Origin: Dehalococcoidia bacterium
GTDB lineage: Bacteria > Chloroflexota > Dehalococcoidia > UBA2979
Direction of reading: 5' to 3'
Assembly (NCBI GenBank): GCA_963667465.2
Contig: CAXXDN010000002.1
Location: 160,001-224,000 of the forward strand
DNA length: 64,000 nt
Position numbers and translations under genes: made by a program. The notes below the pieces were generated by a model. The model had not been told where the DNA came from and made no database searches. It was given only the letters and a program-made list of their open reading frames with translations. Position 1 is the first letter of the stretch. Every line of letters starts with the position of its first letter. Below are positions 1 to 64,000 of this stretch, piece by piece.

Positions 1-2
1 TC

Positions 3-989
3 TCGACGCCGGGCACGACGACCATCGAGCAACTCGCGACGCTGTTCGACGTCCCCACGTCGCGCACCGCCAAGGCGGTCTTCTACGTGGCCGGGGGCGG
101 CAGCGATCCGGAGGAGCCGATCTTCGCAGTCGTGCGGGGCGACCTCGAGATCAACGAGGTCAAGCTCTCGAACGAGCTCGGCGGACGCGCCGTGCGCGCG
201 ATGACGGAAGCCGAGGTCGAGCACTACGGGCTTGTTGCCGGCTCGGCTTCGCCGGTTGGCCTCGGCGACCGGATGGCGGTGATCGCGGACCTCTCGATCC
301 CGGACTCGCCGAACCTGCTGGCGGGCGCGAACAAGGCGGACGTTCACCTGCGCAACGTCAACCACGGCCGCGACTGGCAGGCGAGCCAGATCGCCGACAT
401 CGCTCTCGCCGAGGAAGGCCACGTCTGCGCGGCGTGCGGCACGGGCACGATCCAGCTGCGGCGCGGGATCGAGATGGGGCATGTCTTCCGCCTCGGCCAG
501 ATCTACTCCCAGGCGTTCAGCGCCGACGTGCTCGGCGCGGACGGGCAGGCGGTCGTCCCGACGATGGGCTGCTACGGCATCGGCGTGGACCGCATCGTCG
601 CGGCGGCCGTCGAGGCGAACCACGACGAGGACGGCATCAGCTGGCCGGTCTCGGTCGCGCCCTACGACGTGCAACTCGTCGCGCTGCGCCTCGACCGCGA
701 CCCGCCGGTCGCCGAGGAGGCCGAGGCGCTCTACGCAGAGTTGGCCGCTGCCGGCCTCGAGGTGCTGTTCGACGACCGCGACGAGTCGCCGGGCGTGAAG
801 TTCAACGACGCCGACCTGATCGGCCTGCCCTGGCGGCTCACCGTCTCCGCGCGCAACCAGGAGCGCGGCACCGTCGAGCTGCGCACGCGTGCGACGGGCG
901 AGGTCGAGCACGTCCCGCGCGGCGAGGTCGCGAGCCGCCTGCAAGCCCTGCGCGCGGTCGCCATCGAGGCCCTCGATCCGGACGCGTAG
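3..989 (+). CDS. proS: Prolyl-tRNA synthetase, 3' part (runs off the left edge)
   Basis: Frame open from base 3; editing-domain GANK..H, GIEMGHVF, motif 3 MGCYGIGVDR, anticodon domain DDRDESPGVKFNDADLIGLP. Confidence 0.97.
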   Translation, partial: STPGTTTIEQLATLFDVPTSRTAKAVFYVAGGGSDPEEPIFAVVRGDLEINEVKLSNELGGRAVRAMTEAEVEHYGLVAGSASPVGLGDRMAVIADLSIPDSPNLLAGANKADVHLRNVNHGRDWQASQIADIALAEEGHVCAACGTGTIQLRRGIEMGHVFRLGQIYSQAFSADVLGADGQAVVPTMGCYGIGVDRIVAAAVEANHDEDGISWPVSVAPYDVQLVALRLDRDPPVAEEAEALYAELAAAGLEVLFDDRDESPGVKFNDADLIGLPWRLTVSARNQERGTVELRTRATGEVEHVPRGEVASRLQALRAVAIEALDPDA

Positions 990-1019
990 GCGCCCACGGC
1001 GCGCGCTGAGCAGGCCGCG

Positions 1020-1082
1020 TGCTACACTGAGCAAGACACCAGCGCCTCCTTGCGAGACGTGGGCCGACGCCCACGTTTTTTT
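1020..1082 (+). promoter_or_regulatory. nusA operon extended -10 and leader terminator (rimP-leader-like attenuator)
   Basis: TGcTACACT at 1020-1028; hairpin ACGTGGGC-cgac-GCCCACGT (1057-1076) followed by a T run to 1082, upstream of nusA. Confidence 0.75.
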
Positions 1083-1130
1083 GTAGCAAGGACGGACCAG
1101 CCGGGGACACCCCGGGAGCGGCAGCAGCAC

Positions 1131-2780
1131 ATGAAGAGCGAATTCGTCACCGCGATCGCGCAGCTTTCTGCGGAAAAGAACCTCGATAGCGACACGGTCT
1201 TCGAGGCTGTCGAGGCGGCAATGGCCTCGGCCTACAAGAAGGACGAACTCCAGTACGCCGAGATCGAGGTCAAGATCGACAGCGAGACGGGCGACATCGA
1301 CGCCTGGCGCGTCTGGGACGTGATGCCCGACGAGGAGATCGAGGACGACGAGATCCAGGTCTCGCCGGAGCGCGCGGTGGAGATGGGCCACGCCGGCGCG
1401 TCCGAGGGCGATCGCATCCGCGAGCCGCTGGAGGCCTCGCTCGATGCGGGCCGCATCGCCGCGCAGACGGCGAAGCAGGTGGTCCTGCAGCGCCTCCGCG
1501 AGGCCGAGCGCGAAGCGGTCTTTGGCGAATTCACGACGAAGCAGGGTGAGCTGGTTTCAGGCACCGTGCTGCGCGTCGAGGCCGGCCGCCGCAACGTGAT
1601 CCTCGACCTCGGCAGGACCGAGGCCGTGCTGCCGTCGGCCGAGCAGGTGCGGCCCGAGCACTACCGTGTGGGGCAGCGGCTGCGGGTCTACGTGAAGGAG
1701 GTCTACCGGGCAGCCAAGGGGCCGCAGGTGGTCGCCTCGCGCTCGCATCCGGAGCTGCTGCGCCGGCTGCTCGAGCTCGAGTCGCCGGAGATCGCCAAGG
1801 GCACGGTCGAGATCGTGACGATGGCGCGCGAGCCCGGCTTCCGGAGCAAGATCGCAGTGATCTCGCGCCAGGACGGCGTCGACCCGATCGGCGCGGTCGT
1901 CGGCGTGCGTGGCGCGCGCATCCAGAACGTGGTCAACGAGCTCGGCGGCGAGCGCATCGACATCGTCCGCTGGGATCCGAACGAGGCGGGCTTCGTCGCA
2001 AACGCGCTGAGTCCCGCCGAGGTCGTCTCGGTGCGTCTCGATGACGAGACGAACACCGCCTTCCTGGCGGTGCCGGACAAGCAGCTCAGCCTGGCGATCG
2101 GCAAGGAGGGGCAAAACGCGCGCCTGACCGCGCGCCTGACCGGCCGCCGCGTCGAGATCAGCCCGGAGAGCCTGCTGATCCGCAGCGGCGAGGACCTCTA
2201 CCCGCCGCCCGAGCCGAACATGGACGCGCTTCCGCTGGCGCCGGCGCCGGCGCTTCCGACGCTGCCGGACATCGTGGCGCCCTCGCAGGCCGGATACGCT
2301 CGGCCGGGGCTCCCCGGCGAGCACGAGCTGGCCGAGGCGCCCGCCGAGCCCGCCCCGCTCACGCCGGAGCAGGAGGTGCTTGCCGAGTTCGCCGAGCCCA
2401 CCGAGGGTGCACCGGCGGAGGAGGCCGCCGCCGCTGCCGAGGTCGTCGTCGAGGAGGCGCCCGCTGCGCCCGCTGCGGCGCCCGCCGCGCCGCGGTCCGC
2501 TCCCGGCGGACTGCGCTTCGCCGAAGAGATCGGCGAGTTGCGTGACATCGACGACGAGCCGGATCGCCCGGCGCGAGGAGGCGCCCGTGGCCCGGCGCGC
2601 CGTCGCCGCCGCGGTGGGGCCGCGCCGACGCCCACCCGCCCGCCGCGCGGTGGCCGCCGCCGCTTCGAGGTCGACGAGGACGAGATCGAGGAGGGGCTCA
2701 GCGAGCTCCACGGTGACTTGCCCTTCGAGGACGAGGAAGAGAACGAGTACGAGGAGTACGAGGACGAAGGCGATCGGTAG
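1131..2780 (+). CDS. nusA: Transcription termination factor NusA with long low-complexity C-tail
   Basis: GRIAAQTAKQV, S1 domain, AREPGFRSKIAV, KH motifs VGVRGARI and LAIGKEGQNARL; ATG at 1131. Confidence 0.97.
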   Translation: MKSEFVTAIAQLSAEKNLDSDTVFEAVEAAMASAYKKDELQYAEIEVKIDSETGDIDAWRVWDVMPDEEIEDDEIQVSPERAVEMGHAGASEGDRIREPLEASLDAGRIAAQTAKQVVLQRLREAEREAVFGEFTTKQGELVSGTVLRVEAGRRNVILDLGRTEAVLPSAEQVRPEHYRVGQRLRVYVKEVYRAAKGPQVVASRSHPELLRRLLELESPEIAKGTVEIVTMAREPGFRSKIAVISRQDGVDPIGAVVGVRGARIQNVVNELGGERIDIVRWDPNEAGFVANALSPAEVVSVRLDDETNTAFLAVPDKQLSLAIGKEGQNARLTARLTGRRVEISPESLLIRSGEDLYPPPEPNMDALPLAPAPALPTLPDIVAPSQAGYARPGLPGEHELAEAPAEPAPLTPEQEVLAEFAEPTEGAPAEEAAAAAEVVVEEAPAAPAAAPAAPRSAPGGLRFAEEIGELRDIDDEPDRPARGGARGPARRRRRGGAAPTPTRPPRGGRRRFEVDEDEIEEGLSELHGDLPFEDEEENEYEEYEDEGDR

Positions 2781-2824
2781 CGCGCCGCCGCGAACGCGAA
2801 TAGCGACGGGACGGATACACGGCA

Positions 2825-3154
2825 ATGGCCCCGGCCCGCACACGGACGCCGCCGCAGCGTAGCTGCCTGAGCTGTCGGGAGCAGCGCGACCAGCGTTCGC
2901 TGACCCGGCTGGTGCGCGGCGCGGACGGCTCGGTCAGCGTCGACGAGCGGGGGCGAGTGCCGGGACGCGGCGGCTACCTCTGCGAGTCGGCCGCCTGCTG
3001 GCAGCAGGCGCTCGAGGGCGGACGGCTTGATCGGGCGCTGCGGACCTCGGTCAGCGCCGCCGACCGCGCTACACTGCGAGGGTACGCTCAACGGCACGGC
3101 GCCGGCGAAGCCGCGGCTGCCGGGACCCGGGGAACGGGAGAGAGCGAGCAATGA
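2825..3154 (+). CDS. ylxR: YlxR/DUF448 family protein
   Basis: [28 protein letters not shown]; canonical position between nusA and infB. Confidence 0.9.
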
Positions 3155-4959
3155 CACAGGCCCCGGACCAGACCGTTCCAGCGGCGGAGTCGCCGCGCGT
3201 CACGATCCCCCCCGCGGTCGTCGTCAGCGACCTCGCGGGCCTGCTCGGCATCACGCCGGTCGACGTGATCAAGGAACTGATGAAAAACGGCGTGATGGCG
3301 ACCATCAACCAGGTGGTCGACTTCGACACGGCTGCCGTCGTCGCCGCCGACCTCGGGTACGCGCCCGAGGAGGAGGGCGACGAGGAAGCAGCCGCCGTCG
3401 CCGGCGAGGACGAGTCCGCGCCGCTCTCGCGCCGGATCATCGAGGAAGGCGAGGACGCGCAGCCGCGCGCGCCAGTGGTCACCGTGCTCGGGCACGTCGA
3501 CCACGGTAAGACGACGCTGCTGGACACGATTCGCCGCGCCAGGGTCGTCGAGGGCGAGGCCGGAGGGATCACCCAGCACATCGGCGCCTACCAGGCCAGC
3601 GGGCCGGACGGGCGCACGCTCACCTTCATCGATACACCCGGCCACGAGGCGTTCACGGAGATGCGCGCGCGCGGCGCGCAGGTCACGGACATCGCGATCA
3701 TCGTCGTCGCCGCCGACGACGGGGTGATGCCGCAGACGCGCGAGGCGATCGACCACGCGCGCGCAGCCGGCGTGCCGATCGTGGTGGCGGTCAACAAGAC
3801 GGACCTCCCCAACGCCAACCCGGACCGTGTGAAGCAGGACTTGATGGGCGCCGAGCTCGTCCCCGAGGACTTCGGCGGCGACACCGTCGTCGTGCCTATC
3901 TCCGCCCTGGGCGGGGACGGCATCGACGACCTGCTCGAGAGCGTGCTGCTGGTCGCCGACCTCGAGGAGTTGAAGGCCAACCCGGACCGCGATGCCATCG
4001 GGGTCGTGCTCGAGGCGGAAACCGACCCCCGGCGCGGCATCGCGGCGACGATTCTCGTGCAGACCGGCACGCTGCATCGCGGCGACGTGATCCGCGCGGG
4101 GCTGAGCTACGGCCGCGTCAAGGCGATGACCGACTCCTCGGGGAAGCAGCTCAGGGAGGCAGGCCCGTCGACGCCGGTGACGGTGCTCGGGCTCAGCGAG
4201 GTGCCGCCCGCGGGCGAGCGCTTCGAGACCGTGAAGAACGAGCGCACTGCACGCGCTGAAAGTGTCGAGCTGCGCCGCTCCGTGGAGCGCGAGGGCAACG
4301 TCCGCACCGGTGTCACCCTGGACACGCTGTTCGGCGAGATCCACCGCGGGGCCGTGCAGGACTTCAACATCGTGCTCAAGACGGACGTGCAGGGCTCGAT
4401 CGAGCCGCTCGTGCGCGCCATCGAGGGCCTCGCCGTGGACGAGATCAACGTCAAGGTCATCCACGCCGCTGCCGGGACGGTCAACGAGTCCGACGTCAAC
4501 CTCGCGGTCGCCTCGCAGGGCGTGGTTATCGCCTTCAACACCCGTGCCGAAACCGGCGCCCAGCGCCTCGCCGAGGCCGAGCACGTCGAGATCCGCGAGT
4601 ACCGCGTGATCTACGACGTGATCGAGGACGTCGAGCAGGCCGTGCGCGGCATGCTGCAGCCGATCTATGAGGAGCGCCGCGACGCCGTCGCCGAGGTGCG
4701 CCAGGTCTTCCGCCGGGGCCGCCGCAACTCGATTGCCGGCTGCCTCGTGCGCGACGGATCCGTCACCCGTGGCTCGCTCGCGCGCGTCATGCGCGGCGGC
4801 GAGATCCTGCGCGAGGCGCGCATCGACTCGCTCAAGCGCTTCCAGGAGGACGCGCGCGAGGTCGCCGCCGGCCTCGAATGCGGCATCACCGTGGACGGCT
4901 TCGAGGCCTTCGAGGAAGGCGATGAGATCGTCACGTACCACATGGAGCAGGTGCGCTAG
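3151..4959 (+). CDS. infB: Translation initiation factor IF-2 (short N-terminus)
   Basis: [39 protein letters not shown]. Confidence 0.98.
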
Positions 4960-5037
4960 CGTCGCTCGCAAGGCAACACCCGGGCGCATGACCCGGCACT
5001 CCCCGCGATCGGAATGGCCTGTGAGGACCGTGCCGCG

Positions 5038-5400
5038 ATGAGCCGACGCCTGGAGAAGGTCAACGACCTCGTGCAGTCGGAAGTGGCCGAGCTGCTGCAG
5101 CGCCGCGTCAAGGACCCGGTGCTGGCGGAGGCCTTCCTCTCGATCACGCGCGTCGAGGTCACCCCGGATCTCTCGACGGCGCGCGTGCACGTGAGTGTAA
5201 TGGGCGCCGACGATGGTGGCGCCGAGGTACTCGTCGCACTCGAACGCAGCGCGCCCTTCCTGCACCGCGAGCTTGTGAAGCGGATCCGCATCAAGCGCGT
5301 GCCCCGGCTGCGCTTCCTGCTCGACGAGTCGATCGCCGAGGCCGATCGCATGACCGTGCTGATGCGCGACCTCGCGCGCTCCGAGGGGCGCGAGCTGTGA
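5038..5400 (+). CDS. rbfA: Ribosome-binding factor A
   Basis: MSRRLEKV..VKDP..ITRVEVTPDLSTARV..VPRLRF..DES; follows infB. Confidence 0.95.
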   Translation: MSRRLEKVNDLVQSEVAELLQRRVKDPVLAEAFLSITRVEVTPDLSTARVHVSVMGADDGGAEVLVALERSAPFLHRELVKRIRIKRVPRLRFLLDESIAEADRMTVLMRDLARSEGREL

Positions 5401-6329
5401 GCGCCCCGGCACGCGCGCAGGCCCCGGCGCTGAGCGGCTTCCTCAACATCGACAAGCCTCCGGACATGACCTCGTTCGACGTGGTGCGGGTGCTGCGGCG
5501 CGCCGCCGGCATCCGCCGCGTCGGCCACGCCGGCACCCTCGACCGCCCCGCGACCGGCGTGCTTCCGGTCGCCCTCGGACCCTCGACGCGGCTGATCGAG
5601 GCGCTGATGGATGCGCGCAAGCGCTACCGCGCCCGGATCACGCTCGGCGTCGAGACCGACACCTACGACGCCGCGGGCGAGGTGCAGGCAAGCTGCGACG
5701 CCTCCGGCGTGACGCCCTCCGACGTCGAAGCCGCCCTCGAGGCCTTCCGCGGCGAGTTGATGCAGCTGCCGCCTGCCTTCAGCGCGGTGAAGATCGACGG
5801 CGAACGCGCCTGGCGCGCGGCCCGGCGCGGCGAGCAGCCGCAGCTCGAGCCCCGGCCGGTCACGGTCTACGAGCTCACGCTTGGCGCCTGCGAGCTGCCC
5901 GAACTGGAGATCGATGTCGAGTGCAGCAAGGGCTTTTACATGCGCTCGCTGGCGCATGACCTCGGCGAGGCGCTGGGCGTGGGCGGGCATCTCGCCAGCC
6001 TCAGTCGCACCGCGGTGGGGCCGTTTCGCCTCGACGACGCGGTCGCGCTCGACGACGCGGTGCTGATGCTTGAGGGAGGGCTGAGCGAGGATCTGGTGCA
6101 CGCTCCGGACGCGGTGCTGCATGACTGGCCGGCCGTGGTCCTCGGCAAGCGCTCGATCGCACTGGCGCGGCAGGGACGCGACGTGCGCCCCCGTCCGGTC
6201 GGCGGACGGCCCCCGGCGCGGGTCGGCGTGAAGGCGCGCGGCTATGGCGCGCACGGCAAGCTCGTCGCGCTGCTCGAGTGCGGCCCGATCCCCGGCGTCT
6301 GGCACCCCTACCGCGTCTTCGCCGAGTAG
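5397..6329 (+). CDS. truB: tRNA pseudouridine(55) synthase
   Basis: DKPPDMTSFDVV, VGHAGTLD, PPAFSAVKIDG, CSKGFYMRSLAHDLG. Confidence 0.96.
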   Translation: MSAPARAQAPALSGFLNIDKPPDMTSFDVVRVLRRAAGIRRVGHAGTLDRPATGVLPVALGPSTRLIEALMDARKRYRARITLGVETDTYDAAGEVQASCDASGVTPSDVEAALEAFRGELMQLPPAFSAVKIDGERAWRAARRGEQPQLEPRPVTVYELTLGACELPELEIDVECSKGFYMRSLAHDLGEALGVGGHLASLSRTAVGPFRLDDAVALDDAVLMLEGGLSEDLVHAPDAVLHDWPAVVLGKRSIALARQGRDVRPRPVGGRPPARVGVKARGYGAHGKLVALLECGPIPGVWHPYRVFAE

Positions 6330-6339
6330 CCTCGCGGCC

Positions 6340-7269
6340 CTACTCCAACGGTGCAGCCCCGCGCTCGGTGACGAGGCGCAGGAAGGCGGCGACGCGGGCA
6401 TCGTCCGGCGCCTGCGCGCGACGGACGGCGATCAATGTGCGCTCGGCGACGAGCTCGCGCCGCTGCGGCCGCAGCGAGGGCGTCCCCGCCTCGGCGATCT
6501 CGGCGGGCAGCACGCTCCAGCAGAGGCCGAGGACGACCATCTGGCGCAGTACAGCCGGGTTGTCGCTCTCCAGCGTCACGCGCGGGCGGAGGCCGCGCAG
6601 CGCCAGGCCCTCGTCGATCAGCAGCCGCGTGCGCCGACCCTGCGGGTAGAGCGCCCAGTCTCCCTGCTCCGGCGTTTCCTCCGAGCCCGGCGGCGCGTAG
6701 ACGTAGAGCGGCTCGCTCAGCACCTCCGTGGAGCGGTAGCCCTCGGGCGGCGGCCCGACGACGAAGGCGACGTCCAGTTCGAAACGCGCGAGGCGTTCGA
6801 GGAGCACGGCGCTGCGGTCCACGGCGAGGCGCACATCCACGCCGGGGCTGGCGAGACGGAACGCGCGCACCGTCTCCGGCAACACGTAGAGGCTCGCCGC
6901 GTCGATCATCCCGACGCGCAGCACGCCCGCGCTCCCTGCCTCCAGCTCCTGCAGCCACTCGCGCAGCTCGGCCGCGCGGCCCAGCACCTCCGAGGCGAAG
7001 CGGGCGACCTCGGCGCCCGCCTCTGTCAGCCGCCTGCGCCGCCCTGCGCGCTCCAGTAGCTGCGTGCCGAGCCGCCGCTCCAGCTGCGCGATCGACTGCG
7101 AGAGCGCGGGCTGGCTGACGCCGAGCCGTCGCGCCGCCTCCGTCAGTGAGCCCCAGCGCTCCACGGCCTGGAGGTAGGCGAGCTGCTGCATGTGCAGGTT
7201 GAGTGGGGCGGCCTCGATGGCTTCGGGCGCCTCGACGCCGTCAGGGGCAGCGGTGCGGAGCGTGGTCAT
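6340..7269 (-). CDS. LysR-family transcriptional regulator
   Basis: HTH GSLTEAARRLGVSQPALSQSIAQLE..LLER..LTEAG plus substrate-binding domain. Confidence 0.93.
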   Translation of the reverse strand: MTTLRTAAPDGVEAPEAIEAAPLNLHMQQLAYLQAVERWGSLTEAARRLGVSQPALSQSIAQLERRLGTQLLERAGRRRRLTEAGAEVARFASEVLGRAAELREWLQELEAGSAGVLRVGMIDAASLYVLPETVRAFRLASPGVDVRLAVDRSAVLLERLARFELDVAFVVGPPPEGYRSTEVLSEPLYVYAPPGSEETPEQGDWALYPQGRRTRLLIDEGLALRGLRPRVTLESDNPAVLRQMVVLGLCWSVLPAEIAEAGTPSLRPQRRELVAERTLIAVRRAQAPDDARVAAFLRLVTERGAAPLE

Positions 7270-7275
7270 GAGCGG

Positions 7276-7297
7276 AGTATAGATAAGTGTTACTTAT
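7276..7297. promoter_or_regulatory. LysR box and leaderless -10 of lysR
   Basis: Palindrome ATAAGT-gtt-ACTTAT (7283-7297, T-N11-A); TATACT on minus strand (7276-7281), 6 nt before the lysR ATG. Confidence 0.7.
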
Positions 7298-7403
7298 GCG
7301 TCACGTCTGAAAGTCGTATTGGAGTAATGAAAGCGGCGTCTCTATCGTAGTCGGGACGGCCGAGCCGCGCGCCCGCGCGAACCGGCGCGAACGGAGGTGT
7401 GCG

Positions 7404-8495
7404 ATGGGCGAGCCGATCAACGTAGCGATCGTCGGCGTGGGGAACTGCGCTTCCTCGCTGGTGCAGGGCGTCGAGTTCTACCGCGACGCGAGCGAGGATG
7501 AGACGATCCCGGGGCTGATGCATCCGCAGCTCGGCGACTACCACATCCGCGACATCCGCTTCAGCGCCGCCTTCGACGTCGACGCCAACAAGGTCGGCCA
7601 GGACATCGCCGACGCGATCTACGCGCCGCCGAACAACACCTTCCGCTTCGCCGACGTGCCGGCCACGGGCGTCACGGTCGACCGCGGCATGACGCACGAC
7701 GGCCTCGGCAAGTACCTCTCCGAGGTGATCGACAAGGCGCCGGGCGCGACCGCCGACATCGCCGGCATCCTGCGCGCGACCAACACCCACGTCGTCGTCA
7801 ACTACCTCCCTGTGGGCTCCGAGGAAGCGACGAAGTGGTACGTGGAGCAGGTGCTGGCGGCCGGCTGTGCCTTCATCAACTGCATCCCCGTCTTCATCGC
7901 CAAGGAGGGCCACTTCCAGCAGCGCTTCATCGACGCGGGGCTGCCCGTGATCGGTGACGACATCAAGTCGCAGGTCGGCGCGACGATCCTGCACCGCCTG
8001 CTGGCGCGGCTCTTCCTGGACCGCGGCGTGCGCGTGGACCGCACCTACCAGCTCAACTTCGGCGGCAACACGGACTTCCTCAACATGCTCGAGCGCGAGC
8101 GGCTGGAGTCCAAGAAGATCTCGAAGACCAACGCCGTCACCTCGCAGATCGACTACGAGCTGCCGGGCGCCGACGTGCACGTCGGGCCGTCCGACCACGT
8201 GCCGTGGCTGGACGACCGCAAGTGGTGCCACATCCGCATGGAGGGCACGACGTTTGGCAACGTCCCGCTCAACCTCGAGTGCAAGCTCGAGGTCTGGGAC
8301 AGCCCCAACTCCGCAGGCGTGGTAATCGACGCGATCCGCTGCGCGAAGATCGCGCTCGACCGTGGCATCGGCGGTCCGCTGCTGGCTCCCTCGGCCTACT
8401 TCATGAAGTCGCCGCCCGAGCAGTGGGTCGACCACGTCGCGCGCGAGCGCCTCGAGGAGTTCATCGCCGAGGAGGCGGAGACGGCCGCCGGGTAG
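7404..8495 (+). CDS. ino1: myo-inositol-1-phosphate synthase
   Basis: [53 protein letters not shown]. Confidence 0.96.
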
Positions 8496-8540
8496 CGCGC
8501 TGGCCCCCGGCGCGCGGTCCGCGGCGTAGACTGCGCGCCG

Positions 8541-9419
8541 ATGGCGATCTACTGGGCCTTCCGGCTGGCAGCTCTGTGGGTGCGCGTGTTCCCCCTGCGT
8601 GCCTCGTACGCGGTGGCGCGATTCGGCGGGCTGTGCGTCTTCTTCCTCTGGCGCGGCGGCCGGCGGCGCTGTATCGCCAACATGCGCCGTGTCGCCGGGG
8701 GCGACGAAGCGCGCGCGCGACGGCTGGCGCGCCGCTCCTTCGGCTACTACGGCCTCTACATCGTCGACTTCCTGCGCCTCACCGACGTTTCCGCCCAGGA
8801 GGTCCGGCGGCGCGTCATCTTCGACGAATGGCAGCAGCTCGACGAGGCGCGCGCCGGCCGCGGCGTGCTCTTCGTCACCATCCACTTCGGCAACTGGGAC
8901 CTCGGTGCGGCCTCGATGACCGAGCGCGGCTACCCCGTCTCGGTCATCGCCGACGCGTTCGCCGAGCCACGGCTGCACGAGCTCGTGTTCTCCTCGCGGC
9001 GGCGAATCGGGCTGCGAATCTTGCCCGCCGGACACCTCAGCCTGCGGCTGGTGCGCGCGCTTCGCCACAATGAGATCGTCGGCGTGCTGGCCGACGTGCC
9101 GCAGCCCGAGGGTGGCACCGAGGTCGACTTCTTCGGCGGGAAGATCGCGGTGCCGGACGGCGCGGCGCGGCTGGCGCTGCGCACCGGGGCCAGCGTGGTC
9201 GCGGCCACCGTGCCGCGGCTCGGGCCGTGGAGCGACCAGTTCACGGGCGACTTCAAGCTCGTCGAGTGCGAGCGCACCGGCGATCGCGAGCGTGACGTGC
9301 ACTCACTGACCCAGGCGATGTTCCGCGTCTTCGAGGAGATGGTGCGCGCGCGGCCGGAACAGTGGTACATCTTCCGCCCGCTCTGGCCGGAGGACGCGGT
9401 GGCGGAGGCGGCAGGCTAG
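8541..9419 (+). CDS. Lipid acyltransferase (HtrB/LpxL/PatA family)
   Basis: HFGNWD (HX4D) motif, GAARLALRTGA, PEQWY. Confidence 0.88.
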   Translation: MAIYWAFRLAALWVRVFPLRASYAVARFGGLCVFFLWRGGRRRCIANMRRVAGGDEARARRLARRSFGYYGLYIVDFLRLTDVSAQEVRRRVIFDEWQQLDEARAGRGVLFVTIHFGNWDLGAASMTERGYPVSVIADAFAEPRLHELVFSSRRRIGLRILPAGHLSLRLVRALRHNEIVGVLADVPQPEGGTEVDFFGGKIAVPDGAARLALRTGASVVAATVPRLGPWSDQFTGDFKLVECERTGDRERDVHSLTQAMFRVFEEMVRARPEQWYIFRPLWPEDAVAEAAG

Positions 9420-9422
9420 CCC

Positions 9423-10316
9423 GTGCCTGGCTTCATCCTGCTCTGGTGCTGGGTGCGCCTCTTCGGACGGCTGCCCCGGCGAGCGCTTTACCTCATCACG
9501 GACCTCGGCGCGACGCTGGCCTGGTACGGCTCGCCCCGCCTGCGGGCCGTCACCCGAGCGCACATGCGCCGCGCCTGCGCGCCCGGGGCGACGCCTCGCG
9601 AGCGCACCCGCGCCGCCCGCGGCTGCCTGCGCACCGCCTACCGCTACTGGGCCGATCTCGCCTGGGCGGCGCACCGCCCGCCGGAGCGGGCGGTCGACCG
9701 CGTCGAGGTGATCGACGGCGTCGAGCACTTCTTCAACGCACACGACCGCGGTTGCGGTGTCGTCTTCGTCTCCGCGCACCTCGGCAGCCCGGAGCACATG
9801 ATCCGCACCGTCGGGGCGATGGGCATCGACGTGGTGGTGCTGACGGAGCCGCTCTCGCCGCCCGCGCTGCATCGCCTCGTACACGAGGTGCGAGCGGCGC
9901 CGGGCGTGCACTTCGTGCCGGCGGACATGCGCGGCGTGCGCGCGACGATCGAGCAGCTGCGCCGTGGCGGGGCAGTCGCCATCCTCGCTGATCGCGACGT
10001 GCTCGGCAGCGGACAGCCTCAGCCGTTCTTCGGCGAGCCGGCGCGCCTGCCCCGAGGTCCGATCGAGCTCGCGCTGCGCGCCAACGCCGACGTCGTCGTC
10101 GGCTTCGTGCGGAACACGGAACGCGGCGGCGTGCACATCAGCATCGATCCGCCGCTCGCGCTGCCGCGCAGCGGGGACCGCGAGGCGGACGCGGCCGCGG
10201 GCATGGACCTGATGCTGCGCGCGCTGGAGCGCGGCATCCGCCAGTCCCCCGACCAGTGGTTCGCGCTGCATCCTGTCTGGGACCGGGACGCCGGGGAGGC
10301 CGGCGCCTCCTCGTAG
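9423..10316 (+). CDS. Second HtrB/PatA-family acyltransferase
   Basis: HLGSPE (HX4E), ILADR, PFFGEPARLPRGP, PDQWF. Confidence 0.85.
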   Translation: MPGFILLWCWVRLFGRLPRRALYLITDLGATLAWYGSPRLRAVTRAHMRRACAPGATPRERTRAARGCLRTAYRYWADLAWAAHRPPERAVDRVEVIDGVEHFFNAHDRGCGVVFVSAHLGSPEHMIRTVGAMGIDVVVLTEPLSPPALHRLVHEVRAAPGVHFVPADMRGVRATIEQLRRGGAVAILADRDVLGSGQPQPFFGEPARLPRGPIELALRANADVVVGFVRNTERGGVHISIDPPLALPRSGDREADAAAGMDLMLRALERGIRQSPDQWFALHPVWDRDAGEAGASS

Positions 10317-10345
10317 CCACCGCTTGATCTGCGTACAATGCCGCC

Positions 10346-11125
10346 ATGACCGACGACGCCCCCTCGGTCACCCGCTTCGGTCAGGCCGATCTCCAGATCC
10401 ACACGGCGCACGGCGACGGCATGGCGGACGCGCGCGCGCTGCTCGACCACGTCGAGCAGTACACGGACCTCGACGTCCTCGCGGTTACCGACCACGACGA
10501 CGTGGAGGGCGCGCTGAAGGCGCGCGAGCTGCACGCGCAGGGCAACTACCGTTTCGAGTTCGTGCCCGGCATCGAGCTGACCACCCGCTCCGGCCACCTG
10601 CTCGCGCTCTGGGTCGACGAGCCGCTGCCGACGCTGCGGCCCCTCGAGGAGTCCGTGGCGGCCGTACACCGGGCGGGCGGGCTGGCGGTCGCGCCGCATC
10701 CGTTCTCCTGGCTGACGCGCTCAATCGGGCAGCGCGCACTGGAGCGGGTGCTGGCCAGCGAGGACGCCGCCGTCCACCCGGACGGCATCGAGGTTGCGAA
10801 CCCCAGCCTCGCCGGCCGCGTGACGGGCGCGAAGGCGCGGCGCCTCAACGCCGAGCGCTACGGCCTGGCGGAGACCGGCGGCAGCGACGCACACTTCCTG
10901 GAGCACGTCGGCAGCGCGACGACGCAGTTCAAGGGCCGAACGGCTGCCGAACTGCGTGCCGCGATCGAGCAGCGGCGCTGCTCGGGAGTCACGCACGGCG
11001 CGCCCGGACTGCGCACGATCGGCGTGCGGCGGCTGGCGGAGCAGCAGGTGCGCGGGCTCGCCGTCACGCCGCGCAAGGTCGTGGGCGAGCGCTGGCGGCG
11101 GCTGCGGGAGGTGGCGCGACGATGA
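10346..11125 (+). CDS. PHP-domain metallophosphoesterase
   Basis: DLQIHT..DG, VTDHD, GIELTT..GH, PHP, GGSDAH. Confidence 0.9.
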   Translation: MTDDAPSVTRFGQADLQIHTAHGDGMADARALLDHVEQYTDLDVLAVTDHDDVEGALKARELHAQGNYRFEFVPGIELTTRSGHLLALWVDEPLPTLRPLEESVAAVHRAGGLAVAPHPFSWLTRSIGQRALERVLASEDAAVHPDGIEVANPSLAGRVTGAKARRLNAERYGLAETGGSDAHFLEHVGSATTQFKGRTAAELRAAIEQRRCSGVTHGAPGLRTIGVRRLAEQQVRGLAVTPRKVVGERWRRLREVARR

Positions 11126-12294
11126 AGATAGCGCTCGTCTCCCCCTACGACTGGGTCACCCCCGGCGGGGTCAACAAGCACATCGAGCAGCTCTCGGCGC
11201 GCTTCGAGGACTACGGCCACGAGCCGGTCATTCTCGCTCCTGCCAGCGTCCCGGTGGACGACCCGCGCGTCCGCGTGATCGGCCGCCCCACGCCCGTGCC
11301 CGCCTCGGGCTCGATGGCGCGCATCGCCCTGTCGCCCCGGCTGGGCCGGCGCGTGCGCAGCGTCCTCGAGGAGGAAGCGTTCGACGTGGTCCACGTGCAC
11401 GAGCCGCTGATGCCGACGCTGCCGATCCAGGTGCTGCGCAACTCGCGCGCGGCGAACCCGGACGTCGTCAACGTCGGCACCTTCCACGCCACGAAGGACG
11501 GCGGCAACCGCCTCTACTCCTACGGCCGCCGGTTGCTTAAGCGCTGGTACCGCGAGCTGGACGGCAAGATCACCGTCTCCCCGCCCGCCGGGCGCTACGT
11601 CGGTCGCTACTTCCCCGGCTTCTACAACGTCATCCCCAACGGCATCGAGGTGGCCCGCTTCGCCGACCCGACGCTGGAACCGATTCCCGGCCTCGACGAC
11701 GGGCTGGTCAACATCCTCTACGTCGGGCGCGCCGAGAAGCGGAAAGGGCTCGCGCACCTGCTGCGCGCCTTCGGCATCGTCAACGCGCGCGATCCGGCCA
11801 CCCGCCTGATCGTCGTCGGGCCCGACTCGCGAGGAAAGCGCCGCTACCGCGCCTCGATGGAGCGCACCGGGCGCCGCGGCATCCTCTTCGTCGACGACGT
11901 GTCGGACGAGGATCTGCCGCGCTACTACCGCAGCGCCGACATCTTCTGCTCGCCGGCGACGGGCCACGAGTCGCAGGGCTACGTGCTGCTGGAGGCGCTC
12001 TCCTCGGGTGTCCCGATCGTCGCCTCGAACATCGACGGCTACGCCTCGGTCGTCACGGACGAGGTCGAGGGCCTGCTCGTGCGGCCACGCGATCCGATGT
12101 CGCTGGCGGACGGACTGACGCGGCTGGTGCGCAGCCGCGAGCTGCGCGTGGAGCTGGTCAAGGCGGGCCGCCAGCGCGTCGAGACCTACTCCTGGCCGCG
12201 CGTTACCCGCCGGGTACTCTCCTACTACGAGCGACTGCGCTACGATCGCGCGACCCACACTCGCGCGGTGCAAGCCGCCGCGCGGCTCGACTAG
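11122..12294 (+). CDS. GT4 glycosyltransferase, PimA-like
   Basis: MKIALVSPYDW..PGGVNKH, HVHEP, GRAEKRKG, ESQGYVLLEA; ATG overlaps the PHP stop. Confidence 0.88.
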   Translation: MKIALVSPYDWVTPGGVNKHIEQLSARFEDYGHEPVILAPASVPVDDPRVRVIGRPTPVPASGSMARIALSPRLGRRVRSVLEEEAFDVVHVHEPLMPTLPIQVLRNSRAANPDVVNVGTFHATKDGGNRLYSYGRRLLKRWYRELDGKITVSPPAGRYVGRYFPGFYNVIPNGIEVARFADPTLEPIPGLDDGLVNILYVGRAEKRKGLAHLLRAFGIVNARDPATRLIVVGPDSRGKRRYRASMERTGRRGILFVDDVSDEDLPRYYRSADIFCSPATGHESQGYVLLEALSSGVPIVASNIDGYASVVTDEVEGLLVRPRDPMSLADGLTRLVRSRELRVELVKAGRQRVETYSWPRVTRRVLSYYERLRYDRATHTRAVQAAARLD

Positions 12295-12319
12295 CGATCG
12301 CGGCAAGGAGCGCGCGGCG

Positions 12320-12931
12320 ATGACGATGATCCCGCGCCTTCTGCCCTCGCGCCTCCCCGCGGTGATCCTCGACCCGATCGTGCGCGTGCTGATCGCGCTG
12401 CGCATCACGCCGAACGTGATCACGGTCGTGGGCTTCCTCGGCGCCGTCGCGGCCGCCGCGCTGATCGCAAACGGCGAATTGCTGATCGGCGGCATCGCGC
12501 TGCTGATCGCCGGCGCGCTCGATCTGTTCGACGGCGCGCTGGCGCGCGCGACGGGGCGCGCCGGGCCGGTCGGCGCGCTGCTCGACTCCACGCTCGACCG
12601 CGCTTCGGAGGCGGTCGTGCTGTTCGGCGTGCTGCTCTATCAGCTCGACCGCGGGAACGACGAGCAGGCGGCGCTCGTCTTCGTCGCGCTTGCGGGCTCC
12701 TTCCTCGTCTCCTACGTACGCACCCGGGCGGGCGAACTCGGTTCCGAGGTTTCCGCGGGCCTGGCGACGCGGCCGGAGCGCGTGGTGCTGCTGGCGGTGG
12801 GGTTGATGACGGGCTGGCTGCGCCCGGTGCTGTGGATCCTCGCGGTCGCCACGGTGCTGACGGCGTTGCAACGGCTGGTAATCGCAATCGGCGCGCTGCG
12901 GCGCGCGGGGACGACGGAAGGCGGCGATTGA
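12320..12931 (+). CDS. CDP-alcohol phosphatidyltransferase (PI-phosphate synthase-like)
   Basis: TPNVIT, DLFDGALAR...GALLDSTLDR, SYVRTRA, RPER. Confidence 0.92.
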   Translation: MTMIPRLLPSRLPAVILDPIVRVLIALRITPNVITVVGFLGAVAAAALIANGELLIGGIALLIAGALDLFDGALARATGRAGPVGALLDSTLDRASEAVVLFGVLLYQLDRGNDEQAALVFVALAGSFLVSYVRTRAGELGSEVSAGLATRPERVVLLAVGLMTGWLRPVLWILAVATVLTALQRLVIAIGALRRAGTTEGGD

Positions 12932-12932
12932 G

Positions 12933-13765
12933 GTGGTAAGCAGCGAACAGGTGATCCCGCGCGAACAACGGCCCGCGATCGCGAACTACCTCTCGCAACG
13001 CCTCGCGGACCGGTTGCGATGGAGACCTGGACGCAGCGTGAGTCCACGCTCGTCCGCACGGATCGCGACCCCTGCATGTTCTGCGAGCCGGTCGCCAGCG
13101 CCGCGAGGCAGCTCGCCGCGCTGCACCCGCTGATCTCGATCACCCCCTACGACATCGACACGCACGCCGATCGCGCAGCCGAGGCCGGCATCGAGCGCCC
13201 GCCGGTGACCGTGCTGCGAGGTCGCAACGGCCGCGAGGTGCGCTTCGTCGGGCTCTGGTCCGGCCTGCTCTTCTCCTCCTTCATGGACGCGCTCGTCTAC
13301 GTCGGCGCGGGCGTCGCCCCGATCCAGCCCGAGACCCGCGAGGCGCTGCACGAGATCGAGGAGGAACTGCGCCTCGAGCTGCTGATCGCGCCCTACGACC
13401 CGTACTCCGCGTACACGCTGCGTGTCGCCTCCGCGTTCGCGGTCGAGGGGCGCCGAGTGCGCCTCGAGGCGATCGAGGTCTCCGAGTTCCCGCGGCTGGC
13501 GCAGGCCCGGATGGTGACCGAGCTGCCGCTGCTGGTCGTGAACGGCCGCCGCTTCACGGGCGCCTGGGACGAGCCCGACCTGCTCGAGCAGTTGAAGCGG
13601 GTCGTCGAGGGCAACGAAGAGCCGGTGGTGCGCGAGCGCATCCTCGTCTCGCCCTACATGGACGTGGAGCAGGCGCAGCAGTACGTCGCGCGCGAGCTGC
13701 AGGGCGAGGCCACCCCCGGCCAGCCGCCCACCACTCCGGGCGGCCTGATCATCCCCGGCCGCTAG
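12933..13765 (+). pseudogene. Two-domain thioredoxin-fold protein (PDO/AhpF-N-like) with apparent 1-bp frameshift near 13010
   Basis: ORF 12933 (..IANYLSQRLAD) joins ORF 13019 (METWTQ..CMFC) if one C is added at 13010; may be a sequencing error. Confidence 0.65.
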
Positions 13766-15290
13766 CCTGTCTTATCCGGACCACCGCGCGCCGCAGCGCG
13801 CTCGAAGGTCCCGCAGTTGCTGACGCGGATGCTACCTCGAAGGTGACACGTCCGGGGCCTGAGGCGACGAGGTAGATGTTGTCGTAATGGATGCGGCATC
13901 GGCTGCTCGTGTTGTCGGCGCGGTAGGTCCCCGGTGCGAGTTCGGAGGGGACGACGTAGACGCCGTCGCCGAAGGCTGTGAGTCGGTTCGGTGTGTGGGC
14001 TTCGAAGGTCCCGCAGTTGCTGGTGCTGACGCTGGACCATTCGGGTTGTACCTCGAAGGTGACGCGTCCGGGGCCTGAGGCGACGAGGTAGATGTTGTCG
14101 TAATGGATGCGGCATCGGCTGCTCGTGTCGTTGGCGCGGTAGGTCCCCGGTGCGAGTTCGGAGGGGACGACGTAGACGCCGTCGCCGAAGGCTGTGAGCT
14201 GAATCGGCGTGTGAGCTTCGAAGGTCCCGCAGTTGCTGGTGCTGACACTGGACCACTCGGCTCGTACCTCGAGGGTGACGCGTCCGGGGCCTGATGCGAC
14301 GAGGTAGATGTTGTCGTAATGGATGCGGCATCGGCTGCTCGTGTTGTCGGCGCGGTACGTTCCCGGCGCGAGTTCGGAAGGCACCAGGTAGACGCCGTCA
14401 CCGAAGGCTTCGGGAGGCGTAGCCGTTCGGGTGGGTGTGGGCGCAGCTGCCGCTGCGGGCGTTGCGGTCGGAGTGGGTACGGCCGTCGCGGTCGGAGTGG
14501 GTAGGGCCGTCGCCACCATCGTGGGCGTAACCGCCGGAGTGGGCGCGGCTGCTGTGTGCGTAGGCGAAGGAGTGGGCGTCGCTGCAGCTGTGGGCGTGGT
14601 TGTGGGCGGATCGGCGGTCGCTGCAGGCGAGGGCGTGTTGGTGCTCGCAGCTACAGGCGCCGGCGCTGCAGCCGGCTCCGGCCACAGGTGTGTTGCCTGC
14701 GGCGTAGGTGCTGGCGGAGCGGTTGTTGGTGCACGGGCTGGTGTTGCGGTTGGCGCGGTCGAGCGGCTGACGATCGGTGCTGGCGTCGATCGGCGCAGAG
14801 GCGTCGGCGTCGCAGTCCGAAACACCGCCGTGGCGCGCCTTGTGGCCGCTGGTGTCGAACTGTCGTCGGACTCTAGCTGTCCTGCGACGGCTATGCCGAC
14901 AATGCCGACGGCGAGGACTGCCAGCAGCAGAGTCCATGGTCCGATCCTGGATCGTGAGCGGCTCGGTGGCTGCTCAGCGCTCGCCTGTCGCCGTCCTGCT
15001 CCAGGTGGCCTCTGCGCCGATCGCGGTCCAGCTCCCGATGCGCCGCCGCGCGTTTCGGCACGTGGCCCTCCGGCCCGCCAGATATCGTACGCCTGCCGCT
15101 GCTCCGGGCTCGACAGGACCCGGAAGGCGGCGTTGAGCCGCACCATGCGCGCTGCATCGGGCTCCACAGTGCTGTCTGGGTGGTACTTGCGCGCGAGTCG
15201 CCTGTACGCGGCCTGGATGACCTCGGCCGAGGCGTTCGAGGAGACTTCGAGCTCCTCGTAGAGATCGGAGTCAGGAAAGCCCTCGTTCAT
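13749..15290 (-). CDS. J-domain membrane protein with Pro/Thr/Ala linker and three Cys-containing repeats
   Basis: DLYEELEV..AYRRLARKYHPD; TM LLLAVLAVGIVGIAVAG; repeats FGDGVYVVPSELAPGTYR..C..SNCGTF. Confidence 0.85.
   Translation of the reverse strand: MNEGFPDSDLYEELEVSSNASAEVIQAAYRRLARKYHPDSTVEPDAARMVRLNAAFRVLSSPEQRQAYDIWRAGGPRAETRGGASGAGPRSAQRPPGAGRRQASAEQPPSRSRSRIGPWTLLLAVLAVGIVGIAVAGQLESDDSSTPAATRRATAVFRTATPTPLRRSTPAPIVSRSTAPTATPARAPTTAPPAPTPQATHLWPEPAAAPAPVAASTNTPSPAATADPPTTTPTAAATPTPSPTHTAAAPTPAVTPTMVATALPTPTATAVPTPTATPAAAAAPTPTRTATPPEAFGDGVYLVPSELAPGTYRADNTSSRCRIHYDNIYLVASGPGRVTLEVRAEWSSVSTSNCGTFEAHTPIQLTAFGDGVYVVPSELAPGTYRANDTSSRCRIHYDNIYLVASGPGRVTFEVQPEWSSVSTSNCGTFEAHTPNRLTAFGDGVYVVPSELAPGTYRADNTSSRCRIHYDNIYLVASGPGRVTFEVASASATAGPSSALRRAVVRIRQASGRG
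13800..14409. repeat. 216-bp intragenic tandem repeat x3 (last copy shortened)
   Basis: Near-identical blocks recur at 13887, 14103 and 14319. Confidence 0.95.
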
Positions 15291-15305
15291 CGCAGCGGCC
15301 GGCCG

Positions 15306-16727
15306 CTAGCCGGACCGCCGCGAGATGTAGATCGCGCCTCCGGCGAGCCCGCCGCCGAGCAGCAGCGTGACGAGGCCTACCACGATGGCGATCATGGTGT
15401 TCGAGCGGTCGCCGTCCTCGCTCGCCGCGGCGGCCGTCGCTTCGGGGTCGGCTGCGGCGGTCGGTGCGGGGGCCGCCGACTCGGAGGTCGCGGCCGGGGT
15501 TGCCTCCTCGCGGTCGCCGGAGCTGCCGCTCGACCCGATCGAGGTCGGGATCGCGAGCGGCGCGCGGGTCGCCTCGGCGACCGGGGCGGCGGTCGCCTCG
15601 ACGCGCGGCGCGTAGTCGATCGCCTCGAGGCCCTTGGCGGTGCGCCAGAGGTTGTAGAGCCCGTCCTGGTCGACGCCGTAGACCTGTTGCAGGCCGCTGT
15701 CGGTGGACGCGCCCTCCCGGATGACGCGGAACAGCTCGGCGAACTGCTGCTCACCGAACTCCTCGAGCATGTAGTCCACCACGGACCAGGATTGGCCGTA
15801 GAAGAGGTTGATCTCGTTGGGGTTGTTCGAGGATGACTCCATGTTGCGCAGCCGGATCGTGCGGTCCGCAGCGATCGCGAAGGCGACGGCGTCGTCGTAG
15901 TCCAGCTGCGAGTTCTGCATGAAGACCGCCGTGCCCTCGTCCAGCCACGAGGGGATGCTGGTGAAGGGACCGTCGCCGGCGACCGAGGTGACGATGTGCG
16001 CCGCCTCGTGGCGCACGACGTCGATCGTCGCCGAGAACACGAACAGCAGATCGGACCCCACCCGCTGGCCGCCGGTCCGCACGAGCTCGTCGAAGACCAG
16101 GCCGCGCGAACGCATCGCCAGCTCGCCGTCTGCTTCGGAGGCCCAGACCATCACGCGCACCGGGAAGGGCACGCTCACCTGCAGCAGGTCCTCCGTGTCC
16201 TCGAGCGATGAGCGGGTCGCCTGCGCGACGCCCCGGGCGCGGTCGTGGTCGGTGCCGTAGTAGTAGACGGTCACGTCGCCCTCGCGGACGGAGACCCAGG
16301 GGTAGCGGCCGTCGAGGAAGAGGTAGCTCTGCTCCTCGGTCACGAAGCTGGATCCGTCGGCGCCGGTAAGGTGCCAGTGGTAGCGGAACTGCGAGCCGAT
16401 CGGGATGTAGCGCTGGCTGGTCCGCGTCTCGAGGGTGACGGAGACATCGAACTCCCGGCCGGCTTCGAAGTCTTCGCGGAGCACGCTCCCGCCGACGTCG
16501 CCCTCCTTGGGGTTGAGTACGCGGTAGACGAGCTCCGCCTGCTGCAGCCCGCCCGGGGCGGCGATGCGGGCGCTGAAGGTGATCGCGGTGGGATCGGGGC
16601 TGCGTACGCGCAGCTCGGACACCTCGATGTCCTCGGCGTTCGCGGCGCCCGGCAGGGCGAGGGCGAGGGCGAGCGCCGCAAGCAGCGAGCAGCTCCGCAC
16701 GGCCTGGAGCAATCGTGCCTGCGCCAT
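15306..16727 (-). CDS. Secreted, C-anchored peptidase MA-family zinc metallopeptidase
   Basis: Signal peptide, HEAAH..PSWLDEGTA, FYGQSWSVV, C-terminal TM. Confidence 0.85.
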   Translation of the reverse strand: MAQARLLQAVRSCSLLAALALALALPGAANAEDIEVSELRVRSPDPTAITFSARIAAPGGLQQAELVYRVLNPKEGDVGGSVLREDFEAGREFDVSVTLETRTSQRYIPIGSQFRYHWHLTGADGSSFVTEEQSYLFLDGRYPWVSVREGDVTVYYYGTDHDRARGVAQATRSSLEDTEDLLQVSVPFPVRVMVWASEADGELAMRSRGLVFDELVRTGGQRVGSDLLFVFSATIDVVRHEAAHIVTSVAGDGPFTSIPSWLDEGTAVFMQNSQLDYDDAVAFAIAADRTIRLRNMESSSNNPNEINLFYGQSWSVVDYMLEEFGEQQFAELFRVIREGASTDSGLQQVYGVDQDGLYNLWRTAKGLEAIDYAPRVEATAAPVAEATRAPLAIPTSIGSSGSSGDREEATPAATSESAAPAPTAAADPEATAAAASEDGDRSNTMIAIVVGLVTLLLGGGLAGGAIYISRRSG

Positions 16728-17855
16728 CAGTTTCCTCCGGGCTCGGCGACGCCCACCTGCTCGCGCAGCCAGGCGCGGATGAAGCCGTCGATCTCGCCGT
16801 CGAGGACGGCGTTGGTGTCGCTGGTCTCGAGGTTGGTGCGGAGGTCCTTGGCCATGCGGTAGGGGTGCAGCACGTAGGAGCGGATCTGGTTGCCCCAGCC
16901 GGGCTGCACGTGATCGCCCTTGATGCGGGCGAGTTCCGCCTCGCGCTTCTCCAGCTCGATCTCGAGTAGCCGGGAACGCAGCACCTGCATGGCAGCCTCG
17001 CGGTTACGCAGCTGGGAGCGCTCGTTCTGACAGGTCACCACGATACCAGTCGACAGGTGTGTGAGGCGCACGGCGGTGTCGTTCTTCTGCACGTTCTGGC
17101 CGCCGTGGCCGCTCGCGCGGTAGGTGTCGACGCGCAGCTCCTCGGGCCGAATCTCGATCTCGATGTCCTCGTCCTGCGCCTCCGGCATCACCTCAACGAG
17201 GGCGAAGCTGGTGTGGCGGGAGTTCGAGGCGTCGAAGGGCGAGATGCGCACCAGCCGGTGTACGCCGCGCTCCGAGCGCAGCAACCCGTAGGCGTCCTCG
17301 CCGCCGACGCGGATCGAGACGGACTTGATGCCGGCCTCGTCACCGGAGGAGATCGACACGACCTGTGTCTGGTACCGGTGGCGCTCGGCCCAGCGCAGGT
17401 ACATGCGGAGCAGCATCTCCACCCAGTCCTGTGCCTCGGTGCCGCCGGCCCCGGCGTGGATCGCCAGCACGGCGCTGTGGTCGTCGTAGGGCCCGCCGAG
17501 GGTGAGCGCGACCTCCAGCTCCTCGAACTGCGCCTCGAGGCCGCCGAGCTCCTCCTCGATGTCGCGCTCGAGGGCGGCGTGGTCCTCGCCGGCGGTATCG
17601 TCGGCGAGTTCGGCGAGGTCGGCGAGGTCCGCGGAGCGCCGTTCGAGCGAGCGCCAGGTCTCGACCTGCCGTTCGAGGCGGGCGACGCGCTTCATCAGCG
17701 CCTGTGCGCGTTCGGAGTCATCCCAGAGGTCGGGGGCGGCGGCCTGTGTGCGAGCCTCGGTCAGCTCGCGCTCACGAGCGGGCAGGTCAAAGGCGCACCT
17801 GCACATCCCGCACGCGCTCGAGGAGTTCGGCCAGACGCTGCCGCAGATCGTCCAT
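16727..17855 (-). CDS. prfB: Peptide chain release factor 2 with programmed +1 frameshift
   Basis: ATG 17855, 22 codons (MDDLRQRL..VRL), then CTT TGA C (17792-17786); SPF and GGQ motifs in the +1 frame. Confidence 0.97.
17786..17800 (-). promoter_or_regulatory. prfB frameshift site
   Basis: AGGTG-cgc-CTTTGAC: internal SD-like element, 3-nt spacer, slippery CTT TGA. Confidence 0.93.
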
Positions 17856-17918
17856 GCCTCGATCTTCGCACGCGCGGGCGCAGAGCGCGAAGCGGCCCTG
17901 CGGGTGGGAGCTGACCCG

Positions 17919-18797
17919 CTACGCCACCCCCGCGGCCCGCAGGGTATTCACCAGCAGCATCGCGATGGTCATCGGGCCGACTCCGCCAGGGACCGGCGTG
18001 ACCGCCGCGGCGACCTGCGAGACGCCCTCGAAGTCCACGTCGCCCGCGAGGCGCCAGCCGCGCTTGCGCGTGGCGTCGTCGACGCGGTTCGTGCCGACGT
18101 CGATGACGACGGCGCCGGGGCGCACCATCCCGGCCGTTACGGTGTTTGGCCGGCCCGCCGCGACGACGAGGATCTCGGCCTCGCGGGTGACGGCGGCGAG
18201 GTCGCTCGTGCCCGTGTGTGCCAGCGTGACCGTCGCGTTCGCACCCTCCGCCTTCTGCCCCAGCAGCAGCGCCAGCGGCTTGCCGACCAGCGTCGAGCGG
18301 CCGACGACGACGACGCGCTTGCCTGCCGGGTCGACGCCTGTGCGCAGCAGCAGCTGCTGCACGCCCGCCGGAGTGGCGGGCACCAGGTGCGGCTCGCCCT
18401 GCACGAGCCTCCCGAGGTTCACCGGGTGCAGCCCGTCCACGTCCTTCGCTGGGTCGACGGCCTCGGTGATGACGCGCTCGTCGAGTTGCGGTGGGAGCGG
18501 GAGCTGCACGAGGACGCCCGAGACCACCGGATCGGCGTTGAGCCCGCGCACGATCTCCAGCAGCTCGTCCTGCGAGATGGCGGCGGGCGGCGTGAGCGTC
18601 TGCGCCTCGAGGCCGACCTCCTCGCAGGCGCGCGCCTTGTTGCGGACGTAGGTCGCCGAGGCGGGGTCGTCGCCGACGAGGACGGCGGTCAACTGCGGCG
18701 TCGCGCCTCCCGCCGCGACGTGCGCGCGCACGCGATCGGCGACCTCGCCGCGGATCGCCGCGGCGATCGCAGCGCCGTCGATTCTCTCGGCGGTCAT
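17919..18797 (-). CDS. folD: Methylene-THF dehydrogenase/cyclohydrolase
   Basis: YVRNK, VQLPLP, KDVDGLHP, GRSTLVGKP, TPVPGGVGPMT. Confidence 0.97.
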   Translation of the reverse strand: MTAERIDGAAIAAAIRGEVADRVRAHVAAGGATPQLTAVLVGDDPASATYVRNKARACEEVGLEAQTLTPPAAISQDELLEIVRGLNADPVVSGVLVQLPLPPQLDERVITEAVDPAKDVDGLHPVNLGRLVQGEPHLVPATPAGVQQLLLRTGVDPAGKRVVVVGRSTLVGKPLALLLGQKAEGANATVTLAHTGTSDLAAVTREAEILVVAAGRPNTVTAGMVRPGAVVIDVGTNRVDDATRKRGWRLAGDVDFEGVSQVAAAVTPVPGGVGPMTIAMLLVNTLRAAGVA

Positions 18798-18854
18798 CGG
18801 TGCACCCTCACGGGCGGAGAGTATAGCGGCCCGCGCGTGCTAGAATCGCGCGCC

Positions 18855-19298
18855 GTGAGCACGCACGCCGTCGGCGTCGACATGATCGAGATCACTCGCG
18901 TCGCCCGCGTCTTGCAGCGCCATCCTCGCCGCTTCCTCGATCGCGTATATACGCCCGAGGAAGTTGCGTTCTGCCGGGGCCGTGTACCGGAGCTGGCAGC
19001 CCGCTTCGCGGCGAAGGAGGCGGTGATGAAGGCGCTTGGCACGGGAGCGCGTTCTGTCGCCTGGCGCGACATCGAGGTGCTCCCGGACCGGCGCGGCAAG
19101 CCGCTCGTGTACCTCTACGGGGGCGCCGAGGCGCGCGCGGAGGTGATCGGGCTGCACGCGATCGATATCTCGCTCAGCCACCTCGCCGACTTCGCGGTCG
19201 CCGTCGTGGTCTCCTCGCAGGAGCGGCGCGAGCAGGAGCACGATGTAGCGCGCGCGAAGCTCGTCGAACGGCTGCGCGCCTCCGGGCGGCTACAGTGA
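18855..19298 (+). CDS. acpS: Holo-ACP synthase
   Basis: GVDMIEI.R, ARFAAKEAVMKALGTG, GKP, ISLSH; TGcTAGAAT 8 nt upstream of the GTG. Confidence 0.93.
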   Translation: MSTHAVGVDMIEITRVARVLQRHPRRFLDRVYTPEEVAFCRGRVPELAARFAAKEAVMKALGTGARSVAWRDIEVLPDRRGKPLVYLYGGAEARAEVIGLHAIDISLSHLADFAVAVVVSSQERREQEHDVARAKLVERLRASGRLQ

Positions 19299-19338
19299 GC
19301 ACGACGCACCATCGAGGGCGCAACGAGGGGACACACCC

Positions 19339-20895
19339 ATGAAGCTGGTCACAGTCGAGCAGATGCGCGCCCTGGAAGCGGCCGCCGTCGCGGCGGGAAC
19401 GAGCGAGGCGCAGTTGATGGAGGCCGCGGGGGTCGCCGCCGCGCAGGAGACCTGGATCAACATGGGCGCCGTCGAGGGGCGCACCGCGATCGTCCTTGTG
19501 GGGCCCGGCAAGAACGGCGGCGACGGCCTGCTCACGGCGATCAGCCTCAAGGAGTGGGGCGCCGATTCCGCCGTCTACCTCGTTGGCGATCGACCCGACG
19601 ACGACCCGTTGCTGCAGCGCGCCGTCGAGGCCGGGGTCGAGACGTTGAGCGCTGCCGACGACCCCGGCTGCGAGCAACTGGTAGAGGCGATGCGCGGCGC
19701 GCAGGGCATCGTCGATGCACTGCTCGGCACGGGGTTGAACCGTCCCATCGACGGCCCGATCAAGGACGTGCTCGACCGCCTTGCCGAGGCGCGCGCGGAC
19801 CGGACGCTGCGCCCTCACCTCGTCGCCATCGACGTGCCCTCGGGCGTGAATCCGGACACGGGGACGGCGGACCCGGCGGTGGTGCGCGCGGATACCACGG
19901 TCGCGCTCGGCTTCGCCAAGGTCGGGCTGTTCGCGATGCCCGCCCGCGCGATCGCCGGGACGATCGCGGAGGTCGAGATCGGGCTGCCTGAGGGCGCGGG
20001 CGATGACCTGCCCTACGAGGAGATCAGGATGCGCGATCTCCAGGACAAGATGCCCTTCCGCTCCGACGATGCGCACAAGGGCACCTTCGGCGCCGCCGTC
20101 ATCGCGGCCGGCTCGAAGTTCTACCCCGGCGCGGCGCGGCTCGCCTCGGAGTCGGCGCTGCGTGGGGGAGCGGGTCTGGTGGTGCTGGCCGCTCCCGAGT
20201 CGATCCAGCCGCTGTTCGCCGGCATGTCGCCGGAGGTCACCCACCACCCATTGCCGGGCAACGGCGCCGCCGACGGCGACTCGGCTGCCGAGCTGCTGGG
20301 CGCCCTCGCGGGCCGCGAGGCGCTGCTGATCGGGCCCGGCCTCACGAACTCGCCGGGTACGGTGGACTTCGTCCGAGGCGTGCTCGAGGGCCTCGACGCC
20401 GTCGAGGGGCTACAGGCAGTGGTGATCGACGCGGACGCGCTGAACGCGCTCTCAGCGATCCCCGGCTGGTACGAGGGTCTGTCCGCGCCTCGCGTCCTCA
20501 CGCCGCATCCGGGCGAGATGGCCCGGCTGCTCGGCACGAGCGTCGACGAGGTGCAGGCGGACCGGCTCGGCGCCGCCACGGACTACGCACAGCGCACGGA
20601 CAGCGTGGTGGTGCTGAAGGGCGCGGGCACGATCGTCGCGCACCCGGACGGGCGCGCGCGGCTCTCCGAGTTCGCCAGCGCCGTCCTCGCGACGGCGGGG
20701 ACGGGCGACGTGCTGGCGGGTTTCATTGTCTCGCTGATCGCGCAGGGAATGGACCCCTTCGACGCGGCCGCGACGGGCGTCTACCTGCACACCGAGTGCG
20801 CCCGTCAGCTGGAGTCGGCGGTCGGCCCATCGACGGCGATCGCGCAGGATCTGCTGCGTGCGCTGCCCGATACGCGCAAGGCGCTCGACGGCTAG
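19339..20895 (+). CDS. nnr: Bifunctional NAD(P)HX epimerase/dehydratase
   Basis: GKNGGDG, DALLGTG, DVPSG, HKGTFG, DADALN, LTPHPGEMARL, ATAGTGDVLAG. Confidence 0.95.
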   Translation: MKLVTVEQMRALEAAAVAAGTSEAQLMEAAGVAAAQETWINMGAVEGRTAIVLVGPGKNGGDGLLTAISLKEWGADSAVYLVGDRPDDDPLLQRAVEAGVETLSAADDPGCEQLVEAMRGAQGIVDALLGTGLNRPIDGPIKDVLDRLAEARADRTLRPHLVAIDVPSGVNPDTGTADPAVVRADTTVALGFAKVGLFAMPARAIAGTIAEVEIGLPEGAGDDLPYEEIRMRDLQDKMPFRSDDAHKGTFGAAVIAAGSKFYPGAARLASESALRGGAGLVVLAAPESIQPLFAGMSPEVTHHPLPGNGAADGDSAAELLGALAGREALLIGPGLTNSPGTVDFVRGVLEGLDAVEGLQAVVIDADALNALSAIPGWYEGLSAPRVLTPHPGEMARLLGTSVDEVQADRLGAATDYAQRTDSVVVLKGAGTIVAHPDGRARLSEFASAVLATAGTGDVLAGFIVSLIAQGMDPFDAAATGVYLHTECARQLESAVGPSTAIAQDLLRALPDTRKALDG

Positions 20896-21119
20896 TTGCG
20901 CCATCCTCACAAGGCCGTCTCACAGGGCCGTACGCGATGCGCTTGACGGGCAGAGGCGGGTAACCTCTACCATGTCCCCGATACGCGTGGGCGCGGTGGC
21001 GGAACCGAACCGCGAGGGGGCGTCCAGCGGTGAAGCCCGTCCCGACTCTGCGGCCGTCGCACGAGTAAACCGGACCTCTCTTATCTTAGAGGGCCGCGCG
21101 TGAGGATCGAGCGAGCGTC

Positions 21120-22130
21120 ATGAGCGACAGCGCTACGGGTTCCGCGGGCCACGATCCGGTTGCGATCGTCTTCCCCGGCCAGGGCTCCCAATCGCCCGGC
21201 ATGGGTCGCCTCGTGCATGCGCACTCGGCGGAGGCGCGCCTCGCGTTCGAGGAAGCAAGCGAGGTCACCGGCATCGATGTCGCGCGCGTCTGCTTCGAGG
21301 GCGACGCCGACGAGCTGGCGGAGACACGCTTCACGCAGCCTGCGGTGCTGACCACCTCGACGGCGATCTTCCGCGGCATGCGGGAGAAGCTGACCGAGGT
21401 ACGGCGCTCGATCCAGCCGCGCCTCTTCGGCGGCCACTCGCTCGGCCTGTTCGGCGCTGCTGTCGCCAGCGAGGCGCTGACCTTCCGCGACGCGCTGCTG
21501 GTGGTACTGGAACGCTCGCGCCTGATGAGCAGCTTCAACGAGGGGCGCCCCGTCGGGATGGCTTCGATCATCGGCCTCGACGGTGAGCTGGTGCAGGAGA
21601 TCTGCGAGGGCGCGACGCTGTCCCCGGCGGACCGCGTCGACGTCGCCAACCACAACCTCAAGACGCAGACCGTGATCAGCGGCGACGTCTCCGCCCTCGA
21701 ACGCGCGATGGAGCACGCGCGCGAGCTGCAGGGCCGCGTAATCCGCCTCAAGGTGAAGGTCTCCAGCCACACGCCGCTGCACAACGAGCAGGCCGAGGAG
21801 TTCGCCGCGATCATCAAGGGCGTGCCGATCAGTGACCCCGTGCGCCCGATCGTCTCCAACCGCACCTCGCGCCCGCTGCGCACCGCGGCGGAGCTGCGCG
21901 AGGAGTTCTCCGAGCAGCTGCGCGCGCCGGTCTTCTGGGAAGGCAACGTGCGCGAGATGACCAACCAGGGCGTGCAGACCTTCATCGAGGTGGGGCCCGG
22001 GCACGTGCTCTCGCGCATGGTGCGCCGCATCTCCACCCGCGTGGTCGCCGTCTCGCTCGACGACGCCGAGGTGGAGCCGATCCCGATCTCCGTGCTGCCA
22101 CCCGATGCGCTCGAGGCGCCCCAGACCTGA
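21120..22130 (+). CDS. fabD: Malonyl-CoA:ACP transacylase
   Basis: FPGQGSQ, TQPA, GHSLG, EVGPGHVL. Confidence 0.93.
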   Translation: MSDSATGSAGHDPVAIVFPGQGSQSPGMGRLVHAHSAEARLAFEEASEVTGIDVARVCFEGDADELAETRFTQPAVLTTSTAIFRGMREKLTEVRRSIQPRLFGGHSLGLFGAAVASEALTFRDALLVVLERSRLMSSFNEGRPVGMASIIGLDGELVQEICEGATLSPADRVDVANHNLKTQTVISGDVSALERAMEHARELQGRVIRLKVKVSSHTPLHNEQAEEFAAIIKGVPISDPVRPIVSNRTSRPLRTAAELREEFSEQLRAPVFWEGNVREMTNQGVQTFIEVGPGHVLSRMVRRISTRVVAVSLDDAEVEPIPISVLPPDALEAPQT

Positions 22131-23380
22131 TGGCTCAGGGGCCACGGCGAGTCGCGGTCACAGGCCTGGGGCTGCTCACGCCCCTGGGCCTCGACACGGA
22201 ATCGACCTGGGACGGACTGATCGCGGGCCGCTCCGGCATCGCCCCGATCACCGCCTTCGACACATCCGCCTTCGAGTGCCCGATCGCGGGCGAGTTGCGC
22301 GGCTTCGATCCCGCCCAGCACGTCGACTCCAAGATCGCGAGGCGCATCGACCGCTCCTCGATGCTCGCGATCGCCGCCTCGAAGCAGGCGGTGCAGGACG
22401 CGCAGCTCGATCTGGAGCGGCAGCCCCCGGGCAGCGTGGGCATCGTGCTGGGGACGGGTATCGGCGGGGCGCACTTGCTGGTCGAAAACCAGCAGGTGCT
22501 CGACGAACGAGGGCCGCGGCGCGTCAGCCCGTTCCTGATTACCAACATGCTCCCGGACACGGCCTCCGGCCTCGTCGCGATCGCGCTCGGCGCGGGCGGC
22601 CCGAACCTGGCCGTCACGGCCGCCTGCGCGACGGGCGGCGCCGCCGTCGGCGAGGCGGCTGAGATGATCCGCCGCGGCGCCGCCGACGTGATCGTCGCCG
22701 GTGGCTTCGAGGCCCCGCTCAAGCCGATCTACTACTCCGGCTTCCAGGCGATGCGCGCCCTCGCCGTACACGACGACCCCACCCAGGCCTCGCGCCCCTT
22801 CGACGCCGACCGCAACGGCTTCGTCATCTCCGAGGGCGCCAGCGTGTTGATCCTCGAAGAGCTCGACCATGCGCTCGCGCGCGGCGCACGCATCTACGCC
22901 GAGTGGGAGGGCGCGGCCACCGCCAGCGACGCCTTCGACATGGCCGCCGCCGCCGATGACGGCCGCGGCATCGTGCGTGCGATGCGCTGGGTGCTCGACG
23001 GGTCCGGCGTGGCGACGGACGAGGTCGACTACCTCAACGCGCACGGGACGAGCACGCCGCTCAACGACCGCGTCGAGACGTTCGCGATCCGCACCGTGTT
23101 TGGCGAGGACGCGGACCGCATCGCGGTCTCCTCGACGAAGTCGATGCTGGGGCACATGATGGGCGCGGCGGGCGCCGTGGAGGCGGCGGTGGCGGTGCTC
23201 GCCTGTGATCGGCAGATCGCACCGCCTACAATCAACTATCGTACGCCAGACCCGGAGTGCGACCTCGACTACGTACCGAACGAGGCGCGACCGCTGGAGG
23301 TGCGACACGCGATGAGCACCTCGGTTGGCCTCGGTGGGCACAATTCGGTCCTGCTCTTCGGGCGCTGGGAGGGTGTGTGA
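22130..23380 (+). CDS. fabF: Beta-ketoacyl-ACP synthase II, copy 1
   Basis: TAACATG, SRPFD..RNGFVISEG, NAHGTST, KSMLGH. Confidence 0.9.
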   Translation: MAQGPRRVAVTGLGLLTPLGLDTESTWDGLIAGRSGIAPITAFDTSAFECPIAGELRGFDPAQHVDSKIARRIDRSSMLAIAASKQAVQDAQLDLERQPPGSVGIVLGTGIGGAHLLVENQQVLDERGPRRVSPFLITNMLPDTASGLVAIALGAGGPNLAVTAACATGGAAVGEAAEMIRRGAADVIVAGGFEAPLKPIYYSGFQAMRALAVHDDPTQASRPFDADRNGFVISEGASVLILEELDHALARGARIYAEWEGAATASDAFDMAAAADDGRGIVRAMRWVLDGSGVATDEVDYLNAHGTSTPLNDRVETFAIRTVFGEDADRIAVSSTKSMLGHMMGAAGAVEAAVAVLACDRQIAPPTINYRTPDPECDLDYVPNEARPLEVRHAMSTSVGLGGHNSVLLFGRWEGV

Positions 23381-24657
23381 TGGCGGGCCTCGACTCGAGC
23401 GCGACGAACAGCTCGGCGCAGCGCCGCGTCGTGGTCACCGGCGTCGGTCTCGTCACAGCGGTCGGTGTCGGCCGCGAGGAGACGTGGGACGCCCTGCTTG
23501 CCGGCGAGAACGGCATCGGGCCCGTCACGCTCTGCGAAGCTTCGGACCTTGGCTCGCGCATTGCCGGCGAGGCGCCCGGCTTCAACCCGCTCGACTACAT
23601 CGACCGCAAGGACGCGCGGCGCATGGACCGCTTCGTCCAGCTCTCGATCGCGGCCACGCAGGAAGCCATCGAGCAGTCGGAGCTGGATATCGCGCCGATC
23701 GCCGACGAGGTCGGAGCGATGATCGGCTCGGGCATGGGCGGCCTCACCTGGCTCGAGGAACAGTTCAAGGTGATGTTCGAGAAGGGGCCGGGCCGCATCT
23801 CGCCCTTCCTCGTGCCCGCCTTCATCCCCGACATGGCCGCCGGCCAGGTCTCGATCCGCTTCGGCGCGCGCGGGCCGAACTACAACACCGTCTCCGCCTG
23901 CGCCTCCGGCGCCGACGCGATCGGCACCGCGCTCGAGGTGATCCGGCGTGGCGACGCCCGCGCGATGATCACCGGCGGCAGCGACGCCTGCGTGACGCGC
24001 ATGGGCCTCGCCGCCTTCCACGCCTCGCGGGCGCTCTCCACGCAGCGCAACGACGACCCCGAGCACGCCTCGCGCCCGTTCGACCTCGAGCGCGACGGCT
24101 TCGTGCTGGCCGAGGGCGCCGGCACGCTGGTCCTCGAGGAGCTCGAGTACGCGAAGGCGCGCGGGGCGACGATCCTCGCCGAGGCGGTCTCCTACGGGCA
24201 GTCCGCCGACGCCTTCCACGTCACGCAGCCGTCCGAGAACGGCGAGGGCGCCGCGCGCGCGATGAACATCGCGCTCCGCAAGGGCGGGGTCGCCGCGAGC
24301 GACGTCGGCTACATCAACGCACACGGCACCAGCACGCCGCTCAACGACAAGTTCGAGACGATGTCGATCAAGGCCGTCTTCGGCGAATCCGCCCTCGGCA
24401 TCCCCATCAACTCGACGAAGTCGATGCTCGGTCACACCCTCGGCGCGGCGGGCGGCATCGAATCCGCCGTCACCGTGCTCTCGCTTCGCGACCAGCGCCT
24501 GCATATGACCCGCAACCTCGAGATCCCCGACCCCGACTGCGACCTCGATTACGTGGCCGAGGGCGCGCGCGACGTGGACATCGAGTACGCGATGATGAAC
24601 TCCCTGGGTTTCGGCGGTCACAACTCCTCCCTGCTCTTCCGGAGGTATGACGACTAA
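23380..24657 (+). CDS. fabF: Beta-ketoacyl-ACP synthase II, copy 2
   Basis: VSACASG, SRPFD..RDGFVLAEG, INAHGTST, NSLGFGGHN; ATG overlaps the upstream TGA. Confidence 0.93.
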   Translation: MAGLDSSATNSSAQRRVVVTGVGLVTAVGVGREETWDALLAGENGIGPVTLCEASDLGSRIAGEAPGFNPLDYIDRKDARRMDRFVQLSIAATQEAIEQSELDIAPIADEVGAMIGSGMGGLTWLEEQFKVMFEKGPGRISPFLVPAFIPDMAAGQVSIRFGARGPNYNTVSACASGADAIGTALEVIRRGDARAMITGGSDACVTRMGLAAFHASRALSTQRNDDPEHASRPFDLERDGFVLAEGAGTLVLEELEYAKARGATILAEAVSYGQSADAFHVTQPSENGEGAARAMNIALRKGGVAASDVGYINAHGTSTPLNDKFETMSIKAVFGESALGIPINSTKSMLGHTLGAAGGIESAVTVLSLRDQRLHMTRNLEIPDPDCDLDYVAEGARDVDIEYAMMNSLGFGGHNSSLLFRRYDD

Positions 24658-26368
24658 CCCGACCGCTCCAACAACTGACACACGGCTGATCGAAGGCTCC
24701 GGCGGACGCCGCTGGCGCCTGCGCGCTGTGCCGGACCTCGGCGCCTTCGAGGGTGCGGAGTGGCCGCGCCTGATCTCCCTCCTGCTCGCGAACCGCGGCG
24801 TGCGCAGCGTCGAGGAGGCGACCGCCTACCTCGGCGAACCGGGCGAGCTGACGGACCCCGCGCTGATGCCGGACCTCGACGTCGCCGTCGAGCGGCTGCA
24901 GCGCGCCTGCGCCGCCGGCGAGACGGTCGCGATCCTCGGCGACTTCGATGTCGACGGGCTGACCTCGACGACGATCCTCAGCGAGGGACTGCGCGAACTC
25001 GGCGCGCAGCCGTTGCCCTACATTCCGGATCGCTTCAGCGAGGGCTACGGGCCTAATCCGCAGGCGGTCCGCACGCTGCACGCGCAGGGCGCGACCGTGC
25101 TGGTTACCGCCGACTGCGGCACCTCGGCGCTGCGCGAGGTGGAGCTGGCCAACGAGCTGGGCATGGACGTGATCGTGATCGACCATCACACCGTGCCGGA
25201 CGAGTTGCCGGACGCGCTCGCGCTCGTCAACCCGAAGCTCGCCGGCTCGCAGTACGGCTCGGAGCCCGCCGCCGTCGGCGTCGCGCATAAGGTCGTCGAC
25301 CACCTCTATGAGCGCGCCGGCCACGAGGGGTCTCCCGAGGAGCATCGCGCGCTGGTCGCCCTCGGGACGGTCTGCGATCTCGCGCCGATGCTGGGCGAGA
25401 ACCGCGACCTGGTGCGCATCGGGCTGCGCGTGCTGACGCGCTCGCGGCGGCCCGGCCTGCGCGCCCTCGCCGGGGTGGCGAAGGTCGACCTCGCCGAGGC
25501 GGATCCGGACACCTGCGGCTGGCAGCTCGGCCCGCGGCTCAACGCCGCCGGGCGGATGGCGCACGCCAACACGGCGCTCGAGCTGCTGCTGACGGACGAC
25601 GACGATGAGGCGCGCCGTCTCGCCGCCGAGCTCGACCGGCTCAACCGCGAGCGCCGCGAGGAGACGGCGGCCGCGCTCGAGCTGGCGCAGGGGCTGCTGG
25701 CTCCCGAGGATCGGACCGCGCCGCTGCTGATCGTGGCCAGCGAGGAGATCTCGTCGGGCATCGTTGGCCTCGTCGCCGGGCGGCTCGTCGAGGCGCACCA
25801 TCGCCCCGCGATCGCGATCCAGATCGCGGATGGCGAGGGCCGCGCCTCCTGTCGCTCGATCGAGGCCTTCGACATCACGGCGCTGCTGCGCCGCCACGAC
25901 GATCTGTTCCTGCGCTTCGGCGGCCACCGCGCCGCCGCCGGTTTCAGCATCGAGGCGTCCCGATTGCCCGAGCTGCGTGAACGCCTCGTTGCCGACGCGG
26001 CCGAGCACCTGACTTCCGCCGACCTGACGCCGACGATCGACGTGGAGGCGGAGCTACCGCTCGCCGCCGTCAACGGCGACCTGCTGCGCCGCCTCCAGCA
26101 GCTCGGCCCGCACGGCATCGGCAACCCGACGCCGCGCTTCCTCGCGAGGGGCGTGCGTGTCCTCAACAGCCGTGTGGTGGGGCAGGACGCCTCACACCTG
26201 CAGTTCACGCTCAAGGAGAACCGGGTCACCTGGCGAGCGATCGCCTTCGGCCTCGCCGAGCACGCCGTCCCCGACGGCGAGGAGGCAGATATCGTCTACA
26301 CCTTCAGCAAGGACAACTTCCGCGGCACCCTGCAACTCGAGGTGCTGGACCTGCGGCCCGCGGGGTAG
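24647..26368 (+). CDS. recJ: ssDNA exonuclease RecJ
   Basis: GDFDVDG, TADCG, IDHH, GPRLNAAGR, FGGHRAAAG. Confidence 0.96.
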   Translation: MTTNPTAPTTDTRLIEGSGGRRWRLRAVPDLGAFEGAEWPRLISLLLANRGVRSVEEATAYLGEPGELTDPALMPDLDVAVERLQRACAAGETVAILGDFDVDGLTSTTILSEGLRELGAQPLPYIPDRFSEGYGPNPQAVRTLHAQGATVLVTADCGTSALREVELANELGMDVIVIDHHTVPDELPDALALVNPKLAGSQYGSEPAAVGVAHKVVDHLYERAGHEGSPEEHRALVALGTVCDLAPMLGENRDLVRIGLRVLTRSRRPGLRALAGVAKVDLAEADPDTCGWQLGPRLNAAGRMAHANTALELLLTDDDDEARRLAAELDRLNRERREETAAALELAQGLLAPEDRTAPLLIVASEEISSGIVGLVAGRLVEAHHRPAIAIQIADGEGRASCRSIEAFDITALLRRHDDLFLRFGGHRAAAGFSIEASRLPELRERLVADAAEHLTSADLTPTIDVEAELPLAAVNGDLLRRLQQLGPHGIGNPTPRFLARGVRVLNSRVVGQDASHLQFTLKENRVTWRAIAFGLAEHAVPDGEEADIVYTFSKDNFRGTLQLEVLDLRPAG

Positions 26369-26377
26369 GGTCCGCCG

Positions 26378-26638
26378 TCAGGCGCGGGTGGGCTCCGCCT
26401 CCAGGCGGTTCGCGCAACGTCGAGCCTCGGCGGCGAAGAGATTCTCTTCGGCCGCTCCGCTGAGGACCGTCTCCGCAACCAGGGCGAGACGTTCGATCAT
26501 CTCCGCTTCGGCAGGACCGATATCGCGGCTGTCGGTCACAGCGACCTCCCAGCCGCGAACGTCGTCCATCGAGACCTCACCGGCGAGGTATGCGTTCAGA
26601 GTGAGCAGAAGCTCGTTCTGGAGTAGCGTCAGGGCCAT
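26378..26638 (-). CDS. Hypothetical small acidic helical protein (86 aa)
   Basis: ATG 26638 with AGGAG 7 nt upstream; protein-like composition; no recognisable family. Confidence 0.6.
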   Translation of the reverse strand: MALTLLQNELLLTLNAYLAGEVSMDDVRGWEVAVTDSRDIGPAEAEMIERLALVAETVLSGAAEENLFAAEARRCANRLEAEPTRA

Positions 26639-26649
26639 TGGAGGACTCC

Positions 26650-26967
26650 TTGGCTCGCGCAATCGCTGTTCGCGTCTCCGAACCGCTTCTCAGCCAGCTC
26701 TTCGATGCCCTCCGCATCCGGGAGAAGGTTGAGAGCGGTGTGCTCTCTGAGGTCCTGGGGCCCGATTCACCTGTTACGGCCACCGCCGACTGGTGTGCTG
26801 ATGGAATATCGTACTACACGCGGATCGAGAATCAGGAAGGGTTGCGAGTGGGTCGGGTGCACTACCTCTCCTGCCCCGACCTGGGGATTCAGCGCTTCCC
26901 CTCGTACGTCATGGTAGGCGACACGCGTCTGTTCCGCGTCGGGCACGCCGGAGGCGCCGTCGCCTGA
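26650..26967 (+). CDS. Hypothetical protein (105 aa)
   Basis: TTG 26650 with GGAGG 5 nt upstream; beta-rich C-half (ISYYTRIE..VGRVHYL..YVMVG); lower GC than flanks. Confidence 0.55.
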   Translation: MARAIAVRVSEPLLSQLFDALRIREKVESGVLSEVLGPDSPVTATADWCADGISYYTRIENQEGLRVGRVHYLSCPDLGIQRFPSYVMVGDTRLFRVGHAGGAVA

Positions 26968-27037
26968 CCTACCCTGCCCTCGTGCGCTCGCGCGGTGTAA
27001 CATCCCCGCCACGAGGTGCGCAGGGGGTGCCGACACG

Positions 27038-29089
27038 ATGAACGCCTACACGTCCGATCAGCTTCGCAACGTCGTCCTGCTGGGGCACAGCGGGGCGGGG
27101 AAGACGATGCTGGGCGAGGCGATGCTCTTCGCCTCCGGTGTCACCAACCGCCTCGGCCGCGTCGAGGACGGCAACACCGTCTCCGACTACGACCCCGAGG
27201 AGCACGCCCGCACCTACTCCATCTCCCTCTCCATGCTCCCCGTCGAGTGGGCCGGCACGCGCCTCAATATGATCGACACGCCCGGCTACGCCGACTTCAT
27301 CGGCGAGGTCGTCAGCGGCCTCGCCGCCGCCGACTCCGCACTCATCACCGTTGACGCATCGAGCGGCATCGAGGCCGGCGCCGAGCTGGCCTGGAGCCAG
27401 GCCGAGGCGCGCGGCCTGCCGCGTTTCATCGCCGTGACCCGCATGGACCGCGAGCACGCGGACTTCCCGCAGGTCCTCGACTCGATGCGCGACCGCTTTG
27501 GCGTGAAGGTGGTCCCGCTCGCGATCCCGATCGGCTCCGCCGACAGCTTCGAGGGCGTCGTGCACCTCGCCAGCGGCGAGGCACGCATCGGCGCCGACGC
27601 GACCGCCGGCGAGGCGCCCGGCGACCTCGCCGACGAGATCGAGGCCGCGCGCGAGCAGTTGATCGAGTCGATCGCCGAGACCGACGACGAGCTGCTCGAG
27701 CTGTACCTCGAGGGTGAGGAGCTGCCGCCGGACCGTGTCGCGGCGGTGCTGGCGGCCGCTGTCGCCGCGGGCGACGTGGTGCCGGTGCTGCCGGTCTGCG
27801 CCGTGAGCGGCGTCGGCGTGCGCACGCTGATGAACGAAGTCGCGCGGCTCCTGCCCTCGCCGCTGGGCCGCGAGCACGAGCTGGTCGATGGCTCCTGTAG
27901 CACGGATGCGGACGGGCCGCTGGTGGTGCACGTCTTCAAGACCGCGGCCGACCCGTTCGTCGGCAGGCTGACGTTCATGAAGGTGCTCAGCGGCGTGCTC
28001 ACGCCGGACGCCAACCCGTACAACCCGGACCGGCGCAACAGCGAGCGGTTGGGGCACCTCTTCATCCAGCGCGGCAAGGAGCAGATCGAGACGCCTCAGC
28101 TGGCGGCGGGCGACATCGGCGTCGCCGCCAAGCTCGCCGAGACGATGACAGGCGACACCCTCCTCGGCAGCGAGGCGCAGGGCGAGCGCGTGCCGGGCCT
28201 GCCCTTCCCGGAGGCGACCTTCCGCTCTGCCCTCCACCCGAAGACGAAGGCGGACGTCGACAAGCTCTCGTCGGCCCTCCAGCGGCTCGTCGAGCAGGAT
28301 CCAACGATCCTCGTCGCACGCGACGCGAACACGAGCGAGACGGTGATGTCGACGATTGGCGACGCGCAGGCGAACATCGCCGCCGCGCGCCTCGAGAAGA
28401 ACTACGGTGTCGAGGTGGACGTGAGTATTCCGATGGTGCCCTACCGCGAGACGGTCACCACCAAGGCGAAGTCGGAGTACAAGCACAAGAAGCAGACCGG
28501 CGGACACGGCCAGTACGGCCACGTGGTCATCGAGATCGACCCGGCCGAGCGCGGCGCGGGCTTCAGCTTCGAGCAGAAGGTCGTCGGCGGGAACGTGCCC
28601 AGGCAGTTCATCCCCGCGGTCGAAAAGGGGCTGATGGAGACGCTGCCGGACGGCCCGCTCGCGCACGCGCCGATCGTCGACGTGCGGGTCACGCTGCTCG
28701 ACGGCTCCTCGCACTCGGTGGACTCCTCGGAGATGGCGTTCAAGCTCGCCGCCTCGCAGGCGCTGAAGCAAGGCTTCCTCGATGCGCGGCCGATCCTGCT
28801 GGAGCCGATCGTGCGGCTCGTCGTGCGCGTTCCCGGCGACCGCGTCGGGGACGTGATGAGCGACCTCAACGGTCGGCGCGGCCAGGTGCACGGGGTGGAC
28901 ACCGAGGGCGACTACAGCGTGATCAACGGCGAGGCCCCCCTCGCCGAGATCCAGCGCTACGGCCCGGACCTGCGCTCGATGACCAACGGCCGCGGCACCT
29001 TCACCGTCGCCGTCGACCGCTACGCCGAGGTGCCGGTGCATGTGCAGGAGCAGGTGCTGAAGGAGCTGCAGGCCGCCGCCGAAGCCTGA
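27038..29089 (+). CDS. Elongation factor G paralogue (EF-G2-like)
   Basis: GHSGAGKT, DTPGYADF, TRMD, KKQTGGHGQYG, HSVDSSEMAF; lacks canonical AHIDAGKT; not in the str operon. Confidence 0.92.
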   Translation: MNAYTSDQLRNVVLLGHSGAGKTMLGEAMLFASGVTNRLGRVEDGNTVSDYDPEEHARTYSISLSMLPVEWAGTRLNMIDTPGYADFIGEVVSGLAAADSALITVDASSGIEAGAELAWSQAEARGLPRFIAVTRMDREHADFPQVLDSMRDRFGVKVVPLAIPIGSADSFEGVVHLASGEARIGADATAGEAPGDLADEIEAAREQLIESIAETDDELLELYLEGEELPPDRVAAVLAAAVAAGDVVPVLPVCAVSGVGVRTLMNEVARLLPSPLGREHELVDGSCSTDADGPLVVHVFKTAADPFVGRLTFMKVLSGVLTPDANPYNPDRRNSERLGHLFIQRGKEQIETPQLAAGDIGVAAKLAETMTGDTLLGSEAQGERVPGLPFPEATFRSALHPKTKADVDKLSSALQRLVEQDPTILVARDANTSETVMSTIGDAQANIAAARLEKNYGVEVDVSIPMVPYRETVTTKAKSEYKHKKQTGGHGQYGHVVIEIDPAERGAGFSFEQKVVGGNVPRQFIPAVEKGLMETLPDGPLAHAPIVDVRVTLLDGSSHSVDSSEMAFKLAASQALKQGFLDARPILLEPIVRLVVRVPGDRVGDVMSDLNGRRGQVHGVDTEGDYSVINGEAPLAEIQRYGPDLRSMTNGRGTFTVAVDRYAEVPVHVQEQVLKELQAAAEA

Positions 29090-29123
29090 GCCGGGCAGTC
29101 CTGATCGGAAGCGGCGAGGGCCC

Positions 29124-29582
29124 TCAGGCCGGGGCGGGCCCCGGCTCAGGGTTGCGCCAGATCGTCTCGTACTGGCGGCCCCGGATCGCGTTGCCGAGTT
29201 CCTGCTGCTCCAGGACGTAGAGATCCGTGAGGCAGTCGCACGCGCGCGTCAGTTCGGCCTCGCTGCCTTCGCCCTCGAGGCGCGCGAGCACGCGCTCCCA
29301 GACGCCGGCCTCCTCCAGCGCGCCAACGCGCCGGATCCAGGGGATCAGCGTGATCGAATCCGGGCGCGGCAGCCGCGGACGCAGCCGCTTCAGCGACTCG
29401 AAGCGCTCGGTCGAGTTGCGCACCATCGGCACAATGCCGATGTACGGGCGGACGAACTTGTCGGATCGCGTGTCCATCAGCAGGGTCCGGCGCAGCATCG
29501 GGAAGTAGATCGAAACTACCTCGGCCTCGTCCACGTTCTCGCGGATGCCCTCGATGTCCAGCTCGTAGCCGCCGTCAAGCAT
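29124..29582 (-). CDS. Hypothetical protein (152 aa)
   Basis: MLDGGYELDIE.. start overlaps the tyrS end; host-like codon usage. Confidence 0.75.
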   Translation of the reverse strand: MLDGGYELDIEGIRENVDEAEVVSIYFPMLRRTLLMDTRSDKFVRPYIGIVPMVRNSTERFESLKRLRPRLPRPDSITLIPWIRRVGALEEAGVWERVLARLEGEGSEAELTRACDCLTDLYVLEQQELGNAIRGRQYETIWRNPEPGPAPA

Positions 29583-30825
29583 CGAGGCCCCCCGACTGTT
29601 GCACGCCGGCGCCGCCCGCGACGAGCCGGAGGAAGCGCCGGCGTCCGACGCGCAGCTCGTCGCCCGGGTGGACCGCACGGTCGAAGGTGTCGACCGGCTC
29701 ACCGTTGACGCGCACCGCGCCCTGCTCGACGAGCCGCCGCACCTCGGTGCCGCTCTTCGCCAGCCCGGCGTCCACCAGCACGCGGTCGAGGCGTCCCGCG
29801 GGGCCGCCGTCGCCGTCGCCGTCGGGCGCGAGCGTGTACTCCGGCATCTCGTCGGGCGTCTGGCGGCGCTGGAACGTGGACTCGAAGTAGTCGCGAGCGG
29901 ACTCGGCGGCGGCGGGGTCGTGCAGGCCGGCGGTGATCTCGAAGGCGAGGCGCTTCTTCGCCTCCATCGGCTCGCCGGCAAGCAGCGCCTCGATCTCCAC
30001 GTCGGAGAGATCCGTGAGCAGCGTGAAGTAGTTGCGCAGCGAGGAGTCCGGGATCGACATCACCTTCCCGAACAGGTCGCTCGGAGGCTCGTCGATGCCG
30101 ATGTTGTTGCCGAGCGATTTCGACATCTTCTCGTGGCCGTCGGTGCCGGTGAGGATCGGCAGCGTGATTGCGATCTGCGGCTGCTGGCCGTACGCGCGCT
30201 GCAGCTCCCGCCCGGCCATCAGGTTGAAGAGTTGGTCGCTGCCGCCCACCTGAACGTCTGTCTCCATCGCGACGGCGTCGTAGGCCTGCATCAGCGCGTA
30301 GAGGAACTCGCTCACGTGGATCGGGTCGTGCCGCTCGAAGCGCCGCGCGAGGTTGTCGCGCTCGAGGAACTGCGCCACGGTGAAGTGCGAGGCGAGGCGC
30401 AGCACGTCGCCGAAGCTGAGCTCGCCGAGCCAGTCCGCGTTGCGCCGTACGATCGTGCGCTCCGGGTCCAGGATGCGGAACGCCTGGTCCACGTAGGTCT
30501 GGCTGTTCTCCTCGATCTTTTCCGGAGCGAGCATCGGGCGCGTCTTGTCGGTATCCGAGGGGTCGCCGACCAGGCTGGTGAAGTTGCCGATCAGGAACGT
30601 CACCTCGTGGCCGAAGTCCTGGAAGGTACGCAGCTTGCGCATCGTCAGCGTGTGGCCGAGGTGCAAATCGACGGCGGTGGGGTCGTAGCCGCAGTAGACG
30701 CGCAGCGGCCGGCCCTCCGCGAGGCGCTCGCGCAGCTCGCGCTCCATCGTGCGCCGGGTTGTCTCGTCGCCGAACTCCGCGCCGCGCATGATCGCGGTCA
30801 CCTGCTGCTCGATCGACGCGCTCAT
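29575..30825 (-). CDS. tyrS: Tyrosyl-tRNA synthetase
   Basis: GYDPTAVDLHLGH, GGSDQLFN, KMSKS, C-terminal S4 domain. Confidence 0.97.
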   Translation of the reverse strand: MSASIEQQVTAIMRGAEFGDETTRRTMERELRERLAEGRPLRVYCGYDPTAVDLHLGHTLTMRKLRTFQDFGHEVTFLIGNFTSLVGDPSDTDKTRPMLAPEKIEENSQTYVDQAFRILDPERTIVRRNADWLGELSFGDVLRLASHFTVAQFLERDNLARRFERHDPIHVSEFLYALMQAYDAVAMETDVQVGGSDQLFNLMAGRELQRAYGQQPQIAITLPILTGTDGHEKMSKSLGNNIGIDEPPSDLFGKVMSIPDSSLRNYFTLLTDLSDVEIEALLAGEPMEAKKRLAFEITAGLHDPAAAESARDYFESTFQRRQTPDEMPEYTLAPDGDGDGGPAGRLDRVLVDAGLAKSGTEVRRLVEQGAVRVNGEPVDTFDRAVHPGDELRVGRRRFLRLVAGGAGVQQSGGLDA

Positions 30826-31763
30826 GCGAACCAGGCTCGCGTCTCCTCGACGTCCCGGCGGATCTGGGCGATCAGCGCCTCGGGGCCGTCGAACTTCTGC
30901 TCCGGCCGCAGCCGGTGCAGCAACTCCACCGAGGCAATGCGACCGTAGATGTCGCCCTCGAAGTCCAGCAGGTGGGTCTCCACCGAGCGCCGCACGCCCG
31001 CGAAGGTCGGCCGCATCCCGATGTTTGTGCAGCTCTCGAGGCGACGTCCGTCGACCTCGGTGCGCGAGACGTAGACGCCGTCGGCGGGGAGCGCGAGGTC
31101 CGGGCTGAGGCCGAGGTTGATGGTCGGGAAGCCGATCGTGCGGCCGCGCTCCTCGCCGTGGACGATCGGGCCGCGCAGCGCGAAGGGGCGCCCCAGCAGG
31201 TCGGCCGCCTCCGCCATCAGGCCGTCCGCCAGCGCTTTGCGCACGCGCGTCGAGGACACGGGAGCGCCGTCCTCCGGCAGCAGCTCGATTGGCTGTACCT
31301 CGAAGCCGAGGTCGAAGCCCAGCTCGCCGAGCCGCTCGGGCGTGCCCTCGCGGTTGCGGCCGAGCGCGAAATCGTGCCCCGTGACGATCAGCTTCAGGCC
31401 GGTCTCCTCGATGAGGATGCGCGCGAAGTCCTTGGCGGACACCTGCGCGAGTTCGGAGGTGAACTGCACGACGGCGACGAAGTCGACGCCCGTGGTGCGG
31501 AGCTGTTCGACGCGGGTTTCGAGGGAGGTGAGGTAGGAGATCTCTATTTCGGGGCGGAGGACGGTGATCGGGTGGGGGTGGAAGGTGACGATGCCGGAAC
31601 CGAGCTGGCGGGCTGCGGCCTCGGCGCGGAGACGCTCGAAGAGCATGCGGTGGCCGCGATGCACGCCGTCGAAGACGCCGAGCGTCAGGGCATGCGCACC
31701 CGGCGTGGACGCGCGGCGCAGTTCCTCGCGAATGAGCAGCACGTGGCGGACTGGCCCCCTCAT
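30822..31763 (-). CDS. ribF: Riboflavin kinase/FAD synthetase (start uncertain)
   Basis: GVFDGVHRGH, VSSTRVR, GRTIGFPTIN, NIGMRPT, LRPEQKF. Confidence 0.95.
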   Translation of the reverse strand: MRGPVRHVLLIREELRRASTPGAHALTLGVFDGVHRGHRMLFERLRAEAAARQLGSGIVTFHPHPITVLRPEIEISYLTSLETRVEQLRTTGVDFVAVVQFTSELAQVSAKDFARILIEETGLKLIVTGHDFALGRNREGTPERLGELGFDLGFEVQPIELLPEDGAPVSSTRVRKALADGLMAEAADLLGRPFALRGPIVHGEERGRTIGFPTINLGLSPDLALPADGVYVSRTEVDGRRLESCTNIGMRPTFAGVRRSVETHLLDFEGDIYGRIASVELLHRLRPEQKFDGPEALIAQIRRDVEETRAWFA

Positions 31764-31860
31764 GGCCGCCGTCGGCGCGGCCGTGAGGATCGATCGTAGC
31801 ACTGGCATGATCGCTACTCAAACGGCCGCTGCTTCGGAGTGGCGTGCCTCCGGGCCCCGG

Positions 31861-32709
31861 CTACTCCTCGGTGAAGTCGGTCGTGGAGGCGAGCGAGGCG
31901 GGGGGCGAGGCGCCCTGGATGCGGGCGAGGGTGATCTCGCCGAAGGCGTCGTCCTGGCGCGCCTCCAGGTAGCGGCGGCGGATCAGTTCCAGTACCGCGA
32001 GGAAGTCCACGATCACGACCAGCCGCGAGGTGGCCGCGCCAATCAGCTCGCGAAACGAGATCGTGCGCTCCCGCTCGAGGCGCTCTGTCAGCAGCGAGAC
32101 GCGATCGCGCAGCTGCACGGCCTCGCGCTCCAGCTCGGTTGGCGGCTCCTCCTCCGGGAGCCGCTCCAGCACCTCGCGGAACAGCGCGTAGAGCTGGTCC
32201 GTGGTGACGCCGTCGAGGCCGCTCGGGAGCGGCAGCTCGGGCGGGGCGGCCTCCCGGCGGTAGCCGGTGCGGTGCCCGGTTTCGAGGTCGCGCAGGTGCT
32301 CGGCGGCCTGGCGGTAGCGCCGGTACTCCTCCAGCGCCTCGAGCAGCGCCTGCGGGTCGCTCTCGTCGGCCTCGTCCTCGTCCTCGGGATCGCGTGGGAG
32401 CAGCGCGCGGGACTTGAGCAGCAGCAGCCGCGCGCCCATCGCGATGAATGAGGCGAGCGCGCCGAGGTCGATGCGCTCGCCCTCGCGGACGTGCGCCAGG
32501 TACTGCTCCGTGACGGCGACGAGCGAGACCTCGGTGATGTCCAGCTCGCGCCGCTCGATCAGGTGCAGCAGCAGCTCGAGCGGTCCCTGGAACTTCGGCA
32601 GATCGAGGGCGAAGAGATCCCCCTGCTGAGCCTCGGCGTCGGAGGGAGCGGCGGCGGCTTCCGGCGCCTCCTCCGGGGCTGACTGCTCGGCGGGGTCGGG
32701 TGTGGTCAT
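31861..32709 (-). CDS. scpA: Segregation and condensation protein A
   Basis: FQGPLELLLHLI...LDI, LLLKSRALLP, FLAVLEL. Confidence 0.93.
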   Translation of the reverse strand: MTTPDPAEQSAPEEAPEAAAAPSDAEAQQGDLFALDLPKFQGPLELLLHLIERRELDITEVSLVAVTEQYLAHVREGERIDLGALASFIAMGARLLLLKSRALLPRDPEDEDEADESDPQALLEALEEYRRYRQAAEHLRDLETGHRTGYRREAAPPELPLPSGLDGVTTDQLYALFREVLERLPEEEPPTELEREAVQLRDRVSLLTERLERERTISFRELIGAATSRLVVIVDFLAVLELIRRRYLEARQDDAFGEITLARIQGASPPASLASTTDFTEE

Positions 32710-32723
32710 CGAGCGCGCCGCCC

Positions 32724-33764
32724 TCAGGCCGCGACCTGCGGGCGCTCGGCGAGCGGGCGGCCGATCGCGCGCCCCAGCGCCGAGGCCTCCTGCATCAGCT
32801 CGTCGAAGTGCTCAGGGGTGAGCGACTGTGCACCGTCGGAGAGCGCGCGGTCCGGGTCCGGGTGAACCTCGATCATCAAGCCGTCCGCGCCGACGGCCAG
32901 GCCGGCGGTCGCCATCGGCCGCACGAGGTACCAGTGCCCCGTCCCGTGCGAGGGGTCGACGATCACGGGCAGGTGGCTGAGCCGTTTCACGAGCGCGACG
33001 GCGTTGAGGTCCAGCGTGTTGCGCGTCGCGGTCTCGAACGTGCGCACGCCGCGCTCGCAGAGGATCACGTCGCGGTTGCCCTGCGTGAGGATGTACTCGG
33101 CGGAGAGCAGCCACTCCTCGATCGTGGCGGAGAGCCCGCGCTTGAGCATGACGGGCTTGCCCGTCTTGCCGGCCTCGGAGAGCAGCACGTAGTTCTGCAT
33201 GTTGCGCGCGCCGATCTGGAGCACGTCCGAGTGTTCCGTGACGACGTCCACGTCGCGCTCGGACAGCAGCTCCGTGATCACCGGCAGCTGGTAGTCGCGG
33301 CCCGCGCGCTGCAGCATCTCGAGCGCCTCGAGGCCGAGCCCGCGGAAGGAGTAGGGCGAGGTGCGCGGCTTGAAGGCGCCGCCGCGCAGGATGTGCGCCC
33401 CGGCCTGCTTGACCTGCGCCGCGGTCTCCCGCAACTGCTCCTCCGACTCGATCGCGCACGGCCCGCCGATCACCACGGGGCGCCCGCTCCCGATGCTGAC
33501 GCCGTACGGGAGATCGACGACGGTGTCCGTCTCGCGAACCTCGCGGCTGGCGAGCTTGTAGGGGCGCGAGACGCGCAGCACCTGGTCGACGCCCACCATC
33601 GTTGCCAGCTCGTCGCGCAGGTCCGGGAAGACCTGTCCGAGGACGGCGATCACCTTGCGCTGCTCGCCGTGGATGACCTCGCTCTGCAGCCCGAAGGACT
33701 CGATGCGCTGGATCACGGCGGCGCCGTGCTCCTCGCTGCTGTCGATGCGCATGACGACGATCAC
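32724..33764 (-). CDS. aroF: DAHP synthase (type I-beta with N-terminal regulatory domain)
   Basis: [40 protein letters not shown]. Confidence 0.96.
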
Positions 33765-34150
33765 TGGCCGCCGTCCCCCCCACCGTCCAACCCGGAGATG
33801 TCGGGGCGCAACGCCGCGGCTTCATGCAGGTAGACGTGCTGGATCTCCTCGGGCGGGCGGTCCGTGTTGACGTGCATCAGCAACCGCAGGCAGCGCGGCA
33901 GCGCTCCCGGCACCGCCATCTCGTGGCCGCACAGCAGCGGGACGTCCATCCAGCCCGCCTCGCGCGCGGCGACGGCGGGGAAGTCGGCGTTGAGGTCCGG
34001 CGTGGTGGTGAAGAACACCGAGGCGACGTGCGAGCGCTCCACGTCGTTGGCGTTGACGACCGCCTGCAGCAACTCCGTGGCCGCATCGATGATCGCCTCG
34101 CGTGTGTTCGCGCGGACGGACGTGGCGCCCCGGATGCCGCGAACCATCAT
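33761..34150 (-). CDS. aroH: Chorismate mutase, AroH class
   Basis: VRGIRGAT, FTTTPDL.A.FPA.AAR, HVYL..A..LRPD. Confidence 0.95.
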   Translation of the reverse strand: MMVRGIRGATSVRANTREAIIDAATELLQAVVNANDVERSHVASVFFTTTPDLNADFPAVAAREAGWMDVPLLCGHEMAVPGALPRCLRLLMHVNTDRPPEEIQHVYLHEAAALRPDISGLDGGGDGGQ

Positions 34151-34962
34151 GACGCCGCCGCCTTCGCCGCTGCGCGACCGCTCAGCCGCTCCATCAGGCT
34201 GCGCACCGCTTCATGCCGCCGCTCCCGAGGCGCCTCGCTGATTGTCCGCACCACGGCGCTTCCCACGATCGCCGCGTCGGCGACGCGGCCGACCTCCTCG
34301 ACATGCTCGCGCGCCGAGATGCCGAAGCCAACCGCAAGCGGGAGTGCAGCGTGCTCGCGCACCCGTGCGATGAACGACGGGAGCTCCTCGGAGACCTGGG
34401 TACGCGCGCCGGTCACGCCGGTGACGCTCACGCAATAGACGAACCCGCTCCCGTGCTCGCCCACCGCCGCGATGCGCTCCGCGGTCGAGGTCGGCGCCAG
34501 CAGGTAGATGAGATGCACGCCCTGCGCCTTCGCCGGCTCCGCCAGCTCCGCTGCCTCCTCGACCGGCAGGTCGACGACGACGAGCCCGTCGACGCCTGCC
34601 TCGGCGGCCGCTCGCGTGAACGACTGCGTTCCCGCGGCCAGCATCGGGTTGAAGTATCCCATCAGCAGCAGCGGGGCGGAGACGCCGTCCTCGCGCAGCG
34701 CCCGGGCGCTGGCGAGCACGTCGTCCTGCGTCACGCCGGCGTCGAGCGCCTGCTGGTACGCGGCCTGGTTGGTGACGCCGTCGGCGAGCGGGTCGCTGAA
34801 GGGCACGCCCAGTTCGACGGCGTCGGCGCCGCCCTCGAGCAGCGCGCGCACGATGCCGGGCGTGGCGTCCGGCTCCGGCCAGCAGCCGGGGACGAAGGCG
34901 ATCAGCGCCGGGCGGCCCTCAGCCCGCGTCCGTTCGAACAGCTGCGCGATGCGGTCACTCAT
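34147..34962 (-). CDS. trpA: Tryptophan synthase alpha
   Basis: ELGVPFSDPLADG, MGYFNP, YCVSVTGVTG, GFGIS. Confidence 0.97.
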   Translation of the reverse strand: MSDRIAQLFERTRAEGRPALIAFVPGCWPEPDATPGIVRALLEGGADAVELGVPFSDPLADGVTNQAAYQQALDAGVTQDDVLASARALREDGVSAPLLLMGYFNPMLAAGTQSFTRAAAEAGVDGLVVVDLPVEEAAELAEPAKAQGVHLIYLLAPTSTAERIAAVGEHGSGFVYCVSVTGVTGARTQVSEELPSFIARVREHAALPLAVGFGISAREHVEEVGRVADAAIVGSAVVRTISEAPRERRHEAVRSLMERLSGRAAAKAAAS

Positions 34963-34970
34963 CGGGTGGT

Positions 34971-35687
34971 TCACTCCAGGAACAGCAGTGTAGCGATGAA
35001 TGCGACGCTGTTGACGCCGGCATGCGCCGCGATCGTGGTCCAGATTGAGCCGGACTCCTCGTAGGCCCAGGCCCACAGCGCGCCGATGAAGGCGAACGGC
35101 ACGAGCACGCCGAGATTCAGGTGGAAGACGCTGAAGAGCGCGCCGCTCAGGGACATCGCCGGAAACCGGCGCCAGTACCCGCGCAGCCCGCGGTGCAGCA
35201 GCCCGCGGAACAGCAGCTCCTCGCTGAAGGGCGCGCCGACGATCGTTGCGACGCCCAGCGCCACGACGAGCACGATGCGGTCGCGATCGAAGTCGATCGT
35301 GTTGGTTCCCTTGAGCGCGTCGACGGAAAGCCCGAACGCCTCGAGCAGCGCGATCGCCGCGACGTAGCAGATCAGGATCACGTACGCGCCGGCCCAGGCG
35401 ATCGGCATCGGGCCCCAGACGCGAGGCCGCACGAAGCCGAGGTCCGCCGCCGTGATGCCGCGCCGCGCTGCGAGCAGCAGGACCGTGGCGGCGAGGATCA
35501 GGTTGAAACCGATGATCGCAGCCGCGCCGGCGCGGTTGATGCCCTCGCCTCGCTCTGCCGTGGTGGCGATGAGCAGGCCCAGCACGGCGAATGAGAGGAC
35601 GACGACGCAGAAGGCGGAGACCATGTCGCGCACGCGCCAGAGTGGCGGGAGGGTTCCGGTTGCCGTCGCCGCAGGCTCAGCGATCAC
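34971..35687 (-). CDS. CPBP (Abi/CAAX) intramembrane protease
   Basis: EELLFRG, F...H, AHAGVN; multiple TMs; own TGtTACGCT -10 6 nt upstream. Confidence 0.9.
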   Translation of the reverse strand: MIAEPAATATGTLPPLWRVRDMVSAFCVVVLSFAVLGLLIATTAERGEGINRAGAAAIIGFNLILAATVLLLAARRGITAADLGFVRPRVWGPMPIAWAGAYVILICYVAAIALLEAFGLSVDALKGTNTIDFDRDRIVLVVALGVATIVGAPFSEELLFRGLLHRGLRGYWRRFPAMSLSGALFSVFHLNLGVLVPFAFIGALWAWAYEESGSIWTTIAAHAGVNSVAFIATLLFLE

Positions 35688-35735
35688 AGCGCGAGCGTAA
35701 CAGGCGTCCTGCGCTGCCGCACTGCGGTGCGCGCC

Positions 35736-36950
35736 CTACAGCGTGACGCCGAGCGCGTCGGCGACCGTGCCCATGTCCTTGTCGCCGCGCCCGCTGAGGT
35801 TGACGAGCACCAGCGCGTCCTCGCCCAGCTCCGGCAGCAGCTTCGCGAGGTGGGCGAGCGCGTGCGCGGGCTCCAGCGCGGGGATGATGCCCTCGGTCTC
35901 GCTCAACAGGCGGAAGGCGGCGAGCGCCTCCTCGTCGGTGACGGAGACGTACTCGGCGCGCTCGCTGACCTTCAGCCAGGAGTGCTCCGGCCCCACGCCG
36001 GGGTAGTCGAGGCCGGCCGAGATCGAGTGTGCCTCCGTGACTTGCCCGTGTGCGTCCTGCAGCAGGTAGGAGCGCGAGCCGTGCAGGACGCCCGGCTCGC
36101 CCGCCGCCAGCGGGGCCGCGTGCCGCCCGTCCAGCCCCTCGCCCGCGGCCTCGACGCCGACCAGCCGCACGGGGTCGTCGACGAAGGCGTGGAACAGCCC
36201 GATCGCGTTGGAGCCGCCGCCGACGCAGGCGAGGGCGACCGTGGGCAGCCGCCCCTCTGCTTCGAGGATCTGCGTGCGCGCCTCGTGGCCGATCACGGCC
36301 TGGAAGTCACGGACCAGCAGCGGGTAGGGGTGCGGCCCGACGGCCGAGCCGAGCAGGTAATGCGTGGTGCGCACGTTGGTGACCCAGTCGCGGATCGCCT
36401 CGTTGATCGCGTCCTTGAGCGTGCGCGAACCGGACTCGACGGTGCGTACCTCGGCGCCGAGCAACTTCATGCGGAAGACGTTGAGCGCCTGCCGCCGCAC
36501 GTCCTCCGCGCCCATGTAGACGACGCATTCGAGGCCGAGCAGGGCGCACGCGGTGGCGGTCGCGACGCCGTGCTGCCCGGCGCCGGTCTCGGCGACGATG
36601 CGTGGCTTGCCCATGCGCTGCGCGAGCAGGCCCTGCGCCAGCGCGGCGTTGATCTTGTGCGCGCCGGTGTGCGTCAGGTCCTCGCGCTTGAGGTAGACGA
36701 TCGGCGCGCCCTCCCCGGCGATCCGCTGCGCGAGGCGGTCGGCGCGCGTGATCGGCGTGGGCCGGCCGACGAAGTCACGAAGCAGCCCGTCAAGCTCCTC
36801 GCCGAAGGCCGGATCCTCGCGTGCGGCCGCGTAGGCCTCCTCCAGCTCGGCGAGCGCCGGCATCAGGGTCTCGGGTACGTAGCGGCCGCCGAAGCCGCCG
36901 AAGTAGCCGCGCTCGTCGGGCAGGGCGGAGCGATCCGTGGTGGTGGTCAT
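35736..36950 (-). CDS. trpB: Tryptophan synthase beta
   Basis: [47 protein letters not shown]. Confidence 0.98.
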
Positions 36951-37112
36951 GCGGGCGCCCGACTCTGCGGGTTGGCGATGGCCGGCGGCTCGTTTGCAGC
37001 CCGAAGCGTCTCCACGTCGCACCCTCTTCGGCTCGCGCGCGGTGCTGTCGATGATACCGCCGACTCGCTCCAGGGGCTGCGGCGAGGACCGTGCGGCCGG
37101 GTGGTCAGGGGG

Positions 37113-39290
37113 CTACTCGAAGCCGGGGTGGGCTGCCAGCATTGCCGCGTCCGGCTCTGGCCGCCGCTCCAGCGGCAGGCTGACGATCAGCTCCGTGAAC
37201 TCGCCCGGCTCCGACTCGACGCTGATGTGCCCGCCGTGCCGGCGCACGATGTCGGCGGAGATCGCCAGCCCGAGGCCGGTGCCCTGATCCGTCGGCTTGG
37301 TCGTGAAGAAGGGATTGAAGATCTTCTCGATGACATCCTCCGGGATGCCGGTGCCGTTATCGCGGATGCGGACCTGGACCTCGTCGTCCGTCCGCCGCGT
37401 GATCAGGGTGAGCGTCGGCCAGTACGATTCCCCGTCCGCCTCGCTGGCGAGGCGCCGTTCGTTCGTCGCGTGACAGGCGTTGCTCACGAGGTTGAGGAAC
37501 ACGCGGCCAAGATCCTGGGGGATGACCTCGAGTTCGCCCGCCCCGGAAGCGAACTCCCGCTGGATGTCGAGCTGGAAGTCGGAGTTCGTCGCGCGGGCGC
37601 TGTGGTAGGCCAGCAGCGCGTGCTGGTCCAACAGCTCGTTGATGTCTATGGACTGCCACTCCTGCGAGCCGCGACCCATGCTGAGCATGTCCTGCACGAT
37701 CCGGTTTGCGCGCTCGCCGTGTGAGCTGATGCGCTCAACGTTGCTCGTCAGATCGCCGGTGATGTCCTCGACGAGGTCGCGCTGCTCTTCCGTGAGTTCC
37801 ACGCCCTTTTCTTCGAGGATCTCCTTGAGTTCCTCCACCAGCTCGCCCGAGGCCTCGGAGAAGTTCTTCACGAAGTTCAGCGGGTTGCGGATCTCGTGGG
37901 CGACGCCCGCGGTGAGCTCGCCGAGAGCGGCCAGCTTCTCCCGCATGACGATCTGGTCCTGAGCCTGCTGCAGCTGGGCCAGCACGTCCTCGAGTTCGTC
38001 GTTCTTGCCCTGGAGCTCCTCCGCGAGCTCCTCGACGAGGTTGAGGCGTTGCACTTCCAGCGCGTGACGCCGGAACACGTCGAGGGCGGCGGCCATCTCC
38101 GCGACCTCGTCGCGTCCGCCGATGTCGGCGCGGACCTCCAGGTCGCCCTGGGCCATGTCACGCATCCACTGGGAGAGCATCCCGATGCGCCGCAGCAGCA
38201 CCCGCCCGATGAAGAGCCAGGTGATCAGCAGCGCACCCGTGATGCTGAGCGCGAGAATGGCGAGCAGCAGGACGCGGCCGGTAAAGATCGCCTGGGTGGA
38301 TGCCTCGGTAGCCTCCTCGGTGCTCGCCTGGGCGGCGCCGACCAGGCCGTTCACCTCCGCCACCAGCTCCACGGCGAGATCGCGGTTCAGGCTGAGCAGC
38401 TCCGCCTGCCGGTCCGCGATCCGCAGCTCCTCGGCAAACACGCCGAACACGCTGTCCTCACCCGATCCGAGCGCGAACAGGCGGTCGAAGATGGGCACCG
38501 CTTCGACGTGGAACGAGGAACCGACGAGCGCCGCCAGGTTCCTGTCGATGCGGCTGGCGGTGGACTCGAAGCGCTCCCGCAGCGGCTCGATCAGGGATGC
38601 GTCGGGCAGGGTGAAGGCATTGGCCAGCAGCTCGGTTGCGATGTTGACGTCCGCCTGCAACTCGGCAAGCCGCCGGTAGCGCACGAACTGCTCCTCCGAG
38701 AGGTGCTGCTCACGGGGCGCCGGTGGCGCCGTGAGGTTGCTGTACCCGGTGAGCGCGTAGAAGAGCTGATCGTCGATGGCTGGGGCGAGGGCGTCGTCCA
38801 GTTGCGCACGCACCTCCGTCAGCTCGATCTGCAACGCTTCGCGGTGCGCGATCAGGTCGAATACGCCGGATGTCTGGCTCTCGATGGCCTGGATGTTGGC
38901 GATGATCGTGTCGGCTCGCTCGCGGATGCGCAGCACCCGGTCGCCCTCGGCGTTCCCTTGCTCGAGCGTGGCCATCTGCTGCTCGAACGAGGCGTACGCC
39001 TCATCGATGCTGAGAACGACCTGCGCGAACTCCTCGGGGGTGGCGGCGACGGTGAGGTTTGGCGCGGCGGCTACCAGGTTGCCGCTGTACTGGGCGACGC
39101 CGAACGCGGCCGCCAGTTCCGGCACGCTGCCTTCGTTGACCTGGCTCTGGACGTCGCCGACCCGGTTGAAGGAGAACCAGCCGACCAGACTGGCGGCCAG
39201 GGTGAGCAGGACCGCGCCGCCCATTGCCAGATACAGCTGGGTGGAGATCCGGAAGCGGCTGGCAAGCAGGCGCTTCAGTTTTTCGACCAT
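37113..39290 (-). CDS. Membrane sensor histidine kinase (large helical sensor domain, HAMP, HisKA, HATPase)
   Basis: Two TMs, HAMP GRDEVAEMA, GVAHEIRNPLNF, NLVSNA, DNGTGI, FFTTK..GTGLGL. Confidence 0.95.
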   Translation of the reverse strand: MVEKLKRLLASRFRISTQLYLAMGGAVLLTLAASLVGWFSFNRVGDVQSQVNEGSVPELAAAFGVAQYSGNLVAAAPNLTVAATPEEFAQVVLSIDEAYASFEQQMATLEQGNAEGDRVLRIRERADTIIANIQAIESQTSGVFDLIAHREALQIELTEVRAQLDDALAPAIDDQLFYALTGYSNLTAPPAPREQHLSEEQFVRYRRLAELQADVNIATELLANAFTLPDASLIEPLRERFESTASRIDRNLAALVGSSFHVEAVPIFDRLFALGSGEDSVFGVFAEELRIADRQAELLSLNRDLAVELVAEVNGLVGAAQASTEEATEASTQAIFTGRVLLLAILALSITGALLITWLFIGRVLLRRIGMLSQWMRDMAQGDLEVRADIGGRDEVAEMAAALDVFRRHALEVQRLNLVEELAEELQGKNDELEDVLAQLQQAQDQIVMREKLAALGELTAGVAHEIRNPLNFVKNFSEASGELVEELKEILEEKGVELTEEQRDLVEDITGDLTSNVERISSHGERANRIVQDMLSMGRGSQEWQSIDINELLDQHALLAYHSARATNSDFQLDIQREFASGAGELEVIPQDLGRVFLNLVSNACHATNERRLASEADGESYWPTLTLITRRTDDEVQVRIRDNGTGIPEDVIEKIFNPFFTTKPTDQGTGLGLAISADIVRRHGGHISVESEPGEFTELIVSLPLERRPEPDAAMLAAHPGFE

Positions 39291-40525
39291 GTCTCCACGT
39301 CCTGCAGGTTCTCAATGGGATGGTAGCGGCCGTCGGCGCCGATCACCGTGATGAAGACGGCGTCGGAGCCCTGGTTGTCGTCCACGCCGAAGCTGAGACC
39401 GAAGCCCTCGAGGTCGATGGCGTTGGCCCCGATCAGGGCGTCGACGAAGCAGGCCCGGTCCACCTCGCGACCGCAGCTCTCAAGCCCGGCGATCGCGAGC
39501 CGGCCCGCGAGGTAGCCCTCGAGGGAGACGAAGCCGGGTACGGCTTCCGGCGAGTAGAGCCGGAGGGCGCGCTTGTAGGCGGCGATCACGGGGAGCGAGT
39601 CGTCGTCCGGGAACGGGACCACCTGGGTCACGACGACCCCGGCGCCGTCGGAGCCCAATTCCCGGGCCAGCGCGTTGCTGCCGACGAACGAGACGTTCAG
39701 GAAGACCGGGTTGAACCCGGTCGCCCGCCCCCACTTGATGAGGGCGGCCATCGGCTCGTAGGCGCCAATCATGATCACGGCGTCCGGGCTGCCCTCGCGA
39801 AGGTCGAGGAGCGCTGTCTTCACGGCCGTCGTGTTGCGGGGGTAGAGGCCGACGGCTACCGGCTGGAGTCCGCGGCGCTCCAGCGCGGCCAGCGATCCCC
39901 GGTAACCGGCGCGGCCGTAGGAGTCGTCCTGGTACATGATGCCGATGCGGTCGATCCCGAGATCGCCGATCAGGCGGGCGACCATCTCCTCGGTCTCCTG
40001 GTTGTAGGAGGCGCGCAGGTTGATGATGTTGTCCCACGCCGGGTCGCGCAGGAACGCTGCGCCGGTGAACGGTGCGATGTAGGGGACGCCCGCGTCCGCC
40101 GCGATCGGCGTCGCGGAGCGCGAGGTAGGCGTGCCCACCGCCCCGATCAGGGCAAACACGTTCTCTTCCTCGATCAGGTGTCGGGTATTGGCGATCGCGG
40201 CTTCCGGCTCGTAGGAGTCGTCGAGCGAGGTGAGTTCCAGCACCCGGCCGTGGACACCCCCGGAGATGTTGGCCTCGAAGAACGCGGCCTCGATCCCGAT
40301 CCGCATGTTCTTGCCGAGCTCCTGGGCGGGTCCGCTGAACGCCGCGGACTGGCCGAACAGGATTCGGTCCTCGTGCACGCCGGGTGTCCCGGTCCGGGCG
40401 ATCGGGGTGGGTTCGGGAGTGCCGGCGGGGGGGCCGCCATTGGGCGCGCCGTCGCCGCTCGTGCATCCCGCCATGAGGATCGCCCCGAGCGCCAGACAGA
40501 CTCCCACCAGCCCGCCGACTCGCAT
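39275..40525 (-). CDS. Type I substrate-binding lipoprotein (LivJ-like)
   Basis: Lipobox LMAGC; GQSAAFSGP, GGVHGR, DDSYEP, GAVGTP, YQDDSYG. Confidence 0.9.
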   Translation of the reverse strand: MRVGGLVGVCLALGAILMAGCTSGDGAPNGGPPAGTPEPTPIARTGTPGVHEDRILFGQSAAFSGPAQELGKNMRIGIEAAFFEANISGGVHGRVLELTSLDDSYEPEAAIANTRHLIEEENVFALIGAVGTPTSRSATPIAADAGVPYIAPFTGAAFLRDPAWDNIINLRASYNQETEEMVARLIGDLGIDRIGIMYQDDSYGRAGYRGSLAALERRGLQPVAVGLYPRNTTAVKTALLDLREGSPDAVIMIGAYEPMAALIKWGRATGFNPVFLNVSFVGSNALARELGSDGAGVVVTQVVPFPDDDSLPVIAAYKRALRLYSPEAVPGFVSLEGYLAGRLAIAGLESCGREVDRACFVDALIGANAIDLEGFGLSFGVDDNQGSDAVFITVIGADGRYHPIENLQDVETWSKN

Positions 40526-40539
40526 GGGGCCCTCGCGCC

Positions 40540-40959
40540 TCATCTGACCTTGCGGGTGACCATCTTCAGGCGGTTCTTGCCCGCGGAGCGTTCGTATTGC
40601 ACATCGTCCATCAGCGTGCGCACGAAGTGGACGCCGAGGCCCCCAACGCGCCGCCCCTCGACCCCGGAGGTGAGATCGGGGTCCGGGGCGTCGTTCAGGG
40701 GATCGAACGGCCGTCCGCCGTCGATGATCTCGATGGTCACCGAGTCCCCTTCGGATACGAGGGCGATCTCGATGTTGCTCGTAGCGTCGTCGTGTCCGTA
40801 GTCCATGATGTTCAGGCCCAGCTCTTCGAGCACGAGGTTCACCCGGAAGAGCAAGTCCGGCGGCCACTGATCCTCCTCCGCCAGGTTCTCGATGGCGGCG
40901 ACAATCCGATCCAGCTCCTGGCGGTCCGTCTTGACGGTCAGTGACAGTGTCGCGCTCAC
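40540..40959 (-). CDS. RsbW-like anti-sigma/Ser kinase
   Basis: LEELGLNIMDYG, DGGRPFDP, GGLGVHFVRTLMD. Confidence 0.92.
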   Translation of the reverse strand: MSATLSLTVKTDRQELDRIVAAIENLAEEDQWPPDLLFRVNLVLEELGLNIMDYGHDDATSNIEIALVSEGDSVTIEIIDGGRPFDPLNDAPDPDLTSGVEGRRVGGLGVHFVRTLMDDVQYERSAGKNRLKMVTRKVR

Positions 40960-40963
40960 CTCG

Positions 40964-42115
40964 TTATCCCTGTCGCAGGGTCAGGCAGGTGACGTCGTCG
41001 TGCTGGGGGGCGTCGCCCGTGAACTCGCGGACGACCCGCATGACCTCCATGCCGGTGGTCTCGGCATCGCTGGACAGGTGGCCGGGCCCGAAGTGCTCGC
41101 GCACGCCTTCGATGCCGAGCAACTCGTCGTCGATGTTGGTGGCCTCCGTCACCCCGTCGGTGTAGAGGATCACGGTGTCCCCGGGTGCGAGCGTGTAGCT
41201 CTCCTGGCGGTACTCGATACCCGGCACCACGCCCACGGCGATCCCGCCGGTCAGGGGCAGCAGGGTGGAGCTGCCGTCGGCGTGAACCACGAGTGGAGGA
41301 TCATGGCCTCCGCTGGCGTAGGCGAACACCCCGGTGGAGGGGCTGAACGTGGCGTACAGCATGGTGACGAACATGCCGGCCGTGTCGTCTTCCTGGATCA
41401 GGTTGTTGACCTCCGCGAGGACCGCGCCGGGTTCCTGGAAGCTGATCGCCGCGCCCTTGAGCAGGGTGCGGCTGGACATCATGAAGAGGGCGGCGGGCAC
41501 GCCCTTCCCGGAGACATCGGCGATCGCAAGGCCGATCTGATCGTCCTGCAGGCGAATCACGTCGTAGAAGTCGCCTCCCACGTTGCGCGCCGGTTCCATG
41601 GTCCCGAAGACCCTGTAGTTCGATCCGCTGGGGAAGGCCGTGGGGAGGATCGACTGCTGCATCTTGCTGGCGACGTCGAGTTCGTTCTGCAGCGTCACCA
41701 GCCTGTCGCGGCTCTTGAGCGCCTCGCGCCACTCCTCGACGTGCTGGAGGGTGCGGTCGACGGTGATCCGCAGGTCGTCGAAGTCAAGCGGCTTCGTGAC
41801 GAAGTCGAACGCGCCGCGGTTCATGGCGGTGCGAATGTTCTGCATGTCGCCGTAGGCGGAGATGATCACGGCCCGGATGTCCGGGTTTACGGAGGGGATC
41901 TGCTCCAGCAGGGTCAGACCGTCCATCTCGGGCATATTGATGTCCGAGAGGACCATGTCGATGTCATCCTGCTCGTCCAGCTTCTGCAGCGCCTCGATGC
42001 CGTTGCGGGCAAAGACGAACTCATAGACACCCTGCCGGATGGCGCGGCGCATGCGCTGGAGCATCAGAGGTTCGAGATCGGGCTCGTCGTCAACGACCAG
42101 GATTTTGTGGGTCAT
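40964..42115 (-). CDS. Receiver domain + SpoIIE/RsbU PP2C phosphatase
   Basis: ILVVDDE..SDINMPEMDG..KP; VGGDFYD, ADVSGKG, YTDGVTEA, DDVT. Confidence 0.95.
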   Translation of the reverse strand: MTHKILVVDDEPDLEPLMLQRMRRAIRQGVYEFVFARNGIEALQKLDEQDDIDMVLSDINMPEMDGLTLLEQIPSVNPDIRAVIISAYGDMQNIRTAMNRGAFDFVTKPLDFDDLRITVDRTLQHVEEWREALKSRDRLVTLQNELDVASKMQQSILPTAFPSGSNYRVFGTMEPARNVGGDFYDVIRLQDDQIGLAIADVSGKGVPAALFMMSSRTLLKGAAISFQEPGAVLAEVNNLIQEDDTAGMFVTMLYATFSPSTGVFAYASGGHDPPLVVHADGSSTLLPLTGGIAVGVVPGIEYRQESYTLAPGDTVILYTDGVTEATNIDDELLGIEGVREHFGPGHLSSDAETTGMEVMRVVREFTGDAPQHDDVTCLTLRQG

Positions 42116-42169
42116 CGCATTATTCGGGGGGAGTTGCGCGTGTGTCTGTTCCGGTCCGGCTCGCGTGTG

Positions 42170-42508
42170 CTACCCGCTGACGGCAGCCAGAGCCTCGTCT
42201 CGCGTGCCGTGAATCGGGATGATGGTGTCGAAGCCGCTGATCGCGAACACCTCGCGGATCGGAGCGTCAAGGGAGCAGAGCGCCATCGCGCCGCCGTTAC
42301 CCTGGAGGCTTCTGGCGGTCAGGAGGATCACCCTCAGCCCGGCGCTACTGATGTAGGAGATCTGCTCAAAGTCCAGGACCAGGGCGCGGTCGCCGTCCTC
42401 GATCGCCCCCTCCAGGGCTTCCTGGAACTCGCCCGCGTTGGAGCCGTCGAGGCGCCCTGTCGGCCTGGCGACGACCGTCGCGCCGTCGCGCTCCGCGTTG
42501 ATTTCCAT
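42170..42508 (-). CDS. STAS anti-anti-sigma factor
   Basis: GRLD, LDF..ISYISSAGLRV, IREVFAISGF. Confidence 0.93.
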   Translation of the reverse strand: MEINAERDGATVVARPTGRLDGSNAGEFQEALEGAIEDGDRALVLDFEQISYISSAGLRVILLTARSLQGNGGAMALCSLDAPIREVFAISGFDTIIPIHGTRDEALAAVSG

Positions 42509-42963
42509 AAGTCCGTCTCCTGACCCCTCGCTCGCGAAGTAGTGGCAGGGCCGCAGTATAGCCCGGTTGGAGTATACGTGGGGCAGGCGCCCGGTTGGAG
42601 GGCGAACCTCCGCTGAATCGCAGGCTGCCGCGGTGCACGCGAGGATCTCCGAGTCGCCGTCGGGAGGGTCCGAACGGCCACGACGCGCGAGGCGACGCCC
42701 GCTGCGGTTGGGGCCCGGCGCCGGCCCGATGCGTGGCGAGGGCCGGAGGCCGCACGGGTGCGCGCCAGGTGATGTAGCTGCCACGGGGACGGTGGGCGCC
42801 CGATCATGCGGGCCTTCGTGCGGGCGTGTCGTAAAGGGGTGTAGTTGATACTCCGTCTTACCTGCCTCCGAAGAACGGTTTTTTGTTTGAAGTTGTGGAC
42901 TCACGTTAGGCCAGCCTGTTAACATTGAAAGCCGGAAGTATGCTTGCAGGTCAGGAGGATCTG

Positions 42964-43299
42964 GTGGTACAGGCAACCCACGTCACGCATGAGTGCGACG
43001 AGCACGAGCATCACGGCGAGCCGGGCCACGTGCACGACCAGCACGAGTGCGACGAGCACGAGCACCACGCGCACGAGCACGAGCACCACGGCGAGGCTCA
43101 CGGCGACGGGCACGACGAGCACGAGTGCGACGAGCACGAGCACCACGCTCACGAGCACGACGCGCACGAGTGCGACGAGCACGAGCACCACGGCGAGCCG
43201 GGTCACGTGCACGACATGCACGAGTGCGACGAGCATGAGCACCACGCCCACGCGCACGACCCGCATGAGTGCGACGAGCACGAGCACCACTCCCACTAG
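42964..43299 (+). CDS. Small His/Glu/Cys-rich repeat protein (6x HECDEHEHH), putative metal-binding
   Basis: AGGAGG (42953-42958) then in-frame GTG; synonymous CAC/CAT variation preserves the His frame; lies upstream of the CDF gene. Confidence 0.7.
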   Translation: MVQATHVTHECDEHEHHGEPGHVHDQHECDEHEHHAHEHEHHGEAHGDGHDEHECDEHEHHAHEHDAHECDEHEHHGEPGHVHDMHECDEHEHHAHAHDPHECDEHEHHSH

Positions 43300-43487
43300 C
43301 GAGTAGCGGGCGACCGGTTCCGGCAGCGGTGGTCCCCAGGACCGGCGCGGCGGGCCGGACTGGAAGAGCGAGCCTGAAGGCCCATCCCACAGGGATGGCG
43401 CTTTCGGGTATCGTTCGATTGTCGGGGTGTGCGTCCAGGGCGCGTCACCCCGGGCGTCGCGAACGTGGTAGGGAATTGATCCGGTAG

Positions 43488-44717
43488 ATGTCAACAACGC
43501 CAGGATCGACATCTGACTCCCACGACCACGACGACCATGCCGGGCATGACCACGACGACCACGCCGGGCATGACCACGACGACCACGCCGGGCATGACCA
43601 CGACGACCATGCCGGGCATGACCACGACGACCACGCCGGGCATGACCACGACGACCATGCCGGGCATGACCACGACGACCACGCCGGGCATGACCACGAC
43701 GACCACGCCGGGCATGACCACGACGACCACGCCGGGCATGACCACGGCCGCCACGATCACGCCCACGACTTGCGAGGGCTCAGCCGTCGCAGGCTGACGA
43801 TCAGCCTCTTCCTGATCGCCGGCTACATGCTGGCCGAAGTCATCGGTGGTCTGGTGTCCGGCAGCCTCGCGCTGCTGGCCGACGCCGGCCACATGGCTAC
43901 CGACGCGGCCGCCATCGGTCTCGCGCTGCTCGCGATGTGGTTCGCGGAGCGGGAGGCGTCCGCCGAGCGCACCTACGGCTTCTACCGCACCGAGGTGCTC
44001 GCCGCGATGCTCAACGCCTTCGCGCTATGGATCATCGTCGCCTGGATCTTCTTCGAGGCGTACCACCGCTTCACGGTGGAGGCGGTGCACGTAGACGGAT
44101 GGCCCGTGCTGATCGTCGGCACCGGCGGTCTGATCGTGAACGTGATCGCCGCCTACATGCTGCACGCCTCCGCAGAGCACAGCCTGAATGCCGAGGGCGC
44201 CTTCCAGCATGTGCTGGCGGACCTGCTCGGCTCCGTCGGCGTCATCATCGCGGCCATCCTCGTGATCGCGTTCGACTGGGTGATCGCCGACCCGATCATC
44301 AGCATCATCATCGGCCTGCTGATTCTCGCCTCCTCCTGGGGTCTCGTGACGCGCGTCTTCCACGTGCTGCTTGAGGGCACCCCGGAGCACGTCGACGTCT
44401 ACAGCCTCTGCCACGACATCGAGGAACTGGAAGGCGTGCAGCTCATCCACGATGTCCACTGCTGGACGATCACGTCCAACGACGAGGCCTTCACTGCACA
44501 CGTGCTGGTCGACCCCTCGTACGAGGGCGACATCGACGAGCTGATTTCACGGGCCCAGGATCTGGCGCACGACAAGTACAGCATCGGCCACGTGACGATC
44601 CAGGCGGAGCAGTCTCTGGAGAGTTGCACCGAGAACCACCACGTTGGTCACCTGGCGTTCACCGCGCGCCCGGAACGGTCCGGCGGATTCTCGGTCAGGG
44701 GCCTGCTGCGCCTCTAG
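43488..44717 (+). CDS. Cation diffusion facilitator (CzcD/ZitB-like) with poly-His N-terminus
   Basis: SLALLADAGHMATD, TYGFYR.EVLAA, HVLADLLGS, HDVHCW, HVTIQ. Confidence 0.95.
   Translation: MSTTPGSTSDSHDHDDHAGHDHDDHAGHDHDDHAGHDHDDHAGHDHDDHAGHDHDDHAGHDHDDHAGHDHDDHAGHDHDDHAGHDHGRHDHAHDLRGLSRRRLTISLFLIAGYMLAEVIGGLVSGSLALLADAGHMATDAAAIGLALLAMWFAEREASAERTYGFYRTEVLAAMLNAFALWIIVAWIFFEAYHRFTVEAVHVDGWPVLIVGTGGLIVNVIAAYMLHASAEHSLNAEGAFQHVLADLLGSVGVIIAAILVIAFDWVIADPIISIIIGLLILASSWGLVTRVFHVLLEGTPEHVDVYSLCHDIEELEGVQLIHDVHCWTITSNDEAFTAHVLVDPSYEGDIDELISRAQDLAHDKYSIGHVTIQAEQSLESCTENHHVGHLAFTARPERSGGFSVRGLLRL
43521..43736 (+). repeat. 24-bp VNTR x9 encoding HDHDDHAG
   Basis: CAYGACCACGACGACCAYGCCGGG tandem, counted directly. 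Confidence 0.97.
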
Positions 44718-44784
44718 CTGGTTCGTCGCTTCGCCGCAGCCGCTTCACCGGTCGCGTCACGCGACGGCCGAGGGTCGGTGCGCG

Positions 44785-45528
44785 TCAGGCGGCGTCCTGC
44801 CGTCGCACGGCCTCGATGAAGTCGCGCACGCGCGCGGGATCCTTGCGCCCCGCGGTCTCCGTGCCGGTCGAGACGTCGACGGCCCACGGTCGCACGCGCT
44901 CGATCGCCTCGCCGACGTTCTCCGGGGTAAGGCCCCCGGCGAGCAGCATCGGCAGCTCGGCGGAGACGATGCGCGCGACCTCCCAGTCGAAGGTGCGGCC
45001 CGAGCCACCGCGGTAGGGCCCGTGCGGCGAGTCGAGCATGAGCGCGATCGCGAACCCCGGCTCGACGAACCTCATCGGATCCGAGGGCGAGTCGAGCGGT
45101 GAGACGTGTACCACCTGGATCACCTGCCGGGCGACCAGCAGGCAGTCCTCCCAGCTCTCATCGCCGGAGAGCTGGACGAGGTCCACGCCGGACTCAAGCG
45201 CCAGCTCGTTGACCTCCTCGATCGGCTGGTCAGCGAAGAGGCCGACGGTGAGCGGCCGTTTCGCCTCGAGGTAGGCCTCGATCACTTCCGCGCCGTGGCG
45301 GAACCACTCGCGCTCGTCCTCGCGCGCGTGGCCCCGGGCGGGGGGCGGCAGCGCGATCTCGTGCGCGGCAAGCGGCTCGCCGAGGGCATGCACCATCGCC
45401 TGCGCCTCGCCGAGGCCGACCTGGCGCGACGATTCGGCGAAGACGATCCCGACGAAGTCGGCGCCGGCCTCAGCGACATTGAGCACGTCGGCGGGTGTGC
45501 GGTTGCCACAGATCTTGACCAGCGTCAT
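44785..45528 (-). CDS. trpF: Phosphoribosylanthranilate isomerase
   Basis: VKICG, VQLSGDE, GGSGRTFDW, LAGGLTPENV, VDVSTG.E. Confidence 0.95.
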   Translation of the reverse strand: MTLVKICGNRTPADVLNVAEAGADFVGIVFAESSRQVGLGEAQAMVHALGEPLAAHEIALPPPARGHAREDEREWFRHGAEVIEAYLEAKRPLTVGLFADQPIEEVNELALESGVDLVQLSGDESWEDCLLVARQVIQVVHVSPLDSPSDPMRFVEPGFAIALMLDSPHGPYRGGSGRTFDWEVARIVSAELPMLLAGGLTPENVGEAIERVRPWAVDVSTGTETAGRKDPARVRDFIEAVRRQDAA

Positions 45529-46412
45529 CAGCCGCCCACCCGGCTGCGCGCGGGCGCAAGCAGCAGCTCGCGCGCCTTGGCGGCGACATCGCCCGTGCGC
45601 ACCAGCGCCTCGCCGACGAGCAGGGCGTGCGCTCCGGCCTCGGCCATCCGTTCGGCGTCCCCGGCGCTCTGGATCGCCGACTCGGCGACCAGCGTGACGC
45701 CCTCCGGCGCCAGCGGCGCGAGCCGCTCGAAGGTCGCGAGGTCCTCGTCGAAGGTTCGCAGATCGCGGTTGTTGACGCCGATCACGCGCGCCCCCGCGTC
45801 GACGGCTGCGCCGAGTTCGGCGGCGTCGTGGACCTCGACCAGCGCCTCCATGCCCTGCGCGCGGGTGAGTGCGAGCAAGCTGGCGAGCGCGCGGGGCGGC
45901 AGCAGCATCACGATCAGCAGGAGCGCGTCAGCGCCGCGCGCGCGTGCCTCGACGACCTGGTACGGGTCGAAGAGAAAGTCCTTGCGCAGCAGCGCCGGCC
46001 GGTCCATGTCGCCGCCGAACGCCTCCGAGGCGGCCGCGAGGTCCTCGATGCCGCCCTGGAAGAACGTCGGCTCGGTCAGCACGGAGACGGCGGAGGCGCC
46101 GGCGGCCGCATACTCGCGCGCCTGCGTGGCGGCGTCGAGAGCGCCGTCGATCACGCCGCGCGAGGGCGAGGCGCGCTTGATCTCGCCGATCAGCCGCAGC
46201 CGCGCGCCCTCGGGCGAGGCGGCGCGCCCCTCCGTCAATCGTGCCGCGAAGTCGATCGCGGGCGGCCGCGCGGCGGCGAGCCGTTCCAGGGCGTCGCGAG
46301 GTGTCGCCTCCTGGTCCTCGGCGAGCCGCAGCCGCCGGTCGGCGACGATGCGGTCCAGCACGGTACCCGTCTCGCGCGGACCGCTGGAGGCTGCCGAGGC
46401 GTGCGCGGTCAT
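45528..46412 (-). CDS. trpC: Indole-3-glycerol phosphate synthase
   Basis: EIKRASPSRG, SVLTE..F.G, LRKDF, GVNNRDL, LVGEALV. Confidence 0.96.
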   Translation of the reverse strand: MTAHASAASSGPRETGTVLDRIVADRRLRLAEDQEATPRDALERLAAARPPAIDFAARLTEGRAASPEGARLRLIGEIKRASPSRGVIDGALDAATQAREYAAAGASAVSVLTEPTFFQGGIEDLAAASEAFGGDMDRPALLRKDFLFDPYQVVEARARGADALLLIVMLLPPRALASLLALTRAQGMEALVEVHDAAELGAAVDAGARVIGVNNRDLRTFDEDLATFERLAPLAPEGVTLVAESAIQSAGDAERMAEAGAHALLVGEALVRTGDVAAKARELLLAPARSRVGG

Positions 46413-46416
46413 CGTG

Positions 46417-47442
46417 TCAGCTACGCCGGGTGGCCTCGACGAAGGCGCCGAGACGGGCGGCCGCCTCACCCTCGTCGATTGCCGTCAGCGCCTGCTCGGC
46501 GCCTTGCTGGATCGAGGCGGCGAGGCCGCAGACGTACAGTCCGGCGCCGGTGTTGACGGCGATGAAGTCGCGCAGCGCGGCTGAGCCGGAACCATCGCCG
46601 CGCAGCACCGCGCGCAGCGCCTCGGCGTTCTCCTCGGCGCTGCCGCCGCGCACCTCGTCGAGGGTGCGTTCCGTCACGCCGAGGTCGCGCGGGGTGACGC
46701 GGCGCTGTGTGAGCTCCAGACCGCGCACCTCGAACAGCGTCGTCGGCGCGGAGACGGAGATCTCGTCCAGACCCTCGTCGCTCGAAACCACGAGGGCGTG
46801 GCGGACGCCGAGGCGCGCCAGCGCCCCGGCAAGCAGCTCGGCGGTGGCGAGCCGGGGCGTGCCGAGCACGTGGCAGTTGGCCGAGGCGGGGTTGGTGAGG
46901 GGGCCGAGGATGTTGAAGACCGTGCGCACGCCGATCTCGCGCCGCAGCGGCGCCGCGAAGCGCATCGCGGGGTGGAACGACTGCGCGAAGAGGAAGCCGA
47001 CGCCCGTGCGCTCGATGCAGCTCGCCACCTGCTCCGGCGCGAGCGCGATCTCCGCCCCAAGCGCCTCGAGCAGATCCGCCGAGCCGGACTGCGAGGTCAT
47101 GCCGCGGTTCCCGTGCTTGGCGACCTTTGCGCCGACCGACGCGGCGACGATTGCGGCCGCCGTCGAGACGTTGAAGGTGTTGAGCCCGGAGCCGCCGGTC
47201 CCGCACGTGTCGAGCAGCGGACGTGCGCTCACGTGCGCCTTCAGCGAGTGCTCTCGCATCACGCGCGCCATCCCGACGACCTCGTCGACGGTCTCGCCCT
47301 TGTGGCGCAGTGCGAGGACGAAGGCGCCGAACTGGGCGGGCGTCGCCTCCGCCTCCATGATCTCGTTCATCACGGCGGCGGCCTCGCCCTCGCTGAGGTC
47401 GCGTCCCTCCTCGACAAGCGCCCCGATCGCGTCTGCGATCAT
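46417..47442 (-). CDS. trpD: Anthranilate phosphoribosyltransferase
   Basis: DTCGTGG..TFNVST, KHGNR..GSADLLE, RTVFNILGPLTNP. Confidence 0.97.
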   Translation of the reverse strand: MIADAIGALVEEGRDLSEGEAAAVMNEIMEAEATPAQFGAFVLALRHKGETVDEVVGMARVMREHSLKAHVSARPLLDTCGTGGSGLNTFNVSTAAAIVAASVGAKVAKHGNRGMTSQSGSADLLEALGAEIALAPEQVASCIERTGVGFLFAQSFHPAMRFAAPLRREIGVRTVFNILGPLTNPASANCHVLGTPRLATAELLAGALARLGVRHALVVSSDEGLDEISVSAPTTLFEVRGLELTQRRVTPRDLGVTERTLDEVRGGSAEENAEALRAVLRGDGSGSAALRDFIAVNTGAGLYVCGLAASIQQGAEQALTAIDEGEAAARLGAFVEATRRS

Positions 47443-47819
47443 GAGCTGTTCCCCTGTCGCGACCCGAGCATGTACGCGTCTACGGGCACGAGTCGCTGGC
47501 TTGCCGGGTCGACGCTGAGGAGCAGCGTCTCCAGCGGGACGGCGCCGAGCAGCGGCGATACTCCATCCTCGCCGAAGACCACCGGCGAAGACTCCGCGAC
47601 GTCCCCGATCCGGATCATCGCTGCGCCAGCGTCGCGTTCGATGCGGCTGCCGTCGGCGAGAGTGAACCGTACGCGCCGCGTGGGTTCGATGCCGAGGCGG
47701 CGGAGGATCGCCGTCGGCGCCACCGTGAACGTCGAGCCGGTGTCGACCATCGCTTCGATGGTTTCGAACGGACCATCCCGGCTGGCGGCCACCTCGGCTG
47801 TGACGTTGAACGTGCCCAT
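47439..47819 (-). CDS. Clan AA (retropepsin-like) aspartyl protease
   Basis: MVDTGSTFT, FTLADG, LLGAVPLE. Confidence 0.85.
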   Translation of the reverse strand: MGTFNVTAEVAASRDGPFETIEAMVDTGSTFTVAPTAILRRLGIEPTRRVRFTLADGSRIERDAGAAMIRIGDVAESSPVVFGEDGVSPLLGAVPLETLLLSVDPASQRLVPVDAYMLGSRQGNSS

Positions 47820-47837
47820 CTCAGGCCGCCTCTCGCC

Positions 47838-48431
47838 TTACGCCGGGGCCGCCGCCGCGCGGGGCGACTCCATGGCGAGGAAGTTGCGCAGCAGCTCGTG
47901 GCCGGTGGTTGTCATGATCGACTCGGGGTGGAACTGGACGCCCTCGATCGGCAGCGTGCGGTGGCGGACGCCCATGATCACCCCGCTCTCCGCGCGCGCC
48001 GTGACCTCCAGCTCGTCGGGCAGCGTGTCCGGCTCGATCGCCAGTGAATGATAGCGAATCGCCTCGAACGGCTGCGGCAGCGACTCAAAGACACCCTTGC
48101 CGTCGTGCGTGACCGTCGAGATCTTGCCGTGCATGATCTCGCCCGCCGGACCGACCCGCGCGCCGAACGCCTCGCCGATGCTCTGGTGTCCGAGGCAGAC
48201 GCCGAGCAGCGGCACCTGCCCGGCCGCCGCCCGGATCAGGTCGATCGAGATGCCGGCCTCCGCCGGCGTGCACGGCCCCGGCGAGACAACGATCCGCTCC
48301 GGCCCCATCGCCAGGCAGTCCTCGACGCTCGTCTCATCGTTGCGCACGACCGCGACCGTCGCGCCCAGCTCTGAGAGGTACTGGTAGAGGTTGTAGGTAA
48401 ACGAGTCGTAGTTATCGATCAGCAAGAGCAT
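47838..48431 (-). CDS. trpG: Anthranilate synthase component II
   Basis: IDNYDSFTYNL, SPGPC.P, GVCLGHQ, RYHSL, GVQFHPES. Confidence 0.96.
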   Translation of the reverse strand: MLLLIDNYDSFTYNLYQYLSELGATVAVVRNDETSVEDCLAMGPERIVVSPGPCTPAEAGISIDLIRAAAGQVPLLGVCLGHQSIGEAFGARVGPAGEIMHGKISTVTHDGKGVFESLPQPFEAIRYHSLAIEPDTLPDELEVTARAESGVIMGVRHRTLPIEGVQFHPESIMTTTGHELLRNFLAMESPRAAAAPA

Positions 48432-48632
48432 GGGAACGCTCCAAACAGGCTGCGGGAGTAAGCCGCGGATCGGCTGCGGACGTTATCGATCAGCAAGAGC
48501 ATGGGAACGCTCCAAACAGGCTGCGGGAGTAAGCACCGGATCGGCTGCGGACGTTATCGATCAGCAAGAGCATGGGAACGCTCCAAACAGGCTGCGGGAG
48601 TAAGCACCGGATCGGCTGCGGACGTTATCGAT
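48411..48632. repeat. 71-bp tandem repeat x3 plus 9-bp remnant, covering the trpG start
   Basis: GTTATCGAT at 48411, 48482, 48553 and 48624; units identical except 2 nt in the first. Confidence 0.97.
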
Positions 48633-48645
48633 TGGGAGCACCAGC

Positions 48646-49551
48646 TCAGGCCTCCTCGGCTTCGTCGGGATCCGCCTGCGAGGCGGCAAGCATCTTCTCG
48701 AGTTGTTGCGTGTGTGAGCGGTCGTGGGCCGCGATGCGGGCGATCCGGTCGCCGACGCGCACCGCGCCGCGATCGGCGTGGTCGCCGTAGGCGTCCAACT
48801 CGTCCTGCCCGAGCCCCTCGAGCCAGGCGAGCGTCTCCGCTCGCAGCGCGTCGAGGCGTTCGAGTTCCGTGCGGTCGCTGGCCGGACGCGCGCGGCCGGC
48901 GCGCTCCGCCTCGCCCTGCGCCGGGTTGAACGGCCGCCAGGTATGGCCGGGCGTCTCGAGCAACTCGCGCGCCTCGGAGGCGTAGTAGGCCTCGACTGTC
49001 GCGCAGTGCGTCAGCAAGTCCACCGGCGCCCAGTCGCCATCGAGGCTGACATCGCGCCAGGGCTCATCGAACGCAAGGTAGGCGGCGCGCAGCGCGTCGC
49101 GCGCCGTGATCAGCTCGGCCGTCAGATCCTCGGTGCTGGCGCTCTTCGGCAGCGCGCTCGCGTCCATCGGCAGGCCGCCCAGCCACTCGCGCACGCCCTC
49201 GGCGAGATCGATGCCGGCAGCCCCGCCGGGGGGCGCCCAGGCAGCATCGAGGAAGTCGGCGGGCGCATACTGCGGGTCGCCGCTCCAGGAGCTGCAGAGG
49301 AAGACGTTGGCGATTGCCATCGGCAGCGCGATCGAGTCGCTGAACTCCCTCCGGTCGGGCGACAGGCGGAGGCGGTCGCCGAGCAGCCGCGCCAGCGCCT
49401 GCTCGGCGGTCTCGTCGTCGGCGACGGGTTCCGAGGGCAGCGTCCAGCGGCTGCCCGCGCCGCTGCGCTCCTCGCGGGCGTGGCGCACGAGCAGCACGCG
49501 GCCGTCGCTGCGGCGCAGCGCGGCGGAGGCGACAAGCGGTTTGGGGTCCAT
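48646..49551 (-). CDS. Degenerate Nudix-fold + DinB-family fusion
   Basis: GRVLLVR..WTLP..E; C-domain W...DLLTH...AHDRSH..Q. Confidence 0.75.
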   Translation of the reverse strand: MDPKPLVASAALRRSDGRVLLVRHAREERSGAGSRWTLPSEPVADDETAEQALARLLGDRLRLSPDRREFSDSIALPMAIANVFLCSSWSGDPQYAPADFLDAAWAPPGGAAGIDLAEGVREWLGGLPMDASALPKSASTEDLTAELITARDALRAAYLAFDEPWRDVSLDGDWAPVDLLTHCATVEAYYASEARELLETPGHTWRPFNPAQGEAERAGRARPASDRTELERLDALRAETLAWLEGLGQDELDAYGDHADRGAVRVGDRIARIAAHDRSHTQQLEKMLAASQADPDEAEEA

Positions 49552-51041
49552 CAGTAGCCCAGGCTTCCCGAGGGCGTGCTGCCGCCCGCCCGCTCCTCGG
49601 CGTCGTCGATCGCAGCCATCAACGCGCGCGCCTTGTGCTGTGTCTCCTCGAACTCTCGCTGCGGATCGGAGTCGTAGACGATGCCGCCGCCGGCCTGCAC
49701 GTAGGCGACGCCGTCGCGCAGCAGCACGGTGCGAATCGTGATGCAGGTCTCGACGTTGCCTGAGAGGTCGAAGAAGCCGACCGCCCCCGCGTAGGGGCCG
49801 CGCTGGTCCGGCTCCAGCTCGGCGATGATCTCCATCGCGCGGATCTTGGGCGCGCCGGAGACCGTGCCCGCCGGGAAGGCCGAGCGCAGCGCGTCGTAGC
49901 CGCTCAGGCCCTCGCGCAGCTCGCCCTGCACGTGGCTCACGAGGTGCATGACGTGCGAGTAGAACTCGAGGTCGAAGCTCTGCGTCACCTCGACCGAGCC
50001 CGACTTCGAGACGCGCCCCACGTCGTTGCGCCCGAGGTCGAGCAGCATCACGTGCTCGGCGATCTCCTTCGGGTCGTTGCGCAGCTCCTCAGCCAGCCGC
50101 TCGTCCTCGGCGGGCGAACCGCTGCGCGGCCGGGTCCCGGCGATCGGGTGCACGTCGACGACGCCGTCCTCGACCTTCACCAGCAGCTCCGGCGAGGCGC
50201 CGATGATGGCGATGTCGTCGAACTGCAGGAGGTACATGTAGGGCGAGGGGTTGACCACGCGCAGCGAGCGGTACAGCTCGACCGGGTGCACGCCCGTCTC
50301 GCGCGAGAAGCGCTGCGCGATCACCGCCTGGATGATGTCGCCCTCGACGATGTACTGCTTCGTGCGTTCCACGGCCCGCAGGTAGTCCGCGTGCGCCCAG
50401 TTGGACCCGATCGGCTGCCTGGTCGGCCCGTCGAGCGGGGTGTAGGGCAGCACGGCGAGCGGGGCCTCGAGGCGCTCGGTGAGTCGCTCGATCTTCGCCT
50501 CCGCCGCGTCGTAGGCGGCGTCGACGTCACCATCGAGGCGGGCGAGCGAGATCACCTTGATCGTGTGCAGCACGTGGTCGAAGACCAGCAGCGTGTCGGT
50601 GAACATCAGCCATGACTCGGGCACGCCCAGCGCGTCCGTTTCCGGGCGCGGGATGCGCTCGAAGTGCCCGACGGTCTCGTAGCCGAGGTAGCCGACGGCG
50701 CCGCCGTGGAAGCGTGGCAGCCCCGGCGCCGGGACCGGCCGCAGCCCGGCGATCTCTTCCTCGATCACGCTGAGGGGGTCGCCGTCCTCGTGGTTGAGGG
50801 CGCTCACGCGGTACGGCTCGGTGCCGATGTAGGAGTAGCGCCCCATGCGCTCGCCGCCCTCGACGGATTCGAGCAGGAAGGAGTACTTGCCGCGGGCGAC
50901 CTTGAGGTAGGCGGAAACGGGCGTCTCCAGGTCGGCGCGCACCTCGCGGTAGATCGCCGCGATGTTGCCCTCCCCGGCGGCCGCGAGGCGGCGCAGTTCC
51001 TCGCGGCTGGGTGTGGTGCGGGTTGCGGTCGGTGTCGTCAT
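49551..51041 (-). CDS. trpE: Anthranilate synthase component I
   Basis: DLETPVS, LLESVEGG, NPSPYM, PIAGTRPR, EHVMLLDLGRND, GTVSGAPKIRAM. Confidence 0.97.
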   Translation of the reverse strand: MTTPTATRTTPSREELRRLAAAGEGNIAAIYREVRADLETPVSAYLKVARGKYSFLLESVEGGERMGRYSYIGTEPYRVSALNHEDGDPLSVIEEEIAGLRPVPAPGLPRFHGGAVGYLGYETVGHFERIPRPETDALGVPESWLMFTDTLLVFDHVLHTIKVISLARLDGDVDAAYDAAEAKIERLTERLEAPLAVLPYTPLDGPTRQPIGSNWAHADYLRAVERTKQYIVEGDIIQAVIAQRFSRETGVHPVELYRSLRVVNPSPYMYLLQFDDIAIIGASPELLVKVEDGVVDVHPIAGTRPRSGSPAEDERLAEELRNDPKEIAEHVMLLDLGRNDVGRVSKSGSVEVTQSFDLEFYSHVMHLVSHVQGELREGLSGYDALRSAFPAGTVSGAPKIRAMEIIAELEPDQRGPYAGAVGFFDLSGNVETCITIRTVLLRDGVAYVQAGGGIVYDSDPQREFEETQHKARALMAAIDDAEERAGGSTPSGSLGY

Positions 51042-51172
51042 CGTCGTGGTCCTGTTCGTGCGTTGCAGCGTTCCGTGCGTGCGGCGTACGGCCACCACCA
51101 GGCTCCGCCCCGGACGCCACAGAGGCGCGGCGCGGGCTGGTGCTGGTACGGCGCAGGGCTGCTGCGATGCAC
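51038..51172 (-). CDS. Putative trp leader peptide, 44 aa with WWW
   Basis: GAGGAGG SD (51186-51180), GTG 51172, TGG TGG TGG (51100-51092), TGA overlapping the trpE ATG. Confidence 0.75.
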   Translation of the reverse strand: MHRSSPAPYQHQPAPRLCGVRGGAWWWPYAARTERCNARTGPRR

Positions 51173-51215
51173 GATCGGTCCTCCTCGTTCCTCCGGGCAA
51201 CGTCCTCATGGGACG

Positions 51216-51246
51216 AAAAAGGACCACCGCCCTGGGGCGATGGTCC
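51216..51246 (-). terminator. T-box intrinsic terminator
   Basis: GGACCATCGCCC-ca-GGGCGGTGGTCC followed by TTTTT. Confidence 0.9.
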
Positions 51247-51557
51247 TCGCGGCGCCACCCAAGTTCCGCGCGCCGGCAGGCCTCGAGGCCCGCGGCTCGC
51301 GCTCATTCAAGGCACGGCCACCCGGCTGCCCCGGACGCGGGGCGTGGCGGCGATACCCTGGGCCTGGATAACGGCGCCCACACCGTCGGCGCCTACTTGC
51401 CCCACCATCGGGTCGATTGGGGACGTTCGGGCCGAGACTCCCGGGTCCATTCCGCCGCTGCTGTCGGGCGCCGGGCTTCCACCTTGCCCCGGCTCTCTGG
51501 GCCCCGCGTGGCGGCGTACTACTCCCGTTCCGCGTCGCTCTCTGTACGCTGCGACCG
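51216..51557 (-). ncRNA. T-box riboswitch, Trp specifier
   Basis: GGGAGTAGTA, CAGAGAG, GGTGGAA, specifier GAA-TGG, S-turn GAAC/AGTA, CCGTTA, T-box AACTTGGGTGGCGCCGCG (51265-51248). Confidence 0.93.
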
Positions 51558-51563
51558 TGATCG

Positions 51564-51593
51564 AGGCTACGGCTGGCCGCGGCGGAGTGTCAA
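51564..51593 (-). promoter_or_regulatory. sigma70-type promoter of the trp leader
   Basis: TTGACA-18 nt-TAGCCT immediately upstream of the T-box. Confidence 0.8.
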
Positions 51594-51603
51594 CGAGCCT
51601 CGG

Positions 51604-52197
51604 CTACGCCTCCACCGCGCGCCGCCCGGGGCGCGCGCGCTCGCGGGCGACCCAGTCGCGGACGCGGGCGACCGTGCCAGCGAGGTCGCCCTCGACGTTG
51701 ACGATGACGGCGTCGAAGGCGTCCTGTTGCTCCAGTTCGGCGCGGGCGCTGGCGAGGCGGCGTGCGAGTTCGGTGGGGTCCGTGCCGCGCTCGCGCAGGC
51801 GCTGCTCGATCTGCCCCAGGCTCTCGGGGGCGATGAAGAGCAGCCGCGCCTCCGCGATCGCCTCGCGGATCGCGATCGCGCCCTGTACGTCCACCTGCAG
51901 CAGCACGTCGCGCCCGCTGGCGAGGGCGGCCCGCAGCTGTGCGCGCGGCGTGCCGTAGAGGCGGCCGTGTACCTCGGCATGCTCGACCAGCTCGCCGGAG
52001 CGGATGGCGGCCTCGAACGCCTCGGCGGCGGCGAAGACGTAGTGGACCCCGTCGATCTCGCCGAGGCGCGGCGGGCGCGTCGTCATCGTGACGGGGCGGG
52101 CGAACTCGTCGCCTAGGAGCAGCGCGCTCATCAGCGCGTCCTTGCCGACGCCCGACGGCCCCGAGATCACGGCGAGGAGCGGTGGTGGAGTCGACAA
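51604..52197 (-). CDS. gmk: Guanylate kinase
   Basis: ISGPSGVGK, TTRPPR.GEIDGVHYVF, YGTP, DVQGA; TTG start inferred. Confidence 0.93.
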   Translation of the reverse strand: MSTPPPLLAVISGPSGVGKDALMSALLLGDEFARPVTMTTRPPRLGEIDGVHYVFAAAEAFEAAIRSGELVEHAEVHGRLYGTPRAQLRAALASGRDVLLQVDVQGAIAIREAIAEARLLFIAPESLGQIEQRLRERGTDPTELARRLASARAELEQQDAFDAVIVNVEGDLAGTVARVRDWVARERARPGRRAVEA

Positions 52198-52208
52198 CGC
52201 CGCGCGCC

Positions 52209-53498
52209 CTACGCCGAACCGAGCCGCTCGAGGTCCGACCAGAACGCGGGGTAGGAGACGGCGACCGCGTCCGCGCCGTCGATCTCCGATTCGCCCTCGG
52301 CGATCAGCGCGCCGGCCGCGCCGAGCATCGCGAGGCGGTGGTCGCCCGCCGCCTCGACGCGCCCGCCGCGCAGCCTCGCGCCACCCCCGACAGCGAGACC
52401 GTCGGCGCGCTCCTGGACCTCGGCGCCGAGGGCGCGCAGCGCCGCCGCCGTGGTGGCGACGCGGTCGGATTCCTTGACGCGCAGCTCGGCGGCGCCGGCG
52501 ATCACCGTCTCGCCCTCGGCGACCGCGCCAGCCAGCGCGAGCAGCGGTAGCTCGTCGATCGCGCGCGGGATGACGGCGCCCTCGATGCGCACGCCGCGCA
52601 GCGCGGCGGAGCGCACGCGCAGGTCGGCGACAGGCTCGCCGCCGACGGAGCGCGACTCGAGCTCCTCGATGTCCGCGCCCATCTCGCGCAGCACGTCGAG
52701 GACGCCGGCGCGCGTGGGGTTGAGGCCTACGCCCGTGAGCAGCACGTCGGCGTCGGGGTGCAGCGTGGCGGCGACGATCCAGACCGCGGCCGTGGAGATG
52801 TCGCCGGGGACGCGCACGTCGATCGCCTGCAGATCGCCGGCGGGCGGCGTGAGCCTGACTGTTGCGTCCTCGACGGCGACGTCCGCCCCCATCGCGGCCA
52901 GCATGCGCTCGCTGTGGTCGCGCGAGCGCGAGGGTTCGGCGACGGTCGTCGCGCCCTCGGCGGCCAGCCCGGCGAGCAGGATTGCGGACTTGACCTGCGC
53001 AGAGGCGACCGGCGTCTCGATGCGCTGGCCACCGGCGATCGCGCCGCCCTCGATGATCAGCGGTGGGAGCGTCCCGCCCGCGCGGGCGGTGATGCGCGCG
53101 CCGAGCGTGCTCAGCGGCTGCACGATGCGGCCCATCGGGCGGCTGCGCAGGGAGCCGTCGCCAGTCAGCACCGAGAGAAACGGGAACCCCGCGAGCAGGC
53201 CGCTCAGCAGCCGGATCGTCGTGCCCGAGTTCCCGCAGTCGAGCACGTCGGACGCCTCGTGGAGCCCCGCCCGGCCCCGGCCACGGACCACGAGCGCGTC
53301 CTCGGCAACCTGCTCGATCTCCGCGCCCAACGCGCGCATGCACTCGAGGGTCGAACGCGTATCGGCTGCATCGAGGAACCCGTCGATGCGCGCCTCGCCC
53401 CCGGCGGCGGCGTTGAGCATCAGCGCGCGATGGGTGATGGACTTGTCGCCGGGGATGTCGACCTTGCCGCGCAGCCGCGCGGGCGCTGTGACTCGCAT
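52209..53498 (-). CDS. aroA: EPSP synthase
   Basis: PGDKSITHRA, DCGNSGTT, ASAQVKS, LRVKESDR, DHRLAM. Confidence 0.97.
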   Translation of the reverse strand: MRVTAPARLRGKVDIPGDKSITHRALMLNAAAGGEARIDGFLDAADTRSTLECMRALGAEIEQVAEDALVVRGRGRAGLHEASDVLDCGNSGTTIRLLSGLLAGFPFLSVLTGDGSLRSRPMGRIVQPLSTLGARITARAGGTLPPLIIEGGAIAGGQRIETPVASAQVKSAILLAGLAAEGATTVAEPSRSRDHSERMLAAMGADVAVEDATVRLTPPAGDLQAIDVRVPGDISTAAVWIVAATLHPDADVLLTGVGLNPTRAGVLDVLREMGADIEELESRSVGGEPVADLRVRSAALRGVRIEGAVIPRAIDELPLLALAGAVAEGETVIAGAAELRVKESDRVATTAAALRALGAEVQERADGLAVGGGARLRGGRVEAAGDHRLAMLGAAGALIAEGESEIDGADAVAVSYPAFWSDLERLGSA

Positions 53499-53508
53499 CG
53501 CCTGCGGG

Positions 53509-54537
53509 CTAGCGACGACCCATGAAGCGCCGGCGTCGGCGGGTCTGCGTGTCCTCGTCGCTCTCGTCGGTCATCTGGCGCAGGCGCTCGGCGAGCGCAC
53601 CGCCGAGGAACATGTCGGTCATCCCGGGAATAGGGATACCGGGGCCCTTCTGGTCGATCTCGACACGCCCGATCTGGCCGTCGTGGAAGGCGATGTGGTC
53701 GATGTTCAGCTGCGCCAGGTGGCGCAGGAACTCCTCGTCCCGATCCGGGTCGGTGATCATGTCCTCGAGGTCGTAGAGGGCGCCGCGCAGGCGCTGCAGC
53801 CAGTGGACCACCTGCTCGCGGTTGGTGACGGCGATGTCGTGCGCCATCAACTCGTCGGTGCCGGCGAGGCGGGTGGTGTCCTTGAAGCCACTGGAGGCCA
53901 GGAGCGACATCTCCGGCCACGCCTCGGAGTCTCGCACCAGGCGGAAGAGCGCGCTCGCGGCGAACATCGGCAGGTGCGAGATCGCGGCGGCGTAGGCGTC
54001 GTGCTCCGCTGCGTCCATGAACATCGGCTTCGCGCCCAGCGCCGTCGCGAGGCCGGAGATCGTCTCGACGGCGTCGCTGGAGGCCGAGCGTGAGGGCACG
54101 ACGACCCAGCGCGCGTTCTGGAACAGCGTCGCCTCGGCGGCGGCGGGCCCGAAGTCCGTCTTGCCCGCCATCGGGTGCCCGCCGACGAAGTTGACCGAGT
54201 TCGGCAGCAGCTCCTCGGCCCAGCGCAGCACCTGTGCCTTCGTCGAGCAGGTGTCGGTGACGATCGTTCCCGTGGTGAGGGCGGACGCGATCTCCTCCAT
54301 CACCTCTCGCGTTGCGAGCACCGGCGTGCTGATCACCACCAGCGCGGCGCCCTGCACGGCGTCGCGGAGGCTGCTCGCGCGACGGTCGATCGCGTCACGG
54401 CGCTCCGCCGCGCGCTCTCGCTCGCGGCTCGTGTCGAAGCCGACGATCTCGATGTCCTCCGTGCCTTCGGCTGCCTTCAGCCCGAGGCCGATCGAGGCCC
54501 CGATCAGGCCGGTACCGATGATGGCCAGCTGTGTCAT
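53509..54537 (-). CDS. tyrA: Prephenate/arogenate dehydrogenase
   Basis: IIGTGLIGAS, D..STK, GGHPMAG, HD...A.ISHLP, GFKDTTRLA. Confidence 0.93.
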   Translation of the reverse strand: MTQLAIIGTGLIGASIGLGLKAAEGTEDIEIVGFDTSRERERAAERRDAIDRRASSLRDAVQGAALVVISTPVLATREVMEEIASALTTGTIVTDTCSTKAQVLRWAEELLPNSVNFVGGHPMAGKTDFGPAAAEATLFQNARWVVVPSRSASSDAVETISGLATALGAKPMFMDAAEHDAYAAAISHLPMFAASALFRLVRDSEAWPEMSLLASSGFKDTTRLAGTDELMAHDIAVTNREQVVHWLQRLRGALYDLEDMITDPDRDEEFLRHLAQLNIDHIAFHDGQIGRVEIDQKGPGIPIPGMTDMFLGGALAERLRQMTDESDEDTQTRRRRRFMGRR

Positions 54538-54637
54538 ATGCACCGTGCCCGTTCGTGCATCGGCAGCGCGGAGCGCCGCCGTTTCGGCCCGTCTCGATGG
54601 TAGCACGGGAGCCCCGGCCGGCCTCGGCGCCACCCCG

Positions 54638-55150
54638 TCAGACTACCCGGTCGGCCTCCATCAGCCGGGCCAGCTCGCGGTCGTCGCCGGGCGAGGCGTC
54701 GTGGTGGCGGCGGACCAGCTCGCAGACGCGCGGCGGGCAGCCGATCGCGACGAGCCTCCTGGCCCCTCGCGCCGGGTGATCGCGCAGGGCGGCGAGGGCG
54801 CGCGCCAGCCGTCCGCCCTCGGGGTCGGCGAGGCGCTCGTGCAGCCCCGGCGCGAACTGCAGCAGCAGCACGTGGAGGATGCGCTCGTGCGCGTGCAGCG
54901 CGCCCTTGCCCGTGTTGTGCAGCAGCGCGGCGACCAGCAGCTCGTGGGAGGGAGAGGCGTTGACGCGCAGCCAGGCCAGCACGTCGAGGGCGTGCCGCCG
55001 CTCGCGGCCCGGGAGTGTCTCGAACAGGCGCAGCTCGGCGGGGCGGAGCAGCTCGCGCACGGCGCGCTCCTCGGCGGGGGTGAGCGAGCTGCGGAGGCCT
55101 CGGAAGAAGCGCCGCGCGTGCCGTGCGAGGTCCGTAGCGGCGGCCAGCAC
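54638..55150 (-). CDS. HD-like domain protein (HN variant)
   Basis: RHALDV..ALLHNTGK..HP..GA..RRHH..AD. Confidence 0.7.
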   Translation of the reverse strand: MLAAATDLARHARRFFRGLRSSLTPAEERAVRELLRPAELRLFETLPGRERRHALDVLAWLRVNASPSHELLVAALLHNTGKGALHAHERILHVLLLQFAPGLHERLADPEGGRLARALAALRDHPARGARRLVAIGCPPRVCELVRRHHDASPGDDRELARLMEADRVV

Positions 55151-55156
55151 GCGCGA

Positions 55157-55894
55157 TCAGACCAGCCGCACCCGGGTGTCGCCGGCGAACAGTTGCAGCA
55201 GGAAGTCGCGCGGCGGCCCCATCGCCTCGAACAGCCACGCCGGGCCCCCCAGGAAGGGGAGGATGATCAGCACCATAAGGATGCCGGGACACCATGGCTC
55301 CAGCTTCGAGAACTGCGTTGCGATCGGGCGCGGCAGCAGCCCGGTCACCACGCGGAAGCCATCGAGCGGCGCGAGCGGCACGAGGTTGAAGATCGCGAGG
55401 ATCACGTTCAGCAGCACGATCGTCCCGAGGAACAGCCCGACCAGGTTCTCCGGTGACTCGGTCCAGACCTGCGCGGCAAACTCGGCCAGCGAGGGCGCAA
55501 CGAAGGGATGGAAGAATGGCACCCAGCCGAGCTTGATCGGCAGGCCGGCAATCGCGGCGACGATCAGGTTCGTCACCGGCCCGGCGACGGCGATCGTCGC
55601 CATGTTCAGCTTCACATTGCCCGAGGTGTTGAACGGGTTCACCGGCACCGGGCGGGCCCAGCCGAAGCCGGCGAGGAAGATCAACGCCGCGCCCAGCGGG
55701 TCCAGATGTCGCTTCGGGTTGAGCGAGAGCCGCCCGAACGAGCGCGGCGTGCGGTCCCCGAGCGAGTCCGCGACGTAGGCGTGAGCGACCTCGTGCAGCA
55801 CCAGGCCAACCAGCAGCGAGGCGCCGAATGCAGCGATCAGGATGACGAAGGCGAGCGGCGCATCATCAAGCACCGCCAGGTAGCGAAGTATCAC
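55157..55894 (-). CDS. M50 site-2 protease
   Basis: HEVAH, GRLSLNP..HLDP, GWARPVP, AGP..N, FNLVPLAPLDG; TGcTACGCT 6 nt upstream of the GTG. Confidence 0.93.
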   Translation of the reverse strand: MILRYLAVLDDAPLAFVILIAAFGASLLVGLVLHEVAHAYVADSLGDRTPRSFGRLSLNPKRHLDPLGAALIFLAGFGWARPVPVNPFNTSGNVKLNMATIAVAGPVTNLIVAAIAGLPIKLGWVPFFHPFVAPSLAEFAAQVWTESPENLVGLFLGTIVLLNVILAIFNLVPLAPLDGFRVVTGLLPRPIATQFSKLEPWCPGILMVLIILPFLGGPAWLFEAMGPPRDFLLQLFAGDTRVRLV

Positions 55895-56071
55895 GGGCAC
55901 AGCGTAGCAGGGGTCACCGCAGAGCGCCCTCGGCGTGGCGTCGAGGCACGCCTGCCGGCGCGCGCGTTGACACGGCGTGACGGCGGTCCATATCGTGATT
56001 CGGGCCCACAGGCGACTGTGGCTCACTCCGGCGGGGGCCGAATTCCCGGGAAGCCCGAGGGCGCTTTGACC

Positions 56072-57199
56072 ATGCCCCGCCGTGTCCTGCCGCTGCTGGC
56101 GCTGCTCGCGCCGCTTGCCCTGGCCGTCGCCGTTGCGTGCGACTCCGGGGACGGCGAGCCGGCCGTGCCCCCTGCCGAGGCGCGGCTCGTCTTCGCCGAG
56201 TTCGGCCCTGGCGAGGACCGCATCTACGTGGCGCCGGCCGGCGACCTTGGTGCGCGCGAATTGCTCGCGAGCGTCCCGCACGCGCAGGGCTGGGGGCTGA
56301 CGCCGGCCACGGAGCTGGCCGGCTCGCTGATTGCCTTCGTTGCGCTCCCGCCCGAGGCCGAGCCTCGCCGCGACTCGCCCGCGGAGCTGTGGCTGCTGGA
56401 CGCCGCCAGCGGCGAACTGACGCGCCTCGCCGGCGACGCCGATCTGCTCGTGCCACCCGTCTTCGACCGCGAGGGGCGCTACCTCGTCTATCGCAGCAGC
56501 GACGGCAGCGACCGGATGCAGGCGCTGGTGCGCGTCGACCTCGCAACGCGCGAGCGACGGACCGTGCGCAAGCTGACGACGCGATTCGGGATCCTGCCCG
56601 TGGCCGTCCCGGCGGACGGAGGCGCGGTCTACGCGGAGTTCTCCAATGGCGGCACGGACCTCTACCGCGTCGGCGGCGACAGCGAGGGCGACGCCACGCT
56701 CCTGCTTCACGCCTCCGATCACATCGCGAGCGGCTGGCGGCTCTCGCCGGACGGGCGCACGCTCTCCTACCTGGCCCCGCGGATCGAGGCCGAGCGCGTC
56801 GTGCAGCGCCTCCACGTCACGCCGCTCGACGGCGCGGGCGAGCCGCGGATCGAGGCGGCAGCCGGCTTCGTTGGCGATCAGTTCTCACCCGTCTGGACGC
56901 CCACGGGCGACGGGATCACGTTCGGGCAGGAGCCCGGCTTCCTGGCGGGGGTAGCCCCGCTCACGCTTCGCCTCGAGGGCGAAGCCGAGCCGGAGGCGTT
57001 GACCGCGCCGGAGCAGGGCTTCGACACGCCGCTCGGCTGGAGCGGTGACGGTCGCTATCTGGCGACGCGCAGCTTCGACGGGCGCGACGCCTACGAGCCG
57101 GGCCGCGAGTCGCTGGTGGTGATCGCGAGCGCGGGCGGCCGGACGACCGTGCTGGCGGATTTCGAGCTGATCTTCATCGGCTGGCTGATCGATGCCTGA
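56072..57199 (+). CDS. TolB-like beta-propeller lipoprotein
   Basis: Lipobox AVAC; blade motifs FDREGRYLVY, LSPDGRTLSY, WTPTGD, WSGDGRYL. Confidence 0.8.
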   Translation: MPRRVLPLLALLAPLALAVAVACDSGDGEPAVPPAEARLVFAEFGPGEDRIYVAPAGDLGARELLASVPHAQGWGLTPATELAGSLIAFVALPPEAEPRRDSPAELWLLDAASGELTRLAGDADLLVPPVFDREGRYLVYRSSDGSDRMQALVRVDLATRERRTVRKLTTRFGILPVAVPADGGAVYAEFSNGGTDLYRVGGDSEGDATLLLHASDHIASGWRLSPDGRTLSYLAPRIEAERVVQRLHVTPLDGAGEPRIEAAAGFVGDQFSPVWTPTGDGITFGQEPGFLAGVAPLTLRLEGEAEPEALTAPEQGFDTPLGWSGDGRYLATRSFDGRDAYEPGRESLVVIASAGGRTTVLADFELIFIGWLIDA

Positions 57200-58550
57200 G
57201 GTTGTGTTGCGCCGGATCGCGCGCGCAGCGCTGATCGTCTTCGCCGTCGCGCTGGCGCTCGGTCTCTGGTCCTCGCCTCGAAGCGCGCAGCCGGCGCTGG
57301 CCTGCGCCTTCCTGCGCACGCCGCAGACGTACGAGGCGGATCGCGCGCGGCAGGCCTACATGGACGTGATCGACGCCGCAGCGGTCGATTCGTTGTTCCC
57401 GGGCGATCCCTTCTTTGGCCTGCCCACGATCAAGGTGGGGACGCGCAGCAATCGCTCCGACAGCACGATCCGGCAGGTGCCGGTGGAGGTGTTGCGAGCG
57501 ATCGCCTGGGTCGAGTCCGGCATCACGATGGCCTCGCGATCGGTCGCCTACGAGTCCTCCGGGGACGCGCTGATCTCGTTCGATTGCGGTCATGGCGTGA
57601 TGCAGGTGACGACGGGCATGACCCTGCCGCTGGGCCCCGATCGCCGGCCGAGCGCGACGCAGGTGAGCGTGGCGACGCACTACGCGTACAACATCGCGAG
57701 GGGCGCGGCGATCCTCGCAGACAAGTGGAATCGCGCCCCGCAATCCCGTCCGATCGCCGGCACGAACACCAACTCGTCGCCGCAGCTGATCGAGAACTGG
57801 TACTACGCCGTCTGGTCCTACAACGGGTTCAGCGGGCCGGGCGCCATCAAGTCGAACCACCCCGCCGACCCCGTGTTCGGTGGTTGGCCGCGCGCGCGCT
57901 ATCGCTGCGACGGGACGCAGTCGCGTAACCGCTACCCCTACCAGGAACTGATCTGGGGCTGCATGGCGCGCCCGCCCACGCCGAATGGCGTCCCGCTCTG
58001 GAGTGCCGTCGATGCGACGCTCCCGAACCTTTCGCAGGTCAGCTACTTCGAGGCGCTCTCGATCGCGAACTTCCGTTTCCCCTACGCGGGCATGGACATG
58101 CCCACGCCGCAGCCGGCGCACCCGACGGATCCGCCCTCCGTGCGCGGGGCGTTCCGCTCCGAGGTGCTCGCTACGCCGCGCCTTTCGGTGAACGCTCCAC
58201 CGATCGAGATCCGCACGGAAGGCACGTTCGAGGAGACCCGCGCGACCGTGTGGATCAGGAACCCGGGCACAGGCATCCTCTCCTGGTCGGCAACGCCGTC
58301 CGACGGCTGGATCGTGGTCGATCCGCCGGCCGGAGTGGCCCTCGGAACGGACGTCGACTGCTCGGGCCGTGGCTGCAACCGGGAAGCCGAGGTCACGATC
58401 ACGGTGAATCCCACGCTGCTGCCGGAGGCGACGGCTCGGGGAACGCTGAACATCAGCACGCCCAACGGGCAGGGCAGAGACGTCGAAATCCGCATCGACG
58501 TCTCTGCGGATTTCGAGGTAGGCGCGCCCGGCACCAGCCGCGCCTACTGA
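57192..58550 (+). CDS. Secreted lysozyme/SLT-like domain + BACON/Ig-like domain protein
   Basis: LRAIAWVES..GVMQV..YNIARGA..L..WYYAVWSYNG; C-terminal IRNPGTGILSWSA..WI.V. Confidence 0.7.
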   Translation: MPEVVLRRIARAALIVFAVALALGLWSSPRSAQPALACAFLRTPQTYEADRARQAYMDVIDAAAVDSLFPGDPFFGLPTIKVGTRSNRSDSTIRQVPVEVLRAIAWVESGITMASRSVAYESSGDALISFDCGHGVMQVTTGMTLPLGPDRRPSATQVSVATHYAYNIARGAAILADKWNRAPQSRPIAGTNTNSSPQLIENWYYAVWSYNGFSGPGAIKSNHPADPVFGGWPRARYRCDGTQSRNRYPYQELIWGCMARPPTPNGVPLWSAVDATLPNLSQVSYFEALSIANFRFPYAGMDMPTPQPAHPTDPPSVRGAFRSEVLATPRLSVNAPPIEIRTEGTFEETRATVWIRNPGTGILSWSATPSDGWIVVDPPAGVALGTDVDCSGRGCNREAEVTITVNPTLLPEATARGTLNISTPNGQGRDVEIRIDVSADFEVGAPGTSRAY

Positions 58551-58572
58551 GCTTCCCCCCTACACTCGATCC

Positions 58573-59082
58573 ATGGAGACGAGGGCGATGTTCGAGTTGA
58601 TCCGTCCCTGGCTGGACGCGATCCGGCGCAATCACGCGCTGGAGCACGCCACGGTCGCGGTGCTGCTCGCGCGCCGCGGACCCACGCGCCTCGCCGGGCG
58701 CGCCAGCGCGAACGGCTTCGTGATCCTCGGCGACCTCGAGACCGACGAGGTCGCCGAGGCCGCGCACGAGGCGTTGCGACGCCTCCAGGCCGGCGAGGCG
58801 TCGCTCGCGCTCTCGCCGCTGTGCGGCACGACCATCGCCGTGGGCGCGGGCCTCTGCGCGCTGGCGGCCACGCTGGTGCTCGCCACCGGACGGCCCTGGA
58901 CCCGGTTTCCCAACGCGTTCACGGCGGCCGCGCTGGCCGCCGTCGGGGGGCAGCCGGCCGGCCGCTGGGTGCAGCGGCACGTCACCACGCTGGCCGACCA
59001 CGGGGACGTCGAGATCCTCGGCGTGCGCACGTTCTTCGGGCGCGTGCATCAGGTCCAGACGCGCGGGCCGGCGGGCGCGTAG
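58573..59082 (+). CDS. Conserved membrane protein (DUF6391-like)
   Basis: IRRNHALEHAT, CGT, two TMs, QRHVTT; TACACT 6 nt upstream. Confidence 0.7.
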   Translation: METRAMFELIRPWLDAIRRNHALEHATVAVLLARRGPTRLAGRASANGFVILGDLETDEVAEAAHEALRRLQAGEASLALSPLCGTTIAVGAGLCALAATLVLATGRPWTRFPNAFTAAALAAVGGQPAGRWVQRHVTTLADHGDVEILGVRTFFGRVHQVQTRGPAGA

Positions 59083-59089
59083 GGCGCGG

Positions 59090-59776
59090 CTAGCTGCCCT
59101 CGGCGGCGGCCCGCTGCCGCTCCCAGTCCAGCACGAAGGGGTTGTGCTCCTTCTCGAAGGCCACCGAGGTCTCCTGCATGTGGCCCGGCAGCACGACCGT
59201 CTCGTCCGGCAGCACCAGCAGCTTCTCGGTGATGCTGCGCAGCTCTTCGTCGTAGCTGCCGCCGGGCATGTCGGTGCGGCCGATCGAGCCGCGGAAGAGC
59301 GTATCGCCGCTGAACAGGAACTTCGCGTCCTCGTTGAAGTAGCTGACGCTGCCGGTGGTGTGGCCGGGCGTCGTGATGACGCGGAGGCGCACCCCGTCCA
59401 CCTCCACGATGTCGGACTCCTCGACATAACCGTCAGGGTCGGGCGGGCCCTGTGCCAGGTCCAGCCCCATCCGCTGCGCCGAGGTCTTCCAGCCGTTCTG
59501 CAGCAGGTCCAGGTCGCCCTGGTGGAGCAGGAACTTCGCGCCGGTCGCCTCGTGCACGCCGTGGACGCCGAGGATGTGGTCGAGGTGCGCGTGGGAGTTG
59601 GCGATCGCCTTGATCGTCACGCCCATGTCGCGCGCGAGGGCGAGGATCTCCTCCGGCTGGTCGCCGGGGTCGATGCAGATTGCCTCGCCCGTCCGGCGGT
59701 TGCCGACGACCCAGCAGTTCTCCTGGAAGACTCCGACGACGATTCCGCGGACCATGAGCTCGTTTGCGACTTCCAT
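59090..59776 (-). CDS. MBL-fold hydrolase (glyoxalase II/YcbL-like)
   Basis: SHAHLDH, TPGHT, FSGDTLF.GSIGRTD, PGH. Confidence 0.92.
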   Translation of the reverse strand: MEVANELMVRGIVVGVFQENCWVVGNRRTGEAICIDPGDQPEEILALARDMGVTIKAIANSHAHLDHILGVHGVHEATGAKFLLHQGDLDLLQNGWKTSAQRMGLDLAQGPPDPDGYVEESDIVEVDGVRLRVITTPGHTTGSVSYFNEDAKFLFSGDTLFRGSIGRTDMPGGSYDEELRSITEKLLVLPDETVVLPGHMQETSVAFEKEHNPFVLDWERQRAAAEGS

Positions 59777-59859
59777 CGTCGGTCCGTCCCCGTGCTGCGC
59801 GTCCGGCCCGGCCGGTGGCCGACTCCCGGGCGCAGCGTAGCGGGCCTCGCGCCCGCGGG

Positions 59860-60582
59860 CTACGCGAGGAGTTGCGCCGCGATGAACTCCAGGCCGATGT
59901 CTCGCACGTGCTCGGGCGTCTCGGCGTGGCCCCCGGGGTTTGCGTAGAGGCGCTTGTCCGCCGAGCCGAGCAGGTCGAAGAGCGCCAGCGTGCCCTCGCG
60001 ATCGAACAGCTCGTCGTCCCACTGCATCAGGAACAGCGTCGGGCAGGTGAGGCGGGGAGCGTCCCGCACGAGCCGGGCGAAGAGGCTGTCCTCCGTCCGG
60101 GCCGAGCTGCGCACGCCGCAGAGGCCGAGCACGGCAGCGCGGATGCGGCCGTCCGCGACAATGAAGGGCAGGCCGAACATCGTGCCCATCGAGACGCCGC
60201 CATAGCCGATGCGGTCCTCGTCGAACTCACCGAGGCCGAGCAGCGCGTCGAGCGTCGCCTGCCAGTCGCCCACCAGTTCCTCGGCGACCGTGGCGTCGTA
60301 GCGCTGCTCGCGGCCGCGGGCGGCGCGGTCGCCGTGGTAGGGGCCGTCGATGGCTGCGGCGGCGATGCCGTGGCGGCGGACGCAGGCGTGTGCGCGCTCC
60401 AGGCGGCTCTCGTCTCGCTTGTGGCCGGCGCCGCCGTGTCCCAGCAGCACCAGCGGCGCGGCGTCGCCGGCCTGCTCGGGCGTCCAGAGCACGCCCGGCA
60501 CGCGCCCCGCGGGCCGCACGATGTCGAAGCGGCGCTCGCGCACGCCCTCGGTGGTCCCGGCCTCGTTGATGCGTTCCAGCAT
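59860..60582 (-). CDS. Alpha/beta hydrolase
   Basis: GHGG, IDGPYHG, nucleophile GVSMG, DDE, NPGGH. Confidence 0.85.
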   Translation of the reverse strand: MLERINEAGTTEGVRERRFDIVRPAGRVPGVLWTPEQAGDAAPLVLLGHGGAGHKRDESRLERAHACVRRHGIAAAAIDGPYHGDRAARGREQRYDATVAEELVGDWQATLDALLGLGEFDEDRIGYGGVSMGTMFGLPFIVADGRIRAAVLGLCGVRSSARTEDSLFARLVRDAPRLTCPTLFLMQWDDELFDREGTLALFDLLGSADKRLYANPGGHAETPEHVRDIGLEFIAAQLLA

Positions 60583-60689
60583 GCGGGGGTGGTAGCGCAG
60601 ACGGCACGGGGGCGCAACCGGCGGCGGGCTTTACTTACGGGTTTGGTTGGCGATAATGGTGGCCGGGGGTAGTCGGACAGGATACTCCG

Positions 60690-62192
60690 ATGCCATCGCT
60701 GCACCGCTTGGGTCGCAAGGCGCGACCCCGGGGTCAGACCCCCAGGCTCCCATTGCCCTCTGCCCTGGCCGCGCTCGCTGCGGCCTTTGCCGCGATCGCG
60801 CTCACGCTTGCCGCTAGCGGCCCGGCCACGGCCGCTGCCGCCCCCTGTTATGCCGCCGCCGAGGCCGGCGCGGCGCCCCTCGGCACCCTGAGCACGCCGC
60901 TCGAGATCGAGATCATGTGCGACGCCACGGCGCGGGTAGAGGTGCGCGCACCTGGCGGCGGGGGTTCGGCGCACTTCGTCGAGGCGCGTTTGCCGCTGCG
61001 GATCAAGGACGAACGCGCGTATCTCTGCCGCGGTCAGGATCCAACGGTCGATGTCGCATCGGAAGCTCTCGGCTGGTTCCAGTCGGTCCCGATCCGCGGC
61101 GTCAGGACGCTTCCGCAGTGCGACGTGCTGCTCAAGCCCGGCTCTATGCGTCTGCACTGGAGCGGACCGCGCGTCCCGGTGCCTGACGCCTTCGCGGGAG
61201 GCGCGCTGGGTTGGTCCGAGTGGGAGCGCGACCCCGGAGGCCTCGTCCCGGGCCTCGCGGTGTGGGAGGTCATGGAGGACGAGCCGTGGCTCACGGTCGG
61301 CTGGGGAGACGGTGTGCCGCCGGCGCTGCGGGGTCTGTCGTACCTCTCGCCCGGTCGCGAGTACCTCGTGATCTCCAATGCGGAGCGACCATGGACGTTC
61401 CCGCGGCCTTCCGGGGGTGGGTCGCCGTTCGAGCACGCCCAGGTCGTCGCCTTCTACGGCTACCCGGGCGTACCGGTAATGGGCGTGCTCGGCGAGGGCT
61501 CGCCCGCGGAGGTCGCCAGCGAGGTCGCAGCCTGGGCCGAGCGCTACGATCAGCTGAACGGCCCGCGCGATGTGATTCCGGCGTTCCACCTGATCACCGC
61601 TGTCGCCCAGGCCCACCCCACGGCGGACGGCACCTACCTCGCCCGGATGTTCGACGACACGATCGCGACGTACGTCGAGGCGGCCCGCGACTACGGGATG
61701 CTGCTCTTCCTGGACGTGCAGATCGGCTGGAGCGACCCGCTCACCGAGGTCAAGCTGCTCGAACACTTCCTGCGCGAGCCCTTCGTGCACCTGGCGCTCG
61801 ACCCCGAATTCGCGACCTTGAGCCGAGGCGTGCGTCCCGGCCTCGCCATCGGATCGATGGAAGCCGCGGAACTCAACGAGGTCCAGCACTACCTCGCCGG
61901 GCTCGTCGAGGAGGAGGGGCTGCCGCCGAAGATCCTCGTCGTGCATCAGTTCGTCGACTGGATGCTGCTCGACCGCGAGACAGTCGAGGATGTCAGTGGC
62001 GTCGAGATCACGATCGACATGGACGGCTTCGGCGGCGCGAGCCTGAAACTGCTGTACTACGAGCGATACTCGCTCACGGCACCCTCGGAGCGGTCGGCGA
62101 TCAAGCTGTTCTTCCAGCAGGACGACCCGATCATGTCGCCGGAGCAGATCCAGGCCCTCACGCACATGCCGGACATGATCATCTACCACTGA
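60690..62192 (+). CDS. Secreted hypothetical protein with conserved C-terminal domain
   Basis: Signal/TM; VVAFYG.P..MG.LGE, LDVQIG, HLALDPEF, LVVHQF, DMDGFG. Confidence 0.75.
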   Translation: MPSLHRLGRKARPRGQTPRLPLPSALAALAAAFAAIALTLAASGPATAAAAPCYAAAEAGAAPLGTLSTPLEIEIMCDATARVEVRAPGGGGSAHFVEARLPLRIKDERAYLCRGQDPTVDVASEALGWFQSVPIRGVRTLPQCDVLLKPGSMRLHWSGPRVPVPDAFAGGALGWSEWERDPGGLVPGLAVWEVMEDEPWLTVGWGDGVPPALRGLSYLSPGREYLVISNAERPWTFPRPSGGGSPFEHAQVVAFYGYPGVPVMGVLGEGSPAEVASEVAAWAERYDQLNGPRDVIPAFHLITAVAQAHPTADGTYLARMFDDTIATYVEAARDYGMLLFLDVQIGWSDPLTEVKLLEHFLREPFVHLALDPEFATLSRGVRPGLAIGSMEAAELNEVQHYLAGLVEEEGLPPKILVVHQFVDWMLLDRETVEDVSGVEITIDMDGFGGASLKLLYYERYSLTAPSERSAIKLFFQQDDPIMSPEQIQALTHMPDMIIYH

Positions 62193-62318
62193 TCGGGCGC
62201 CGGGATGCGGGCCGGACCTACTGGCCGGACCTACTGGGGATCAATATGCAAAAGTGCCCCGACAGCGGGTCGCCCGCGGACTGGCGGGGAAGCGACTGCG
62301 CTACGACGAGCTGAGCGC

Positions 62319-62480
62319 CTAGAGCCAGAGGCGCAGCGCGCCGAGGATTACGCCGGTACAGGCGATCATGAGGCCGCCGAGTTGCCAGCGCAGCCGCTCA
62401 AGGTCGGCCTTCGTTGCGACGTGCTGGATCTCGCCTTCAAGGCGGGCGATGCGCTCCCCCGCCTCCACTGACGCCGTCAT
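62319..62480 (-). CDS. Small coiled-coil + TM protein (DUF1640/CCDC90-like)
   Basis: ERIARLEG..HVATKADLE..W then hydrophobic C-terminus. Confidence 0.65.
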   Translation of the reverse strand: MTASVEAGERIARLEGEIQHVATKADLERLRWQLGGLMIACTGVILGALRLWL

Positions 62481-62691
62481 GACGCTGCCTTTGGCAGCGG
62501 CTTGAGGATCGACTTCGCCAGCTTCCTGGGCGTGGTGGGAATGCGCACATCGCCGCGCGCCGGTCCTGGTCGTCGCTCCATCAGTTCCCTCCAATGCGAG
62601 TGTACCCGACCTGGATACGCCCGTCCTACAGTTGCCCCGCTCACCACCGGCATCCATGACGTGGCCGCGACGGGATCGCGCGTCTCATGTT

Positions 62692-62792
62692 GCATGAGTG
62701 ACGTGGGGGGGGGGGCGTTGCTGAACACGCTCGCCCGGGGGCGTTCACGCCTGACAGCGAGCGGCGACGGACATCCCCCACGTCACTCATGC
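62692..62792. repeat. 101-bp element bounded by a perfect 18-bp inverted repeat
   Basis: GCATGAGTGACGTGGGGG (62692-62709) / CCCCCACGTCACTCATGC (62775-62792). Confidence 0.85.
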
Positions 62793-62891
62793 CCACTGCA
62801 CCCTTCGATATAGTCCCCACTTACTTGCTGCGTTCAACAGCTGCGGGATATACTTGATCGCGAGTTGGCGGGTTTTGGCTCGGGTGTGGGC

Positions 62892-64000
62892 ATGCCTCGC
62901 CAGTTTTTTGTTGCCTTTTTTCTGATTGCCCTTCTCGTCGCGCCACTGGCCGCGCTGCGTCCGGCATCGGCCGGCGCGGCAGCGAGCGATGCCATGCTCG
63001 ATGCGCCCGTGCGCCCCGCGTTCGGGCAGCTGGTCCCGGGCCAGGAGGCGGTCGTCCGCGGCGACGGCGACTGCCTGCGCCTGCGCGACACCCCTGCCCT
63101 CTCCGGCAGCCAGATCAGCTGCGTCGCGGACGGGACGAAGCTGGACGTGCTGGAAGGCGCGGTCAGCGCCGACGGGTACGACTGGCAGCGCGTGCAGGTG
63201 GATGGCCTCGCCGGCTGGGTGGCAGCGGAGTTCCTCGGCCCGGTCCCGCCTGCTCCCGCCTGCGGAGCGCAGGCGGGAGTTTCGGGAATCGGGCCGGGAC
63301 TGCTGGGCCGGGTTCCGGAGTCGGGGTGGGGGCTTGTCCTCTGGGGTGGCGGCACCGCCCATGGAGTTGCGAACGCGGCTTCCCTGCAGGGCTGCAACCT
63401 GCGATCGGTCTGGGCGAACAAGCCCGGGGGCGGCTTCGTCTCCTACCTCTTCGGAGCGCCGGCCTTCGTGAACGTCGCCTGGTTCCAGCAGTTCCCTGGC
63501 GGGCGCATCCCGGCCGGCACGCCGCTGATGATCAAGTGCGACCACACCGTGGGACGCCTCGCGCGCAGCATCGAGGGCGCGCCCGCGGTCGCAGCCCCGC
63601 CGATCCCTCCACCCAGCGCCCCCGCGCCGCTACCCGTCCACGCGAGGTCCGCCCCGCAGATCGGCGCCGAAGCCGCGGTCGTGATCGACGCTGACTCTGG
63701 CGCCGTGCTCTTCGACAAGGCCGCCCGGGAGTCGTACGCCCCGGCCAGCCTGACCAAGATCGCGACGGCGATCCTCGCGATCGAGGGGAGCGACCTCGGC
63801 GGCTGGGTCGAGAACGACGTCGATAGCCGCGTCATGCACGACAGCTCGGTGATGGGGCTGCTGCCGGGCGACTGCTTCACGGTGGCGGACCTGCTCTATG
63901 GGCTGATGCTGCCGTCCGGGAACGACGCCGCGCTCGCCCTCGGGCGGCACCTGACCGGCTCGGATAGTGAGTTCGTCGCCGCGATGAACATCTTGCTGCA
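62892..64000 (+). CDS. SH3b + D-Ala-D-Ala carboxypeptidase (S11), runs off the right edge
   Basis: Translated by hand: signal MPRQFFVAFFLIALL; CLRLRDTP..DGYDWQRV..GWVAAEFL; PASLTK (SxxK), LPSGNDA (SxN). Confidence 0.88.
   Translation, partial: MPRQFFVAFFLIALLVAPLAALRPASAGAAASDAMLDAPVRPAFGQLVPGQEAVVRGDGDCLRLRDTPALSGSQISCVADGTKLDVLEGAVSADGYDWQRVQVDGLAGWVAAEFLGPVPPAPACGAQAGVSGIGPGLLGRVPESGWGLVLWGGGTAHGVANAASLQGCNLRSVWANKPGGGFVSYLFGAPAFVNVAWFQQFPGGRIPAGTPLMIKCDHTVGRLARSIEGAPAVAAPPIPPPSAPAPLPVHARSAPQIGAEAAVVIDADSGAVLFDKAARESYAPASLTKIATAILAIEGSDLGGWVENDVDSRVMHDSSVMGLLPGDCFTVADLLYGLMLPSGNDAALALGRHLTGSDSEFVAAMNILL

Follow-up and report, generated by a model that had tools for sequence, protein, structure and literature searches.

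A Trp-codon leader overlapping trpE behind a tryptophan T-box suggests that a Dehalococcoidia bacterium may read tRNA-Trp charging twice

The trp operon of an uncultured Dehalococcoidia bacterium (Chloroflexota; genome GC content, 70.7%) carries a Trp-specific T-box riboswitch followed by an unannotated short open reading frame (ORF) that contains three tandem Trp codons and ends on the trpE start codon. We put at about one in two the probability that the operon reads the charging of tRNA-Trp twice, with a second tier that acts on the translation of trpE as in the rtpLP-rtpA system. The whole arrangement lies on the minus strand of the window, by which we mean the full 64,000-nucleotide stretch of DNA that was analyzed, and every element that the original prediction had claimed for positions 51038 to 51593 was present (Table 1).

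The trp operon is a textbook case of RNA-based regulation, in which TrpR/trpL, TRAP/anti-TRAP, the T-box, and tandem T-boxes have each taught a principle. The combination of a T-box and a Trp leader is so far known solely from the Bacillus subtilis anti-TRAP gene, that is, from one Bacillus lineage, and the layout reported here places both elements directly on trpE. Searches of article full text found no description of a T-box plus Trp-codon leader on trpE, in agreement with the original prediction, which knew of none.

Table 1. Coordinates of the regulatory elements and of trpE within the window
Feature	Position	Strand	Evidence or comment
-35 hexamer TTGACA	51588..51593	-	Direct sequence reading
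-10 hexamer TAGCCT (TANNNT type)	51564..51569	-	18-nt spacer after -35
T-box 5' domain: stem I (K-turn, AG bulge, distal loop, specifier loop), stem II, F-box	51353..51541	-	RF00230, 41.1 bits
Specifier codon UGG (Trp) in GAA-UGG-A	51447..51449	-	Covariance-model alignment
Lineage-specific extra helices, F-box to T-box sequence	51285..51352	-	Gap between the two Rfam matches
T-box sequence (AACTT GGGTGGCGCC GCGAG)	51246..51265	-	RF00230 partial match, 14.5 bits
T-box core GGGTGGCGCCGCG	51260-51248	-	Invariant in 22/22 relatives
UGGC bulge of T-box sequence	51257-51254	-	Predicted to pair with the tRNA-Trp G-CCA end
Intrinsic terminator, ~12-bp GC-rich stem + TTTTT	51216..51246	-	Reading, folding, terminator scan
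Leader SD GAGGAGG, 7 nt upstream of GTG	51180..51186	-	Direct reading
Leader ORF, 44 codons + stop, GTG start	51038..51172	-	ORF reading; unannotated
Three tandem Trp codons (WWW), TGGTGGTGG	51092..51100	-	Last one 53 nt before trpE AUG
trpE SD AGGA, 8 nt before ATG, within leader ORF	51050..51053	-	Direct reading
ATGA overlap: trpE ATG 51041-39, leader TGA 51040-38	51038..51041	-	Direct reading
trpE, anthranilate synthase component I, 496 aa	49551..51041	-	Pfam Chorismate_bind + Anth_synt_I_N

Locus, promoter, and operon

The gene order of the operon is trpE-nudix/dinB-trpG-trpD-trpC-trpF, and the genes downstream of trpE also have Pfam matches. A trpB gene located elsewhere in the window (~35736-36951, minus strand) is preceded by neither a T-box nor a Trp leader. 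The predicted TTGACA-18-TAGCCT promoter is borne out by its conservation, as TTGACA-N17/18-TAGCCT was kept in 11/11 clade 1 loci, 7/7 clade 2 loci, and several other lineages; the -35 hexamer recurs at this position in many lineages beyond the two clades. Variants of the -35 hexamer among relatives were TTGACG (once, in clade 2) and TTGACT (once), and some lineages have TACCGT instead of TAGCCT at -10. A generic sigma-70 scan did not accept the promoter because its -10 hexamer matches at only 3/6 positions.

Of 13 public metatranscriptome runs, all of which contained only small shares of the region, four (X1, X2, X4, and X6) were compared with it as RNA contigs. Their coverage was limited to 51336-51543, corresponding to the conserved T-box 5' domain, plus the edge of trpE, and no contig reached the leader; the contigs show neither transcript ends nor levels.

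A Trp-specific T-box riboswitch

The Rfam T-box model RF00230, run in E-value mode, matched the sequence in two pieces, at 51541-51353 (41.1 bits; E = 1.5e-7) and at 51284-51233 (14.5 bits). A default Rfam scan of the window returned no matches, and the T-box escaped it because both pieces score under the RF00230 gathering score of 93 bits. The “full T-box” of the original prediction is thus upheld in its Trp specificity, UGG specifier, and terminator, but the curated threshold was not reached, and the Rfam check that had been proposed for it produced matches that lie below the gathering score. Because all three T-box candidates in the genome score only 22 to 41 bits, we consider that RF00230 gives too low a score in this high-GC lineage, whose T-boxes have inserted helices. 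The practical lesson is that the Rfam threshold misses all of the T-box candidates of this high-GC genome.

The diagnostic motifs of stem I and the specifier loop (AGUA, AGAGA, GGUGNRA, and GAA-UGG-A, with a purine after the codon) aligned to the model and were invariant or nearly so across 22 relatives; the GAATGG specifier itself was identical in 22/22 aligned relatives. In the same alignment, the specifier column of an Ile T-box from this genome reads AUC. Compensatory changes were found at 16/60 predicted T-box pairs; the alignment of relatives has such pairs at the base of stem I and in stem II, and also in the extra helices (alignment columns 363-371/408-416). The stem I base pair that adjoins the specifier loop covaries, with CG in nine sequences and GC in four. 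A single-sequence fold of the T-box was no better than shuffles (z, -0.5).

The genome has a single tRNA-Trp (anticodon CCA), and its 3' end, G-CCA, is complementary to the UGGC bulge. In the model alignment, the terminator's 5' arm (51246-51235) shares nucleotides with the 3' half of the antiterminator, which predicts a switch between mutually exclusive structures, and the terminator stem and U-tract were kept in relatives with one- and two-sided changes. Based on these features, we conclude that the Trp-specific T-box is almost certainly real. The two other T-boxes of the genome, one with an Ile specifier and one before a ThrRS-like ORF, are not accompanied by a leader with cognate codons.

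A conserved leader ORF between the T-box and trpE

The unannotated ORF is as originally described, with a GAGGAGG Shine-Dalgarno sequence (SD), a GTG start at 51172, the WWW run, and the ATGA overlap all in place. In this genome alone, the leader is not significant, because TGGTGGTGG occurs 72 times, compared with ~36 expected from composition. Since a WWW frame is not rare in a single high-GC genome, the case for the leader rests on conservation. A few other short WWW frames in the genome abut long ORFs, and by inspection none looked connected to Trp; these were set aside as a repeat-rich ORF, a frame inside a larger gene, and a repeated element. Short ORFs with an ATGA overlap and no Trp codons arise by chance, as seen before trpB in the window and before trpE in a Dehalococcoidia locus from another family (L026).

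A Trp-cluster ORF ending between -60 and +45 relative to the trpE start was present in 33 of 43 distinct Dehalococcoidia loci, and 0/51 control loci from other phyla had a Trp-cluster ORF overlapping the trpE start. Within the family of the window, the T-box and the leader occur together in 21/24 genomes and are both missing from the other 3/24. Across 32 distinct loci, the open frame spans 33 to 54 codons and includes two to five in-frame TGG codons in each case. The last Trp codon is located at -53 from the trpE AUG in 17 of the 32 and is never closer than 49 nt, and the leader stop falls at +1 in 25 and between -14 and +14 in 30. By eye, 27/32 loci have an SD of the GGAG/GAGG type ahead of the leader start, and the relatives have a GGAG/AGGAG-type trpE SD in the position equivalent to that in the window. 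The geometry is broken in two loci, with stops at -45 (L024) and +38 (L016), both of which could be MAG errors.

Our first counts of TGG by frame (94 versus 21 and 49 versus 20) were biased because frames had been picked by their Trp content, and they were replaced by a test in which the frame was fixed a priori via the ATGA overlap. This gave 79 versus 28 in the 31 ATGA loci and, with one locus per lineage, 30 versus 16 (P = 9.8e-6; P values overstate the evidence here because the loci are related). Frame-specific clustering of Trp codons is seen in 10 or more lineages with leaders too divergent to align. Although the peptides have diverged past alignment, the loci kept the SD and start, the Trp cluster, and the place of the stop. 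Eight leader peptides from eight lineages matched no Pfam or NCBIfam family at E values up to 10. Four of five indels internal to the ORF are in frame (3, 12, 15, and 15 nt), and the exception is a 1-nt deletion in L016. Common ancestry, rather than selection, could account for the conserved spacing. The survival in relatives of the SD, in-frame Trp codons, and ATGA overlap, which the original prediction had named as a point on which it could fail, leads us to consider the leader very probably a real Trp-sensing element. That a conserved regulatory ORF is omitted by gene callers is a second practical lesson from this locus.

Two other explanations for the TGG run were rejected. Arrest at the stop codon of the TnaC kind does not fit, in that the Trp codons lie anywhere from 10 to 30 codons ahead of the stop, and it is their spacing from the trpE AUG that is conserved instead. 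Nor does the TGG run mark alternative GTG starts of a longer TrpE, since one locus (L020) has no alternative start in the trpE frame upstream of its ATG, and TrpE homology begins at or after the ATG.

Other Dehalococcoidia families provided four loci (L026, L029, L031, and L033) that have no Trp leader and in which the T-box core lies 48 to 106 nt from trpE. From this distribution, the ~130-nt leader ORF appears to be an addition in the family of the window and its near relatives. Two further loci (L023 and L059) have the order T-box, trpS, leader, trpE, with the leader ~1.1 kb from the T-box. Because the leader adjoins trpE even where trpS intervenes, we infer that its output is at trpE and not at transcription termination, and we call the leader modular because it is also found between trpS and trpE.

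Absence of classical attenuation

The terminator scan detected the T-box terminator alone and none after the Trp codons, and a run of at least four T residues between the Trp codons and position +40 of trpE was found in 0/32 loci. Of the features of a trpL-type attenuator, the locus has an ORF with tandem cognate codons, whose translation is suggested by its conservation, and lacks the downstream terminator and antiterminator. Classical attenuation is excluded because all 32 loci lack an intrinsic terminator after the Trp codons, as had been anticipated from the window.

Proposed two-tier mechanism

In the first tier, which is established by sequence and comparison, the conserved TTGACA/TAGCCT promoter would drive transcription of the T-box. 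There the CCA anticodon of uncharged tRNA-Trp would pair with the UGG specifier, and the G-CCA end of the tRNA with the UGGC bulge. The bound tRNA would stabilize the antiterminator, allowing RNA polymerase to pass the terminator. In the second tier, the strong SD would load ribosomes onto the ~40-codon leader, in which the two to five Trp codons lie in the middle of the ORF, the final codons cross the trpE SD, and the UGA overlaps the trpE AUG. With charged Trp-tRNA, ribosomes would run across the trpE initiation region and terminate there, limiting the binding of 30S subunits on their own. With Trp-tRNA scarce, the Trp codons would stall the lead ribosome 49 nt or more upstream of the AUG, and its front edge would stand ~38 nt short of it. 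This stall would halt leader traffic and leave the trpE initiation region free; around the start, the mRNA is rich in C and A and has little G or U. The leader tier could in this way silence pre-existing transcripts when Trp returns, and Rho may amplify the effect through polarity on untranslated trpE.

The double sensing that was originally proposed therefore stands as far as the T-box and the conserved Trp leader are concerned, and the mechanism of the second tier is the part that we infer. The phrase “translationally coupled” in that proposal implies a positive link; the physiologically sensible reading would be the opposite, with completed leader translation probably limiting initiation on trpE. 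As the physical mechanism, we favor relief of occlusion, with reservation. More tentatively still, we suggest an undescribed type of module, in which a Trp upstream ORF (uORF) of 33 to 54 codons that overlaps the trpE start would gate translation by ribosome traffic alone, with no terminator and no sequestering helix. Placed behind a Trp T-box, it would let one mRNA read first uncharged and then charged tRNA. Such a module, modular in its placement, may have arisen in a sponge-/marine-associated family of the Dehalococcoidia when the leader was inserted at an ancestral T-box-trpE junction. No tandem of T-box and leader acting directly on an amino acid biosynthetic operon would have been known before it.

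Alternative readings of the leader

An observation that goes against occlusion is the ATGA overlap itself. Because such overlaps usually indicate positive coupling through reinitiation, completed leader translation could raise TrpE instead. Leader ribosomes would then terminate at the ATGA and reinitiate on trpE, boosting TrpE, and the Trp codons would throttle their delivery only at very low Trp-tRNA. This arrangement of stop and start, present in 25/32 loci, is the standard layout for coupling, an overlap is likewise found at the junction of trpE and the next gene of the operon, and of the two SDs, that of the leader is the stronger. Reinitiation after leader ORFs, lowered by stalling, has also been proposed in the literature as a general enhancer (PMC4833913). 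The sign of the effect would nevertheless be antihomeostatic, giving less TrpE just when the T-box signals starvation, and neither the presence of two to five in-frame codons for the rarest amino acid across lineages nor their constant distance of at least 49 nt from the AUG would be explained. We regard positive coupling as unlikely.

Structural translational attenuation, in which a helix sequesters the trpE SD and AUG until it is melted by a ribosome that has stalled at the Trp codons or waits in line behind them, has an experimental precedent in a terminator-less uORF with a duplex between codon tract and SD (bioRxiv 10.1101/834739). A helix between the leader start region and a segment overlapping the trpE SD is predicted in clade 1, and masking the leader start raised the mean predicted accessibility of the trpE ribosome binding site (RBS) from 0.43 to 0.51. 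However, this helix is weakened in the sequence of the window and was not found in clade 2, and clade-wise RNAalifold analysis recovered covariation at only 2/42 pairs (clade 1) and 0/40 pairs (clade 2), with no supported structure. The single-sequence leader fold was no better than shuffles (z, -1.0). The fold with and without a ribosome footprint at WWW, which the original prediction had proposed as a check, went against a structural mechanism, as masking the Trp-codon footprint left predicted trpE RBS accessibility at 0.43 versus 0.43 (32 loci; Wilcoxon P = 0.42). A codon-tract:SD duplex of the ermC/poly-Cys type was rejected on the same null masking result and the lack of a conserved or covarying helix, although thermodynamic predictions at high GC are weak evidence. 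We consider a structural mechanism improbable.

Control by Rho, with leader translation setting its access to a C-rich site near the trpE start and polarity as the output, is very unlikely as the primary mechanism. Rho is encoded in the genome, the mRNA is rich in C and poor in G over ~90 nt around the trpE start, there is no intrinsic terminator, and Rho has been proposed to act on cys leaders of Actinobacteria that lack a terminator (PMC1262725). The sign would be wrong, however, in that a starvation stall would expose the C-rich stretch and a completing ribosome would cover it under sufficiency; Rho fits better as an amplifier of translational control. Least probable of all is that the leader has no sensing role and reflects a tolerated frame in GC-rich DNA, an RNA-level effect of TGG, or a stalled ribosome that stabilizes the mRNA, since the abundance of open frames and of TGGTGGTGG in the genome, the chance ATGA-overlapping ORFs, and the unconserved peptide without family matches are outweighed by the frame-specific Trp clustering in unalignable lineages, the in-frame indels with conserved SD and start, the empty control loci, and the joint presence or loss of T-box and leader in the family.

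Comparison with known systems

The closest known system is rtpLP-rtpA of the B. subtilis anti-TRAP operon, where a Trp T-box is followed by a leader with three Trp codons and complete translation of the leader is reported to block translation of the next gene (PMC2311275 and PMC10327191), which confirms the precedent cited in the original prediction. Both systems have a Trp T-box on transcription and then a short Trp-codon ORF, and here too the leader stops where the following gene is initiated (at -14 to +14 in 30/32 loci) and is predicted to act on translation there. The target here is biosynthetic trpE rather than the anti-TRAP regulator. The leader of rtpLP is ~10 codons long, whereas ours has 33 to 54 codons, with the Trp codons in the middle of the frame, 49 nt or more from the AUG of the target, and the stop overlapping the target start codon. 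The host is a member of the Chloroflexota, and the architecture involves no TRAP. This geometry (long ORF, mid-ORF Trp codons, stop on start, no terminator) makes coupling versus occlusion directly testable.

The trpL attenuators of Escherichia coli, Corynebacterium, and Streptomyces share a UGG-bearing leader ORF upstream of trpE, in which double or triple UGG codons sense charged tRNA-Trp by stalling (PMC1262725). Unlike the leader described here, which overlaps trpE, has a T-box upstream, and shows a U-tract in 0/32 loci, trpL types have antiterminators and GC-rich terminators with poly-U. The mycobacterial poly-cysteine uORFs resemble ours in being terminator-less and in carrying a run of cognate codons, which is reported to control initiation of the next gene and operon polarity (bioRxiv 10.1101/834739). 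Those uORFs are leaderless and their Cys tract pairs with the SD region, whereas an SD is present here and a duplex is unsupported. A Trp T-box directly on trpE has been published for Dehalococcoides (PMC2494555). Relative to the Dehalococcoides and bacillar T-boxes, the difference is the added ~130-nt leader ORF. The tandem T-boxes of bacilli represent an alternative way to read tRNA-Trp twice.

Trp-specific T-box upstream of trpE

The trp operon of the window opens with the promoter, T-box, and leader elements listed in the table below. Downstream of trpE come a Nudix/DinB gene, trpG, trpD, trpC, and trpF, based on Pfam matches. Close relatives are uncultured Chloroflexota MAGs of the class Dehalococcoidia. 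The Nudix and DinB_2 domains are fused in one gene (48646-49551, - strand) between trpE and trpG, its start overlaps the trpE stop, and the sequence of L059, a related trpE locus, apparently has the same placement.

Features of the trpE upstream region and the other T-box candidates of the genome
Feature	Location	Strand	Basis or remark
Guanylate-kinase gene stop TAG	51606-51604	-	Pfam; upstream neighbor of the whole feature
-35 TTGACA	51593-51588	-	Read from sequence
-10 TAGCCT	51569-51564	-	18-nt spacer to -35
T-box leader	~51541 to 51216	-	Rfam RF00230 and sequence reading
Leader SD GAGGAGG	51186-51180	-	Read from sequence
Leader ORF, GTG start, 44 codons	51172-51038	-	ORF reading
Trp-codon run TGGTGGTGG	51100-51092	-	Within leader ORF
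trpE ATG	51041-51039	-	Overlaps leader TGA, 51040-51038
T-box candidate, Ile specifier	L002 1501-1800		Below RF00230 gathering score
T-box candidate, precedes ThrRS-like ORF	L003 1501-1611		Below RF00230 gathering score

At Rfam default thresholds, nothing in the window was matched. In E-value mode, RF00230 matched 51541-51353 (41.1 bits, E = 1.5e-7), with a second piece at 51284-51233 (14.5 bits) spanning the T-box sequence; neither comes anywhere near the gathering score of 93. The other two T-box candidates of the genome scored 27 and 22 bits. Given that all three fall between 22 and 41 bits, the model under-scores this lineage, and all of its T-boxes would escape default annotation.

UGG occupies the specifier position within GAA-UGG-A of the model alignment, and the same column reads AUC in L002, which is located before an IleRS-like ORF. 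The T-box core has a UGGC bulge complementary to the G-CCA end of the single tRNA-Trp of the genome (anticodon CCA), and a ∼12-bp GC-rich stem followed by TTTTT is the sole terminator-like site of the region. GAATGG is unchanged in all 22 aligned relatives, which span many lineages; conservation extends to the AG bulge, distal loop, AGUA, F-box, T-box core, and terminator. Comparative folding detected compensatory changes at 16 of 60 predicted pairs, located in the stem I base, stem II, the helix preceding the T-box sequence, and the terminator. The model match, the invariant specifier, and the stem with its T run confirm the predicted T-box with UGG specifier and terminator. A generic sigma-70 scan did not accept the promoter; TTGACA-N17/18-TAGCCT is kept in 11/11 and 7/7 loci of two groups of related trpE loci, clades 1 and 2 (TTGACG in one clade-2 locus), and is also conserved in several further lineages.

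Short metatranscriptome contigs (sponge and marine) match only the T-box's conserved 5' domain (51336-51543), with 88 to 100% likeness. They probably stem from several related strains, and contigs do not reveal whether the match reflects terminated leader RNA.

Conservation of the Trp-codon leader

Judged from this genome alone, the leader ORF is not beyond chance. Genome GC is 70.7% and open frames are abundant everywhere; TGGTGGTGG, which encodes the three tandem Trp codons (WWW), occurs in 72 copies where ∼36 would be expected. Short WWW frames adjoin long ORFs at a few other sites, with no Trp link on inspection. Trp-less short ORFs with an ATGA overlap also precede trpB in the window and trpE in the related locus L026. 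Separately, we observed more than 10 copies of a repeated element on two contigs of the genome (e.g., C1:748933) that carry TGGTGGTGG in an identical 23-codon frame adjoining an open frame of ∼306 codons. This repeat looks like an insertion sequence and contributes many of the WWW frames in the genome.

Comparison across relatives gives good support for the leader as a conserved element. When 40 related genomes were searched at the DNA level with the 571 nt of the feature, the full length matched in 10 genomes of the genus and only the T-box part (query positions 1 to 385) in farther genomes. Distant loci keep the SD, the GTG/ATG start, the in-frame Trp cluster, and the stop on the trpE ATG, and the sequence outside these is unalignable. 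A Trp-cluster ORF ending at -60 to +45 of the trpE start was found in 33 of 43 distinct Dehalococcoidia trpE loci. With the frame preset by the ATGA overlap and a fixed span of 134 nt, TGG occurs 79 times in the leader frame versus 28 in the other two frames (31 of 38 distinct loci, those with ATGA); when each of 10 lineages is represented by a single locus, the counts are 30 versus 16 (binomial p = 9.8e-6, a value that overstates the evidence because the loci are related). The SD, in-frame TGG run, and ATGA overlap are thus conserved as the original prediction anticipated. Indels within the leader measure 3, 12, 15, and 15 nt, plus a 1-nt deletion in L016 that shifts the stop to +38. The peptide sequence itself is unconserved, and no Pfam or NCBIfam family matched the eight leader peptides searched; regulatory leaders usually show no peptide sequence conservation.

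The 10 loci without a scored leader comprise four from other families with the T-box core 48 to 106 nt from trpE (L026, L029, L031, and L033), one with a T-box only (L051), one with the order T-box-trpS-trpE (L042), two in which the T-box motif is absent (L045 and L055), and two whose trpE start was misplaced by the scan (L044, the same region as L023, and L047, which by eye has an MSIF-type leader start). A mis-framed locus, L049, was left out of later counts, leaving 32 loci. Other phyla supplied 51 comparison loci (TrpE ≤51% identity); within the range scanned, a Trp-pair ORF occurs in L077 alone, and it stops 107 nt upstream of trpE. Within the family of the window, T-box and leader are both present in 21 of 24 genomes, and the remaining three carry trpE without either. 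One family locus, L117 in genome G024, has an AT-rich trpE upstream region lacking both, in marked contrast to the ∼70% GC of its relatives. The 17-codon Trp-less ORF of L026 follows immediately on the T-box terminator and overlaps the trpE start through ATGA; it could be chance or a precursor of the Trp leader.

Proposed site and sign of leader action

Across the 32 loci, leaders are 33 to 54 codons long with 2 to 5 in-frame TGG codons, the first of which follows the leader start by 36 to 72 nt; the last is always at least 49 nt from the trpE AUG (exactly -53 in 17). The stop falls at +1 in 25 loci; 30 have it between -14 and +14, and only L024 (-45) and L016 lie outside this range. By eye, 27 loci have a GGAG/GAGG-type SD ahead of the leader start, and the SD of trpE is retained within the final leader codons. 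The T-box and the leader are separated in L023 and L059 by a gene for tryptophanyl-tRNA synthetase (PF00579 in L023), and the leader adjoins trpE ∼1.1 kb from the riboswitch. Since the leader stays with trpE despite this insertion, it must act at trpE. The synthetase gene of L023 spans about 1631-2818; in some relatives, a Trp T-box heads a trpS-trpE operon, with the leader kept between the genes in L023 and L059 and lacking in L042.

What remains for the leader mechanism would be control by ribosome traffic. Ribosomes completing the leader would cross the trpE SD and AUG and terminate there, and a ribosome stalled at the Trp codons would have its front edge ∼38 nt before the AUG, leaving the C/A-rich initiation region free. 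In the B. subtilis anti-TRAP operon rtpLP-rtpA, the only described tandem of T-box and Trp leader, full leader translation blocks translation of the next gene, according to PMC2311275 and PMC10327191. By analogy, and because the same sign is homeostatic here, we infer that completed leader translation would limit trpE translation. The ATGA overlap may instead permit reinitiation on trpE, a positive coupling of opposite sign; leaders as reinitiation enhancers are discussed in PMC4833913. A stalled ribosome freeing a sequestered trpE SD, as shown for mycobacterial poly-Cys uORFs in bioRxiv 10.1101/834739, finds no support: in folding predictions that are weak at this GC content, trpE RBS accessibility was 0.43 with the Trp footprint masked and 0.43 unmasked, clade-wise comparative folds gave compensatory pairs at only 2/42 and 0/40, and a predicted helix of leader start and trpE SD is confined to clade 1 and weakened in the sequence of the window itself. 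Classical attenuation is excluded on sequence grounds: none of the 32 loci has a U-tract of at least 4 anywhere from the Trp codons to trpE +40, upholding the claim that no terminator follows WWW, and T runs of at least 3 lie just upstream of the leader, at the T-box terminator position, in most.

T-boxes on trpE (published for Dehalococcoides in PMC2494555), Trp-codon leaders, and the rtpLP tandem are each already known. Full-text literature searches and the article texts consulted yielded neither a T-box and Trp-leader combination on trpE nor the terminator-less, start-overlapping leader geometry, in agreement with the view that this layout is undescribed on trpE.

The genome encodes Rho, which may add polarity at trpE. 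We also observed that trpB (∼35736-36951, - strand), ∼8 kb away from trpEGDCF, has no T-box and is preceded at ∼36948-37016 (- strand) by a 22-codon ORF with an SD, a TGA overlapping the trpB ATG, and zero Trp codons, which reflects either chance or a uORF for coupling in general.
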